From Candidatus Nezhaarchaeota archaeon (GTDB lineage: Archaea; Thermoproteota; Methanomethylicia; Nezhaarchaeales; WYZ-LMO8), in contig JASFYF010000001.1 in NCBI GenBank assembly GCA_030055465.1, positions 830,581 through 894,580 on the forward strand: 64,000 nt of DNA, given 5' to 3'. Every line of letters starts with the position of its first letter. The stretch's first letter is position 1. The notes under the pieces were generated by a model, which saw nothing but the letters and a program-made list of their open reading frames with translations, searched no databases and had not been told where the DNA came from. The position numbers and the translations under genes are program-made. Shown piece after piece: positions 1 to 64,000 of the stretch.

Positions 1-2
1 TG

Positions 3-677
3 TTCCCGGGGAGGCCCACGGGAACCCTGAGCGAGCGGGTGGCGCACGCCGTCTCAAGGGCCCTAAGGGAATTCGACGTCGACTACTTGGTGGACTTCCA
101 CGGCGGGGGATACTGCTGCGAGTCAACTCCCCACGGAGCTGCGGTCGACGTGGGGGACAGCAGGGCCTTGGCGGGAGCTGTGGAGCTCGCCAAGTACATG
201 GGCTTCAGGTACTTGGCCGTGCTGAGGAGAGCTGAGCTGGAGGAGGAGCTGAGGCTTAAGGCCACGCTGGACTCCTCAGCTATGAGGATGGGCATACCCT
301 CAATCATAGCTGACTTCGGCTCCTGGGGGTACCAGCTCGGCTACGTGAAGGAGGCCGTTGGAGGCCTGCTCAACGTGCTCAGGCACTTGGGGGCGCTGCA
401 GGGCGAGGCCGAAGAGCACGGGGATCCCATAATCGTCGAGAGGGTGTGGGTGAGGACAAACAGCGGAGGCATGTTCTACCCGAGGGCTAAGCTGCTCAGC
501 CAAGTTGACGAGGGAGACCTGCTGGGCGTCGTCGTAAACCCGTTCTTCGAGGTGGTTGAAGAGGTTAAAGCCCCATGCAGTGGGGTTGTGCTCTTGATGC
601 GCAATTACCCGCCAACGCTCTCGGGCGAGGAAGCAGCAATGATAGGGCGAAGGGCTGAAGCCCAAACCTCAAGTTAA
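3..677 (+). CDS. succinylglutamate desuccinylase/aspartoacylase (AstE/AspA)-family deacylase, C-terminal part; 5' end lies outside the window
   Basis: The frame is open from the window edge (FPGRPTGTLSERVAHA precedes the listed ORF 39..677). The layout resembles AstE/AspA zinc deacylases from memory, with no decisive motif seen. Confidence 0.4.
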   Translation, partial: FPGRPTGTLSERVAHAVSRALREFDVDYLVDFHGGGYCCESTPHGAAVDVGDSRALAGAVELAKYMGFRYLAVLRRAELEEELRLKATLDSSAMRMGIPSIIADFGSWGYQLGYVKEAVGGLLNVLRHLGALQGEAEEHGDPIIVERVWVRTNSGGMFYPRAKLLSQVDEGDLLGVVVNPFFEVVEEVKAPCSGVVLLMRNYPPTLSGEEAAMIGRRAEAQTSS

Positions 678-978
678 ACATCGATTCATAAGCTCGAAGG
701 CGTGGGGCGCATCTTCCACCTCTCAGCCTTTCAGGTTAAAATCCCTCCCAGTTTTACTTTCTTGTAAACCGCGCTGTCCCTTTAAAGGCCTTTGGGATAA
801 AACCACAACGAGCGCGAGCGAGACCCAGCAGAGTAGTGCTGGCTTTAGCGCTGCCCATTTAGGCTATATAAGTCCGCTTGGCGGAGCTGGGCGGGGCGTC
901 GGCGCGCCATTTTGATAGCTAAAAGTTTTTTTAGCCCTCGCTTCTAGAGTGAAGACACCAAAATCGTGGTGTAGCGTC

Positions 979-3183
979 ATGGTGAAGTTCAAGCAGACAG
1001 AGGAAATACTGAAGATGATGAGGAGCCGAGAGCAGGTGCGTAACATAGGCACGCTGGCGCACGTTGATCACGGGAAGACGACGCTCAGCGACAGCCTGCT
1101 GCTGGCCGCCGGCATGATATCGCCCAAGGTTGCCGGCAAGGCCCTCGCCCTCGACTATGTCGAGATAGAGCAGATGAGGCAGATGACTGTCAAAGCAGCC
1201 AACGTTTCGCTGTACCACGAGTGGAACGGCAGGCCATACCTCATCAACCTGGTGGACACGCCGGGTCACGTTGACTTCACTGGCCACGTCACCCGCAGCC
1301 TGAGGGTCATGGACGGCGGGGTCGTCGTCGTCGACGCCGTTGAAGGCGTCATGACCCAGACCGAAACTGTTCTCAGGCAGGCCATGGAGGAGCGCGTTAG
1401 GCCCCTCCTCTACATAAACAAGGTTGACCGCCTCATCAGGGAGCTGAAGCTCAGCGCAAGCGAGGTTCAGCAGAGGTTCGTCGACATAATCCGGGACTTC
1501 AACGCCTTAGTGGACCTCTACGGTGAACCCGAATTCAAGGATAAGTGGAAGGTGGACCCGGCTAAGGGCCAGGTGGCCTTCGGGGCGGCCCTCCACAAGT
1601 GGGGGTTAACAATACCCCTAGTCCAGAAGAAGGGAGTCAGGTTCAGCTACATCGTCGACGCCTACGAGAAGGGATACCACGATAAGCTGGCGGAGGAGTT
1701 CCCCCTCTACGAGGCCATACTCGACATGGTCGTCGAGCACGTGCCCAACCCTGTTGAGGCCCAGAAGTACCGAATCCCGAAGATATGGCGCGGCGACCTC
1801 AACAGCCCGGTGGGCAAAGCCATGATGGAGTGCGACGTGGACGGCCCCCTCGTCATATGCGTTAACAAGGTCGTCGCGGACCCGCACGCTGGCTTGGTTG
1901 CCACCGGCAGGGTTTTCAGCGGCACGGTTGAGGAGGGCCGCGAGGTCTACTTGATGATGGGCAGGACGTCGGAGAGGATAAGCCAGGTGGGCCTCTACAT
2001 GGGTCCATACCGGGAGGTCTGCGAGAGGATCGCAGCCGGAAACATAGCCGCCATGCTTGGTTTGGAGCATGCCAGGGCCGGCGAGACGGTCATCGACCCG
2101 TCCCTGAAGGGCGTGATGGTACCGTTCGAGCGCCTCAGGTACATAAGCGAGCCGGTAGTCACGATAGCGATTGAACCCAAGAAGAGCAGCGACCTGCCCA
2201 AGCTTGTGGAGGCGCTCAGGAAGATGGCCATCGAGGATCCAACGCTTCACGTTAAGATAAACCAGGAGACCGGCGAGTACCTGATCTCCGGGATGGGTCA
2301 GCTGCACCTCGAAATAGCCTTGTGGGACCTGAAGCAGAGGACGAGCATAGACGTTTCGACCACGCCCCCCATAGTCGTCTACCGCGAAAGCGTCAGGAAG
2401 ACTGTGGGGCCCTTCGAGGGCAAATCGCCCAACAAGCACAACAGGGTTTACATAGTGGTTGAACCGCTCAACGAGGATACCCTGCGCCTCCTCGAGGTCG
2501 GGCGCGTCTACGAGGACCAGGACTGGCGGGATCGAGCCAAAATCCTGAGGGAGGAGGCTGGATGGGACACCGACGAGGCGCGCGGCATATGGGCCATAGA
2601 CGAGTTCATGAACGTGTTCGTGGACGCAACCAAGGGAGTCCAGTACCTGAGGGACATAAAGGACACCTTGATATCAGGCTTCAGGTGGTCCCTTGCGGAG
2701 GGGCCCCTATGCCACGAGCCATGCCGTGGAGTGAAGGTTAAGCTCGTCGACGCAATGGTCCACGAGGACCCGGCTCACAGGGGCCCAGCGCAGATAATGC
2801 CAGCCCTTCGAGACGCAATATTCGCCGGCTTCCTCTCGGCTAGGCCAACCCTGCTTGAGCCCGTGCTGAAGATAGAGGCCAAGTGCCCATCCGAGTACGT
2901 GTCCGGCTTAACGAGGATTTTGGCCACCCATCGCGGCAAGGTGTCGAGCCTCGAAGGCCAGGAGACCATGATGTACCTTAAAGGCGAGATACCGGTCTCG
3001 GAGACCTTCAACCTGGCCAACGAGATCAGGAGCGCCACGGCCGGCCGCGCCTTCTGGGCTACGGAGTTCAAGGGCTGGCAGCCCGTCCCAGAATCCATGC
3101 TTCAAGAGCTGGTGTTGAGGATACGCGAGAGGAAGGGGTTGCCGAAGGAGATCCCGAAGCCCGAGGACTACATGCCCATGTAA
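979..3183 (+). CDS. fusA: translation elongation factor aEF-2
   Basis: Has the G-domain AHVDHGKTT, DTPGHVDF and NKVDR motifs and the diphthamide-site HEDPAHRG. ATG 979 (MVKFKQTEEIL) is more plausible than the GTG at 949. Confidence 0.97.
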   Translation: MVKFKQTEEILKMMRSREQVRNIGTLAHVDHGKTTLSDSLLLAAGMISPKVAGKALALDYVEIEQMRQMTVKAANVSLYHEWNGRPYLINLVDTPGHVDFTGHVTRSLRVMDGGVVVVDAVEGVMTQTETVLRQAMEERVRPLLYINKVDRLIRELKLSASEVQQRFVDIIRDFNALVDLYGEPEFKDKWKVDPAKGQVAFGAALHKWGLTIPLVQKKGVRFSYIVDAYEKGYHDKLAEEFPLYEAILDMVVEHVPNPVEAQKYRIPKIWRGDLNSPVGKAMMECDVDGPLVICVNKVVADPHAGLVATGRVFSGTVEEGREVYLMMGRTSERISQVGLYMGPYREVCERIAAGNIAAMLGLEHARAGETVIDPSLKGVMVPFERLRYISEPVVTIAIEPKKSSDLPKLVEALRKMAIEDPTLHVKINQETGEYLISGMGQLHLEIALWDLKQRTSIDVSTTPPIVVYRESVRKTVGPFEGKSPNKHNRVYIVVEPLNEDTLRLLEVGRVYEDQDWRDRAKILREEAGWDTDEARGIWAIDEFMNVFVDATKGVQYLRDIKDTLISGFRWSLAEGPLCHEPCRGVKVKLVDAMVHEDPAHRGPAQIMPALRDAIFAGFLSARPTLLEPVLKIEAKCPSEYVSGLTRILATHRGKVSSLEGQETMMYLKGEIPVSETFNLANEIRSATAGRAFWATEFKGWQPVPESMLQELVLRIRERKGLPKEIPKPEDYMPM

Positions 3184-3249
3184 CCTTCATCCCAAGTTTT
3201 TGTGGGGTTGCAGCACCTTAAACTCGGCTTGTCCGCGCGGGGCGACATC

Positions 3250-4029
3250 ATGGAGGAGTTCACGGTTGAGGTGGTCAGCGTCGGGAACGAGCTTCTCACG
3301 GGCCGCGTTGTGAACACCAACGCCTCCTGGCTCGCAGACAGGATCACCAGGCTCGGCGGCTTGGTGAAGAGGGTTACGGCCGTGGGCGACGACGTCGAAG
3401 AGTGCAGCGCAGCATTAAAGGAGGCCCTCTCTCGCAAGCCAAAACTCCTAATCTTAACGGGAGGGCTGGGCCCCACATTCGATGATAGAACACTTGAAAG
3501 CCTATCTAAAGCCGTGGGATTGGAATTGGAGGTCAACCACGAAGCCCTCAGAATGGTTGAGGAGAAGTACTCAGGCGACTTGACGCCCCCCAGGTTTAAA
3601 ATGGCGCGCCTCCCAAGGGGGGGTAAGCCGCTTCACAACCCTGTAGGCACAGCCCCCGGCTGCGCGGTTGAAGCCGACGCCACCACCGTAATCGCCCTGC
3701 CCGGGGTCCCATCCGAGATGAAGGCCATGTTCGACCTGCACGTGGAGCCCCTGATCGCCGGGAGGGCTAGGGGGGCCTACACCTACAGGATAATCAAGGT
3801 TACTGGGATCGAGGAGTCCTCAATAGCGCCGATAGTCGATGAAGTCATGAAGATGGGCAGGGGCGTCTACGTTAAGTCCCACCCCAAGAGGGACGCCGGG
3901 TTCTACATAAACGTCGAGGTCTCAAGCAGGGCGCCCACAATCGAGGAAGCCAAGAGGAACGTGGACGAGGCTTGCAGGCTCCTCAGAGAGCTCGTGGCGA
4001 AGGCTGGGGCAAAAGCTGAAGACGCGTAG
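3250..4029 (+). CDS. CinA-like / MoCF-biosynthesis (MoaB-MogA fold) domain protein, COG1058-type
   Basis: Sequence VVSVGNELLTGRVVNTNASWLA...LILTGGLGPTFDDRT is typical of CinA N-terminal domains. Start taken at ATG 3250 (MEEF). Confidence 0.7.
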   Translation: MEEFTVEVVSVGNELLTGRVVNTNASWLADRITRLGGLVKRVTAVGDDVEECSAALKEALSRKPKLLILTGGLGPTFDDRTLESLSKAVGLELEVNHEALRMVEEKYSGDLTPPRFKMARLPRGGKPLHNPVGTAPGCAVEADATTVIALPGVPSEMKAMFDLHVEPLIAGRARGAYTYRIIKVTGIEESSIAPIVDEVMKMGRGVYVKSHPKRDAGFYINVEVSSRAPTIEEAKRNVDEACRLLRELVAKAGAKAEDA

Positions 4030-4046
4030 CGGGCTCCGAAGCGATC

Positions 4047-5153
4047 CTACCGGAGCAGCTTGGATAGCCTTCGCAGCGCAGCCAACTTCTCCCCGTGGTC
4101 GAGGCGGGCCTCCTCCACCGCCTGGGAGAGGAAGCTTATCGCCTCCTCCATCCTCTTCACGTCGACTGGGTGCGGCACCCCATCCTTCCCGCCGAAGGCA
4201 AACGCGTACTTGACCGGATCCCTCCAGCTCAGCTTCGCGCCGAAGATAAGCTCGGCGATGAGGGCCAGGCTCCTTATAGTTAGGGGCCCCATCCCCTCCA
4301 CGAGCAGTAGCTCCTCGAAGCTTGAGGCTCCAACTTCCAAGGCCCTCTCCAAGGCCTGCCAGTTCACGAACCTGGGTATGCGGTGCTCCTCAACCTCAAC
4401 GGTGCTCTGCCTGTCAATCCACAGGTCCAAGGGCCCCTTCAACTTAGAGAAGGCCTCGCGGAAAAGCCGTTTAGCCCTCTCCGGCCCCTCCACGGCTATG
4501 TCGACGCAAGCCCTCCTCGCCTCCCTGCTGTCCTTGTCCACGAGGTTTAACACGTTGCGGTGAACCGCGTCCCCGACTATGCCCTTATGGGGCTCCTCAA
4601 CGAAATCCCTCACGTCCAGCGACAGCCAGTGGAACCTTCTAGCGTACCCGCCATCAGCCCTCATGCCCTGCTGGACGACGCTCCAGGAGCCGTCCTCAGC
4701 TATGAAGAGGGTTTGATGGTAAAGGTTGTACCCCGCCTGAACAGCTGCCGTGTCAACCTTCGCTACGAGCCTGCTTACCCTGATGAGCGAGGGGGCTGCG
4801 CATTCAAACCCGTACAGCTCGCAGACGTACGGTACCTCCTGGACCGTAAGCCTCGAAGCCCTACCCTTACCTCCACAGGCCTTCACCCCCACGTCCACCC
4901 TCGAGAGGGCCTTCTTCAGCGCGGCGCACGTAACAGTTGTCGTGCCGCTGCTATCCCAATCGTAGCCCAACGCGCATGAAAGCGCCTGGAACCACAGCGG
5001 ATCCGAAATTCTTTCCAGCAGCCCCGTAGGTCCATGCTCGTCGGCCATCATTGAGATTATGGGCTCCGCAAGCCTAACCATCCTATCGTAAAGCCATCTG
5101 GGGGCCTTACCCTCGTGCAGCGGCAGATCAATAACGGCTTTTTTAACCATCAA
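4047..5153 (-). CDS. DUF763-family protein
   Basis: N-terminus DLPLHEGKAPRWLYDRMVRLA matches my memory of the DUF763/COG1415 signature. Function unknown. Confidence 0.55.
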   Translation of the reverse strand: MMVKKAVIDLPLHEGKAPRWLYDRMVRLAEPIISMMADEHGPTGLLERISDPLWFQALSCALGYDWDSSGTTTVTCAALKKALSRVDVGVKACGGKGRASRLTVQEVPYVCELYGFECAAPSLIRVSRLVAKVDTAAVQAGYNLYHQTLFIAEDGSWSVVQQGMRADGGYARRFHWLSLDVRDFVEEPHKGIVGDAVHRNVLNLVDKDSREARRACVDIAVEGPERAKRLFREAFSKLKGPLDLWIDRQSTVEVEEHRIPRFVNWQALERALEVGASSFEELLLVEGMGPLTIRSLALIAELIFGAKLSWRDPVKYAFAFGGKDGVPHPVDVKRMEEAISFLSQAVEEARLDHGEKLAALRRLSKLLR

Positions 5154-5302
5154 TAATACGTTGGGCTCGCCCAGCCTATTAAGGCTTTACAGCTGAAAGC
5201 CCCGCCGTCCATGGGTGGACTAGGAAGAGCTTCTCGCCGCAACGCCGTGCTTTGACCAGCCTTCAATATCGTTCCGGAGTGGCAAGCGTGGAGGGGAAGG
5301 GT

Positions 5303-5379
5303 TGGCGGGCCCGGCGGGATTTGAACCCGCGACCTTCGGGTTAAAAGCCCGCTGCTCTACCATGCTGAGCTACGGGCCC
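5303..5379 (-). tRNA. tRNA-Lys (anticodon UUU), CCA encoded
   Basis: Reverse complement gives a cloverleaf: acceptor GGGCCCG/CGGGCCC, anticodon loop CUUUUAA, T-arm GCGGGTTCAAATCCCGC, 3' GCCA. Confidence 0.9.
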
Positions 5380-5553
5380 TTAGCATAGTAAGGTTCAGCG
5401 GGCTGTTTTTAGGTGTTTCCCTCACCGTTGCCTAAGGTTCCTAGGTTCCTCTGATCCAGAGTAAAAGTTTATTTGTTGCTCTTGCAGTGTGTGGTTTTCG
5501 CTAACTGAAAGTTGTTGTTATGTGTATATGCGCTGGATTTTGGGGGTTAAAGG

Positions 5554-5790
5554 TTGAAAAAGTTCACGATTTTAGATCACGAGCTAGTCCCTAAGCACGT
5601 CCTCTTGACGAAGGAGGAGAAGAGGGAGCTGTTGGAGCGACTTGCGATAAGGCCTGATCAGCTTCCTTGGATAAGGGCGTCGGATCCCGTCGCCAAGCTG
5701 ATAGGCGCCAAGCCCGGTGACATAGTAAAAATAATAAGGAAGAGCCCAACAGCAGGCGAAAGCATAGCGTACAGGTTTGTGGTGCCCTAG
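5554..5790 (+). CDS. rpoH: DNA-directed RNA polymerase subunit H (Rpo5)
   Basis: 78 aa containing HELVPKH...[41 protein letters not shown], immediately upstream of rpoB. TTG start. Confidence 0.95.
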
Positions 5791-5804
5791 AGGGGTGGTG
5801 GAGC

Positions 5805-8800
5805 ATCTTAACTGTTGAGGATCGGTGGGACCTCATCAAGTCCTACGTGAGGGAAAACGGCTTAACCAGGCAGCACATCGCCTCCTATAACGAGTTCGTC
5901 CTGCACGGCTTGCAGAAGACGATTTACGAGTTTGGTGGGCTTGAGGTAAAGGACGTCAAAATAAGGTTTGACAAGGTTCACATAGGTGCACCAATGATTA
6001 AGGAGGCCGACGGCTCCGAGAGGAGCATATTACCGATGGAGGCCAGGCTCAGAAACCTGAGCTATGCGGGCCCCCTCTACGTTACCATGACCAAGTACGT
6101 TAACGGTGTGCGCGAGAGCACATCAAAGGTTTTTGTGGGCTACTTCCCCATCATGGTTAGATCCGTCTTATGCCCGCTTTCGAAGATGGGCGACAACGAG
6201 CTCGTAATGAACGGCGAGGACCCCAAAGACCCGGGAGGCTACTTTATCATAAACGGCTCTGAGAGGGTCCTCATAACTCAGGAGGACCTCGCGAACAACC
6301 ACGTGCTGGTGGATGTGCTCAGCGGCAGCTCCAACGTCACCCACATCGCTAAGGTGTTGTCATCAGCCATGGGGCTTCGCATACCGACCTCGCTGGAGAG
6401 GTTGAGGGACGGCACGCTTCACGTGGTGATACCGTCGGTGGCCAGCAGGGTGCCCCTATTCATATTGATGCGTGCTTTAGGCCTCGAGAGCGACAAGCAG
6501 ATAGTCGAGGCGATAACGTGGGATCCGGATGTGGAGGTTGAGCTGCTGCCCTCAATTGAAGGCGCCAGCGAAGTGCAGACGGTTGAAGACGCACTAGACT
6601 ACATCGGCGGAAAGATAATGTTCGGCCAGCCGAGGCAGAGGAGAATCGAGAGGGCCGAATTGGTGCTCGACAAGTACTTCCTGCCCCATCTGGGCTTGAG
6701 GCCCGAAGACAGGGTTAAGAAGGCTTACTTCATCGGACAAATGACTGAAAAGCTGCTCGAACTGGTTTTGGGCAGGAGGAAGCCGGACGACAAGGACCAC
6801 TACGCGAATAAGAGGCTGAGGTTGGCAGGCGACCTCTTGGCAAGCCTCTTCAGGGTGATATTCAAGAGGTTCTGCCAGGACCTGCAGTACCAGCTTGAAA
6901 AGATGTGGGGTACCGGAAGGGCGATCCACATCGAAAACGTGGTGCGTGCCGACCTGATCACGGAGAGGCTGAGGCATGCCTTGGCGACCGGTAATTGGAC
7001 TGGGGGCAAGGTGGGGGTCAGCCAGCTCCTGGACAGGACAAACTACCTTTCCACGCTGAGCCATCTGAGGAGGGTTGTATCCCCCCTAAGCAGGAGCCAA
7101 CCCCATTTTGAGGCGCGAGACCTACACGCCACGCAGTGGGGTAGAATATGCCCAAACGAGTCGCCCGAAGGCCCAAACTGCGGGCTGGTTAAGAACCTCG
7201 CATTGATGGCTCGGATAACCGTCGGCGTAGATGAGGCTGAGGTGGAGGCCAGGCTCTACGATTTAGGCGTAATCCCAATAAGCAAGGCCAGGAAGGAGGA
7301 AAGACAAAAGCCGGAGCACGAGAGGGCGAGGAGGCCAAAGGTATTCCTCAACGGAAGGTTAATCGGGGTTCACGATGACCCGGGATCCTTGGTTAATTAC
7401 TTGAGGGAGGAGAGGAGGAAGGGAAAGATAAACCCGGAAGTCAACGTGGCGTACATGGAGACGGAGCACGTAAAGGAGGTCTACGTGAACTGCGATGCCG
7501 GTAGGCTCGTTAGGCCTCTAATAGTTGTTAGGAACGGCAAGCCCCTGATCACCCCAGAACACGTTGAAAAGCTGAGGCGGGGAGAGTGGACGTGGAGCAA
7601 CTTTATTGAGAATGGCCTGATAGAGTACCTTGATCCGATGGAGGAGGAGAACTCGTACATAGCAGTTAACCCAGAGGACGTTACAGGCGAGCACACGCAC
7701 CTAGAAATAATGCCGGCGGCAATACTTGGTGTGTGCGCCTCTATAATACCCTACGCGGAGCACAACCAATCGCCCAGAAACTCCTACGAGGCTGCGATGG
7801 CCAAGCAGGCCCTCGGATTCCCCTACACCAACATCCTTCTGAGGATGGATTCAAGAGGTCACCTATTGCATTACCCTCAGAGGCCCCTCTCTCAAACCAG
7901 CTTTCTGGACCTCATAGGCTATAACGACAGGCCAGCCGGCCAGAACATGGTTGTAGCGGTGCTGACGCTTACGGGTTACAACATAGAGGATGCCTTGATA
8001 TTTAACAAGGCCTCAGTTGATAGGGGGCTCGCGCGGTCCACATTCTTCAGGACTTATGAGGGTGAAGAGAAGAAGTACCCTGGAGGGGAGGAAGACAAGA
8101 TCGAGAGGCCGTCCCCCAACGTGAGGGGGTACAGGGCGGGTGAGGTCTACAGGCATCTAGGCGAGGACGGCATAGTCGAGGTGGAGGCCCAAGTGCACGG
8201 AGGAGACGTCCTGGTGGGGAGGACCAGCCCTCCCAGGTTTATGGGCGAGTATGGAGAGCTTGAAGCTCCAGGCAGGACGAGAAGGGAAACCTCCATAGAC
8301 ATGAGGCACGGGGAGGATGGAGTCGTCGACTCCGTTCTCATAACGGAGTCAAGCGAGGGGAACAGGCTCGTCAAGGTTAGGGTGAGGGATTTAAGGATAC
8401 CGGAGGTTGGAGACAAGTTCGCCTCTAGGCACGGGCAGAAGGGCGTCATAGGGCTACTCATCTCGCAGGAGGACCTACCCTTCACGGAGGATGGCGTAGT
8501 GCCCGACGTCATAATAAACCCGCACGCCTTTCCTTCAAGGATGACTGTGGGGCAGCTCCTAGAATCCATGGCTGGAAAACTGGCGGCGTTGAAGGGAGAG
8601 TTCGTGAACTCAACAACCTTCTACGGCGTTAAGGAGCCTGCGCTGAGAGAAGAGCTGAGGAGGCTCGGCTTCCATCCAAGCGGCTGCGAAGTGATGTATG
8701 ATGGTGTAACCGGCGAAATGTACAAGTCGCCCGTGTTCATAGGTATAGTGTACTACCAGAAGCTTCACCACATGGTTGCGGACAAGATGCACGCAAGGGC

Positions 8801-9112
8801 CAGGGGCCCTGTCCAGATACTTACAAGGCAACCCACGGAGGGCAGGGCAAGGGAAGGGGGTCTAAGGTTTGGAGAGATGGAGAGGGACTGCTTGGTCGCG
8901 CACGGAGCCGCGACGCTGCTCAAGGACAGGTTGCTGGAGGAATCCGATAGAACCTTAATCTACGTGTGCGAGAACTGCGGCGTGGTAGCCTACTACGACG
9001 CCATAAGTGACAAGTACAAATGTCCACTATGCGAGGAGAAGGCCAAGGTAGCCCAGGTTGCTCTCAGCTACGCGTTCAAGCTTCTCTTGCAAGAGCTCAT
9101 GAGCTTAGGCAT

Positions 9113-9137
<25 letters not shown>
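5805..9137 (+). CDS. rpoB: DNA-directed RNA polymerase subunit B (Rpo2), unsplit
   Basis: Full-length Rpo2 with a C-terminal Zn ribbon (CENCG...CPLC). The conserved N-terminus [13 protein letters not shown] is encoded upstream of the first canonical start (GTG 5847). The 5' end is therefore provisionally placed at ATC 5805; see finding. Confidence 0.93.
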
Positions 9138-13026
<3,889 letters not shown>

Positions 13027-13028
13027 AT

Positions 13029-13334
13029 ATGGTGGACTTCGAGAAGGAGCTCAGGGTTGCCCTGAGAACCGGAAAGGTGATTATGGGTGGAAACGAGGTG
13101 TTGAAGCTGGCGAGCGCGGGGAAGGGGAAGCTGCTGATATTGGCGTCGAACTGCCCTGAAAAACTGAAGAAAGAGGTGGAGTACTACGCGAGGCTATCTC
13201 ATATACCAATATACCACGCCCCCTATACTAGCAGGGAGCTGGGAGGAGCGTGTCAAAGGGGGCACATGATATCTTCGCTTGCAATACTGGATGAAGGCGA
13301 CTCCGAGATACTGAAAGTTATAGAGCCGTCTTAG
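13029..13334 (+). CDS. rpl30e: 50S ribosomal protein L30e
   Basis: 101 aa in the conserved position after rpoA2, with the pattern LRVALRTGKVIMG...LILASNCP. Confidence 0.9.
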   Translation: MVDFEKELRVALRTGKVIMGGNEVLKLASAGKGKLLILASNCPEKLKKEVEYYARLSHIPIYHAPYTSRELGGACQRGHMISSLAILDEGDSEILKVIEPS

Positions 13335-13342
13335 GTGATGGA

Positions 13343-13777
13343 ATGCCAAACATAAGGCTCTCCGATGAGGAGATGAGGTACATAACGCTCTTCGAGAGCA
13401 TAACGGGGGCCACAGCCAAGGACTGCATCATAGACGAGGACGGCAACCGAGTAATATTCTTGATCAAGCAAGGAGAAATGGGGATAGCTATAGGCAAAAA
13501 CGGCGTAAACATAAGGAGGGCCACCAAGCTTATAGGAAGACCGGTGGAGGTAGTCGAGGTAGCTGAGACCCCGGAGGAACTCATCAAAAACGCCCTGTTT
13601 CCGGCAAAGGTTCACGCGGTAAAGGTTAACAAGGATGCCTCAGGAAGGCTGATAGCAAACGTCGCCGTGGATCCCAAGGATAAGGGCTTAGCCATAGGCA
13701 AAGAGGGCTCCAAGATTCAGAGGGCGAGAATGCTGGCTAAGAGGTACTTCGACATCGACGCCGTTATAATAAGGTGA
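13343..13777 (+). CDS. nusA: NusA-like transcription termination factor (two KH domains)
   Basis: 144 aa with [14 protein letters not shown] and [16 protein letters not shown] motifs, in the conserved position before rps12. Confidence 0.9.
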
Positions 13778-13854
13778 CCCGCTCATTAGAGAAAAACAAA
13801 TATAGCGTGCCCCCTCTGTTTAACAAAATCAATTTGGCTGATCGGTGGAATAGA

Positions 13855-14295
13855 ATGGCTAAGAAATCGCCGAAGGGCTTGTTCGCGGCCAGGAAGCTCC
13901 TGCACAGGAGGAAGAAGTTCAGGTGGAGCCAGAAGGAGTACAAGAGGAGGGTTCTAAGGCTAGATGAAGAGGTTGACCCCCTTGAAGGGGCCCCCATGGC
14001 TCGAGGCATAGTTCTAGAAAAGGTGGGGATCGAAAGCAGACAGCCTAACTCGGCCGTAAGAAAGTGCGTGAGGGTGCAGCTTATAAAAAACGGCAAGCAG
14101 GTCACCGCGTTTGTGCCCGGCGACGGATCCCTCAACTACATAAACGAACACGATGAGGTCATAATAACCAGGATAGGTGGACCTCAAGGTAAATCCCTTG
14201 GCGATATACCGGGAGTCAAGTTTCAGGTCATAAAGGTTAATGGGGTAAGCCTTAACGCTATATTGTTGGGCAAGAAAACCAAACCCACGAGGTAG
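13855..14295 (+). CDS. rps12: 30S ribosomal protein S12 (uS12)
   Basis: Contains [15 protein letters not shown]...[22 protein letters not shown] 13855 is preferred over the upstream listed start. Confidence 0.95.
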
Positions 14296-14300
14296 AGAAG

Positions 14301-14957
14301 TTGCCTAAGAGGAGAGCCGCTAAGCCTAAAGATAAAGAGAGAGGGGCCGCCGCGGAGGGTGGAGCCGCGGAAGCCGTTGCCGAGACCAAAAAGAAGGAAA
14401 TAGCGCTTTTCGGCAAGTGGAGCTTCCAGGACGTGGAGGTTAAGGACTGGGGACTCAAGCGATACATATGCTTAAAGCCTGTGTTCTTTCCGCACAGCGA
14501 GGGCAGACACGAACATAAGAGGTTCGGCAAGGCGAGCGTATCCGTGGTTGAAAGGTTAATAAATAACCTTATGAAGCCCGGGAGAAACGCGGGCAAAAAA
14601 TCCTTGGCTACAAACATAGTAAAAAACGCTTTCGAGATCATACATTTGAAGACTGGTAGGAACCCACTCCAGGTGCTCATCGAGGCCGTGGAGAGAGCTG
14701 CGCCCCGCGAAGAAACGACGAGGATAGCTTATGGTGGCATAGTCTACCATCAGTCAGTTGACGTTGCACCTCAGAGGAGAATAGATTTAGCTTTGAGGTG
14801 GTTAACCGAGGGTGCAAGGCAGGCCTCCTTCAATAATCCCAAGACAATTGATGAGTGCTTAGCTGATGAAGTTATTGCAGCAGCTCAAGGTGATCCGAAG
14901 AGCTACGCCATAGCCAAGAAAGACGAGGTAGAAAGGATAGCCATGGCATCCCGTTAA
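14301..14957 (+). CDS. rps7: 30S ribosomal protein S7 (uS7), with a ~30-aa Ala/Lys/Glu-rich N-terminal extension
   Basis: Core sequence [21 protein letters not shown]...[13 protein letters not shown] start. Confidence 0.93.
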
Positions 14958-15054
14958 TCTGGCCAAGAAGAAGCCCTGTAGTGAAAAACTTATTAAAGAG
15001 AGGATGAAATTGGAGTTTTACGCTAAGCTGAAGAAATTGAGGGTGAGGTAGCAG

Positions 15055-16359
15055 ATGTCGAGTGAAAAACCGCACCTAAACATGGTAGTCATAGGGCATG
15101 TTGATCACGGTAAGTCAACGCTGACAGGCCACCTCCTCTACCTGCTAGGGCAAGTCGACGAGAGGAAACTGAAGGAGATAGAGGAAGAAGCTAAGAAGAT
15201 GGGTAAGGAGAGCTTCAAGTTCGCGTGGATCCTCGACACCTACAAGGAGGAGAGGGAAAGAGGCCTCACGATAGACTTATCGTTTTACAAGTTTGAAACC
15301 AAAAAGTACTTCTTCACGCTCATAGACTGCCCGGGGCACAGGGACTTCGTGAAGAACATGGTCACGGGGGCCTCACAGGCCGACTGCGCTCTGCTGGTCC
15401 TTTCGGCAAAGAAAGGGGAGACCGAGGCCGGGCTGGGGCCTGCAGGCCAAACCAGGGAGCACGCGTTCCTCGCGAAAACCATGGGCATAAACCAGCTGAT
15501 CGTCGTCCTCAACAAGATGGACGACTCAACCGTTAACTGGAGCCAAGAGAGGTACAACGAAGTTAAAGACGCCATCGCGAAGCTCCTTAAGACCTTAGGA
15601 TACGACGTGAGCAAGATGCATTTCATACCGGTTTCAGCGTGGACAGGCGATAACCTTCTGGAGAGAAGCAAGAACATGCCGTGGTACAAGGGGCCAACCC
15701 TCATTGAGGCATTGGACGAGTTTGTGCCGCCTCCCAAAGCCGTTGACAAGCCGCTTAGGATACCGATACAGGACGTGTACACCATTTCAGGTGTGGGCAC
15801 GGTCCCCGTTGGGAGAGTTGAGACGGGGGTATTGAAGGTTGGCGACACGGTAGTCTTTATGCCTTCGAACAAGACAGGCGAAGTGAGATCCATAGAAACC
15901 CACCACGTGAGGATAGAGAAGGCCATGCCAGGAGACAACATAGGGTTCAACGTGAGGGGAATATCGAAAGGCGACGTTAAGAGAGGAGACGTCTGCGGGC
16001 ACCCCCAGAAGCCGCCAACGGTTGCGGAGACGTTCACCGGCAGGGTCTTCGTGCTATCGCATCCAACGGCGATAGCCAGCGGCTACACTCCCGTTGTGCA
16101 CGTGCACACCGCCAGCATAGCCTGCAAGTTCGAGGAGATACTGCAGAAGATAGATCCGAGGACCGGAGCAGTCGTTGAGGAGAAGCCTCAATTCATAAAG
16201 CAGGGCGACGCAGCGCTCGTGAAGCTCAGACCCATGAAGCCGCTGTGCGTCGAGAAATACTCTGAGATACCGCAGCTGGGCAGGTTCGCCATTAGGGACA
16301 TGGGCAAGACGGTGGCCGCCGGTATAATTATCGACTTGACGCCGGCCAAAGTTTCTTAA
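15055..16359 (+). CDS. tuf: translation elongation factor aEF-1 alpha
   Basis: [17 protein letters not shown] and NKMD motifs; 434 aa. Confidence 0.97.
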
Positions 16360-16390
16360 ATCCATATTTTATTTTTGGGAGAGGGCAGTC

Positions 16391-16699
16391 ATGGTTAGAA
16401 AGGCCAGGATCAGGCTTTCGAGTCCGAGGCTAGACGACCTGGAGAGGGTGTGCGAGGAAATCAAAGACATATCGCAGAAGACCGGGGTAAGGATCAGGGG
16501 GCCGATACCGCTTCCCACTAAGAAGCTTACCGTGGCTACTAGGAAGGCGCCTTCAGGCCAGGGCTCCCACACTTTTGATCATTGGGAGATGAGGATACAC
16601 AAGAGGCTTATAGACATGGATGCCGAGGATAGAGCATTGAAATCCCTGATGAGGGTTAGAATACCTGATAGCGTAAACATAGAGATAGAGCTCATATAA
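16391..16699 (+). CDS. rps10: 30S ribosomal protein S10 (uS10)
   Basis: 102 aa starting [20 protein letters not shown], in the conserved position after tuf. Confidence 0.95.
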
Positions 16700-17092
16700 T
16701 CAACGACTCTGCTCTATAAGCGCCTTATAGCTTTCCGAGTCAACGAGTTCCCCCAGCTGCTCGGCGTCAAGGGGCTTAACTAGGGCTATCCATCCTTTAC
16801 CGTATGGTTCTAGGTTTATTAGCTCCGGCTTTTCCTGGAGCAACGAGTTTGCCTCAACGACTTCGCACGCTAAAGGCGAAACCACGTCCACCACCGCTTT
16901 TATCGACTCTAAAGAGGCTATTACGCCCCCCCTCTCCACGCTTCTGCCTTTTTCCGGCAGCTCCACGTAAAGCACCTCTCTCAGCTGCTTTTGAGCGTAG
17001 TCGGTTATGCCCAGCCTCGCCAGGTCCCCCTCAACCTTAATCCACACGTGGTCTTTCGAGTAGAGGAGCCCGGGGGGAACCTCGCTTCTCAA
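16700..17092 (-). CDS. gcvH: glycine cleavage system protein H (lipoyl carrier)
   Basis: Contains LLYSKDHVWIKVEG...SLESIKAVVDVVSP (lipoyl-Lys motif). TTG 17092 gives a typical length and avoids overlapping the upstream small ORF. The listed ATG start is at 17125. Confidence 0.85.
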   Translation of the reverse strand: MRSEVPPGLLYSKDHVWIKVEGDLARLGITDYAQKQLREVLYVELPEKGRSVERGGVIASLESIKAVVDVVSPLACEVVEANSLLQEKPELINLEPYGKGWIALVKPLDAEQLGELVDSESYKALIEQSR

Positions 17093-17099
17093 CTGGCCT

Positions 17100-17270
17100 T
17101 CACCTACCTTTGGAGGCTTGCACATCTATAGAGATGGGCGTCTGGTTTAGCGTTGATGCGCACTTCGGGCACTTCCCGTGAAATTTCTTGATTACTTCCC
17201 TGGGCGGAACGAGGTCGTTGCCCTTGTAGAGCACGTAGCCGCAGTTAACGCATTTTATTACCTGTGGCAT
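17100..17270 (-). CDS. small zinc-ribbon protein (56 aa), absent from the ORF track because it is under 60 aa
   Basis: ATG 17270 to TGA 17100 encodes MPQVIKCVNCGYVLYKGNDLVPPREVIKKFHGKCPKCASTLNQTPISIDVQASKGR, with two CxxC pairs. It ends 8 nt before the TTG start of gcvH. Confidence 0.5.
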   Translation of the reverse strand: MPQVIKCVNCGYVLYKGNDLVPPREVIKKFHGKCPKCASTLNQTPISIDVQASKGR

Positions 17271-17349
17271 AAAGTTGCACCACTATGCTGCCTTAACTTA
17301 CTAAGCCCCTCAGCTTACATAAGTCTTTCTTCTTGGATCTCGGCGCCCG

Positions 17350-18315
17350 CTAATCGCCTGCTGGATCCCTGATACCATCCTCCGTTAGCTCGAAGACGGC
17401 TTCGCCCTCTGGAAGATAAGGGGAGTCCACTAGCTTCGCTATTCTCCTGTTGCCCTTAAGCTTCTTTAGGAAGACGCGTGCGCCAGGGGCGTGGAAGAGG
17501 ACATGCCCGCCGGCGGCGGCTATAGGGTCGCCGAAAACCGTGTCGGGCCTAGCCACCACCTGGTTTGTCACCACAACCGCTATCTCATACATGTACGCTA
17601 TTCTGGAGAGAGAGTGCAGGTGCTTGTTCAGCTTTTGTTGTCTCATTACAAGCGTTTCCCTGCCTGGATACTCGGCCCTGAAAAAACCGGTTACGCTATC
17701 CACGACAAGCAGCCTTATGTTCTTCTCGTTTACCATGTCTTGGACTCCATCAACTATTAGCATTTGGTGATCTGAGTTGTATGCTCTAGCGACTATTATG
17801 TTCTTGAGGGTTCTTGAAGGGTCTAACCCAGCCGCACGACACATAGACACTATTCTTTCGGGCCTGAAAGTCCCTTCGCAATCAACGTAGGCCGCAACGC
17901 CGTCAAGGCCCCCCTTCTCGGCTGGGAGCTGTACGTTCACGCATAGTTGATGGCATATCTGGGTTTTACCGGACCCGTACTCTCCGTAAAACTCGGTTAT
18001 TATCTGTGTTTCAACGCCGCCGCCGAGGAGGCTATCCAAGTTTCTGCTCCCGGTGGTTATGCGCGCAACCTTCATGCGCTTCTCGTATATTTCGTCAGCG
18101 GTTTTAAATCCGAGATCTAGGGCTTCGCGGGCTGCGCTTATAATCCTCTGGCTTGCCGATAGGGAAAGGCCGGTTAGAGAGGCTACCTCTTGCGGGAGCG
18201 CGGCTGCAAGGGCCTCTATGGTTCCAAAGCCGGCTGACGCCAGCTTATCGGCCATTGCGGATCCTATCCCCGGAAGATCCGTCAAATCTCGGGGGCGCCC
18301 AGATTTTTGGTGCAT
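17350..18315 (-). CDS. radA: DNA repair and recombination protein RadA
   Basis: N-terminal HhH (LPGIGSAMADKLASAG), Walker A GEYGSGKTQ, 321 aa. Confidence 0.95.
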   Translation of the reverse strand: MHQKSGRPRDLTDLPGIGSAMADKLASAGFGTIEALAAALPQEVASLTGLSLSASQRIISAAREALDLGFKTADEIYEKRMKVARITTGSRNLDSLLGGGVETQIITEFYGEYGSGKTQICHQLCVNVQLPAEKGGLDGVAAYVDCEGTFRPERIVSMCRAAGLDPSRTLKNIIVARAYNSDHQMLIVDGVQDMVNEKNIRLLVVDSVTGFFRAEYPGRETLVMRQQKLNKHLHSLSRIAYMYEIAVVVTNQVVARPDTVFGDPIAAAGGHVLFHAPGARVFLKKLKGNRRIAKLVDSPYLPEGEAVFELTEDGIRDPAGD

Positions 18316-18398
18316 CTCATACCACGCTGTTCGCGCGGCCTTATCCTAACATACTCTAAACTTAAATAAAGGTGTTAAGCTGAATTTCTGGGCAGAAC

Positions 18399-18779
18399 AT
18401 GTCGAAGGCGCTCTCCTCGCTTAAAGGCGTTCTGGGCAAAATCGAGAAGGCGCTGGAGGACCCTCCTAGGAGGGCGCTCGGCGCGCTGCTAGTCTTGCTG
18501 GCTTGCTTCCTCTTGTCAGGAGGATTTTTCCCCCCGGTTATGGGGGTGAACGTACCGCTATTCTTATACCCAAGCACCGAGGGCCAAACGGGAGCCGAAG
18601 CCTTCGTGGTCTTCATACTGGTGGTTGCTGGGGTATCAGGTCTCCTCATCGTAGAGGAAAACCTTGCTCGACATCAAAGCAGAACCAGGGGTTTGATCCT
18701 AACGTTGCTGGGGGTTGCGTTAATAATTTTGGGGGTTGCCCTCACCAGCTGGCTTATGTATCTCAAGCTGCTGTCGTAA
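18399..18779 (+). CDS. hypothetical membrane protein (about 3 TM segments)
   Basis: Hydrophobic segments only; no recognisable motif. Confidence 0.4.
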   Translation: MSKALSSLKGVLGKIEKALEDPPRRALGALLVLLACFLLSGGFFPPVMGVNVPLFLYPSTEGQTGAEAFVVFILVVAGVSGLLIVEENLARHQSRTRGLILTLLGVALIILGVALTSWLMYLKLLS

Positions 18780-18798
18780 TAGCTGGCGAACAGCGCGC

Positions 18799-19302
18799 TC
18801 ATAGGGGCTTGGACTTCATCTTGAAGAGGTAGGCAACGTAGTTGCTGGTAACGTGAAGTATGGGGGTTGCTATCAATATTACCAGCAGCTGCTCTCGGGA
18901 GGGGATGTAACCTGCAGCTCTGCTCAGCAGGAGCGCCACAACCATGAATAGATATTGATCGAGAACCGGCGCTGATGCCCCCTCCTCAATGTTAAGCCTT
19001 CGCTTCACGAAGGAGCCTAAGACGTCGCCGATCATAGCTCCAAGGCCCATCAAGAAGCCCCTTGCAGCGTCATCCAGCACCGTTCCAACAAGGAGGCCTG
19101 CGAGCACCCCCGAGGCGAAGCCCTCTATCGATTTGTTGTCGCCTAAAATTCTCCGACCATCAACCCAGCACCTTCCCAAGTCCATGGGCTTCCTGTTGAC
19201 TACAAACCTAGCTAAGATTAGGGGGGCCGCATTAGCAATGTATGCAGGCAACGCGAAGAGTATGGCGCTTGCAACCAGTTCTATGCCTTGAGCTATATCC
19301 AT
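18799..19302 (-). CDS. carS: CDP-archaeol synthase (DUF46 family)
   Basis: Contains PAYIANAAP...DGRRILGDNKSIEGF...GAMIGDVLGSFVKRRLNIEEGASAPVLDQ, which matches the CarS signature as I remember it. Confidence 0.75.
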   Translation of the reverse strand: MDIAQGIELVASAILFALPAYIANAAPLILARFVVNRKPMDLGRCWVDGRRILGDNKSIEGFASGVLAGLLVGTVLDDAARGFLMGLGAMIGDVLGSFVKRRLNIEEGASAPVLDQYLFMVVALLLSRAAGYIPSREQLLVILIATPILHVTSNYVAYLFKMKSKPL

Positions 19303-20031
19303 CTAGCGATCAGCCTCCTCTACCCGGCCGCCCGCCACGTACGCTTTGACCTCGATGTTGACCTCGCATCCATGGAGCTTCGAGATCCACAGCTTCCTTT
19401 GAAGCGGCAGGTCCGATTTCGATATTGAAAGCACGTTATCAGACCAGTAGGTCATAACAGTAGAGGCGATGGGCTCCTCAGATAAGTCTTCATCGGTAGG
19501 ACTTGGAGTCTTTAAGCGGCTCGTTAATATCGCGTGGGCCTCAACAGGCATGACGTACCCCTTCAGTATGGCCAGCAGCTGGTTAAGCTTCTTGTTTTGG
19601 ATTATGATCTCCTGCCTATTGCTAACCTTAAAGCTGCGATAGGGACCCGTAAACGTGTCGAGTACAACCAATGGGTACTCAGCGTAGGCCCCGTTCTCCA
19701 ACCTATAAATGAAGGATTCAAGCTCCTCGAAGGAGGACGCGTGTAGAACGCGCAGTAAGGAGTAGCATCTGGAGGGAATGCGTACGCTCCTCCTCATCCT
19801 CTCTAAGCGAGGCAGGGGGAAAAGGCCATCGGTGTACACGTACAGGACCTTGTAACCCTGAAGGCACACACGCAACGCCAGTTCCAACGACAGGGAGGTC
19901 TTGCCGGCCCCGGGTTCACCGTATATTAATGTGATTTCCTTTGCCTGCAGCAGGCCTGAAAGCGCTTTACCACTTTCTGCCGGCCCGGTTCCGGTTTTCG
20001 GATCCATTATGCCCACGCTGATGCTTCCCAT
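19303..20031 (-). CDS. RadA paralog, RecA-superfamily ATPase (RadB/aRadC-like)
   Basis: Walker A GEPGAGKTS and Walker B-like LVVLD; 242 aa with no N-terminal HhH. Its stop codon abuts the carS start codon. Confidence 0.7.
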   Translation of the reverse strand: MGSISVGIMDPKTGTGPAESGKALSGLLQAKEITLIYGEPGAGKTSLSLELALRVCLQGYKVLYVYTDGLFPLPRLERMRRSVRIPSRCYSLLRVLHASSFEELESFIYRLENGAYAEYPLVVLDTFTGPYRSFKVSNRQEIIIQNKKLNQLLAILKGYVMPVEAHAILTSRLKTPSPTDEDLSEEPIASTVMTYWSDNVLSISKSDLPLQRKLWISKLHGCEVNIEVKAYVAGGRVEEADR

Positions 20032-20237
20032 CCTTAAATAGTTTATGCGCTCAGATAATAAAGCTTACAGCTTAAGCCATGTGGCATCCTTTCCCGCATC
20101 GAGCTGGGGCACCTGGGCCCGAAGAGGGGCAAGGGATTAGGGAATCCACTCGTGGGATTCATGGACTTCAAGTTGAAGGATGGGGCAGATTTATAGATTT
20201 AGAAGCTAATAGTAGAAGCTAAGCGAGGGCAAAATGC

Positions 20238-21527
20238 ATGGGAAGGATTAAAGAAAGCAAGGGTACCGTCATCAAGGTTGAGGGGCCGGCAAGCATACAG
20301 GTCTTGGAGGGCGCCGTCTCCATTTTGGGATCTATAGTTAAACCCAAGGATAAACTGATAATACCAAGACATAAATTCGCAGCCTTAGAGTTTGTTGAGG
20401 ACTCGGTTGTTGAGCTTCGAATGGGGGGTGAAGCCAAAATGGACAGGGTTAACGAAACCTTAATACCATCTGAGTGGAGGGCGACCGTCGAAAACATGCT
20501 GGCTCGCCGCCGAAAACCCATCAGCTGCATGATCCTCGGGGATGTCGATAGCGGCAAAACGGCTTTTTGCACCTACCTAGCAAACCACGCAGCCAACCTA
20601 GGCTTAAAGGTTGGGGTTATAGATAAGGACCCCGGCCAAACCGAAATATCCGTTCCGACCACCATAGGTCTGGGAATCATCGAGAAGCCCGTTTACTCGC
20701 TCGAGCAGGTCAAGGCTGTAACGGCTAGGTTTGTGGGATCCACCTCGCCCGCCAACGTCGGACATAGGATAATAGCCGCTACAAAGCAGCTCTACGACGA
20801 GGCAGGTAAAATGGGCTGCGATGTGGTTGTCGTAAATACAAGCGGTTGGGTTGATGGTCGAGGAGCTCGTGAACTCAAGTACAACGTGATAAGCGCAATT
20901 CACCCTCAATTTCTAGTTCTAATACAAAGGGCCAACGAGGTCGAGCACCTCGTCAAACCCTTTGAAAAAAGCGATGTAGAGATAATCAGGGTTCAGCCCA
21001 TAATTGGAAAGGTTAAAAGCAAAGACGAGAGGAGGACTCGCAGGGAGGCAGTATACCGTAACTACTTCTCCAAGGCCAAGACTAGGAAGGTAAGCCTGAG
21101 CAGCGCGAGGCTTATGTTCACTATGTTCACGACCGGTGCGAGGCTCAGCGATGAGGCTCTAGAAAGGTATTCGAAAGACCTGTCGATAGAGCTGGTTTAC
21201 GGTGAGGAAAGCAAGGACTCCTTATTCCTGGTGAGCAGAGGGGCGGTCTTGGAGAGAGGGAAAATAGAGGAAAAAGCAAAGGTGACGTACGGCAAGGAAG
21301 ACGTTGTGATCACATGGCTTGGCGAGGAGAGAGGCCTCATGGCTGGCCTCCTGTCTCCGGACCTAACCTACCTGGGACTTGGAATAATACGTGAAGTTGA
21401 TTACGCCAAAAAATTGTTGGAGATATTCACCCCCGTTGAAGACATGATAGGGGTAATTCAAGTTGGACTCATAAAGTTAGACGACGATTTTAGGGAGTCC
21501 CAAAAGTATGATAGGAGTCCTTTATAG
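20238..21527 (+). CDS. Clp1/Grc3-type polynucleotide 5'-hydroxyl kinase
   Basis: P-loop ILGDVDSGKTAFCTYLAN followed by DKDPGQ and NTSGW motifs; 429 aa. Confidence 0.7.
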   Translation: MGRIKESKGTVIKVEGPASIQVLEGAVSILGSIVKPKDKLIIPRHKFAALEFVEDSVVELRMGGEAKMDRVNETLIPSEWRATVENMLARRRKPISCMILGDVDSGKTAFCTYLANHAANLGLKVGVIDKDPGQTEISVPTTIGLGIIEKPVYSLEQVKAVTARFVGSTSPANVGHRIIAATKQLYDEAGKMGCDVVVVNTSGWVDGRGARELKYNVISAIHPQFLVLIQRANEVEHLVKPFEKSDVEIIRVQPIIGKVKSKDERRTRREAVYRNYFSKAKTRKVSLSSARLMFTMFTTGARLSDEALERYSKDLSIELVYGEESKDSLFLVSRGAVLERGKIEEKAKVTYGKEDVVITWLGEERGLMAGLLSPDLTYLGLGIIREVDYAKKLLEIFTPVEDMIGVIQVGLIKLDDDFRESQKYDRSPL

Positions 21528-21571
21528 GGCGGCCTCTAAATTGTAGAGCCTAAACGCGTGGGGCTTCAAGG

Positions 21572-22485
21572 ATGAGCGATAGGCTCGCAATAACGGTTAT
21601 AGGATACGACAGGCCGGGAATAGTGGCCGGAATAGCGGATGTCATCGCAAAGTTTAACGGCAACATCATTTCGATCAAGGCGTCAGCCCTCTCAGAGCTG
21701 TTCGTCATGAACATTGTGGTCGACATGTGCTCCGCCACAACATCAAAGGACGAGTTCGTGCGGGAATTAAAGAAGAGAGCCCTTAAAATAGGCGTAGGAG
21801 TGGCAGCCGAAGACGAAAGGGAATTCCTGAAAACCAAGAAGCTTATAGCCTTCGACATGGATGGCACAATAGTGGACGCCGAGGCCATAGACGAAATAGC
21901 CAAGTACGCCGGAGTGCAAGATAAGGTCGCCGAATTGACGCGGAAGGCTATGAACGGAGAAATAGAGTTCGAGTACGCATTGAAAAGGCGCGTGGAGATG
22001 CTTAGGGGCCTGCCCGTCAAAGTAGTCGAGGATGTAGCTGAAAAGCTTCCGATAGTCAAGGGGGCCGAAGAGATGATTAAGACATTAAAGAACATGAAGT
22101 TCACCACCGTACTCATAACAGGCGGCTTCGACTTGGTGGCGAAGAGAGTGGCTGAAAAGCTGGGCTTTGACTATTGGTTCGCAAATAAGCTGGGAGTCGA
22201 GGACGGCAGGCTGAACGGCCAAGTCGAGGTGTTGATATCGAGCGGGGAGTCGAAGCTGAAGATACTGAAAAGCTTAGCCGAAGCCCACAACATAAGCTTA
22301 AACGAGTGCATAGCGGTTGGCGACGGAGCCAACGACCTCCTGGTGCTGGAAAACGTTGGTCTCGGAATAGGCTTCAGGCCTAAACCCATAGTGGAGCAAA
22401 GGGCAAAGGCCGTGGTGAACATAAACGACATGAAGGCAGTTCTGGCCTTCATAGCCAGCGGCTTCGGGAAGGAAGGAGGGGACTC

Positions 22486-22489
<4 letters not shown>
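21572..22489 (+). CDS. serB: phosphoserine phosphatase with an N-terminal ACT domain
   Basis: ACT-like N-terminus, then HAD motifs FDMDGTIV and GDGANDL. Confidence 0.85.
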
Positions 22490-26246
<3,757 letters not shown>

Positions 26247-26283
26247 TCAGCCTCCTGTGAAAAACGAAAAAAGTGGGGGGCCT

Positions 26284-26832
26284 TTACTCAACCTTTATCT
26301 CATAGCCTTTCCTTTCCGGCTTCTCCTTTAACTTCAGCGTCACTTCGAGAACTCCGTTTCTGTAGTTCGCCTTAGCTGACGTTGGATCAACCTTTGCCGG
26401 CAGCTTAACCTCAGCGTTGTACTTTCTGTCCTCTTGTTCTGCCTGTATGGTGACGGAGTCCTCTGTGGCGTTTATCTTAATGGCGTTCTTGTCTACTCCT
26501 GGGAGTTCAGCAACCAGTTTAAGTTCTCCGGCCTTGGAGTCCAAGTGAGTTTCGACGTAGGGCTTTCTGACTTCGCTTTTCTCGATACCCCATCGTGACG
26601 GCTTCACGTTGCCGAACTCTTGAACTACTGGTCTGCCGTCGGGACCTATGGTTATGCTGAAGCCGTAGAAGTAGGGCCCTTCAATCATCGTTTCCCTGCC
26701 CTTCGCTCCTCCGGGAACCTTGGATAGGGTTTCAAACATTCTCTCGACCATCTCATCCACTTCCTCGAAGGCCCTCTCAACCTCATCAAATAACCTTGAA
26801 ATCCTTCTAGGCCTCCACCACATCTCTCTCAC
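26284..26832 (-). CDS. hsp20: small heat-shock protein, Hsp20/alpha-crystallin family
   Basis: C-terminal alpha-crystallin domain (LVAELPGVDKNAIKINATEDSVTIQAE...ANYRNGVLEVTL). The start is GTG 26832 or ATG 26823. Confidence 0.85.
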   Translation of the reverse strand: MREMWWRPRRISRLFDEVERAFEEVDEMVERMFETLSKVPGGAKGRETMIEGPYFYGFSITIGPDGRPVVQEFGNVKPSRWGIEKSEVRKPYVETHLDSKAGELKLVAELPGVDKNAIKINATEDSVTIQAEQEDRKYNAEVKLPAKVDPTSAKANYRNGVLEVTLKLKEKPERKGYEIKVE

Positions 26833-26838
26833 CTCTAG

Positions 26839-26859
26839 TTACTAACCTAAGGTTAGAAA
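26839..26859. promoter_or_regulatory. palindromic operator candidate, TTACTAACCT-A-AGGTTAGAAA
   Basis: 9 of 10 positions are complementary around centre 26849. It lies between the shared TATA element and the hsp20 start. Confidence 0.45.
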
Positions 26860-26868
26860 TATTTAAAT
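26857..26868. promoter_or_regulatory. TATA-box candidate AAATATTTAAAT in the hsp20 / phr-like divergent intergenic region
   Basis: AT-rich palindromic element about 30-40 nt from either start codon. Confidence 0.4.
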
Positions 26869-26907
26869 CTTTCTTCCACTAACACGTAAACGTGGAGGAG
26901 GGAAGCA

Positions 26908-27453
26908 ATGTATAGGGATGTAGGCATCTTAGAGGTGCTAGGCAATGAGACGCGCAGGAGAATATTAGAGCTCTTAGCTAAAGGGCCAAGATACCTGCTG
27001 CAACTATCAAGGGAGCTTAACGTAAGCCAGCAGGCAATACTCAAACACATCAACGTGCTGATGCAGGCTGGGCTGATAAGGTCCTATGAATCGAAGGTGG
27101 GCTCTTTAGGCCCGTCGAGGAAGTACTACGAGCTCGTTAAGCCAATTTCGATGACGGTCACAGTGTTCAGGGGGTTCAGCGAAATAGAGTTCTACGAGAT
27201 CGACGGTGAAGTTCCTAAAAGCGTTGAGGAAGCCCTAAAGGACGTTGAGGAAGCCATTAGAGGGGAAGACATCAGGGATGAACTGTTATCAAAGGCCAAG
27301 ATGTTGGTTCAAGAAATAGACGATGAGCTGCGAAGGATAAGGAAGAGGGAGAAAGCCCTCTTAAACGCCAAGTATAGAATATTGAGGTTGATTTACGAAA
27401 GCCTAAGAAGGCTTGAGGCCGATTCTTTAGGAGGCTTAGAGGAACGCGAGTGA
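26908..27453 (+). CDS. winged-helix (ArsR-type) regulator with a C-terminal coiled coil, Phr-like heat-shock regulator
   Basis: LEVLGNETRRRILELLAKGPRYLLQLSRELNVSQQAILKHINVLMQAGLI resembles Pyrococcus Phr as I recall it. Divergent from hsp20-cdc48. Confidence 0.65.
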   Translation: MYRDVGILEVLGNETRRRILELLAKGPRYLLQLSRELNVSQQAILKHINVLMQAGLIRSYESKVGSLGPSRKYYELVKPISMTVTVFRGFSEIEFYEIDGEVPKSVEEALKDVEEAIRGEDIRDELLSKAKMLVQEIDDELRRIRKREKALLNAKYRILRLIYESLRRLEADSLGGLEERE

Positions 27454-27468
27454 CGGCCTACAAAACCC

Positions 27469-27936
27469 TCACAACATCCTTGATATGAGCTCATTTATTG
27501 CGGCGCCCCGGTATCCCAGCTCTCCTCCCTGCCCATACATCTTCCTCATAGAACCCTTAAATCCCTTTGAAGGCGGATGAAGCCTGAAGACGGGCTTCAG
27601 GCCCTTTATTTCGTTGAGCTTTATCCTGCCTTCAAGTAGGGCGCTTGCCAGCTCTTTGAAGCTTCCAAAGCCCAACTTCTCCAGGTAGCTGGACGATAGC
27701 TTCCTGCCGCCAACCGTTCTCCCTCTCTTCTCGAGGAGACCGGCTAGAACCGCCTCGTTTATCTCGCCATAAGTTACGTAGCCCGCCGCCTTTTCAAGCA
27801 TGCCCCCAATGGATGGCGTTGCCTCAACTATTGTGCAGCTGTTCTTCCGCGTGAGGCGCAGAGACGATAAAGTTAACTCCACATCTCCGGGCACGCCAAC
27901 GCTTCCCCTTAACCTGATAACGGCGTAGACCTTCAT
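27469..27936 (-). CDS. rpl30: 50S ribosomal protein L30 (uL30)
   Basis: Starts MKVYAVIRLRGSVGVPGDVELTLSSLRL. ATGA overlap with the rps5 stop. Confidence 0.92.
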   Translation of the reverse strand: MKVYAVIRLRGSVGVPGDVELTLSSLRLTRKNSCTIVEATPSIGGMLEKAAGYVTYGEINEAVLAGLLEKRGRTVGGRKLSSSYLEKLGFGSFKELASALLEGRIKLNEIKGLKPVFRLHPPSKGFKGSMRKMYGQGGELGYRGAAINELISRML

Positions 27937-28367
27937 GTTCTCATCCAATCCTTCACGCTTTTGAAGGCAAGAGTGTTCCTTAAAGCCTCCAGAGTAGCCC
28001 TAGCCATGTTTTCCTTGGTTCTCGTCTCGCCCTTGCTCGACGTCCAAACATCCTTTACGCCGGCCAGCCTGAGAACAATCTTGGCAGTGTCGCCAGCTAC
28101 AAGCCCCGTACCCCTCGGAGCGGGCATCAAAACAACCTCCACGCTTCCCGCTTTCCCCCAAGCCCTAAAGGAAACGCTGTGAGGCTTCCCGCACCTGCAC
28201 TCCCAGCTGCCGCAGCCCAGCTTAACCGGTATAACGTTTAGCTTGGCCTCAGTTATCGCCTTATCAATGGCCTCCCTCATCTGCTTGGCCTTGGCCGTGC
28301 CAAACCCCACGTATCCTGATTCGTTGCCTATGGCAACGACTACCTTAAACCTTGAGGATTCGCCAGC
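27933..28367 (-). CDS. rps5: 30S ribosomal protein S5 (uS5), exon 2 (AGESSRFKVVVAIGNESGYVGFG... to stop)
   Basis: The conserved uS5 core extends 19 codons upstream of the first start codon of listed ORF 27933..28310. Length 435 nt, in frame to the stop. Confidence 0.85.
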   Translation of the reverse strand, partial: AGESSRFKVVVAIGNESGYVGFGTAKAKQMREAIDKAITEAKLNVIPVKLGCGSWECRCGKPHSVSFRAWGKAGSVEVVLMPAPRGTGLVAGDTAKIVLRLAGVKDVWTSSKGETRTKENMARATLEALRNTLAFKSVKDWMRT

Positions 28368-28395
28368 TTACGGCCGCCTAATCGAGTTAGGCGGT
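28368..28395 (-). other. predicted 28-nt bulge-helix-bulge (hBHBh') intron in rps5 pre-mRNA
   Basis: Sense strand reads CAG-ACGG-ACA-CCGCCTAA-CTCGA-TTAGGCGG-CCGT-AAG-CTG. Excision joins QKQTD|AGESSRF; see finding. Confidence 0.75.
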
Positions 28396-28593
28396 GTCCG
28401 TCTGCTTCTGCACTATGTTTACGTCTATGACCTCATGTCTTAGGTTCGGAAGCAGCACATCAACTATTTCAGGCTCCTTTATTACGAGGTTGTTGGCAAA
28501 AACCTCATCTATGCTCGTTATCTTGCCTTCCTTCACCAGCCTTCCTACGCTTGTTGCTGGAACCCATGTTTCTAGCGTGGACATGCTCACCAA
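28396..28593 (-). CDS. rps5: 30S ribosomal protein S5 (uS5), exon 1 (66 codons ending ...NIVQKQTD)
   Basis: N-terminal uS5 region ([21 protein letters not shown]...[10 protein letters not shown]). The listed ORF continues 2 codons into the intron to a TAA. Confidence 0.85.
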
Positions 28594-28639
28594 CCCATAC
28601 CTAGCCCATTTTTAATAGTGAACCTACACTATTGAAGCT

Positions 28640-29275
28640 TTATTTTAAGCTTTCCCCTTTAGCGGTTTGGCTTGCGCGTTCCATGCTTATAGAATGCTCT
28701 ATGCGCTTCTTCACATCTTCAAATGCCTCAGGCATTCTTTCAGGATCAAAGTTCTCCTTCACATACGCCGAGAAGAGCTTCTCATATCTATCAGGAGCTT
28801 CCACTTTAAGCTGTTTAGCGTATTCAACCACGTGTAGTCCTTTGATCCTCTCTTCGGATGGAAGAACTTCAGGGTCATGGGGGATCTCTAGCCCAGCATC
28901 AATAGCCCCCTTCAAAGCCGCAAAGACCCTGGCCCCCCTCACAGCCCTGTGCAGCCCTATGTAGGGCACAGCCTCCTTTACTCCTGCTTTAAGGGCCCTC
29001 AGCGAGGCCAAGTAGCCAGTTAAGTAGGCTGCGGGCGTGTTTTTGCACGAGGCAGGCCACTTGAACCTGTCTTTCAGCTCCTTTCCCGTCGCCTGCGCTA
29101 TCACCACGTCGCCCTTGACTTCTGGCTTAACTACCTGAACTATCACCTGCGAGTTTGTCTTCCTAACAACGAGGATTGGTCTCCCCGAAAGTATCATCGC
29201 TTTTCTTACCCTGTAATCCGTTAATCCCTTCCTCCTCCTCTTGAAGGGTATCTTCTTCGAAGATCCACCGGGCAA
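28640..29275 (-). CDS. rpl18: 50S ribosomal protein L18 (uL18)
   Basis: Contains PFKRRRKGLTDYRVRKAMILSGRPILVVRKTNSQV, in the conserved operon position. Confidence 0.95.
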   Translation of the reverse strand: MPGGSSKKIPFKRRRKGLTDYRVRKAMILSGRPILVVRKTNSQVIVQVVKPEVKGDVVIAQATGKELKDRFKWPASCKNTPAAYLTGYLASLRALKAGVKEAVPYIGLHRAVRGARVFAALKGAIDAGLEIPHDPEVLPSEERIKGLHVVEYAKQLKVEAPDRYEKLFSAYVKENFDPERMPEAFEDVKKRIEHSISMERASQTAKGESLK

Positions 29276-29277
29276 AC

Positions 29278-29724
29278 CTAAACCCTCCTGATCAGACCCT
29301 GCTCCTTTATGTAAGACTTCAAATGAGCTCTGCTGCGAAAGACCCCGCCCTTGATCATCACGTAGAGCCTCCTGTAAGTCTTGTTATCTATGGTCTTTCT
29401 ATCTCTTAGGTACCTGATAAGCCTCCTCAAAGCCCTAGTCCTAGCTATCCAGGCATCCCTCTCCAAGTAGCGCTTCGAGCCCTTCCTCGACCCTTCGCCA
29501 GCCCGTAAACCCTTGCGCTTCTTTAAGATGATGATCCTGGCCCTAGCCCTGCTAGTCCCCCTTACGGGCCTAGCCCTTATCACCCCTTCCTCTACGAGCC
29601 TTCGAACATCCTCTTTAGTTATCGCCGCCGCGGCGTCGTCAAGCCTTGAAGGGTCTATGTAAACTCTGCTTTCCCCTACGCCCAGCACCTCTGCAGCCAT
29701 CCTCTTCATGATTCTCATGTTCAT
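29278..29724 (-). CDS. rpl19e: 50S ribosomal protein L19e
   Basis: Contains KRMAAEVLGVGESRVYIDP...GTSRARAR. Confidence 0.95.
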   Translation of the reverse strand: MNMRIMKRMAAEVLGVGESRVYIDPSRLDDAAAAITKEDVRRLVEEGVIRARPVRGTSRARARIIILKKRKGLRAGEGSRKGSKRYLERDAWIARTRALRRLIRYLRDRKTIDNKTYRRLYVMIKGGVFRSRAHLKSYIKEQGLIRRV

Positions 29725-30116
29725 GTCTCAACACCAACGGTATTAAGAACCCTGAGGCCCAGGGTTTTCGCCTTCTCGAGGATCTGGAGGCGCTTTCTTC
29801 TTCCAACAACATGAGCAACCCTCACGCAGTGAAGTGAAGGGTTGAGGCCGTAAAGATCTTCAGGCCTGTAAACTAGGACTTCAATAAGGCCTGAGGGGTG
29901 CAAACCCCTAACCACCCGTGGATTTCTGTAGCCGACCCTAACAAGGGGTGGGTAACCCTTCCTGCAAAGCTTTATCTTATTGTCTATGCTTCGAGGCTTC
30001 CTCCATCTATCCTCATCTACCCTTTTGAGCTTTAGAGTGTTGAGTCTCCTGAAGGTTGGCCTAGCCCTCCCCATCTTCAACCTAAGCCTTAGAAGCCTTT
30101 TCTTGACGCCTTGCAA
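29721..30116 (-). CDS. rpl32e: 50S ribosomal protein L32e
   Basis: Contains RWRKPRSIDNKIKLCRKGYPPLVRVGYRNPRVVRGLHPSG. Confidence 0.95.
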   Translation of the reverse strand: MQGVKKRLLRLRLKMGRARPTFRRLNTLKLKRVDEDRWRKPRSIDNKIKLCRKGYPPLVRVGYRNPRVVRGLHPSGLIEVLVYRPEDLYGLNPSLHCVRVAHVVGRRKRLQILEKAKTLGLRVLNTVGVET

Positions 30117-30187
30117 TGCATCTAACCTCCGAGGTTACTCCCTTCCACACGCTATAAGTTTAAAAACTTTTCACGATGCAAGGCGGG

Positions 30188-30757
30188 CTACACGATGCTT
30201 CTGCCCTTGCGCTCATAGATGAATATGCCGTCCATGAAGACCCTAGGGTCATAACCCTTAGTTCTGGTGGCTTGTTCTATGCTGGCGGCCGTCTGAGCTA
30301 CTTCCTCCACGTCTACGCCGCTCACTATCACGTCGTCTCCCTCAACCTCTACCTTCACGTTGCCGCGTATCTTTGCTATCCTTTTCTCCTTTTCTCCTCT
30401 AAAGTTCTCTATGACCACCTTGTCCTTCTCAACCTTAACGTTCATTGGGAAGTGGGAGTACACTATCTTGAGCTTATACGTGAAGCCCTCCGTAACCCCC
30501 CTTATCATGTTCCTTATGTGCGATGATATCGTCCCACACAGGCTTTTGCCCCTTCTGCCTTTAAGGGGCGACCCAACCAAGAGCTTGGAGGAGTCCACGT
30601 TGATCACAACTTTGGCATGAGAGAAATCCTTTACAAGCGTCCCCAGAGGACCTTTAACCAGCACTTTGCCTTCTCCTTCAACCTTTACTTCAACGTTCTC
30701 CGGCAACTCTATCTCCTCAACCATGGGCAATTTATTGAGCAACTTCATTTTGGACAC
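30188..30757 (-). CDS. rpl6: 50S ribosomal protein L6 (uL6)
   Basis: 189 aa containing VKVEGEGKVLVKGPLG...YSHFPMNVKV. Confidence 0.95.
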   Translation of the reverse strand: MSKMKLLNKLPMVEEIELPENVEVKVEGEGKVLVKGPLGTLVKDFSHAKVVINVDSSKLLVGSPLKGRRGKSLCGTISSHIRNMIRGVTEGFTYKLKIVYSHFPMNVKVEKDKVVIENFRGEKEKRIAKIRGNVKVEVEGDDVIVSGVDVEEVAQTAASIEQATRTKGYDPRVFMDGIFIYERKGRSIV

Positions 30758-30764
30758 CTGGCGC

Positions 30765-31157
30765 CTAGTACACGTAGGCTAGCAGGATACCTCCAATGCC
30801 GAGCTCTTTCGCCTCCTTATGCGTTACAATGCCCTTTGATGAAGATAGGAGGAGAAGACCTATATCGGTTGAAGGTAGAAACCTCTTCTCCCACCTCTCG
30901 AACTCGTCTTTTCTCACGGGAAACCTCGGCTTTATGGCTCCGCAGTCGTTTATCCTGCCGAGCAATTGAACCTTAATCTTGCCTGAGCGCCCGTCATCTA
31001 TATACTCGAAATTACCTATGTAGCCGCACTTTAACATGACCCTTAGCACGTTGGCTATGAGCTTCGAGGCCGGCACTATTAAGGCTTCGGTTTTAGCCCT
31101 CGACTCGCAGTTCTTAATTGTTGCCAAGGCATTTGAAAGGGTATCGTTCATAACCAT
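30765..31157 (-). CDS. rps8: 30S ribosomal protein S8 (uS8)
   Basis: Contains [18 protein letters not shown]...GGILLAYVY. Confidence 0.95.
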
Positions 31158-31169
31158 TCCAGCTCACTC

Positions 31170-31334
31170 CTACGCGAATTTCTTGAAGCCCAGCTTAGGG
31201 GCTACCTCGCGGAAGCAACGCCTACACAGCATCAAGCCATACTTGCGCACTAAAGCTTCATGGGTTCCGCAGACTCTGCATTCCCTGCTGCCCTTGCCGA
31301 ACTTCCTCTCTTTAGGAGGTCTAAGCTTCCCCAA
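31170..31334 (-). CDS. rps14: 30S ribosomal protein S14 type Z (uS14), 54 aa, missing from the ORF track
   Basis: TTG 31334 to TAG 31170 encodes [54 protein letters not shown] (CxxC...CxxC), between rpl5 and rps8. Confidence 0.9.
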
Positions 31335-31344
31335 TCATATCACC

Positions 31345-31866
31345 TTAAACCAATTTCACCCCAAAGACTTCCTGGATGAAGTTTATGCTCTCCCTCTTCG
31401 TGACCCTGTGGTTTTTACCTATCTTGGACTTTTTCCTCCTCCTCCTGCTAACGCGATATCCAGGCCTCTCAACGGCAATACAAACGTCGAAGCCGAATAT
31501 GCCCAGCGTCGGATCGTATTTAACCCCGGGAATGGATATGTGCTCCTTCACCCCGAAGGAGAAGTTGCCGTTCCCATCGAAGGCCGCTTCCTTGATGCTA
31601 TTGCCAACCGCCTCCAGCGCCCTCCTAAGAAAGGCTAACGCGGGTTCCCCCCTTAGGGTAACCATGCATGCTATGTTTTCGCCCTTTCTTATGCCGAACT
31701 CCTTGATCGTCTTTTTGGCTTTTCTGATGCTCGGTTTTTGCCCTGTAAGCGCTTCAAGCACGGTTGCAGCCTTTGCAAGCTTTTCTCCTGAGGTTCCTAC
31801 GGCCATGTTAACGACGACCTTGCTTATCGTGAGCTTTCTCATAATGTTCTGGCCTTCTAAAGTCAT
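31345..31866 (-). CDS. rpl5: 50S ribosomal protein L5 (uL5)
   Basis: 173 aa containing MRKLTISKVVVNMAVG...GIFGFDVCI. Confidence 0.95.
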   Translation of the reverse strand: MTLEGQNIMRKLTISKVVVNMAVGTSGEKLAKAATVLEALTGQKPSIRKAKKTIKEFGIRKGENIACMVTLRGEPALAFLRRALEAVGNSIKEAAFDGNGNFSFGVKEHISIPGVKYDPTLGIFGFDVCIAVERPGYRVSRRRRKKSKIGKNHRVTKRESINFIQEVFGVKLV

Positions 31867-31874
31867 CTAAGCCA

Positions 31875-32618
31875 TCACCCTATGGTGAGGATTGGCGCAT
31901 CCCTCCCAACGACAAATACCGTCGGGTAACCGACGTCAAACCTCTCGCCGCCGTGCTCAAAGGTGACTATCCTGTGCTCCCTCATGGGGCTGCCCTTAAT
32001 CTCCACTATCTTGCCAACCCTTCCGATCTTCTTGCCGCTTATAACTAGTGCTACGTTGCCAGGCTCAAAGCTGTAGTGCTCCAAGATCTTGCGGTCCGGC
32101 AGGGACAGCTTAACCACATCGAAGGTCCTGTAAACGTCTTCAACCGGGTTCTTGGGGTCTGAAACCCTTACAAGTACGTTGCTACCATCATGTAGGTTTA
32201 GCTGTACGTGTCCTCCCTTCACGGTTTTCTTGTTCTCAATCCTGCAGAGCTTAAATTGCTTCTCGCCTTCGGGTATAGGGACCAAGTCGAGGATCTTGCC
32301 GGGCCTAGGCAGCAGCCTAAACAGGAGGCCCTCCTTCTCCACCTCTATAACATCCATGAGTCCAACGGGAAACTTAAAGTCCCTCCTCGTTACGCCGTCA
32401 ACCTTGATTGCGCCAGACCTCAATATGTACTTCGCCTCTCTCGAGGTCTCAGCCAAGTTGAGTATATCCCTCACCACTATGATCAATGGCATGCCCTTCT
32501 CCAAGGAGTGAGGCCCTGGAGATGGCCTAGGGGCCCATACGTGTTCTTTAACCGGTATAGGCCACCAAGCAGGCATCGCGTAACGCTTCAATCCAGTGGA
32601 GGAGGATTTCCTAGTCAT
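31875..32618 (-). CDS. rps4e: 30S ribosomal protein S4e
   Basis: 247 aa containing GLKRYAMPAWWPI...GPHSLEKGMPL. Confidence 0.95.
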   Translation of the reverse strand: MTRKSSSTGLKRYAMPAWWPIPVKEHVWAPRPSPGPHSLEKGMPLIIVVRDILNLAETSREAKYILRSGAIKVDGVTRRDFKFPVGLMDVIEVEKEGLLFRLLPRPGKILDLVPIPEGEKQFKLCRIENKKTVKGGHVQLNLHDGSNVLVRVSDPKNPVEDVYRTFDVVKLSLPDRKILEHYSFEPGNVALVISGKKIGRVGKIVEIKGSPMREHRIVTFEHGGERFDVGYPTVFVVGRDAPILTIG

Positions 32619-32630
32619 ATAACTTTCACC

Positions 32631-33020
32631 CTAAGACTGCTGAGCAGATGATTTAACGGATTTTTTCCTTTCAATTATTTTCCTTCTCCAACCATCGTCT
32701 AGGTTAAGCTTTATGATTTGAACCTTAGAGGGATGAAGCGGGATGGGAATCTCGGAGCCGTCGCTCCTCTTCCTTATTAGCCCCTCAACGCAAATTCTGT
32801 ACTTTTTGTTATCTACCACAGTAACTTTCCCAGTATGGCCTTTATGGTCCCCCCTAACCACGGTTACGGTGTCGCCGAGCCGTATGGGGAGGGACCGGAA
32901 GCCATACTCCTTTCTAAGAGCATCCGATAGGTTCGACGACATTATTTTGTGCCTTAAATGCTGTGGGGCTTGATGCAGGAAGCGCCTCTGCTTCCTGGGT
33001 TGTTTGGTTTTCAAATGCAT
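32631..33020 (-). CDS. rpl24: 50S ribosomal protein L24 (uL24)
   Basis: Contains [14 protein letters not shown]...[21 protein letters not shown] 33020 lies 11 nt after the rpl14 stop; the listed longer start overlaps rpl14. Confidence 0.92.
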
Positions 33021-33031
33021 GATTAAGCCAC

Positions 33032-33460
33032 CTATATTATCATGGTTGCCAGCGCTGCCACCTTCGGCCACCTTTCCGCAGCTTCACGGGCAACGGGACC
33101 CCTTATCTCCGTTCCCTTGGGGGTGCCGTCCTCTGTGACCACGACTGCGGCGTTATCCTCGAATTGGATCCATTGACCGTTAGGCCTTCTGAACGGTTTC
33201 CTCTGCCTTATCACAACGGCCCTTACGATCTGCTTCCTCATCTCCGAGGTACCCCTCCTCACGGAGGCTATCACCATGTCGCCTACGCTCGCGCCTACAA
33301 CCCTCCGATGCCTCGCCTTACCCCTAACAACGCCTATGATGGTTAACTCCTGTGCACCGCTATTATCGGCGCAGGGCATGCTGGAGCCAGGGAACATCCC
33401 AGCGCTTATCTTCGGTCTGTAGGAAATCCCGGTTGCCGCCTTTGTTCCTCGTTTTGCCAT
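33032..33460 (-). CDS. rpl14: 50S ribosomal protein L14 (uL14)
   Basis: Contains [15 protein letters not shown]...[20 protein letters not shown]. Confidence 0.95.
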
Positions 33461-33545
33461 TAGGACCCTCCGGCCAAGGTTGTGGAGTCATAGAGGCTTG
33501 CAGGTATAAAAATTTACCCTTCAACCGCGGGCTGCCAAGAAGCCC

Positions 33546-33896
33546 CTAAGAAGTGGGAGAGAACTTGCCTAGAACCACGAAGCTCACGGTCTTGGCTAAA
33601 GGCCTGCATTCACCTACAATTACTTTATCTCCAACGTTAACGTTTAAGCACGGCGGCAGGTGGGCGTGTATCTTCTTTCTCCTCCTCTCGTACCTCTCGT
33701 ACTTTTTTACGTAGAGTGTATACTCGTGGAGAATCGTCGCCGTCTTCCTCATCTTTACGCTTATCAGGGTGCCTTCAAGTATCTTGCCTCTAACCGAGAG
33801 GGAGCCGTGGTATGGGCAGTCGACGTCGTTACAAGCTTTTTCGGGTACCTGTACCCCTGGTACACCCACGTTTCTGGCCTTTACTGTCCCGCTCAT
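33546..33896 (-). CDS. rps17: 30S ribosomal protein S17 (uS17)
   Basis: Contains CPYHGSLSVRGKILEGTLISVKM...GDKVIVGECRPLAKTVSFVVL. Confidence 0.95.
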   Translation of the reverse strand: MSGTVKARNVGVPGVQVPEKACNDVDCPYHGSLSVRGKILEGTLISVKMRKTATILHEYTLYVKKYERYERRRKKIHAHLPPCLNVNVGDKVIVGECRPLAKTVSFVVLGKFSPTS

Positions 33897-34033
33897 GGTC
33901 TTCGATCACCGCTAAGCAAGAAACCACTGAAAAGCTGTTTAAAAAGTTTTGCCTAGAAGCGCGTCGCGGTAATTGGCAGCTCGTAGCCACCGAAGGGCGA
34001 TGAGTGGTGGTTGCTAACCCCTGAGCTTGGCCA

Positions 34034-34321
34034 TCACCACCACCTCTTGGATACGCGCTTCACCCTGTCCTCTGGTCTCCCCACAAGGATGGAACCTTCA
34101 ACCTCAACTATTACGCCGTCGGGTAGCCTGAACCTGAACTTGCATGAATCCTTGGGCACCGATTTCACTCGCTTCTGGCCATTCATTATCTTCAAGGTCT
34201 TCATGGTTTCGTCAACAACTACGCCTTCAATCCCAGCGTAACCCCTATGAGTTCCATCAACTACCTTTACCCTGAGACCTATCAGCTCGTGCATTAATAT
34301 GTTGCTCGGAGTTACAGGCAT
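34034..34321 (-). CDS. rnp1: RNase P protein component 1 (Rpp29/Pop4)
   Basis: Contains HELIGLRVKVVDGTHRGYAGIEGVVVDETMKTLKI, in the conserved position upstream of rps17. Confidence 0.9.
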   Translation of the reverse strand: MPVTPSNILMHELIGLRVKVVDGTHRGYAGIEGVVVDETMKTLKIMNGQKRVKSVPKDSCKFRFRLPDGVIVEVEGSILVGRPEDRVKRVSKRWW

Positions 34322-34325
34322 AGCC

Positions 34326-35417
34326 TCACCCTTGATTTGTCATGAGATCCATAATTAACCTTCCAACCTCTCCTCGCTTCACCAATTCCGAGTTGTCCCC
34401 CACGTTTAGAACCAAGTTTAGTGCGTGTTTAACCTCAACGTTCGGTTTGGCGCTCCAGAACATGTTAGCGCAGGTGTAACAGTATACAACCATCAAGGAG
34501 GCCCCGGTCTCGGCGAATTCGCTAAACCTTGCACTTGCCATGGTTAACGGAAGAACGGCATTGCTACATGATACCAATCCGCCGGCACCACAGCATAGCG
34601 TTTTAGTCTTTGAGTGTCTCATCTCGAGTATCCGGCAGCCCGAAAGAACCTTTCTCACCTGCTCGCCGAAGATCCCCTCGAAGCGATCGGGGCAGCTGTC
34701 GTGAATAGTCAAGATAGGGTCTCCTCCACATCCAAAGCCACCAACCGTGCGCCTTAGAAGGCCGTAGGGGGTTGATACCTTAAAGCGGCCCCACAGCCTA
34801 GGTTTAAGGTAATAAAAGCAGTTGGGGCACGCCGTTACCAGGGCCTCGCACCCGCGCCTTTTAAGCTCCGCCACCACTCTTCCCTCAAGCCATGCCCTCG
34901 CCCTCGATTCCAAGCCCGAGTCGTGGAGTGGTTTGCCGCAGCATAAATCCAGAACCCCCACCTCCCCCAGCTCCTCTGCTAGAACCTCGTAAACCTTCAC
35001 GACGGCTTTAGGTGAGAAGCACGCCATGGAGCAGCCCGGGAAGAAGGCATGCTTAAACTTACTTGGAGAGTGCTCGCTGAAGTCTATATCCATTCGTTCC
35101 TTGAGGGCACCAATTAGGAATGCAGGCTCGTCGGGGAAGTTGACCCTATAGCAGGGATTTTGCTGTACGTTTAAATCAGCCGAGTCGCGTCGGCTGCGAA
35201 GCATCATTTCGGCCACATCAACTTGGTTTGGGCATACCGCCTTGCACAACCCACACAGGAAGCATAGAAATTGGAGCCCCCGAACTTCTTCGTCACCCCT
35301 TACGAGGCCCTCTGCTATGGCTCGAGGAGTTTTAGACACGGCCTTAAGGAAAACGCATTCTTCAACGCATAAGCCACACGAAGTGCATTTATCCATTGTC
35401 GAGGTTAAAGCTGACAT
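34326..35417 (-). CDS. Fe-S oxidoreductase, HdrD/GlpC-like (2x ferredoxin CxxCxxC plus two CCG domains)
   Basis: Contains CTSCGLCVEEC, CFLCGLCKAVCP, LCCGKP and LCCGAGG. Its stop lies 4 nt before the rnp1 start. Confidence 0.7.
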   Translation of the reverse strand: MSALTSTMDKCTSCGLCVEECVFLKAVSKTPRAIAEGLVRGDEEVRGLQFLCFLCGLCKAVCPNQVDVAEMMLRSRRDSADLNVQQNPCYRVNFPDEPAFLIGALKERMDIDFSEHSPSKFKHAFFPGCSMACFSPKAVVKVYEVLAEELGEVGVLDLCCGKPLHDSGLESRARAWLEGRVVAELKRRGCEALVTACPNCFYYLKPRLWGRFKVSTPYGLLRRTVGGFGCGGDPILTIHDSCPDRFEGIFGEQVRKVLSGCRILEMRHSKTKTLCCGAGGLVSCSNAVLPLTMASARFSEFAETGASLMVVYCYTCANMFWSAKPNVEVKHALNLVLNVGDNSELVKRGEVGRLIMDLMTNQG

Positions 35418-35564
35418 GTCAACCTCAACCTATTATGTGTAACCTTTTACTCCTAGATGTCCATTTCTGCCCTTTGAGCTTTTTCATAGCTGCACCTCTG
35501 AATCCCCCTTCAATGGTTGCACGCCTCGCTTGGGCCAACGAGGGCCTCTTCCAGAAACTGCAAG

Positions 35565-36158
35565 CTATGCCTTGGGCAAAACTATGAAGCCTTCGCATTT
35601 ATCGCCTATCAATTCAACCTCGCCCTTAAAGTACTTGTAGGCAACGTAAGCGGACATCGCGGCATCCAGCTCGTGGATACTCCTGACATTTCCCAGCCTT
35701 AATCCAAGCCTCAAAAGGCCCTTGAGGGAGCCTTCAAAATCCTTCTTCGGCGACGCTATCCCCAAGGCAACGAAGGCCCCGGTTGGGAAAACCTCTATGA
35801 CATCGCAGCCGACATCCCTCAACGCCTCGCCCAACTTAATACCCCTGCGCGCCAGCCTCAACATTCCAGGCAGGCTTAACGGCAACACCTTGAAGCCCCT
35901 TCTCCTCGCCTCCAAGTCGCAGAACCTGAAAGCCCCTCCACCCTTCGGCATCGATAGCGGGGAGTCAACTGCCACAACCTTGGGCTTCAGGCTTAGCGCC
36001 AAGTTTATTACTTCCTCGTCAAACCTTAGAAGCCCCGCATCACACGACATGCTGCAAGCAGAAAGAACGCAGTAGCCGGACGGCCTCCGCTCCGTAGCGG
36101 CGAGGTCTATGCCTAAAAACAACAATCTCCCTCCGCACTTTACGTGTGAGGAAGACAT
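35565..36158 (-). CDS. RNase H-fold protein, DUF429-like (uncertain)
   Basis: The N-terminal LFLGIDLAA...GYCVL pattern is typical of RNase H-like folds. No firm family assignment without a search. Confidence 0.35.
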   Translation of the reverse strand: MSSSHVKCGGRLLFLGIDLAATERRPSGYCVLSACSMSCDAGLLRFDEEVINLALSLKPKVVAVDSPLSMPKGGGAFRFCDLEARRRGFKVLPLSLPGMLRLARRGIKLGEALRDVGCDVIEVFPTGAFVALGIASPKKDFEGSLKGLLRLGLRLGNVRSIHELDAAMSAYVAYKYFKGEVELIGDKCEGFIVLPKA

Positions 36159-36225
36159 ACAAAGCTTTCACTCACTTAAAGGCTATTAAAAAGCTCAAGG
36201 CAGGACACCTGAAGCCTCCAGCAGG

Positions 36226-36238
36226 TTTATCTTTAAAG
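36226..36238 (+). promoter_or_regulatory. TATA-box candidate TTTATCTTTAAAG for tRNA-Arg
   Basis: Centred about 25 nt upstream of the mature tRNA 5' end. Confidence 0.5.
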
Positions 36239-36256
36239 CCTCTTAAGCATGCTTAT

Positions 36257-36334
36257 GGGCCCGTAGCTCAGCACGGATTGAGCGCCGGCCTCCGGAGCCG
36301 GAGGTCCCGGGTTCAAATCCCGGCGGGCCCGCCA
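36257..36334 (+). tRNA. tRNA-Arg (anticodon CCG), CCA encoded
   Basis: Acceptor GGGCCCG/CGGGCCC, anticodon stem-loop CCGGC-CUCCGGA-GCCGG, T-arm CCGGGTTCAAATCCCGG. Confidence 0.92.
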
Positions 36335-37073
36335 TCAAGAACCCTTTCTCCTTTCTTGTTTTCTTAATAAAGCTTGAAATTGACCCCGTTATTAGGGTAT
36401 GTTTCATTGGTTTTAGAACTTATACAGCATCTCATCTGATGTTTTTCATGTTTCAGCATAAAAGCACTCATGTAACAATCTAGACTCCTCTCTATCATGT
36501 GTAGGAGAACGTGAAAGCTCCTCGAATACTCCGTTGTGAAGGCTGAGCTGAGAGGAAGATAGAGAGAAGATAGTAAGGCCTCGATGTCAATAGGCTTACT
36601 CTTATGAGGGCTGTTAATGTGAAGAACCTGATAAAACTATGAGAAGTTACACATGTTCTTAAGCATAATAGAAGAGGAGCTTCATGGCGTCTTGGGGTTC
36701 TGAAAAGCCCATCTAGAGGTACCCGATTCGGAGTTTGGGGTTGCATAGTTAAAGGTGGCAGGGTTATAAAGGTAGACAGAGAATATGCCCTTGGAATTTC
36801 ACAAGATTCCTTTTTATGCGCAAGAATTAAAGGTGGAAAACAACATCTCTCAGTCTATGAGGCTGAGATAACCTAAATCCCACGAACTTTAATGAATTCT
36901 CGTGAGTTTTAAGATATTTCTTCGCGTTATGGATTTAAAGGGCTTATCGGTTTTATTCATCAATTTCTCAGTTCTTTAATTATGACGTCATGAAGGTTTA
37001 TGTAGTAGGGCGCATAATAAGTGGAAGGCGTTTGCACCGGCAACCTAATGCCTCGAAGCGAGGGGATCTAGGC

Positions 37074-37682
37074 TTGACAAACATAGTTTTAGCTGGAGTT
37101 GGAGGACAAGGAATAATAACGTTGGCCGCCTTGATAGGGGATGCAGCAATGAGTAGCGGCTATGATGTTAGGATATCCGAGGTTCATGGAATGGCTCAAA
37201 GGGGCGGTCGCGTGGTATGCCATGTAAAGTACGGCCCGAAGGTGCACTCGCCATTAGTTCCCGAGGAGACAGCCGATATAGTGGCGTCGACTGAAGCCTC
37301 AGAGGTCTTGGAAATATTGAGGTACCTTAAACCGGACGGCACCGTGCTCTTCAGCGATTACAGGCTGATACCCTCGCTGGCCATAATCAAAGGTCTTGGA
37401 TACCCAGACCTTGAAACAATAATAGAGAGCGCCCGAAACGTTGCTGAGAGGGTATACATCGTGAGGGCGCAGGAAATTGCTAGGAGGCTAGGCTCATTGA
37501 ACGTCGTAAACACAGTAATGCTAGGTGCCCTGTGGGCTACGGGGGAACTGAAGATTAGCAGAGACAAGGTTGAAGGCGCCGTAACCGTAAGGTTCGGCGA
37601 AAAGTGGAGGGACCTCAATATGAAGGCGTTGGAGGAGGGCATCAAATCCTTACCTGAAGGCTTAGCAGTTAAGCCCCAATAA
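37074..37682 (+). CDS. iorB: indolepyruvate/2-oxoacid:ferredoxin oxidoreductase, beta (IorB)/gamma-type subunit
   Basis: Contains TNIVLAGVGGQGIITLAALIGDAA...EVHGMAQRGGRVVCHVKYG. TTG 37074 gives the typical ~200 aa. No alpha subunit is adjacent. Confidence 0.7.
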   Translation: MTNIVLAGVGGQGIITLAALIGDAAMSSGYDVRISEVHGMAQRGGRVVCHVKYGPKVHSPLVPEETADIVASTEASEVLEILRYLKPDGTVLFSDYRLIPSLAIIKGLGYPDLETIIESARNVAERVYIVRAQEIARRLGSLNVVNTVMLGALWATGELKISRDKVEGAVTVRFGEKWRDLNMKALEEGIKSLPEGLAVKPQ

Positions 37683-37792
37683 TAGGAGCTGCGTTTGAGG
37701 AGGCAGGGCATCAACTTCGCGTTAAAATCTATGGTCAAGTCGAGACGTTAAACCTTTAACTGCGAGCTTGCTCTCCACTTCGTAGAAGCTCA

Positions 37793-38773
37793 ATGAAAGC
37801 AAATGAGCTGTCAAGGAAAGAAGTCGAGGTTCTTAGGGTTCTAAGTGAGTCAAGCGAGCCCCTCAGCTCAGCGGTTATTAAGCGCGAGCTCGAGAGGAAA
37901 GGCTTTTTCCTCAGCGAGAGGGCAGTAAGGTATCACCTACAAGCATTAAAGTTGAGGGGTCTGGTCCATGAGCATAGGCGCGGCGAGAACAGTATAACCC
38001 CACAGGGCTTAGAGGAGCTAAGCCGGTCCCTAGTGAGCCAAAGGCTTGGATTCGTCATCACGCGCTTCCTCTCAATGGCCTACTCAGTGACCTACAACCC
38101 AGCGGATAGACGCGGCACCGTCGTTACAAACATCTCGGTTATAGATGGTGAGCTCTGCGATAAGGCGCTCGAGTACACTAAAAGGCTGTACGATGCTGGC
38201 CTCTTGCTGGCCCCCTATGTGAGGGTGCTCGAAGAGGGGGAGGAATACGGAAACGTGACCGTCCCCGAGGGGAAAGTGGCGTTATTCACGGTGTGCGACT
38301 TAACGATAGACGGCGTGTTGATACGTTCGGGCATCCCCATATTCCTCAAGTACGGCGGCCTAGTCCAAGTCGTCAACAACAAGCCCCTCCGGTTTATAGA
38401 GTTGATATCATACGAGGAAACGACGATTCCACCCCTCGAGCTCCTCGTACGAGGCGGCCAGACGTCGGTGAACAAGGTTGTGAGAACGGGCTCAGGCGTC
38501 CTCCCCGTGGCCATGAGGGAAATCGTGGCTGAGGCCAGGGAGGGGGTGCTTAACGTCTTGTCGAACCTCCGCGAGAAAGGATGGAGAGGAATTCTTGCGG
38601 TTGGAGCTCCAAACGAATCCGTTCTGGGCGTGTCCGTCGCGATGGATAGGTTCGGCCTATGCATGGTTGGCGGAGTAATAGTAAGCGCTGCCCTCGTTGA
38701 AGAGGGCATTAAGGTTGATACTATTGCACCGCACTGCTTGATGCCCATAGAAGAAATGGATACGTTGCGGTGA
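37793..38773 (+). CDS. nrpR: NrpR-family regulator (winged HTH plus DUF128/NRD domain)
   Basis: N-terminal wHTH (VLRVLSESSEPLSSAVIKRELERKGFFLSERAVRYHLQAL), followed by a DUF128-like region as I recall the family. Confidence 0.55.
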   Translation: MKANELSRKEVEVLRVLSESSEPLSSAVIKRELERKGFFLSERAVRYHLQALKLRGLVHEHRRGENSITPQGLEELSRSLVSQRLGFVITRFLSMAYSVTYNPADRRGTVVTNISVIDGELCDKALEYTKRLYDAGLLLAPYVRVLEEGEEYGNVTVPEGKVALFTVCDLTIDGVLIRSGIPIFLKYGGLVQVVNNKPLRFIELISYEETTIPPLELLVRGGQTSVNKVVRTGSGVLPVAMREIVAEAREGVLNVLSNLREKGWRGILAVGAPNESVLGVSVAMDRFGLCMVGGVIVSAALVEEGIKVDTIAPHCLMPIEEMDTLR

Positions 38774-38959
38774 AGTCGAACCCTAAACTTCAATGTAAGC
38801 CAATCATCTAGGGTTGCATCATAACGTTTGCGGTGCGCGCTCGTGGTTTACCGCTTACGCGAAGGTTACGCGAAGGGCACTCTGGGGCCTGAATAGGGCG
38901 CTTCAGGCTTCATCGTGTTGGCTTTCAACAGCCTTAATAGCTTGGGGGAACGTTAAAGT

Positions 38960-39922
38960 TTGAGGCTAAACCATCAAGGAGGGTTAAAGCATTTGAGCGC
39001 CTCTCCGCTCAAGAAGATCACCGTTTTCGTTGCTGTGACGTACCTCGTCGCCTCTTCTATCGACGTCATGGCTCTCTACGGACTCTTGCCAGCCATGGTG
39101 TGGGGCTTTGCGAGGATGTGGAGCGTAGCGTTCTCAACAGTTCTCTGCCTCGCTATATTCGGAGAGCGCGTCTCGTCGTTGAAGCCCTTTATAGGCGTCT
39201 CGATCGACGCGCTAAGGCTCTACTTGGCCTCCCCGCTGGTAGTTTATTTAGCGCTGGGAGTCTACGTGATATTCGCTCTGCCTCTAGGCATCTTCGACTT
39301 CGCAGTTTACGTTAAAATGATATCTGAGCCCTTAGCCGCGATCGGCTGGGATGTTGAGGGTCTGGCTGTAGCCTTGGCTTATGCCCAAATAGCCTTAGCA
39401 TATCTGACTGCCATAACCCTCAACGCTGTCTTTGCGCTAGGCGAGGAAATCGGGTGGAGAGGTTACCTTTACCGGCTTCTCAGCTCTAAGTCGAGGATCA
39501 CTACAAGCCTCATCATAGGGCTTCTCTGGGGTCTCTGGCATGCACCTGCTACATTGCTGTTAGGCTACAACTACTACTTTAACAGGCTCGCTGGGGTGGC
39601 GTTCTTCACGTTGTTCACCGTGCTCTTCACCTACGTTCAACTAGCCCTAACCGATAGAGCAAAGGGAAACGTGCTGCCCGCCTCCTCATTCCACGGGGCC
39701 GTAAACGCGCTTTGGGGGCTTGCAGTGGTCGCTACGGAACTGCCAAGGGAAGCCGGGGAATTAACGGCTGGTCTAGGCGCCACAGGCCTAGCCTCATGGA
39801 TGGTCACGATCATCGCTTTCCACTTTTTAGCTGCGAGGCGTTGGAGGCAGGAGCCCCAAGCTACCGTTTTTCGAAGCGGTGGCACCCTCAGGGGCCCTAA
39901 AGGCCTTGAAGGAGCTTCCTAG
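38960..39922 (+). CDS. CPBP-family intramembrane glutamic endopeptidase (CAAX protease/Abi)
   Basis: Polytopic membrane protein with EEIGWRGYLY, GLWHAP and FHGAVNAL motifs. Confidence 0.7.
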   Translation: MRLNHQGGLKHLSASPLKKITVFVAVTYLVASSIDVMALYGLLPAMVWGFARMWSVAFSTVLCLAIFGERVSSLKPFIGVSIDALRLYLASPLVVYLALGVYVIFALPLGIFDFAVYVKMISEPLAAIGWDVEGLAVALAYAQIALAYLTAITLNAVFALGEEIGWRGYLYRLLSSKSRITTSLIIGLLWGLWHAPATLLLGYNYYFNRLAGVAFFTLFTVLFTYVQLALTDRAKGNVLPASSFHGAVNALWGLAVVATELPREAGELTAGLGATGLASWMVTIIAFHFLAARRWRQEPQATVFRSGGTLRGPKGLEGAS

Positions 39923-40226
39923 AGTGGCTCTCCGCAATTTCATCACCAGCTGGACTCTGTTCGACGAGCCTCTAAAACGCATCATTTCGAATTTCAAAAG
40001 GCGCGCGGCATAACTTATGATTTTAGCCTAAACATTGACCCCTCAGGTTAAGGTCTAGAACCGGTGGGTAGGGATATGCGAGCTGCTTAAGCGCTCGCTC
40101 AAAATCAACGTGATGGGCTTGTCAGATAACTTCGGAGTGAGGCCTCTGGGCTTCCGTGGGAAGCCGCGTTAAAGCCGCAAATCTTATCAATAAACGCCGC
40201 CTCAACAGGTTATTAGGGATATTAGC

Positions 40227-40724
40227 TTGAGCAAGGCCCCCCTCTTCGCGGTGCTTGCTGCATCGTTGCTGTTGATAACAGCCCTCCTAGCCCTTGACCT
40301 AGAGGTTTGCGGTGTACACCAGCAAAGGGCCCCCCGCAGGCCCATTCCAAGGGACATCGCCCACTGGTTTGGATGGCTTGGCCTAGCGCTCTTCGCCCTT
40401 TCAACATCCTATTCAGCCTTAAAGAGGTGTTCCCCCAGAAGCGTTAGGACTTGGCTTTTGTTTCACTGTACAACTGGTTTGCTCTCGTTACTTTTGGCTG
40501 CTCTCCACGCGGCAAGCTGGCTGTATGTTCCAAGACCGGGATATTTCATCAGCTTCTTCGCCTTTCTACTCATGATTATAATAGTTACAAGCGGGCTGCT
40601 AGGCCGCTATGTAAAGGTCAAATCAGTAAAGGAGAATTGGAGGGTGCTACACTTACCGTTGACCATAACGTTCTACATCGCGTTGGCCTTTCACATCCTC
40701 GAGAAGATGGGAGTCCTGTGGTAG
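40227..40724 (+). CDS. hypothetical membrane protein (4 TM segments, several intramembrane His)
   Basis: Hydrophobicity pattern only. Confidence 0.35.
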   Translation: MSKAPLFAVLAASLLLITALLALDLEVCGVHQQRAPRRPIPRDIAHWFGWLGLALFALSTSYSALKRCSPRSVRTWLLFHCTTGLLSLLLAALHAASWLYVPRPGYFISFFAFLLMIIIVTSGLLGRYVKVKSVKENWRVLHLPLTITFYIALAFHILEKMGVLW

Positions 40725-40912
40725 ACTTTAGGGGGTATTTCAGGCTTCATCTTTAGCTTTTCCTTCGGAGTTTACAGGGCTTCCGCGAGCCATCATGGAT
40801 TGACTCCCTTAAAATTATTGTGCCTCGCGTAATAGAGGTTATCGGCGGCCCCTAGCCTATCAGCCTTTGTAGGGCGGAGGGGTTAAATCGTCGTTGCAAC
40901 GTATGTAGCCTT

Positions 40913-41473
40913 GTGGTGGCCTTGAAAGGCGGCGTCTCAGCTGGGTTGACTTTCATTAGCTTGGCTATATTAGCCGCTGGCATATTCATCGGTTACTCAT
41001 CGGCACACGCCTTAGAGGGGTTGATGGAGGAGCTGTCGGGCGCCTTCCTCCCATTAATTGGGGTTCCCGCGCACGTCTTGGCTTTGGCGATATTCGTCAA
41101 CAACTTCTCGAAGACGCTGGTAGCTATGCTTTTGGGCGTGGTGCTCGCCGTTCCCCCCATGATATTCGTGTTGGTCAACGGTTTTATACTTGGAGCTGCA
41201 AGCTTCTTCGTGGTAAAGGAGAGGGGCCTGCTCTTCCTATTAGCGGGCATCCTGCCTCACGGGGTACTTGAAATCCCGGCTTTGGCGCTAAGCTGCGCTT
41301 TGGGGATTAGAATTGGGATAAGCGCCTACGGGAAGCTTCGCGGGAGAAACGCGGAGGTTAAAAGCACCATAAAGGCCTGCCTCAAAACGTACTTTAAACT
41401 GGTTGCGCCGCTACTGCTCTTAGCGGCCTTTATTGAAGCTTACGTGACGCCCATGCTCCTTGAAGCACTCTAG
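40913..41473 (+). CDS. SpoIIM-like (DUF95) membrane protein
   Basis: Contains FVNNFSKTL...NGFILG...ILPHGVLEIPALALSCALG. Confidence 0.6.
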   Translation: MVALKGGVSAGLTFISLAILAAGIFIGYSSAHALEGLMEELSGAFLPLIGVPAHVLALAIFVNNFSKTLVAMLLGVVLAVPPMIFVLVNGFILGAASFFVVKERGLLFLLAGILPHGVLEIPALALSCALGIRIGISAYGKLRGRNAEVKSTIKACLKTYFKLVAPLLLLAAFIEAYVTPMLLEAL

Positions 41474-41589
41474 AAATGCCCAGTAACCGAGAAAGCTGCT
41501 GGGACCCCAACTGGCGGATATCATGGAAGGCCAATCCTTTTATAGTTCTTCGGGAGTTTCTTTTCCGTAAAAGAAAGGGTGATGAATAT

Positions 41590-41910
41590 TTGAAGAAGGT
41601 CTCGATCTCCGAGATAGAAGGCGAAATGAGGGATATAGTTGTTGAAGGAACCGTCGTGGAGAAGGGTAAGCCTAAAACCGTCCAGACGCGTTACGGTCCC
41701 ACCCCCCTAGCATATGCGGTGATAGATGATGGCACGGGACAAATAAAGTTGAATTTGTGGAGAAAGCAGATTGACATGGTTCAGGTTGGATCAAAGATAA
41801 GGGTTGAAAACGCGTTTACCAGGGAGTTCAGGGGCTCCGTCGAACTGAACGTGGGAAGCAACGGGAGGATAGTTGTTTTAGAGGAAGGGGATGGTGAACC
41901 GGAATCCTAA
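41590..41910 (+). CDS. OB-fold nucleic-acid-binding protein (SSB/RPA-like single OB domain)
   Basis: Contains IVVEGTVVEKGKPKTVQTRYG...AVIDDGTGQIKLNLWRKQ...IRVENAFTREFRGSVELNVG. TTG 41590 is preceded by GGTGAT; the listed upstream extension looks non-coding. Confidence 0.6.
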   Translation: MKKVSISEIEGEMRDIVVEGTVVEKGKPKTVQTRYGPTPLAYAVIDDGTGQIKLNLWRKQIDMVQVGSKIRVENAFTREFRGSVELNVGSNGRIVVLEEGDGEPES

Positions 41911-42307
41911 ACGACGCGTTGCGCGGCGCCTCCACGGCAACTAGCAGCCCCATTGACCCGCTGAAAACCTTTTCTTTCGTACGGGTTCTCTGGGCTTTAA
42001 GATCGCTTTCGGAGCCCCGCAGCCCAAGCCCTTATTGGGGTTTTCTAGGTTTTTCAAAGTCAGTGCTGGGCCAGCCATGGACGCGTGGCCCGATCGACCT
42101 TGATTGTTTTCGCGGCCTTAACGGGCAGCTTACTCGAGAACTTTGACACGTGAAGAGCTTGCGCCCTCCTAAAATTCGACTTTTTGGCGATTAGCCTATA
42201 CATGAAGCACCAGCTCTTCCGTCGAGGGCCGGCGGAGGCAACGGCGAGCAGGAACAGTTATTAATCTCCATGGATATGGAGGCTGTGGAGTACGTGGTGA
42301 GTGAAAC

Positions 42308-43003
42308 ATGCAGCTTAAACCGGACCTCAGAGATAGGGTAATCCACTTGCTCGGCGGCTTGTCCAAGAAGGACGAAAACGCCGCTTCGCGGGCTGTCAAC
42401 GGCAAGGCCATGGTTGACGACGTGAAGGCCCTGGAGTTCACAGTTCTCGGAGCGTGGTTTAAAGTTGAGCTGCAGGGCGGCACCTTAAAGGTCAACGTCG
42501 TAGATCCGCTCAACCGCGAGGAGGACTCCTCGAGGCTGCTGGGCTACGCCCTCAACTTCATCGAGAGGGCAGTTCGCAGAGGGACATCCCTGCGGGCTGG
42601 GAAGGGCCTTGTAGGTCTACTTCAGCTGCCGGGAGGCTCCACGGTGAGGCTATACGAGAAGAAAGCCATAGACTTCTTAACGGTTGAAGTGGAGGGTTCA
42701 ACCCTTGATGAGGTTGAAAGGGCCGTCAAGCACATTGGAGGAGGCCTGGTGGAGCACTTGAACGCAACTTGGAGCTTCGAGGTTTCACCCTTCAACGGTT
42801 TGAGGGTGAGGGTGGCCTACTGGCAGGGCGAGGAGGAAATCCCATCGGGCGCGGCGATACTCTTGGGAGAGGAGGTTAAAGACCTAGAAGTTCCGATTGA
42901 AGAGGTTATAACCTTAGTTGAGATGACGGTGAACAGGTTCGTGTTGTTCTACCGTAAAGAGACGGGCAGGCAGCCGAGGCTCTTCCACTCGCTGTACCTC
43001 TAG
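42308..43003 (+). CDS. hypothetical protein, possibly DUF3786-like
   Basis: The C-terminal VAYWQGEEEIPSGAAILLGEEV...IEEVITLVEM recalls DUF3786. Weak, memory-based call. Confidence 0.35.
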   Translation: MQLKPDLRDRVIHLLGGLSKKDENAASRAVNGKAMVDDVKALEFTVLGAWFKVELQGGTLKVNVVDPLNREEDSSRLLGYALNFIERAVRRGTSLRAGKGLVGLLQLPGGSTVRLYEKKAIDFLTVEVEGSTLDEVERAVKHIGGGLVEHLNATWSFEVSPFNGLRVRVAYWQGEEEIPSGAAILLGEEVKDLEVPIEEVITLVEMTVNRFVLFYRKETGRQPRLFHSLYL

Positions 43004-43039
43004 GGGGTTTGCCCCGCTTTAAAAGGCAAATAGAGCTGT

Positions 43040-44302
43040 TCAGCCCCCTAGGGGCTTCCTCTTCAAAGTCAGCTTCGCCACGACAACCTTCTCGGAGTTG
43101 AAGAGCCTGGCCGCCACGTAGAGGACCACAACCATGAAGGCCACGTTGTAGAGCGCGCCGAGTATAGGTATGATGTATTCACCTATAGCCATGGATTTCG
43201 CAGCTATAACTGGGTGCGAGAACGGTATCGCGTATAGGAGCACCTGCACGCCCAGCGGCAGCGTTGAGATGTCCGCGAACATGAGTATGAGGGCCGGCAC
43301 GAATACCGGAACATACAGTATGCCCAACAGTGATTGAGCGCTTCTAACGTCTTGGGTGTAGGCTCCAAGTAACATGGCTAGGGCCAAGGCTGACATCAAC
43401 GAGAAGAAGAGCGAGGCGGTCAAGATGGCGTATCCCTCCAAAGGAATTTGGAGCAAGGGGGTGTTGCTGGGTGTTCCCTGCTGCCACCTGCCAGTTAAGG
43501 CATTCATGTAGTACGTGAAGCCAACCATGTAGGCCGCAACTCCAACCACCGCGACGACGGCGGATCCCATAAGTTTTCCCCAGAGTATGGTGACTCTCCT
43601 TACGGGTAGCGTAAGCAGCGTTTCAAGGGTTTTCTCCTCCTTCTCCATGGCTATAGAGGTGGCGGCGATCTGGGCTGCCGTGACTATAAGAACCATTATT
43701 ATGATGGGCATCATCATGGCCTGACTCATTACCGTGGATGCAAGGCTTTCGGGAGGAACGTCGATCACGCTTCCCTTCAATATCGTTCTGCCGTTGATCA
43801 GCAAGGGATTTAGGACCGTCGACGCGTTTATCTCGGGTGCATGTTGATTAATGATTCTTGTAGATAGCTCCCTCGCATAGAGGTTTAAGACGGAGCTAAC
43901 GGCCCCATATACGTTGACCTCGCTTATGCTTAAAGACCTCGCAACCAAGTACACCTCCACTGTTCCAGGCAGCCCGACGCTCAGGTTGCTGGAGAAGCCC
44001 TTCGGCACCTTAACTATTATTCTAGCCCCTTCAGATAGGGCGCTCTCAATCCAGCTGGGTTCAGCAGCCGGTATTGACACTACGTCCCCAAGCCTCCTCA
44101 TTAAGTTGCGGAGCAGGAGCGAGTACGCGGAGCCGTCGCAGTCGATTAACGCAACCCTCAGGCCAATAACCTCCCTCTCCGCGGCCTCTCCAGCAACCGA
44201 AAAGGCGTACCCCATGAGCGGAAACATAACTAAAGGCACTATTACCACGCCCAGCAGGATCCTGGGATCCCTTACCAGCTCCTTAACTTCTTTTAACAGC
44301 AT
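43040..44302 (-). CDS. ABC-2-type transporter permease (NatB-like)
   Basis: Starts MLLKEVKELVRDPRILLGVVIVP and has a multi-TM C-terminal half. ATG 44302 lies 13 nt after the ATPase stop; the listed longer start overlaps the ATPase gene. Confidence 0.75.
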   Translation of the reverse strand: MLLKEVKELVRDPRILLGVVIVPLVMFPLMGYAFSVAGEAAEREVIGLRVALIDCDGSAYSLLLRNLMRRLGDVVSIPAAEPSWIESALSEGARIIVKVPKGFSSNLSVGLPGTVEVYLVARSLSISEVNVYGAVSSVLNLYARELSTRIINQHAPEINASTVLNPLLINGRTILKGSVIDVPPESLASTVMSQAMMMPIIIMVLIVTAAQIAATSIAMEKEEKTLETLLTLPVRRVTILWGKLMGSAVVAVVGVAAYMVGFTYYMNALTGRWQQGTPSNTPLLQIPLEGYAILTASLFFSLMSALALAMLLGAYTQDVRSAQSLLGILYVPVFVPALILMFADISTLPLGVQVLLYAIPFSHPVIAAKSMAIGEYIIPILGALYNVAFMVVVLYVAARLFNSEKVVVAKLTLKRKPLGG

Positions 44303-44315
44303 TGCCTTGAAGTGC

Positions 44316-45044
44316 CTAGCCAAGCCCAGCCACCTTCGCGAAGGCCTCCTCAAGGTTTTCGGACCCATACCTCTCCTTGAACTCCTTCGGCGACCCCTCG
44401 GCGATAACTCGCCCACCATAAATGAAGGCAACCCTATCGCAGAGGAACTCAACTTCAAGCATGTTGTGGCTCGACAACACGACGGTTAAGCCGTGCATCT
44501 TAGCGTACTCCTTAATCCTCCTCCTTATGTGGAGGGCGTGAACCACGTCGAGGCCGCTTGTAGGCTCATCGAGTATTGCAAGCCTAGGCCTCACCATTAA
44601 GGCCCTGGCTATTAGGAGCCTCCTCTTCATCCCCTTGCTGTAAGTAGCCGTCCTAGCCCTTATCTTGTCCCCCAGGTCGGCAATCCTAACACCCTCCTCA
44701 ACCATTTCCCTAGCTCTTTCCTCCTTGTCGGCGTACAGCCCAGCCATAAAATGCAGGTACTCCAACCCGCTGAGCCTAGGGTAAACACCTGCCTCCTCAG
44801 GTAGGTAGCTGATAAACTTCCTGACCTCCTCAACCTCCCTAGTAGCGTCCAACCCGAATATCCTAACTTCGCCATCTGACGGAGCTAAAATGGTTGCCAA
44901 TATTCTCAGCGTGGTGGTCTTGCCAGCTCCATTGGGTCCAATCAAGCCAAATACCTCGCCTTTGTCAACCTTGAAGCTGATCCCCTTGAGCACCTCGCTT
45001 CCGCCGAGGAACTTAACAAGGTTGGAAACTTCGATAGCCTTCAT
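44316..45044 (-). CDS. ABC transporter ATP-binding protein
   Basis: Walker A GPNGAGKTT, signature YSKGMKRRL, Walker B LAILDEPTSGLD. Confidence 0.92.
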   Translation of the reverse strand: MKAIEVSNLVKFLGGSEVLKGISFKVDKGEVFGLIGPNGAGKTTTLRILATILAPSDGEVRIFGLDATREVEEVRKFISYLPEEAGVYPRLSGLEYLHFMAGLYADKEERAREMVEEGVRIADLGDKIRARTATYSKGMKRRLLIARALMVRPRLAILDEPTSGLDVVHALHIRRRIKEYAKMHGLTVVLSSHNMLEVEFLCDRVAFIYGGRVIAEGSPKEFKERYGSENLEEAFAKVAGLG

Positions 45045-45258
45045 GTTGTTGAACCTTCCATCTAATGGCTAAGATCCCCCCATCCACATAAAGCTTATCC
45101 CGCGTGCTTGAGGCTGACCTCCTCCCCGCCCTGAAGGGCGAGGCTTTCAGTGGTAAAGAATGGCACTTCGCTTATCTAGGCCTCAATCGCACCTCCATGG
45201 AGGTCGGGCTCGACCACACCCGCATGGGGGGCTAGATATGATAAAAAATGAAAAGGAT

Positions 45259-45336
45259 TGGTGCGGCCGCCGGGATTTGAACCCGGGTCCGCAGCGTGGC
45301 AGGCTGCTGTCCTAATCCAGGCTAGACTACGGCCGC
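45259..45336 (-). tRNA. tRNA-Gly (anticodon GCC), CCA encoded
   Basis: Reverse complement reads GCGGCCG...GCAGC-CUGCCAC-GCUGC...CCGGGTTCAAATCCCGG-CGGCCGC-ACCA. A TATA-like CCTATAATAGA lies about 25 nt upstream. Confidence 0.92.
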
Positions 45337-45362
45337 TTGCTGGTAGAGTGGGTGCAGCTCTA

Positions 45363-45794
45363 TTATAGGTTTTTCTTCGCAGCCAACTTCATTAGTTCTT
45401 GTATCTTTGACAGATGCCTTGAAAGGTACACCGCCTCGCTTGTTACCTCCACAAGCGCCCCCCTCTCAACGACTAGGTGAATTATTTTTGGATTCGACTT
45501 CGATATTTTCTTCGCTTGCTCGACAATCGCGTGCAGCTGCGTGCAGTGCGGTGAGCCATCCATTGATAACGCCACCACCGATGCGGGGTTTGCGTACGCC
45601 ATTATCGTCGCTACCTTGAAGCCAACGCCGTCCAGCTGCTCCTCGCTCATGCATACGTGGAGGGCCGTCTTTTCGCGTGCCACTTCCTCGAGCAGATGCG
45701 GGTGCTCAGTCTCTATGCACTTGCCGTATATGAGGATGTGTTTACCTTTAAGGAGCCGGCTTGTAACGCTAATCGACATCAAGCTGAAGCTCAT
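45363..45794 (-). CDS. hypothetical protein (143 aa, conserved-looking Cys/His)
   Basis: ORF only; no recognised motif. Confidence 0.3.
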   Translation of the reverse strand: MSFSLMSISVTSRLLKGKHILIYGKCIETEHPHLLEEVAREKTALHVCMSEEQLDGVGFKVATIMAYANPASVVALSMDGSPHCTQLHAIVEQAKKISKSNPKIIHLVVERGALVEVTSEAVYLSRHLSKIQELMKLAAKKNL

Positions 45795-45940
45795 AGAGTT
45801 TAGGTTGGCAGGGGCTGGAATAAACGCTTACCGTCCAGCGGTTCTCTGTGAATATGCCTTACTTTGGCGTTAACTCTGAAGGTAGGAAAGGTTAATTGAG
45901 GGAAAAGGGAGATTAGGGGGTTAACCGGGGTTCTCAGAAC

Positions 45941-47110
45941 ATGGAGAGGAGGACTATAGCCGCGCTCACCGCTTCCATGTTTATGATATCGACGTCGATG
46001 GGCATCGCCAACCCCATAGTCCCAATATATGCGGAGAGCCTCGGGGCAACCTACACGGACCTAGGCTTAATAGGGGTTGCTTGGTCAGCTCCATACTGCG
46101 TTTTCCCCGTGCTCTCAGGTTTATGGAGTGACAGGATTGGCAGGCTGAAAACATTCTTAGTTGGGGTTCTTTTATGCACCGTTATTCCGCTGCTCTTCAC
46201 GTTCTCGTCCTCGCCCCTTCACCTAGCGCTCATACGGCTGCTCCACGGCTTCGGGATGTCGTTTCTGTGGGTTCCCAGCGAAGCGCTGATCTCCGATTTG
46301 ACGAGCGAACAAGATAGAACGCGGTACATAGGTCTCTTCAACTTCTCTTGGGCTCTAGGCTACTTCATAGGTCCCCTAATCAGCGCAGCGATAGTGGAAC
46401 ACGCGAAGTACCAAGGCGTTTTTATGGCCTCATTCGTCGTGGGCGCGTTCTCAACGCCAATGCTGGCCTTGGCTGGCAGGGATGTCAAGGCCAATGGTCC
46501 TCCAAGAAGAGACGTTATGCGCCAGGCGTTGAAGGCCGTGGTTAAGGGGGCATCCTTCTATTCGGTTGTTATGGGTTCCAGCGTAGTCTTGGCTGTGGTG
46601 TACAGCCTCTACCCGGTGTACCTCACGGACCTCAGGTTCAGCGAGGTTCAAGTCTCCACAGTGATGGGCGTGATAGCCGCTTCAAGGGCTTTAGGCTTTT
46701 GGTCCGTGAACTTCCTGTCCAGCATTGGTGAAAGCGCGCTCTTACTACTCGGCTTAACCGTGCAGACGACTGCGTCGTTCTTAATCGCTTACTCTCATGG
46801 TTATTGGGAAATAATCTTGTTGATGGCCCTCCTAGGCTACGCCGTCGGAGTGCAGATACCTCCAGCCACATCAGCGATATCGAGGCTTGCAAGTCGAGGA
46901 TCCAGCCTCTCGCTCGGCATAATGGAGGCGATGTTCGGGGTGGGCTGGGTGATAGGCCCAGGTGTAGGCGGAGTGTTAGCAGATGCAACCTCCTGCAAGG
47001 AGGCACCGTACCTATTCATGAGTTTGGCGAGCTGCGCCTCGCTAGCGTGTTTCCTACACGCGGCGCGCGAGCATCGTAAGGCGAAAACCAAGCTGGCCAG
47101 CGAAGCCTAG
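45941..47110 (+). CDS. MFS transporter
   Basis: About 12 TM segments, with the SGLWSDRIGRLK loop motif between TM2 and TM3. Confidence 0.8.
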   Translation: MERRTIAALTASMFMISTSMGIANPIVPIYAESLGATYTDLGLIGVAWSAPYCVFPVLSGLWSDRIGRLKTFLVGVLLCTVIPLLFTFSSSPLHLALIRLLHGFGMSFLWVPSEALISDLTSEQDRTRYIGLFNFSWALGYFIGPLISAAIVEHAKYQGVFMASFVVGAFSTPMLALAGRDVKANGPPRRDVMRQALKAVVKGASFYSVVMGSSVVLAVVYSLYPVYLTDLRFSEVQVSTVMGVIAASRALGFWSVNFLSSIGESALLLLGLTVQTTASFLIAYSHGYWEIILLMALLGYAVGVQIPPATSAISRLASRGSSLSLGIMEAMFGVGWVIGPGVGGVLADATSCKEAPYLFMSLASCASLACFLHAAREHRKAKTKLASEA

Positions 47111-47919
47111 GTCCTCTTTACTCCAGCCTCAGCGTATATTGCCTCCAGCAAGCTGCTTATCACCGGAATTTTGGGGATGGAACTAATTTCAGGTGCGTAC
47201 GCCATAAACGTCAGGTACAGCTTTCGACCATTATCGCTGACGTCGATGTTAAGCCTGCCCCCGCGGCTGCTGACCTCCTCCTCCACCTTTTTGAAGTCTT
47301 CGGAGTCCACAATCGCCAGCGCGGCCCTACTCAATCTCTCGGAGGCCTCACGCGCAGCCTTATTGGATACGAAGGTCGAAACCGACGTGGCATCAAGATA
47401 TATGCCATCGTGCTGCACCTGAAGCGCAAAGTTGTCGATGCTGGAAGTCCCATCTCTACTTTCAAACATGAAGTAGACGCCCTTGTATGCTCCCGGCTCA
47501 TCTTCAACTAGCTTAACGTCGCTGAGTAGGTAGTCTCCCTCGCAATCCAGGGACGCCGATATGTGTTCGTCAATGTGATGCAACAACGATCCAAGGTCAA
47601 GGAGATAGGCCAAAGCTTGGCTTAAGCTACACCTACCGTCCTTTAAGCCCCTCAGGCTGTAGGCTTTCTTGACCTCATCAATCAAATCCCTAAACTCGAA
47701 GATGGCCCTCAACGCGTCTTCAACGATGCCCTCCACCTCAACGTCGTCATCCCCCGCAGCCAGCGAAAGCCACTTATACGCGTCGCTTGGCAGCTTCACG
47801 CTCACTTTGAAATATTCGGCCAATATATGAAACCCCGTAATTGTTAGGGAAATCCCACACTTATTGTTTTCCCAATGTGGATCAGCATTAAAAGTTCCCA
47901 TAACTTCAAGCCCTTGCAC
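47107..47919 (-). CDS. hypothetical acidic protein (270 aa)
   Basis: Long ORF with normal composition and no motif I recognise. Confidence 0.35.
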   Translation of the reverse strand: MQGLEVMGTFNADPHWENNKCGISLTITGFHILAEYFKVSVKLPSDAYKWLSLAAGDDDVEVEGIVEDALRAIFEFRDLIDEVKKAYSLRGLKDGRCSLSQALAYLLDLGSLLHHIDEHISASLDCEGDYLLSDVKLVEDEPGAYKGVYFMFESRDGTSSIDNFALQVQHDGIYLDATSVSTFVSNKAAREASERLSRAALAIVDSEDFKKVEEEVSSRGGRLNIDVSDNGRKLYLTFMAYAPEISSIPKIPVISSLLEAIYAEAGVKRT

Positions 47920-48032
47920 AGCTTCACCAAGCAGGAACCACGCCGCTTCAGGACAAGCACCCTAAACCCCTAAGTTGTGGTGGCATGCACGCCAAAAAAC
48001 CGCGGCGGCGGGGAAGCGCCAAGCCAACGGGT

Positions 48033-48131
48033 TGGTGCGGCCGCCGGGATTTGAACCCGGGTCGCCAGCGCTCTTCGGAGCTTGAACCCCGTGGAAGGCT
48101 GGTGTCCTAATCCAGGCTAGACGACGGCCGC
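48033..48131 (-). tRNA. tRNA-Gly (anticodon UCC) with a 21-nt canonical intron (48071..48091), CCA encoded
   Basis: Anticodon arm CCAGC-CUUCCA|intron|C-GCUGG. BHB: H CUUC/GAAG, bulges CAC and AGC, h' GGGG/CUCC. Confidence 0.9.
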
Positions 48132-48286
48132 TGCTGTTGGTGTTGGGAGCTATATACATATATTTTTTGTTGGGCTCAACCAAATGCCTTCCAATCATCG
48201 TGGGAACTCATATCAACTCTGATCTTTCATGGCCCAAACTCTTCTCCCCGCCGTCCTGCATAAACTTTTGCTAAAGGCTATAACCA

Positions 48287-48848
48287 TCATGGTTTCAAGA
48301 TTCTCAGCACGTTTTCGCGATATGGCGGTCTTATTATGCCCTTCTCGGTTACTATGGCTGTTACGAGCTCGGGCGGAGTGACGTCGAAGGCTGGGTTCAA
48401 AACCTTGACGTCTATGGTTATGGGCTTCCCATTCACCTCGAGAACCTCCTTTGGATCCCTGCTCTCTATAGCCACCTGATCCGAGGTGGACTGCAAGTCG
48501 AATGTTGAAGTTGGCGCCGCCACGTAGAAGGGTATCGAAAACCTGCTGGCAACCACTGCCACAGTCAAGGTCCCTATCTTGTTCACCACGTGTCCATCCC
48601 TCAACACCCTGTCGGCGCCGACTATCACCTTGTTCACGATGCCTCGGCTCATGACGTAGCCCACCATGTTGTCGGTTATTAGCGTAACGTCTATGCCGTC
48701 CCTCTTCAACTCGTAGACCGTCAATTTAGCCCCCTGAAGTCTAGGCCTGGTCTCCGTGGCTATGACCCTCACCCTCCTGCCCTTCGCCACGGCGCTCCTG
48801 ATGATGCCTAGCGCCGTCCCATAACCAACCGTGGCTAGGGCACCCGCA
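48287..48848 (-). CDS. mtnA: MtnA / eIF-2B alpha-beta-delta family isomerase (methylthioribose-1-P isomerase-like), exon 2
   Basis: Begins with the third base of the Asn codon, then AGALATVGYGTALGIIRSA...VIVGADRV. 562 nt to the stop. Confidence 0.8.
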
Positions 48849-48879
48849 CTCCGCCAGCTGAGCTTAGAGCCCAAGCTGT
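48849..48879 (-). other. predicted 31-nt BHB-type (HBh') intron in mtnA-like pre-mRNA
   Basis: Sense strand reads CUGC-AAA-CAGCU-(14 nt)-AGCUG-GCGG-AGU. Excision gives THC-N-AGALAT; see finding. Confidence 0.65.
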
Positions 48880-49352
48880 TTGCAGTGCGTGAGAACCACG
48901 TCACCTTCATCTATTAGCTGGGCACCAATCTCACCCATCCTTCGATTTGCCTCCACGTCCTCCTCAGCCATCTTCAAGGCCTCCTTAACTGCGAGGCTCC
49001 GAGCCTCCTCAACGGTTTCAGCGCCTCTGATCACGGCAAGCATCCTTTCAACAGCCCAAAACAGGTTCCTAGCTGTGGGTCTAGAGCTTGAAAGCAGCTT
49101 TGCAGCCTCCTCTACGCTTCTCCTAAGCTCGCCTAGCTCGTTGGCTTTTGAGCGTATAACCGCCAACGCGATGCCCATAGCGGCGGCCACCCCGATGGCT
49201 GGGGCACCCCTAACGGTCATGTTCTTGATGGCCTCGGCTACTTCCTCAACGCTCCTGCACTCAACATACCTGCACTCCCATGGCAAGGCGTTCTGATCTA
49301 AAAGCCTGACTACATCGCCGTGGAGCTCAACGGTTCTAACATCAAAAAACAC
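48880..49352 (-). CDS. mtnA: MtnA / eIF-2B family isomerase, exon 1 (ends ...GDVVLTHC plus the first two bases, AA, of the Asn codon)
   Basis: Contains LLDQNALPWE...MTVRGAPAIGVAAAMG...GDVVLTHC. 473 nt. Confidence 0.8.
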
Positions 49353-49412
49353 TCGTGAACACCCGGTACTAAACTGCGAGTAGGGTGATTTAAAAAGTGA
49401 ACCATACCATCA

Positions 49413-49425
49413 AGTTTTTAAATAC
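49413..49425 (+). promoter_or_regulatory. TATA-box candidate AGTTTTTAAATAC for tRNA-Leu
   Basis: About 30 nt upstream of the tRNA 5' end. Confidence 0.45.
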
Positions 49426-49451
49426 CCGCTTTCAACCAGAAAACTAAGCGG

Positions 49452-49577
49452 GCGGGGGTTCCCGAGTCCGGACAAAGGGGCGGGACTTAAGATCTCTACG
49501 CGCTTGAGGTTAGATGTTCGAGCTAAGCGATCCCGTGGCGTAGGCCTGCGTGGGTTCGAATCCCACCCCCCGCACCA
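49452..49577 (+). tRNA. tRNA-Leu (anticodon UAA) with a 38-nt canonical intron (49492..49529), long variable arm, CCA encoded
   Basis: Acceptor GCGGGGG/CCCCCGC; anticodon arm CGGGA-CUUAAG|intron|A-UCCCG. BHB: H CUUA/UAAG, bulges AGA and CGA. Confidence 0.9.
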
Positions 49578-49599
49578 ATACCTCTAGTTCTGGTGCGGT

Positions 49600-50172
49600 T
49601 CACATAAGCCCAACTTTTAAGTTTTCAGGTACAGAGTTTAATGTGACTGCGGATATACATGATTATGCTGGTAGACTTAAAAGAGCCAGAGAGAGGCTAA
49701 GCAGGCTGGAGAACAGCAGCCTACTACTATCATTCATAGATCATTTGAGCGCTCTTGGATTATCGGCTGGCAGGGTTGCCAAGTACGCTAACCTATTGTG
49801 CATGCTGATGAAGAACTATTTATTCGACCCGGCTAAAGCTGATAGGCGCATTGTCGAGCGCGTAATAGCTTGGATAAACAGCTCAGCCATACAAGTCATC
49901 AACTCTTGAAGATCCTTGTTAGGAAGCTGGTTCAGTATGCTAAATATAGTAACTGCGGGCGAGGTGTGTCAGTGTCGCCGAAGGTCCCGTGGTTCAGCAG
50001 TGAGAAGGACAGCAGGGTTAAGCCCGAGATGCTCTTGTAGCTTGAGGATGTTAAGGCCATGATTAACGCCGCCAGAACTAGCGGGATAGGACGCTGATAT
50101 CAGCCCTGTTGGAGGCGGCGCTTGGGCCAAGCGAACTGTTAACTATGAATGTTGGAAGCTTCTAGACGAACA
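49600..50172 (+). pseudogene. decayed tyrosine-recombinase (integrase) gene abutting the tRNA-Leu 3' end
   Basis: Integrase-like pieces lie in three frames: LLSFIDHLSALGLSAGRVAKYANLL; KILVRKLVQYAKY...VKPEMLL*LEDVKAMINAA; RDRTLISALLEAALGPSELLTMNVGSF*. There are several stops and frameshifts, and the catalytic C-terminal part is absent. Boundaries are approximate. Confidence 0.6.
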
Positions 50173-50223
50173 GGCGGGCTAGGAATATTAGCTTCCCGCC
50201 TAGAACTCCTAAGTAGGGGACCC

Positions 50224-51144
50224 ATGTACGAGGTGTATCCCTACGATTTAGGGTACGAAGGAACTATATGGCGGCCGCCCAGCGAGGCGAGCAGCCTCAT
50301 AATTCAGGCCACGGTTGGATGCTCTTGGAACGCGTGCACCTTCTGCGGAAACTACAAGGACCGCAAGTTCATGGTTAAACGTCCCGATGATATATTTGCC
50401 AGCATAAGGTTGGCCAAGGCGCTTTACGGCGATCGCGTGAGGAGGGTTTTCCTAGCTGACGGCAATGCGCTTGCAATGCCCACGGAAGAGCTGTTGGCAG
50501 TCCTAGAGGTCTTAAAGAAGGAGTTTCCGAGGCTTGAGAGGGTTAGCTGCTACGGGGGACCCCTCGACGCGCTGCGTAAGACTCGAAGCGAACTTCAAGA
50601 GCTATGCGATCGGGGGCTAAAGCTGGTTTACCTTGGGGTTGAGTCTGGGGACGACGAAGTGCTCAAGAAGATTAACAAGGGGGTAAGCTCAGCCGGAATG
50701 GTTGAGGCGTGCAGGAAGCTTGTGGAGTCAGGCTTAAAGCTCTCGGTGACCGTTATACTTGGGTTGGCCGGCAAGGAAGGAAGCCATAGGCACGCCGTCG
50801 AGACTGCCAAAGTCTTAAACCGCGTTGACCCCCACTACTTGGCTCCGCTGACGCTCATGATAGTTCCGGGAACCCCGCTACATCAAGAATACGCCCGTGG
50901 CTTCTTCAAGCCGCTTACGCCACTCGAAACGCTTGTGGAGCTTAAGGTGCTGGTGGAGCACTTGGAGCTGACAGAGTGCATCTTCAGGTGTAATCACGCT
51001 TCAAACTATCTCCCAGTCGGAGGGGCGCTTCCAGGCGACAAGGCCGAGATCCTGAGGCTCCTCGGCGAGGTAATAGAAAAGATACAGTGCAACCCGGAGT
51101 TGGAGAGGAGAATCTTGAAGCCTGAAAGCCTAAGAGCACTTTAA
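50224..51144 (+). CDS. radical SAM protein
   Basis: Cluster motif GCSWNACTFCG, with later GNAL and GVESG motifs. ATG 50224 is preferred. Confidence 0.7.
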   Translation: MYEVYPYDLGYEGTIWRPPSEASSLIIQATVGCSWNACTFCGNYKDRKFMVKRPDDIFASIRLAKALYGDRVRRVFLADGNALAMPTEELLAVLEVLKKEFPRLERVSCYGGPLDALRKTRSELQELCDRGLKLVYLGVESGDDEVLKKINKGVSSAGMVEACRKLVESGLKLSVTVILGLAGKEGSHRHAVETAKVLNRVDPHYLAPLTLMIVPGTPLHQEYARGFFKPLTPLETLVELKVLVEHLELTECIFRCNHASNYLPVGGALPGDKAEILRLLGEVIEKIQCNPELERRILKPESLRAL

Positions 51145-51220
51145 CGCCTTCAGTAAAGTATATTTACCGCCATTTTGTTCTCTCTTTTCACAAATAAGCT
51201 GTAAAGAAAGAGTGGCTGCC

Positions 51221-51673
51221 ATGTCTCAGGAGTTCAGACACATAGTTAGAATAGCCGGCGTGGACCTGGATGGAGGACTAAACATCGAGGAAGGCTTATC
51301 CAAGATTAGAGGTGTAGGTCATACTCTAGCTAGATCCATAGTTAATGTACTTGGCATGGACAGGAGCACCAGGTTAGGTTACATAACCGATGCTATGATC
51401 AAGAAAATTGAAGAGGTGCTGGCTGACCCCCCCAGATACGGGATACCTCTCTGGGCGCTCAACAGGCAGAAGGACGTCAAGACTGGGGGATCCAAGCTTC
51501 TCTTAGGGTCTGACCTGGTGCTCGCGGTTAGGGAAGACGTGGACAGGCTTAAGAGGATTAGGTGCTGGCGCGGCGTTAGACACGCCTTAGGCCTTAAGGT
51601 TAGGGGGCAATGCACGAGGACTACTGGCAGGGTAGGGTTAACCGTAGGCGTCAAGAAGAAGCCTAAAGCGTAA
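51221..51673 (+). CDS. rps13: 30S ribosomal protein S13 (uS13)
   Basis: Starts MSQEFRHIVRIAGVDLDG. Confidence 0.95.
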   Translation: MSQEFRHIVRIAGVDLDGGLNIEEGLSKIRGVGHTLARSIVNVLGMDRSTRLGYITDAMIKKIEEVLADPPRYGIPLWALNRQKDVKTGGSKLLLGSDLVLAVREDVDRLKRIRCWRGVRHALGLKVRGQCTRTTGRVGLTVGVKKKPKA

Positions 51674-51684
51674 AGGGTGATGAT

Positions 51685-52179
51685 ATGGGTGATCCCAAGA
51701 AGCCCAAGAAGACGTGGAGGGCCCCCCTCCACCCGTGGAAGAGGGATGCCTTGAGAAGGGAGATGGAGCTCGTTGGGCTCTACGGCCTCAGGAACAAGCG
51801 CGAGCTCTGGAAAGCCGTAAGCACCCTCAGGAACTTCAGACATCAAGCTAGGAGGCTTCTCGCTCAGAGGGATGAGAAGCAGGTAAATGATCTGTTAGCT
51901 AAGCTTAGCAGGTTTGGCCTTTTACCCCCAAACTCAACGCTTGATGACGTCTTATCTTTAAAGATCGAGGACATCCTGGAGAGGAGGCTTCAAACCATAG
52001 TGTTCAGGAAGGGGCTAGCGAAAACCATGTATCAAGCCCGCCAGCTGATAATCCACAGGCATGTGGCGATAGGCGGAACCGTGGTGACAACCCCTAACAG
52101 GCTCCTCACCGTGGAGGAGGAGAAGCTCGTCCGATTGATAGGAGTCCCCATTACCGTTGAAGGTAAGGGAGGTGGATGA
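51685..52179 (+). CDS. rps4: 30S ribosomal protein S4 (uS4)
   Basis: Starts [19 protein letters not shown], with a C-terminal S4 domain. Confidence 0.95.
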
Positions 52180-52601
52180 CCACGTCGTCTCCTCAAGCTC
52201 AGCGGCAACAGCCTAAAACATTGAACTGGGGCGTAGCCTGGATATACGCAAGCTTCAACAATACGATAATCCTCATAACTGATCCAACAGGTGCCGAAAC
52301 CGTTGCCAGGGCCTCGGGTGGCATGGTTGTGAAGGCCGATAGAGAGAAGCCCTCGCCCTACGCTGCAATGATAGCTGCCAGCAGGGCGGCGAGAACAGCT
52401 ATGGATAGAGGCATAAACGCCGTTCACATAAGGGTTAGAGCGCCCGGAGGCAGCGGGCCCAAGATACCGGGGCCTGGAGCTCAAGCTGCGATAAGGGCCT
52501 TGGCAAGGGCTGGAATGGTTATAGGCAGCATAGAGGACGTCACGCCGATACCGCACGACCACGTGAGGAAGCCGGGCGGTAGGCGCGGCAGGAGGGTCTA
52601 G
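52176..52601 (+). CDS. rps11: 30S ribosomal protein S11 (uS11)
   Basis: Contains [22 protein letters not shown]...[15 protein letters not shown]. Confidence 0.95.
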
Positions 52602-52622
52602 GACGAAAGGGCGTGCAATGGT

Positions 52623-53423
52623 ATGCGCATAGAGGTTCTCGAGAGAAACGAAAATGAGCTGCGCCTACTGATCAAGGGTGTCAGCGTGGCATTTATGAAT
52701 GCTTTGAGGAGGACGGCTATAGCTGAGGTGCCGGTAATGGCGATAGAGGACGTGGTTGTCTTGGTGAACAGCTCACCGCTATTCGACGAGGTTATAGCTC
52801 ACAGGCTCAGCCTCGTACCGTTGACGACCCCTAGGGAGGGGTACGTTATGCCCAAGGATTGCGAGTGCGGAGGGTCTGGATGTCCAAAGTGCCAGGCTAG
52901 GCTTTACCTCGACGTAAAGGCGGATGGCCCGCTTGTGGTCTACGCCGAAAACATGCTGTCAGATGATCCTGGGGTTAGGCCGGTTTACGGCAACACGCCG
53001 ATAGTAGTGCTGGAGATGGGTCAAGCGCTGACGCTCGAAGCGTACGCCCAGCTAGGGCTTGGGAAGGATCACGCCAAGTGGCAGCCAGTATCCGCCTGCA
53101 GCTACAAGTATTGTCCTGAAATAACGGTGGAGAAGGGGCTCTGCGATGGTTGCGGCGGATGCGTTGACGCCTGTGTTAGGGGCGTCCTGAAAAGTGAAGG
53201 CAGCTCGGTGAGCGTTGAGGATCAGTTGAAGTGCACTCTCTGTGGGGACTGCGCTGAGTCGTGTCCGAAAGGAGCCATCAAAGTTAATAAAATTAACGAT
53301 GCCTTCGTGTTCTACGTGGATTCCACGGGGACCATGCCCCCAGAGGAAGTTTTAATCAGGGCCTCGGATGTACTCCTCAATAAAGTGAGGCAGTTTGAAG
53401 ATGCTTTGGTGAGGTTGGGATGA
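52623..53423 (+). CDS. rpoD: DNA-directed RNA polymerase subunit D (Rpo3) with a ferredoxin-like 4Fe-4S domain
   Basis: Contains FMNALRRTAIAEVP and CDGCGGCVDAC...CTLCGDCAESCP. Confidence 0.93.
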   Translation: MRIEVLERNENELRLLIKGVSVAFMNALRRTAIAEVPVMAIEDVVVLVNSSPLFDEVIAHRLSLVPLTTPREGYVMPKDCECGGSGCPKCQARLYLDVKADGPLVVYAENMLSDDPGVRPVYGNTPIVVLEMGQALTLEAYAQLGLGKDHAKWQPVSACSYKYCPEITVEKGLCDGCGGCVDACVRGVLKSEGSSVSVEDQLKCTLCGDCAESCPKGAIKVNKINDAFVFYVDSTGTMPPEEVLIRASDVLLNKVRQFEDALVRLG

Positions 53424-53782
53424 GGGAGGTTAGGGCAACAAGTATAGTTACTCGGAGAGCCCTCACTTTGCTGAGGAGGGCTTACAGGCAACAGCATGCG
53501 AGGCTTTGGAGGGACCTAGCGGAGAGGATTAACAGGCCGAAGAGGAAGAAGATATCTGTGAACCTCAGCAGGATAAACAGGTATGCTGGGAGGGGCGAGG
53601 TTGTTGTCGTGCCTGGGAAAGTCTTGGGGGCTGGCACCATTGATCACCCGGTAACTGTTGCAGCCTTAGCATTCTCCAGGGCGGCCAAGGAGAAGATAAT
53701 AAAGGTCGGTGGAAGGGCCTTGACCATTGAGGAGCTCGTAGCTGAGAACCCCTCCGGCACCAACATCAAGATTATAGGGTGA
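53420..53782 (+). CDS. rpl18e: 50S ribosomal protein L18e
   Basis: 120 aa containing RINRPKRKKISVNLSRIN...VVVVPGKVLG. Confidence 0.9.
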   Translation: MREVRATSIVTRRALTLLRRAYRQQHARLWRDLAERINRPKRKKISVNLSRINRYAGRGEVVVVPGKVLGAGTIDHPVTVAALAFSRAAKEKIIKVGGRALTIEELVAENPSGTNIKIIG

Positions 53783-53790
53783 GCTGCAGT

Positions 53791-54240
53791 ATGATGAGCC
53801 AATTAGTTGTTGATGCTGAAGGCCAGATCTTGGGCAGGATGGCTAGCATAATAGCCAAGCAGCTATTAATGGGTGAAAGAGTGGTTGTGGTCAACGCAGA
53901 AAAAACGGTTGTTTCTGGTAGAAAGCGTTCGCTGCTGCGCGAATACGAAGAGTACGTTCTATCCAAGAAAACTTGGAAGATGCCGGAGAAGGGACCCAAA
54001 AAGCACCGCAGACCTGATATAATTGTTAAGAGGACTGTGAGGGGGATGCTCCCCTACAAGCAGGGAAGGGGGTTGGCCGCCTATAAGAACCTGAAGGTCT
54101 ACGTTGGTGTGCCCCAAGAGTACGCCAACCTACCAAAGGTTAAGTACCCTCAGGCCGATGTTTCCCGTTTGGCTGGAAGATACGTGTTTTTAGGCGAGCT
54201 TTTGAAGGAGGTTGGATGGAGCCTTGAGCGCAACCACTAG
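53791..54240 (+). CDS. rpl13: 50S ribosomal protein L13 (uL13)
   Basis: Contains VVDAEGQILGRMASIIAKQLLMGERVVVVNAEK. ATG 53791 is preferred over the GTG at 53779. Confidence 0.93.
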   Translation: MMSQLVVDAEGQILGRMASIIAKQLLMGERVVVVNAEKTVVSGRKRSLLREYEEYVLSKKTWKMPEKGPKKHRRPDIIVKRTVRGMLPYKQGRGLAAYKNLKVYVGVPQEYANLPKVKYPQADVSRLAGRYVFLGELLKEVGWSLERNH

Positions 54241-54244
54241 AACA

Positions 54245-54637
54245 GTGCTGGCGAGCGGAAGCAGGAAGACAGCCCTGGCGAGGGCCACGATAAGGCCGGG
54301 CAAGGGAAGGGTGTTCGTGAATGGCAGGCCGCTTGAGGTCCTCGAGCCGGAGGCCGCCAGATGGAAGATAATGGAGCCGCTCCTCTTGGTGGAAGACCTG
54401 AAAAACCTCGTGGACATAGATGTAAACGTTAGCGGCGGCGGCTTCATAAGTCAGGCCGTTGCCTCGCGCATTGCAATAGCAAGAGGTCTCGTGGAGTTCT
54501 TTAAGGACAGGCCGGAGGTCAGGCAGACACTCTTAAGCTACGATAGGTACCTGCTTGCGGGAGACCCCCGAGAAACGGAGCCCAAGAAGCCCCGTGGTAG
54601 ATCGGCCAGAGCTAAGAGGCAGAAGAGCTATAGATAA
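54245..54637 (+). CDS. rps9: 30S ribosomal protein S9 (uS9)
   Basis: Contains [24 protein letters not shown]...[20 protein letters not shown] 54245 follows the rpl13 stop; the listed start 54212 overlaps rpl13. Confidence 0.92.
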
Positions 54638-54647
54638 AGTGGTAGTT

Positions 54648-54854
54648 ATGGTTATAATACCTGTAAGGTGCTTCACCTGCGGTAAGCCTATAGGACACCT
54701 CTACGAGGAGTTCAAGAAGCGCGTGGAGATAGGTGAAGATCCAAAAAAGGTGCTTGACGAACTCCACGTTAAGAGGTATTGCTGTAGGCGCATGTTAATA
54801 AGCCACGTGGACCTCATCTACGAGGTCCTGAAGTTCAAGAAGTCCTCCGTCTAG
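54648..54854 (+). CDS. rpoN: DNA-directed RNA polymerase subunit N (Rpo10)
   Basis: Starts [22 protein letters not shown] and contains [15 protein letters not shown]. Confidence 0.95.
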
Positions 54855-54870
54855 CGGAGCGTGCTCGCAT

Positions 54871-56139
54871 TTGGTGGAGACTGCAATAGAGGATGTTTAC
54901 GCTCGAAAAGTCTTTGACAGCAGAGGCAACCCAACCATAGAGGTTGACGTTGTAACCGTTGATGGGTTCGGCCGCGCCTCAGCGCCTTCTGGTGCTAGCA
55001 CGGGGAGGCATGAGGTTGTCGCCTTCCCCAAGGGGGGAGTTGACGATGCTGTGAGGATAGTTAACGAGGACGTGGCTGAGAGGATCATAGGCATGGACGC
55101 CCTAGATCAAGCCGCTGTCGACTTCATGCTCCATGAAGTGGATGGGACTGAAAACTTCTCGAGGATTGGAGGTGCTGCTGCTTTGGCTGTTTCGATGGCC
55201 ACAGCTAAGGCTGCAGCCTCATCCTTCGACATGCCCCTATTCCAGTATATAGGTGGCCTATTCGCGACGCAGTTGCCCTACCCCCTAGGCAACGTCATAG
55301 GTGGAGGCAGACACGCTGGGGACAAGACGCCTAACATTCAGGAGCTGCTGGTAATCCCGGTTGGCGCGAAAACCTACGCTGAGGCGGTCGACGCGTGCTT
55401 CAAGGTTCATAGGGAGGCGGGCAAGATAATCGGTGCTTCAAACCATGGTTTTGCAGGCGGCAGAGGGGACGAGGGGGCTTGGGCCGCCAACCTTTCAGAC
55501 GAGGAGGCCATTCTCACCTTGGTGAAGGCGTGCGACAAGGTGGAGAGCGACATCGGGTGCCGAATAGTCATCGGCATAGACGTCGCAGCCTCCAGCTTGT
55601 GGAGGGATGACAAAGGAGGATACTGGCTTAGGAGGGAGGGGAAGCTTAGAGGCCGAGAGGAGCACATCAACTTCATGCTGGAGATCGTGGATAAGTATGA
55701 TGTAAGGTACCTCGAAGATCCGCTCCACGAAGACGACTTCGAGGGGTTCAGCGAACTCGTGAAGGCGGTAGGGCATAAAGTTCTCGTCTGCGGCGACGAC
55801 CTCTTCACCACAAACCCCGCCAGAATCGCTAAGGGGATAGAAGTCGCGGCCGCCAATGCGGTTATAATAAAGCCAAACCAGGTGGGAACGCTTTCAGACG
55901 CCTACGAGGCGGTGAAGGCTTCCCGGAGGGGTGGGCTCACCCCAGTTATCTCGCATAGGTCCGGCGAAACTGAGGATGCGTTTATAAGCCATTTAGCAGT
56001 TGGCTTAAGGTGCCCAATCATAAAGACCGGCATATTAGGCGGAGAGAGAATGTCAAAGCACAACGAGCTCCTCAGGATAGAGGAATCATTGGAAAACGTT
56101 AAAGCTATGGCTGAGCTTCCTATCCACTTAAGGCGGTAG
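54871..56139 (+). CDS. eno: enolase
   Basis: Contains VFDSRGNPTIEVDV...SHRSGETED...IKTG. Confidence 0.95.
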   Translation: MVETAIEDVYARKVFDSRGNPTIEVDVVTVDGFGRASAPSGASTGRHEVVAFPKGGVDDAVRIVNEDVAERIIGMDALDQAAVDFMLHEVDGTENFSRIGGAAALAVSMATAKAAASSFDMPLFQYIGGLFATQLPYPLGNVIGGGRHAGDKTPNIQELLVIPVGAKTYAEAVDACFKVHREAGKIIGASNHGFAGGRGDEGAWAANLSDEEAILTLVKACDKVESDIGCRIVIGIDVAASSLWRDDKGGYWLRREGKLRGREEHINFMLEIVDKYDVRYLEDPLHEDDFEGFSELVKAVGHKVLVCGDDLFTTNPARIAKGIEVAAANAVIIKPNQVGTLSDAYEAVKASRRGGLTPVISHRSGETEDAFISHLAVGLRCPIIKTGILGGERMSKHNELLRIEESLENVKAMAELPIHLRR

Positions 56140-56787
56140 GTGGAGAAGTTGGCCTCACAACAACAGAAGGACTTATTGATACCACGGGACGAATACTTGA
56201 AAGCCGGAGTGCATGTAGGAACGCACATAAAGACGGTTGCCCTGAAGCCGTTCATATACAAAATAAGGCCTGATGGCCTATGCGTCATAGACCTGGGGAA
56301 GACCGATGAGAGGATAAGGGTTGCGGCTAAGATGATTTCAAGGTATAACCCTCCGAAGGTCGTTGTGGTTTCCTCTAGACAATACGGCTTCCAGTGCATA
56401 GAGGAATTCGCAAAGACAACTGGGTCAACGGCAATTCCAGGACGCTTCATTCCAGGAACCTTTACCAACCCGAAGCTCCCCTTCTACATGGAGCCCGAGC
56501 TGCTCTTAGTAACCGATGCGAGGGCTGACGAGCAGGCCATAAGCGAGGCTGCCGAAATTGGCATACCGATAATAGCGCTCTGCGATACGGACAACGAGGC
56601 GGCATTCGTTGACTTGATAGTACCAGTCAACAACAGGGGTAGGAAGTCGCTGGCGCTTGTTTACTGGCTTCTAGCACGCCAAGTGCTCAGGGAGAGAGGC
56701 ATAATTCCACCTGATGGAGATTTGACTGTCCCGGTTTCAGAATTTGAGGCTAAGGTGATGGTTGAGGCCTACTTCGAGGAAAGCTAA
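56140..56787 (+). CDS. rps2: 30S ribosomal protein S2 (uS2)
   Basis: Contains YLKAGVHVGTHIKT...LLLVTDARADEQAISEA...IPIIALCDTDN. Confidence 0.95.
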   Translation: MEKLASQQQKDLLIPRDEYLKAGVHVGTHIKTVALKPFIYKIRPDGLCVIDLGKTDERIRVAAKMISRYNPPKVVVVSSRQYGFQCIEEFAKTTGSTAIPGRFIPGTFTNPKLPFYMEPELLLVTDARADEQAISEAAEIGIPIIALCDTDNEAAFVDLIVPVNNRGRKSLALVYWLLARQVLRERGIIPPDGDLTVPVSEFEAKVMVEAYFEES

Positions 56788-56827
56788 AAGAGATAGCTAA
56801 ATACCCTATTTCTCTAGGTGCCGAGTT

Positions 56828-57682
56828 TTGCCTAGAACTAGGTATCCAGCCGTGGCTGGTTTCTTCTATGAGGGCGACCCGGACTCCCTCAAGAAAAGGT
56901 TGGGGTGGTGCTTCAAGCATAGGCTGGGGCCGGGCTCCCTCCCTAATGTGGGGAGGGGTGAAAGAAGCATAGTTGGCTTGGTCTCCCCTCACGCGGGCTA
57001 CATGTATTCGGGCCCTGTGGCGGCGCACTCCTATTACGAGCTGGCCTTGGACGGGAAGCCGGACATAGTTGTTATACTTGGCCCCAACCACACCGGCTTG
57101 GGCTCCGGAGTATCCATAGTTGACTCTGGAACTTGGAAGACGCCGCTGGGGGTTGTGGAGGTCAACAGCGAGGTGGCCAGGAAGATCGCGAGGAACAGCG
57201 AGCTCATATCAGTTGACTACCTAGCCCACGAGCAGGAACACTCCATAGAGGTTCAGCTTCCCTTCTTGCAGTACCTGTACGGCGATGACTTCACAGTGGT
57301 GCCCATATGCATGATGCTGCAGATGAGGGATGTGTGCCTCGACGTCGGCAGGGCCATCGCGGAGGCTGTGAAGGAAGAGAACGCCGTTATAATAGCTTCA
57401 ACGGACTTCACCCACTACGAACCTCACGATAGCGCCCATGAAAAGGACGGAAAGGTTTTAAAGGCGATAGCAAGCTTAGACCCCGAAAGCTTGCTGAGGC
57501 TTGTTGAGGCTTTACCGGTGTCCATGTGCGGCCCCGGACCGGTCGCAACCATGCTGTACGCCGCTAAGCGCTTGGGTGCTTCAACTGCGAGAATACTCAG
57601 CTATGCGACGTCAGGCGACGTCACGGGCGATAAGCATGCAGTTGTCGGTTATGGCGCTGTAAAAGTAGAGAAGAAACCATGA
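56828..57682 (+). CDS. MEMO1-family protein (AmmeMemoRadiSam system protein B)
   Basis: Contains PAVAGFFYEG...SPHAGYMYSGPVAAHSY...LGPNHTG...HEQEHSIEVQLPFL. Confidence 0.85.
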   Translation: MPRTRYPAVAGFFYEGDPDSLKKRLGWCFKHRLGPGSLPNVGRGERSIVGLVSPHAGYMYSGPVAAHSYYELALDGKPDIVVILGPNHTGLGSGVSIVDSGTWKTPLGVVEVNSEVARKIARNSELISVDYLAHEQEHSIEVQLPFLQYLYGDDFTVVPICMMLQMRDVCLDVGRAIAEAVKEENAVIIASTDFTHYEPHDSAHEKDGKVLKAIASLDPESLLRLVEALPVSMCGPGPVATMLYAAKRLGASTARILSYATSGDVTGDKHAVVGYGAVKVEKKP

Positions 57683-58488
57683 GCTTCGAACTCTACGTTC
57701 CAACATGCATAATAGGGCAGGCTATCGTCCACCGCAGCCAGCCAGCGCTGTGCTACAACTCGCGCAACAATAGGCTTTCACTATCGGTTAAGCCAGGCTT
57801 AAGAAGCGTGGAAGTGATGGGCTTGGGTGTCTTCTCCGACTACGTGAAGAGAAGGGTTGAAGGCTTCTTGAAGCGCATTGAAGGAGGGCTGAGCATTCAA
57901 TGTTCTGGACCGATGCACCCCATGGATGCACTAATATCAACGCTCCACGCGACTCTAAGCGCCGGGTTGGATGGCGAAGTCCACGGGGTGTCTAGGATGC
58001 TGCGGATAAATTATGGGAGGGCTAAGCTCACTCTAAGGGCCTTGAAGGCTAAGGGCGTAATGGCATACCGTGAAGGAGAGAGGGCTCTGAACCTACAAGA
58101 TTATTTTCCTTGGAGGATGGGCTTGGCCTTGAAGCCGCCCTTCAGGTTCAGGCTTCCTCGCGATGAAGGCCTCGAGGAATCCCTTGACGTTATCATCCAC
58201 GCTTTGGGTAGACTTGTGGTGGCAGCGGCAAGATCTATATCGGATGGCGATTTCAAGCTCTTCGGGAGGGCTCTGGAGAGGTACAGCAGGATAAGCATCG
58301 CGTTGTCTGGGCTTCCGGCAACTATGATGAGGACGCATAAGCTCCTCAACGGGCTTAAAGGTGTGGCTTGCAAGGTGGACGAAGACTTCAAGGGCTTTAT
58401 GCTGTTCAGCGAGGGCGAAGAGGAGCTTCGCGAAGCCTTAAATGCTGTCGGGAAAATGGGTTTCAGGGTTGCCTTATTGAGGTGTTAA
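57679..58488 (+). CDS. GHMP-kinase-like protein at the mevalonate-kinase locus, with nucleotide-binding motifs degenerate
   Basis: Occupies the mvk position upstream of ipk and fni. Only 269 aa, with all three GHMP motifs replaced: PTCIIGQAIV for PGKxxLxGEH, SGPMHPMDALIST for PxGSGLGSSAA, KVDEDFKGF for KxTGAGGGG. Confidence 0.35.
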   Translation: MSFELYVPTCIIGQAIVHRSQPALCYNSRNNRLSLSVKPGLRSVEVMGLGVFSDYVKRRVEGFLKRIEGGLSIQCSGPMHPMDALISTLHATLSAGLDGEVHGVSRMLRINYGRAKLTLRALKAKGVMAYREGERALNLQDYFPWRMGLALKPPFRFRLPRDEGLEESLDVIIHALGRLVVAAARSISDGDFKLFGRALERYSRISIALSGLPATMMRTHKLLNGLKGVACKVDEDFKGFMLFSEGEEELREALNAVGKMGFRVALLRC

Positions 58489-58489
58489 C

Positions 58490-59275
58490 ATGGACTTATC
58501 CGTGGTGAAGTTTGGGGGAAGCGCAATCACGGTTAAGGAGAAGGCCTTCACTATCAGGAGGAGGGCCGTCGAGAACCTCTGCAGGCAAATCGTAGATTAT
58601 GAGCTTAAAGGGGGTAAAGCCATAGTAGTTCACGGCGGAGGATCGTTTGGGCACCCAGTAGCATTGAGGTATGGGTTGAACGGTGGGCTAAAAGGCGATG
58701 AAGCGCATCGCGGGATTGCCTTAACGCGGCTGGCGATGAGGAGGCTGAACGAAAAAATAGTGAGGGCGTTTCTGAGATTAGGCGGCAAAGTCTACACAGT
58801 TGAGCCCTCCTCCTCCTTTATCCTCAAAGACGGCGGGGTAAGCCGCTTCTTTGTCGAAGCAGTAAACGCGGCGCTGAAAAGCGGGTTTACCCCCATCCTT
58901 CACGGCGACGTCGTCCTAGATGAGGGGGAGAGGGGGGTTTCAATACTTTCAGGCGACGTTATAGCATCGCTCCTAGCCTTAAAGCTTAAGGCCGACAAGC
59001 TAGTCTTCGTCCTCGATGTTGAGGGAATATACTCCGACAACCCGAAGGAAAACCCAAATGCCAAGCCCTTAAGGGTGCTAACCAAGGATTTTGAGGGTAA
59101 AGTCAGGATATGCGGGGCGCCCGACGCTACAGGGGGCCTCGCGAGGAAAATACGGGAGGCCTTTAAAGCCTACGACGGCGGCGTCGGACGCGTGTGCTTC
59201 GTGGGATGGCGCGGGGACGACCTGCTAAAGGCCTTGAGGGGGCTGGAGTTTAACGGCACGATAGTAGGGGGTTAA
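58490..59275 (+). CDS. ipk: isopentenyl phosphate kinase (amino-acid-kinase fold)
   Basis: Contains VVKFGGSAIT...IVVHGGGSFGH...LHGDVV. Confidence 0.85.
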   Translation: MDLSVVKFGGSAITVKEKAFTIRRRAVENLCRQIVDYELKGGKAIVVHGGGSFGHPVALRYGLNGGLKGDEAHRGIALTRLAMRRLNEKIVRAFLRLGGKVYTVEPSSSFILKDGGVSRFFVEAVNAALKSGFTPILHGDVVLDEGERGVSILSGDVIASLLALKLKADKLVFVLDVEGIYSDNPKENPNAKPLRVLTKDFEGKVRICGAPDATGGLARKIREAFKAYDGGVGRVCFVGWRGDDLLKALRGLEFNGTIVGG

Positions 59276-59279
59276 GCCG

Positions 59280-60386
59280 TTGAGCCCTATAGTCGACCGG
59301 AAGCTTGAACACATAAACGTATGCCTCGAAAAGGACGTCGAAATGCACCGTAACACGAGCGGCTTCGAGGACGTGTGGTTAGTGCACCGTTGCCTCCCCG
59401 AACTGGACCTTGACGATGTTAAGCTTGAAACGGAGTTCCTAGGCTTCAAGCTGAGGGCTCCGCTAATGATTTCAGCGATGACCGGCGGCCACCCTAAAGC
59501 CAAGATCATAAACGAAGTCCTAGCTGAAGTAGTTGAAGAGATGGGTTTAGCCATGGCCGTGGGAAGCCAGAGGGCGGCACTAATCGATGGCAGACTCGCC
59601 GATACGTTCTCCGTGGCGAGGAGAAAGGCTCCCACGGCCTTTCTAGTTGCGAATATAGGTGCAGCTCAGCTTATCTCCGATTTAAGTCCAAGCGATATTC
59701 GCCGGGCGGTTGAAATGATAGATGCCGATGCGCTAAACGTGCATTTGAACCCAACGCATGAATTCTCCCAGCTCCGCGGGGAGCCGCGGTTCAGGGGGGT
59801 ATTGCAGGCCATTCGGAAGGCTGCGGAGAGCATCGACGTTCCGGTGATAGCTAAGGAGACGGGCTGCGGCGTCTCGCGTGAAGATGCCGTTAGGCTGGTT
59901 GAAGAGGCAAACGTTAAGGCGATAGAAGTGGCTGGGGCGGGCGGAACAAGCTGGTGTAAAGTCGAGGTGTACAGGTCTCAAATGCACGGCGAACAGTTGA
60001 AGGCGAGGATCGCTGATGTGTTCAGCGAGTGGGGGATACCCACGGCGCTCAGCGTGGTTGAAGTCAAGAGCTCCGTTGACGTGCCGGTGATAGCTTCAGG
60101 GGGCATAAGAAGCGGGTTGGACTGCGCGAAGGCCCTAGCCATAGGTGCAGACTTGGCGGGCGTGGCTCTACCCGCATTGAGGGCGGCAGTGGAGGGCGGA
60201 GAGGCTCTGAGGGCCATGCTTACAGTATTTATCGAGCAGTTGAGGGCAGCGATGTTTCTAACAGGCTCCCGAGGTCTGCGGGAGCTGAGGAGGGCGGATG
60301 TGGTCGTGTTGGGAAGGGTCAGGGAGTGGATTCAGGCAAGAGGAGTCGACTTAGACGGGTACTTGAAGGTGAGGAGGACGCTATGA
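59280..60386 (+). CDS. fni: isopentenyl-diphosphate delta-isomerase, type 2 (FMN-dependent)
   Basis: Contains RKLEHINVCL...PLMISAMTGG...IASGGIRSGLD. Confidence 0.9.
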   Translation: MSPIVDRKLEHINVCLEKDVEMHRNTSGFEDVWLVHRCLPELDLDDVKLETEFLGFKLRAPLMISAMTGGHPKAKIINEVLAEVVEEMGLAMAVGSQRAALIDGRLADTFSVARRKAPTAFLVANIGAAQLISDLSPSDIRRAVEMIDADALNVHLNPTHEFSQLRGEPRFRGVLQAIRKAAESIDVPVIAKETGCGVSREDAVRLVEEANVKAIEVAGAGGTSWCKVEVYRSQMHGEQLKARIADVFSEWGIPTALSVVEVKSSVDVPVIASGGIRSGLDCAKALAIGADLAGVALPALRAAVEGGEALRAMLTVFIEQLRAAMFLTGSRGLRELRRADVVVLGRVREWIQARGVDLDGYLKVRRTL

Positions 60387-62128
60387 GCTTCCCTGAAGAC
60401 GTTGTCAAGCTCGTGAAGAAACATGCCTACCTGAACGCCTATGAGCATGGCGGCAAAGCCTCCCAAGGCCCGGTCCTCGGGAAGATCTTGGCTGAGAGGC
60501 CGGAGCTGAGGAGCAAAGTCAAGGAATTGGTGAAGCTGGTCGCCGAAGTCATTGACGAAGTTAATGGTATGGGGTTTGCGGAAGTAAAGAACAAGGTTGA
60601 AACGGAGTACCCGGAGGCTCTATCCAAGAAAAGGGAGGCCGTTGAGAAGGTTCTTCCTCCCCTGCCCAACGTCGACAAGTACAAGCTGGTAGTTACGAGG
60701 TTTGCGCCGAACCCGGATGCCCCCCTTCACCTCGGAAGCCTAAGACCCCTAATCATCTCGTACGAGTACGCTAGGGCGTATAAGGGAAAGTTTATCCTCA
60801 GATTCGACGACACGGACCCAAAGACAAAGAAGCCAATGCCTGAAGCCTACGAGTGGATCAAAGATGACATGTCGTGGCTTGGAATAAAGCCGGACCAAGT
60901 TATCTATCAATCCGATAGGCTTGAGATATACTACGATGTGGCCAGGAGGCTCCTGGAGTTGGGGGGAGCATACGTATGCACGTGCAGCGCTGAGAGGTTC
61001 AAGGCTTTAAGGGACTCTGGCAAGCCATGCCCCTGCAGGGAGCTGGATCAAAGCGAGCAGCTCGCCAGGTTTGAAGGCATGCTGCTGCGCAGGTATGGAG
61101 AGAAGGAAGCCGTCGTCAGGGTGAAGACTGACCTGAATCATCCCGACATGTCCGTGAGGGAGTGGGTGGCCCTCAGGGTAATAGATGTGGAGGGAAACCC
61201 ACATCCAAGGGTTGGGGATAGGTACTTCGTTTGGCCCACCTACAACTTTGCATGCGCCGTTGACGACTACTTGTTGGAGGTAAGCCACATTCTCAGAGCC
61301 AAGGAGCACGTCACGAATACCGTTAAACAGAGGTACATCTTTGAATACATGAAGTGGAGGTTTCCCGAAGCAATACACTTCGGGAGACTTAAGCTCGCAA
61401 ACATAGTGTTAAGCAAGTCCCAGATAAGCAGGGGCATCGCTAAAGGAGAGTTCTTGTGGTGGGATGATCCGCGCCTAGGAACAATAATGGCCGTTAGGAG
61501 GAGGGGCATACTGCCGGAGACCCTGAAGGAGGTCATACTTCACGTCGGCGTCAAGACATCGGAGGCATCGCTCAGCTGGGAGAACATTTACTCAATCAAT
61601 CGGAGGCACCTCGACCCTAAAGCTGACAGGTACTTCTGCGTTTTAGACCCAGTGCTCCTGATAGTTGAAGGGGCGCCCGGACGCTTCGTGGCGAGACCAC
61701 CCTTACACCCCGATTATCCTGAGAGGGGCTTCAGGGAGTTAGAGGTGAGGGCTGAGGACTGTGGAGTCAAGGTGTATATATCTAGGAGGGATGTGGAACT
61801 CTTCAAGGGAAAGAACATCGTCAGGTTAATGTCGCTCTTCAACGTTGAGTCTAAGGAGATAGTAGGCGACACGGTATACTCGGCTTACCGAAGCGAATGC
61901 GTTGAGGATGCCTCTCATCTTAAGGCGCCGATAATACAGTGGGTTCCACTCCACGATAACGTTGACGTCGAGGTCATGATGCCCAACGCCGCGGTGTCGA
62001 GAGGTGTGGGAGAGGCAAGCCTCAGCAACTTAGAGGTTAACTCAATCATTCAGTTCGTGCGGGTTGGCTTTGCGAGGCTTGACGAAAAGGGGAAGGGACG
62101 CGTCAGGTTTTACTTTGCCCACGAGTAA
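60383..62128 (+). CDS. gltX: glutamyl-tRNA synthetase (archaeal class I)
   Basis: Contains RFAPNPDAPLHLGSLR (HIGH-type) and VLSKSQ (KMSKS-type). ATGA overlap with fni. Confidence 0.9.
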   Translation: MSFPEDVVKLVKKHAYLNAYEHGGKASQGPVLGKILAERPELRSKVKELVKLVAEVIDEVNGMGFAEVKNKVETEYPEALSKKREAVEKVLPPLPNVDKYKLVVTRFAPNPDAPLHLGSLRPLIISYEYARAYKGKFILRFDDTDPKTKKPMPEAYEWIKDDMSWLGIKPDQVIYQSDRLEIYYDVARRLLELGGAYVCTCSAERFKALRDSGKPCPCRELDQSEQLARFEGMLLRRYGEKEAVVRVKTDLNHPDMSVREWVALRVIDVEGNPHPRVGDRYFVWPTYNFACAVDDYLLEVSHILRAKEHVTNTVKQRYIFEYMKWRFPEAIHFGRLKLANIVLSKSQISRGIAKGEFLWWDDPRLGTIMAVRRRGILPETLKEVILHVGVKTSEASLSWENIYSINRRHLDPKADRYFCVLDPVLLIVEGAPGRFVARPPLHPDYPERGFRELEVRAEDCGVKVYISRRDVELFKGKNIVRLMSLFNVESKEIVGDTVYSAYRSECVEDASHLKAPIIQWVPLHDNVDVEVMMPNAAVSRGVGEASLSNLEVNSIIQFVRVGFARLDEKGKGRVRFYFAHE

Positions 62129-62217
62129 CCCTTGAAGCTAAACCTTTAATAATGGGGTCCCTGAAAGAGAAGGTTGCTTAACCCCATGAATCGATGACAT
62201 GAGGAGGTGAGGATTTT

Positions 62218-62691
62218 ATGTCTAAACCAAAGTACGTGAGGTTTGAGGTGCCGCCTGAGCTGGCCAACAAAGCGTACGAAGCGGTCAAGCTAGCAAAGGA
62301 AACGGGCAAAGTGAAGAGGGGAACCAACGAGGTTACCAAGGCAGTTGAGAGGGGCATAGCGAAGCTGGTGGTCATAGCGGAGGACGTCGATCCCCCAGAG
62401 GTCGTAATGCACCTGCCGCTGCTATGCGAGGAGAGGAAGGTGCCATACGTGTACGTTCCAAGCAAGGACAAGCTCGGCGAAGCCACGGGCATTGATGTGA
62501 GGTCTGCGTCGGCAGCTATAGTAGAGGTGGGTCAAGCCAAAGAACTAGTCGACGAGATTGTAGTTAAAGTGAACGAGGTGAAGGCCAAAGCAGGTTTACC
62601 CACAACAGCGGTGCCGCAGGAGGCAACTAAGGGAGAGGAGGCGGAGTCGAAGCCAGCCAAGAAGCCAAAGAAGAAGGAGAAGCAGGCTTAG
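62218..62691 (+). CDS. rpl7ae: 50S ribosomal protein L7Ae, with a ~30-aa Lys/Glu/Pro-rich C-terminal tail
   Basis: Contains [40 protein letters not shown]. The tail is [33 protein letters not shown]. Confidence 0.93.
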
Positions 62692-62702
62692 CGCTTTTAA
62701 GG

Positions 62703-62927
62703 TCAACGCGGAGTAAGCTTCCTAGCCTCTCTTTCTGTTTCCCTAAGCATCAAAACGTCTCCCAACCTAACAGGCCCCTTAACGTTCCTTGTTATTATCC
62801 TGCCCTTATCGGGGCCATCCAGTATCCTACACCTCACTTGGATTACTTCCCCCGTTACCCCTGTTCTACCTATCAACTGGACGACCTCAGCCGGCGTTGC
62901 CTCATCACTTGAGCTCACGGACACCAC
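62703..62927 (-). CDS. rps28e: 30S ribosomal protein S28e
   Basis: Contains [56 protein letters not shown]. Confidence 0.93.
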
Positions 62928-63044
62928 TCCTAGGAGGTTAGCATCTTACATATTGATAAACTTCTCTCTCCAACAGCTGCGCGGAGCCCATGAAGGGAAG
63001 CCTCGCCATTTTTATAAGAGAGCATGAAGTAGAAGTGGGGTGCG

Positions 63045-63242
63045 GTGTTGAAAATGCTTAGGGCCTTAAACTGCACGTTCTGCGGTAGAAGCATTCCAAG
63101 CGGCACTGGAGTCATGTATGTGAAGAGGGATGGCAACATACTTTACTTTTGCTCGAGCAAGTGCAGGAAAAGCATGCTATACTTGAGGAGGAACCCGGCT
63201 AAGTCCAAGTGGACGAAAAGCACTAGGAGGACGTATAAGTGA
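63045..63242 (+). CDS. rpl24e: 50S ribosomal protein L24e
   Basis: Contains [33 protein letters not shown]. The start may instead be ATG 63051. Confidence 0.92.
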
Positions 63243-63691
63243 TGGCTACCGAGAGAACCTTAATAATAGTAAAGCCCGGAGCGGTGAAGAGGGGCCTCAT
63301 AGGCGAGGTTCTCTCAAGGCTTGAGAGGAAGGGCCTAAAGATATCCGGGTTAAAGATGCTATGGATTTCGAGAGAGGAGGCTGAGAAGCTCTACTCAGTT
63401 CATAGAGGCAAACCCTTCTACGAGGAACTCATAAGGTACATAACTTCGGCCCCTGTGGTTGTGGGGGTTATTGAAGGCGACGACGCGGTGAAAGTTGTCA
63501 GAAGGGTTATAGGCTCAACGGACCCCAAAGAGGCCTCGCCCGGAACCATCAGGGGCGATTACGGCTTATCTGTGACTCAGAACATAATTCACGCCTCCGA
63601 CAGCAAGGAAAACGCTGAAAGGGAGATAGCTATCTTCTTCCGGGAAGGAGAGATACTCGAGTATTCAAGGGCCGACGAGGCTTGGCTCTAG
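63239..63691 (+). CDS. ndk: nucleoside diphosphate kinase
   Basis: Contains [20 protein letters not shown]...NIIHASDS. Confidence 0.95.
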
Positions 63692-63859
63692 GCTTGCAGC
63701 CTTGATGTTGATGCCCCCAAAGCCAGGGCATCCCAGACGATGGATTTGAGCTAATCATCTCCACGTTTTTACGATGAGGGCTGCGGTCTCTAGTCGACAG
63801 GTTAAAGAGAGGCTTCTTCGCTTCATCTAGCAGCTTAAACTAGGGGGAGGTGCTAAAGC

Positions 63860-64000
63860 TTGAGCAACATTTCCGAGGGCAGGAGGATTAGGTCGCCAAT
63901 ACTTTGCGTCCTAGGGCACGTGGATGTGGGCAAAACGCTTCTCCTCGATAAGATCAGGGGAACCGCAACGATGTTCAGGGAGGTGGGGGCCATGATGTCG
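63860..64000 (+). CDS. infB: translation initiation factor aIF5B (IF-2), N-terminal fragment; continues past the window end
   Basis: TTG start, then [26 protein letters not shown] (G1 motif). In the conserved position after ndk. Confidence 0.75.

Follow-up and report, generated by a model that had tools for sequence, protein, structure and literature searches.

The only BHB (bulge-helix-bulge) intron confirmed so far within a coding sequence in Archaea is that of cbf5 (PMC2738675; PMC7714728), whose pre-mRNA carries it in the Desulfurococcales and Sulfolobales (Watanabe et al. 2002; Yokobori et al. 2009, PMC2738675). For over twenty years cbf5 has been cited as the sole such case (PMC7714728), and in the reference list of a 2025 paper on EndA, the cbf5 work is all that is cited for mRNA (PMC12397907). 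The initial annotation of the DNA described here named cbf5 as the sole archaeal protein gene with an established BHB intron. This is correct for coding sequences, but a second mRNA intron is also established, namely the one in the 5' untranslated region of the HVO_1309 mRNA of Haloferax volcanii, which is a substrate of EndA both in vivo and in vitro (PMC7714728).

The window, by which we mean the whole 64-kb stretch of archaeal DNA that was analysed, contains a gene for ribosomal protein uS5 that appears to belong with these cases. The gene lies on the minus strand in the cluster eL32-eL19-uL18-uS5-uL30, and the ORF list presents it as two ORFs in different frames, 28387..28593 and 27933..28310. 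The residues AGESSRFKVVVAIGNESGY are encoded at 28311..28367, which is 5' of every possible start codon of the second ORF. The initial annotation had described the sequence, the two ORFs and the place of this conserved stretch exactly as we find them. Across the break the minus strand reads ...GTG CAG AAG CAG ACG GAC|ACC GCC TAA CTC GAT TAG GCG GCC GTA A|GC TGG CGA A..., where the bars mark the borders of a predicted intron of 28 nt, ACCGCCTAACTCGATTAGGCGGCCGTAA (28368..28395, minus strand). We consider it very probable that the uS5 mRNA is interrupted by this BHB intron and is spliced by the tRNA-splicing machinery to give a normal uS5. The intron would then be a new case of the cbf5-type class of archaeal mRNA introns. 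A literature search, of incomplete coverage, found no prior report of BHB introns in uS5, in ribosomal proteins, in Nezhaarchaeota or in MtnA, which agrees with the earlier expectation that an intron in a core ribosomal protein gene would be new.

Removal of the 28 nt repairs the gene exactly. Exon 1 (28396..28593, minus strand), as defined by the ORF list and the translation of the spliced sequence, starts at ATG 28584 or TTG 28593 and ends ...CAG ACG GAC (Q-T-D). Exon 2 (27933..28367, minus strand, stop codon included) begins GCT GGC GAA (A-G-E) and overlaps the start of the uL30 gene. When 28368..28395 is deleted, a single ORF results, which reads QKQTD|AGE at the junction; a start at ATG 28584 gives 207 aa, and one at TTG 28593 gives 210 aa. 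The initial annotation gave only the 210-aa product; this length is plausible because relatives have ATG at the position of the window's TTG, but it applies to the TTG start alone. The spliced protein carries both Pfam S5 domains (PF00333 at 8e-25 and PF03719 at 4e-24), and the intron position falls within the N-terminal one (residues 48-112). It aligns without a gap with solved archaeal uS5 proteins (best 9fhl_F, E = 2e-84), with 'vqkqtdage' identical at the junction, and is also gap-free against solved eukaryotic uS5, so that the claim of an ungapped uS5 after excision is borne out. Both of the stop codons that had been placed in the excised piece were located: in the frame of exon 1, TAA (28387..28389) is the third intron codon, and in the frame of exon 2, TAA (28368..28370) is the final intron triplet. 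The uS5 ORF fragments, in all four possible forms, have no exact match in a collection of 15 billion proteins.

The region from 28404 to 28364 on the minus strand reads CAG-ACGG-ACA-CCGCCTAA-CTCGA-TTAGGCGG-CCGT-AAG-CTG and forms a canonical hBHBh' motif. The outer helix h pairs CAG (28402..28404) with CTG (28364..28366), the latter inside the exon 2 codons GCT GGC. The central 4-bp helix H pairs ACGG (28398..28401), which is exon-coded, with CCGT (28370..28373), which is intronic, and the inner helix h' (28374..28394) has 8 bp between CCGCCTAA and TTAGGCGG, with CTCGA (28382..28386) as its loop. Two 3-nt bulges lie on opposite strands with the 4-bp helix between them, ACA (28395..28397) on the 5' side and AAG (28367..28369) on the 3' side; all of these elements are on the minus strand. 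The cut predicted in the 5' bulge, 28396/28395, is based on frame restoration and on the tRNA-Gly intron of the window, and the one predicted in the 3' bulge, 28368/28367, is symmetric to it across the 4-bp helix. Outer and inner helices are both present, as in the strict form of the motif, and the elements follow each other as in a canonical tRNA intron, with h-H-bulge-h' on the 5' strand and h'-H-bulge-h on the 3' strand. With a folding energy of -22.4 kcal/mol, the 61-nt region is more stable than any of 200 shuffles (z = -2.8). The 4-bp helix H, the 8-bp helix h' and the 3-nt bulge on the 5' side are all part of its minimum-energy fold, which places the outer helix 1-2 bases farther out. 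The outer helix, with just 3 bp, is the weakest part of the motif.

The tRNAs of the window provide a reference for the cut. Applied to tRNA-Gly(UCC), the same scanner with a cut after the second bulge base gives a 21-nt intron, 48071..48091, at the canonical position 37/38; the initial annotation had likewise confirmed the cut rule on this tRNA. Because motif and cut rule are the same, we count this tRNA in favor of uS5 splicing, and the BHB introns in the window's tRNAs imply that the splicing machinery would be active in the organism. The window has 73 candidate ORFs of at least 80 aa; 71 of them were scanned with Pfam, and neither EndA nor RtcB was among the matches. An Rfam search of the window returned tRNAs and nothing else. 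The uS5 intron resembles a tRNA 37/38 intron in its two 3-nt bulges, 4 bp apart, and in the predicted cut after the second base of the bulge. Unlike the tRNA intron, it has no tRNA body, and its outer helix consists of coding sequence (the Q-T-D and A-G codons), so that the needs of the protein limit how the exonic half of the motif can vary.

Like the cbf5 intron, the uS5 intron is short, defined by a BHB, located inside the coding part of a protein gene in a Thermoproteota/TACK archaeon, confined to a single lineage and mis-called as a frameshift by gene finders; the tRNA-splicing machinery, which acts on cbf5, would presumably act on uS5 as well. The host genes differ, because cbf5 encodes a pseudouridine synthase and uS5 is an essential, universal ribosomal protein, here in a Nezhaarchaeota-type lineage. 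Thus, the two introns are not orthologous, and the uS5 intron would be a different intron of the same mechanistic class. The uS5 motif is a strict hBHBh', and splicing of cbf5 is experimental in several species whereas that of uS5 is predicted. The HVO_1309 intron shares with uS5 a BHB in an mRNA, with a role of EndA that is confirmed for HVO_1309 and predicted for uS5. However, the HVO_1309 intron is in an untranslated leader, so that its reading frame needs no splicing. In HAC1 and XBP1, Ire1 and a tRNA ligase or RtcB excise a very short mRNA intron without the spliceosome and thereby change the reading frame. These systems are like that proposed for uS5 in combining a protein endonuclease with a tRNA-type ligase, but they differ in the nuclease (Ire1) and in the motif (paired stem-loops), and they are eukaryotic and stress-regulated; the similarity is an analogy, and the introns are not homologous.

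A BHB motif alone has no statistical weight in this window. With loose settings (h' of at least 5 bp, intron of no more than 120 nt) 78 motifs are present, as compared to ~69 in dinucleotide shuffles, which means that they are not rarer than chance. When the motif had to join two reading frames of at least 40 codons each, 20 loose matches were obtained, and the uS5 site is the only compact, fully paired motif among them. A very loose scan combined with ORF rescue produced 410 matches that were pure noise, and tighter rules left only the uS5 site. Three compact BHB-like hairpins, at 55183..55207 (plus strand), 35704..35727 (minus strand) and 51890..51918 (plus strand), repair no ORF and were taken as chance. 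The scanner demanded a contiguous outer helix and so missed an intron at 48849..48879, described below, whose outer helix is interrupted. A covariance model of the intron and its flanks detected no further copy, either in the window or among 100 related loci, its weak matches being empty sites. These searches suggest that the uS5 intron does not belong to a family of repeated or mobile elements. The same scanner found no other ORF-repairing BHB in the flanks of 20 related uS5 loci. The ribosomal-protein genes that were checked singly are all intact, including uL6, uS8, uS14, uL5, eS4, uS4 and uS11. A hidden in-frame insert was considered for uL24, where the Pfam match covers 115 residues with a profile of 82 positions, and was rejected, as this protein is gap-free against solved uL24.

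The distribution of the intron displays a clear pattern. Scans at the DNA level identified 20 related uS5 loci, and all of them have an insert of 29-30 nt at the identical codon boundary. These loci come from six species-representative genomes and from 14 metagenome contigs of about ten samples; the six genomes are labelled Nezhaarchaeota/Nezhaarchaeales or, loosely, 'Methanomethylicota', 'Nitrososphaerota' or 'Thermoprotei'. Their uS5 proteins are 80-85% identical to that of the window, and the intron occurs in 11 distinct sequences in all. In contrast, the other classifiable archaeal uS5 loci (97 of 97) have an empty site with an uninterrupted QKQT[DH]AG. The alignment of rps5 loci that the initial annotation had suggested thus shows the insert in the 20 related loci and an empty site in the 97 other archaeal ones. 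In the nearest intron-less relative (69% identity) the site reads CAGAAGCAGACAGATGCTGGTGAG, and the window after excision reads CAGAAGCAGACGGAC|GCTGGCGAA. A cut after the second bulge base restores both the frame and QKQTDAGE in all 21 loci, which is the same as the empty site of the 97 intron-less genes. The predicted peptide across the junction is QTDAGESSR in the window and QTDAGEISR or QTDAGETSR in relatives. Inserts of 28 and 29 nt shift the frame; those of 30 nt keep it but contain two or three stops, and every variant of the intron has stops in the frame of exon 1.

A neighbor-joining tree of uS5 places all 15 distinct sequences with the intron in a single clade that has no intron-less member, and no loss of the intron was seen in the sampled clade. 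The simplest history would be a single gain followed by long retention. No intact uS5 more than 69% identical was found among 5.8 billion proteins, which suggests that this collection contains no closely related intact copy from the clade; a second copy that is more divergent is possible.

The structure of the intron is conserved along with its position. We compared 12 distinct flanked sequences, comprising 11 intron variants, and standard pairs occupy 99% of their pair positions. Over the 21 loci the BHB geometry is always retained, the central 4-bp helix is 100% paired, and h' has 8-10 bp that are 99% paired. Double compensatory changes occur in four pairs. Three of them are in h' (C-G to U-A at the base, G-C to A-U at the third pair and G-C to A-U at the eighth pair), where one further pair changes from U-A to U-G. 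The fourth is in the central helix, in which G-C is replaced by A-U in one locus, L029 (ACAG/CTGT), through a synonymous exon change from ACG to ACA together with an intron change from C to T. The third intron codon is TAA in the window, where its A pairs with U, and TAG in the relatives, where its G pairs with C, so a single compensatory change preserves both the stop and the helix. None of 500 column shuffles matched the pairing and compensatory values, and when the 3' partners were slid by 1-3 columns, pairing was 15-40% with zero compensatory pairs.

From the alignment alone, RNAalifold recovers both H and h' as well as the 3-nt bulge on the 5' side, and it favors another 3-bp register of the outer helix that is shifted by 1-2 nt. 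The outer helix CAG/CUG is intact in 11 of the 12 distinct sequences, and loci L057, L058 and L060 have an A-C mismatch (GCC for GCT). Of the hBHBh' motif in the initial annotation, then, the geometry, the 4-bp helix and h' are kept in all 21 loci, but the 3-bp outer helix is mismatched in three of them and has an alternative register. Most loci have AAG as the 3' bulge, L034 and L112 have AGG, and the loop sequence of h' varies freely. The stems are more conserved than pairing needs, though synonymous sites are saturated, and for this reason the covariation represents few independent events among related sequences.

Both uS5 exons are under strong purifying selection. The dN/dS of the spliced gene is ~0.04 (median 0.045), with dS of 1.3-2.5, and the values for the separate exons are 0.03 (exon 1) and 0.06 (exon 2), at a dS above 1.5. 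The first 20 codons of exon 2 have a dN of 0.03 versus a dS of 0.91; the variation is synonymous only in 14 columns and alters the amino acid in four. These codons contain no start codon, and the triplet just before them is an in-frame TAA or TAG. As indicated above, the second ORF of the window opens later, and most relatives have GTT or GTC in place of its GTG at 28310. The selection, the preceding stop and the missing start together indicate that the first 20 codons of exon 2 are translated in their frame as a continuation of exon 1.

We envision the following process. uS5 would be transcribed within the eL32-eL19-uL18-uS5-uL30 cluster, and codons 61-65 of the pre-mRNA together with the 28-nt insert would fold into the hBHBh' structure, of which the central helix is half exon and half intron. 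EndA would cut after the second base of each bulge, at 28396/28395 and 28368/28367, leaving 2',3'-cyclic phosphate and 5'-OH ends, and an RtcB-type ligase would join the exons, probably with circularization of the intron. The mature mRNA, ...CAG ACG GAC|GCT GGC GAA..., would then be translated into a normal uS5 of 207-210 aa. The unspliced mRNA would yield only a fragment of 65-68 aa, because the third intron codon is a stop in every variant, and could not provide uS5, because the triplet directly before exon 2, read in the frame of exon 2, is a second stop. For uS5, we infer from these patterns which enzymes act, where they cut to the nucleotide and that splicing is efficient.

Four other explanations have to be weighed. 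The one that survives best takes the BHB as a cleavage site or regulatory switch, where EndA would cut the polycistronic transcript and a minor fraction would be religated. EndA does process substrates other than tRNAs, including the 5' untranslated region of a Haloferax mRNA (PMC7714728), the stops at both intron borders would silence RNA that is unspliced or cut, and the stem is more conserved than pairing requires. However, uS5 is stoichiometric in every 30S subunit and has no other close copy, which would imply that most transcripts are spliced productively, and exon 2 is under strong selection at the protein level. We therefore regard cleavage as the main function of the site as improbable; as a refinement of productive splicing, the proposal is compatible with it.

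A decayed or split gene is less probable still. The insertion would be disabling, and uS5 would come from another copy or be made as two polypeptides that assemble. Gene callers do call two ORFs here, but the dN/dS of ~0.04 on both halves, at saturated dS, gives no sign of relaxed selection, in line with the earlier view that a pseudogene is implausible. A separate second polypeptide is hard to reconcile with the 20 codons after the insert, which are under purifying selection in spite of the preceding stop and without a start codon of their own, or with the absence of the GTG start from most relatives, and the break would lie inside the N-terminal S5 domain (residues 48-112). The alternative source of uS5 would have to be a protein no more than 69% identical, given the search of 5.8 billion proteins, and a dead insertion would not keep a paired structure with compensatory changes.

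Translational recoding, in which frameshifting, stop-codon readthrough or bypassing like that of gene 60 would carry ribosomes across the insert with the hairpin as stimulator, is about equally improbable. In phage T4 gene 60, a stable hairpin immediately follows a stop codon. The same arrangement is present in uS5, and the 28-nt insert of the window changes the frame. However, lengths of 28, 29 and 30 nt would demand corrections of +2, +1 and 0, which no single mechanism fits, and ribosomes would meet exon-1-frame stops in all variants (two or three in those of 30 nt). The take-off codon GAC/GAT is not repeated at the landing site. Readthrough would insert ~10 residues in a motif where all other uS5 proteins align without a gap, and bypassing has no need for two 3-nt bulges 4 bp apart or for a compensatory change in the 4-bp helix. 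Excision at the BHB yields QTD|AGE for inserts of every length.

An assembly or sequencing artefact in this contig, which the initial annotation had wanted excluded, has a negligible chance of being the cause, since 20 independent assemblies, which derive from different projects and samples, share a homologous insert that occurs in 11 sequence variants. A self-splicing group I or group II intron is ruled out by the size of 28 nt (their core is hundreds of nt) and by the Rfam search.

If the splicing proposal for uS5 is true, mRNA splicing by the tRNA machinery would be indispensable for viability, given that every ribosome needs uS5, and such splicing would extend beyond the Desulfurococcales and Sulfolobales. 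uS5 is also a standard single-copy marker for genome completeness and phylogenomics. The uS5 of this clade is predicted only as fragments, so it would be missed or mis-scored, and it risks being annotated as a frameshifted pseudogene. Methanonezhaarchaeia are available in an enrichment culture (PMC12700198), and Nezhaarchaeota are represented in hot-spring metatranscriptomes (PMC10306296).

A second coding gene of the window displays the same phenomenon. Pfam coordinates of adjacent ORFs show that 48864..49352 and 48287..48910 (both minus strand) each encode half of a single IF-2B-family protein of the MtnA/aIF-2BI type, and they led to a predicted intron of 31 nt at 48849..48879 (minus strand). 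Its removal joins CAC TGC AA|T GCG GGT to give ...VLTHCN|AGALATVGYGTALG..., a protein of 344 aa that is gap-free against PDB 1t5o. In its motif, CUGC and GCGG form the 4-bp helix, AAA and AGU are the bulges, and there is an inner hairpin; the outer helix is weak and interrupted, which makes the motif a relaxed BHB. Such a motif would call for an EndA of broad specificity.

This second gene supports the view that the organism would splice mRNAs. At least two of the ~70 genes in the 64-kb window, uS5 and the MtnA/aIF-2BI-like gene, need predicted BHB splicing, and if this density of two per window holds genome-wide, dozens of coding genes would be interrupted. Because the second one was found in the same window, and since gene finders ignore them, BHB introns in coding genes are probably under-counted. 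A more far-reaching idea, which we put forward only tentatively and think rather doubtful, is that the tRNA-splicing machinery may be a general and obligatory mRNA-splicing system in this lineage, with ribosome production gated by EndA and RtcB. If so, an EndA/RtcB checkpoint would couple translation capacity to the maturation of tRNA and rRNA.

The site in the MtnA-type gene is interrupted in eight other loci, and LTHCNAGALAT is restored in all eight. Four of them are ~80% identical to the window and have 31-nt inserts; one of these shares a genome with an intron-bearing uS5 locus, L003. The other four are 62-66% identical, with inserts of 23-29 nt that form unrelated hairpins (CAGCUCU, UGGCCC, UGACUUUC). 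The MtnA-type intron appears to be old and widespread, because the same site is interrupted in lineages that are only 62-66% identical and have unrelated hairpins. An intron-less homologue (61% identity) is present in a Nezhaarchaeales genome; GCA_038861225.1 is an example of a genome of this order whose MtnA homologue lacks the intron. In the four distant loci, the split gene adjoins endA and hisS in divergent orientation.

The window would appear to contain, besides the one in uS5, a second protein-coding intron of the bulge-helix-bulge (BHB) type. An IF-2B-family (MtnA/aIF-2BI-like) gene (48287..49352, minus strand) is broken into two ORFs by a 31-nt insert at 48849..48879. Removal of the 31 nt joins ..VLTHCN to AGALATVGYG.. 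in a 344-aa product, and the alignment of this spliced product with PDB 1t5o is gap-free. The motif is a relaxed BHB, in which a 4-bp helix (CUGC/GCGG) is flanked by the bulges AAA and AGU, and the outer helix is weak.

Eight further loci bearing homologues of this gene (L134-L141) have an intron at the identical codon site (L134:1440-1510, L136:1401-1470, about 1460-1500 in L138-L141, and also in L135 and L137). The inserts in these loci are 23-31 nt long and their inner-hairpin sequences are unrelated; despite this, all eight share exactly the same arrangement of bulges and helices, and excision regains LTHCNAGALAT in every one of them. The shared site, the range of lengths and the unrelated hairpins imply that the MtnA-like intron predates the uS5 intron and has a wider distribution. 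One genome, CAZPGS01, is the source of both an MtnA-intron locus (L136) and a uS5-intron locus (L003). An intact, intron-less MtnA homologue with 61% identity is present in a member of the Nezhaarchaeales (GCA_038861225.1, L132:2001-3044), where the empty site reads CAT TGT AAT GCT GGA.

The uS5 intron is bracketed by stop codons in every variant, at the same positions in the window (28387..28389 and 28368..28370, minus strand) and in the 20 related loci. In all of them, reading on from exon 1 meets TAA or TAG as the third codon of the intron, and in the frame of exon 2 the intron ends with a TAA or TAG triplet. These stops could be a fail-safe against translation of unspliced uS5 RNA, or they could be a by-product of stem and bulge conservation. 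In three of the uS5-intron loci, L057 (3175-3232), L058 and L060, the first exon-2 codon is GCC rather than GCT, which results in an A-C mismatch within the 3-bp outer helix. The same change agrees with the other outer register that RNAalifold predicts, where it turns a G-U pair into G-C.

Three other compact BHB-like hairpins with an 8-bp inner helix, at 55183..55207 (plus), 35704..35727 (minus) and 51890..51918 (plus), were rejected as introns and are taken as chance occurrences; their host ORFs (enolase, DUF429 and uS4) are intact, and excision repairs no frame.

Two tRNA genes in the window contain intron sequence. The tRNA-Gly(UCC) gene (48036..48131, minus strand), which ARAGORN labels as tRNA-Trp(CCA), has a canonical 21-nt BHB intron at 48071..48091, between positions 37 and 38. 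The other, a 123-nt Rfam match at 49452..49574 (plus strand), was detected by Rfam alone and not by ARAGORN; its anticodon region reads ..CUUAAGA.., and it is probably tRNA-Leu(UAA).

In the four more distant lineages, the splicing endonuclease gene endA and hisS adjoin the intron-containing MtnA-like gene in a divergent arrangement; the endA genes (L138:380-904, L139:384-896, L140:349-870 and L141:382-885) encode the domains tRNA_int_endo_N and tRNA_int_endo. Clp1-type proteins are a family of RNA 5'-OH kinases tied to tRNA splicing in eukaryotes. A gene for a kinase of this type flanks the intron-less MtnA homologue of L132, and the window itself has a gene with a Clp1-type P-loop domain (20238..21527, plus strand; PF16575, 1.9e-41).
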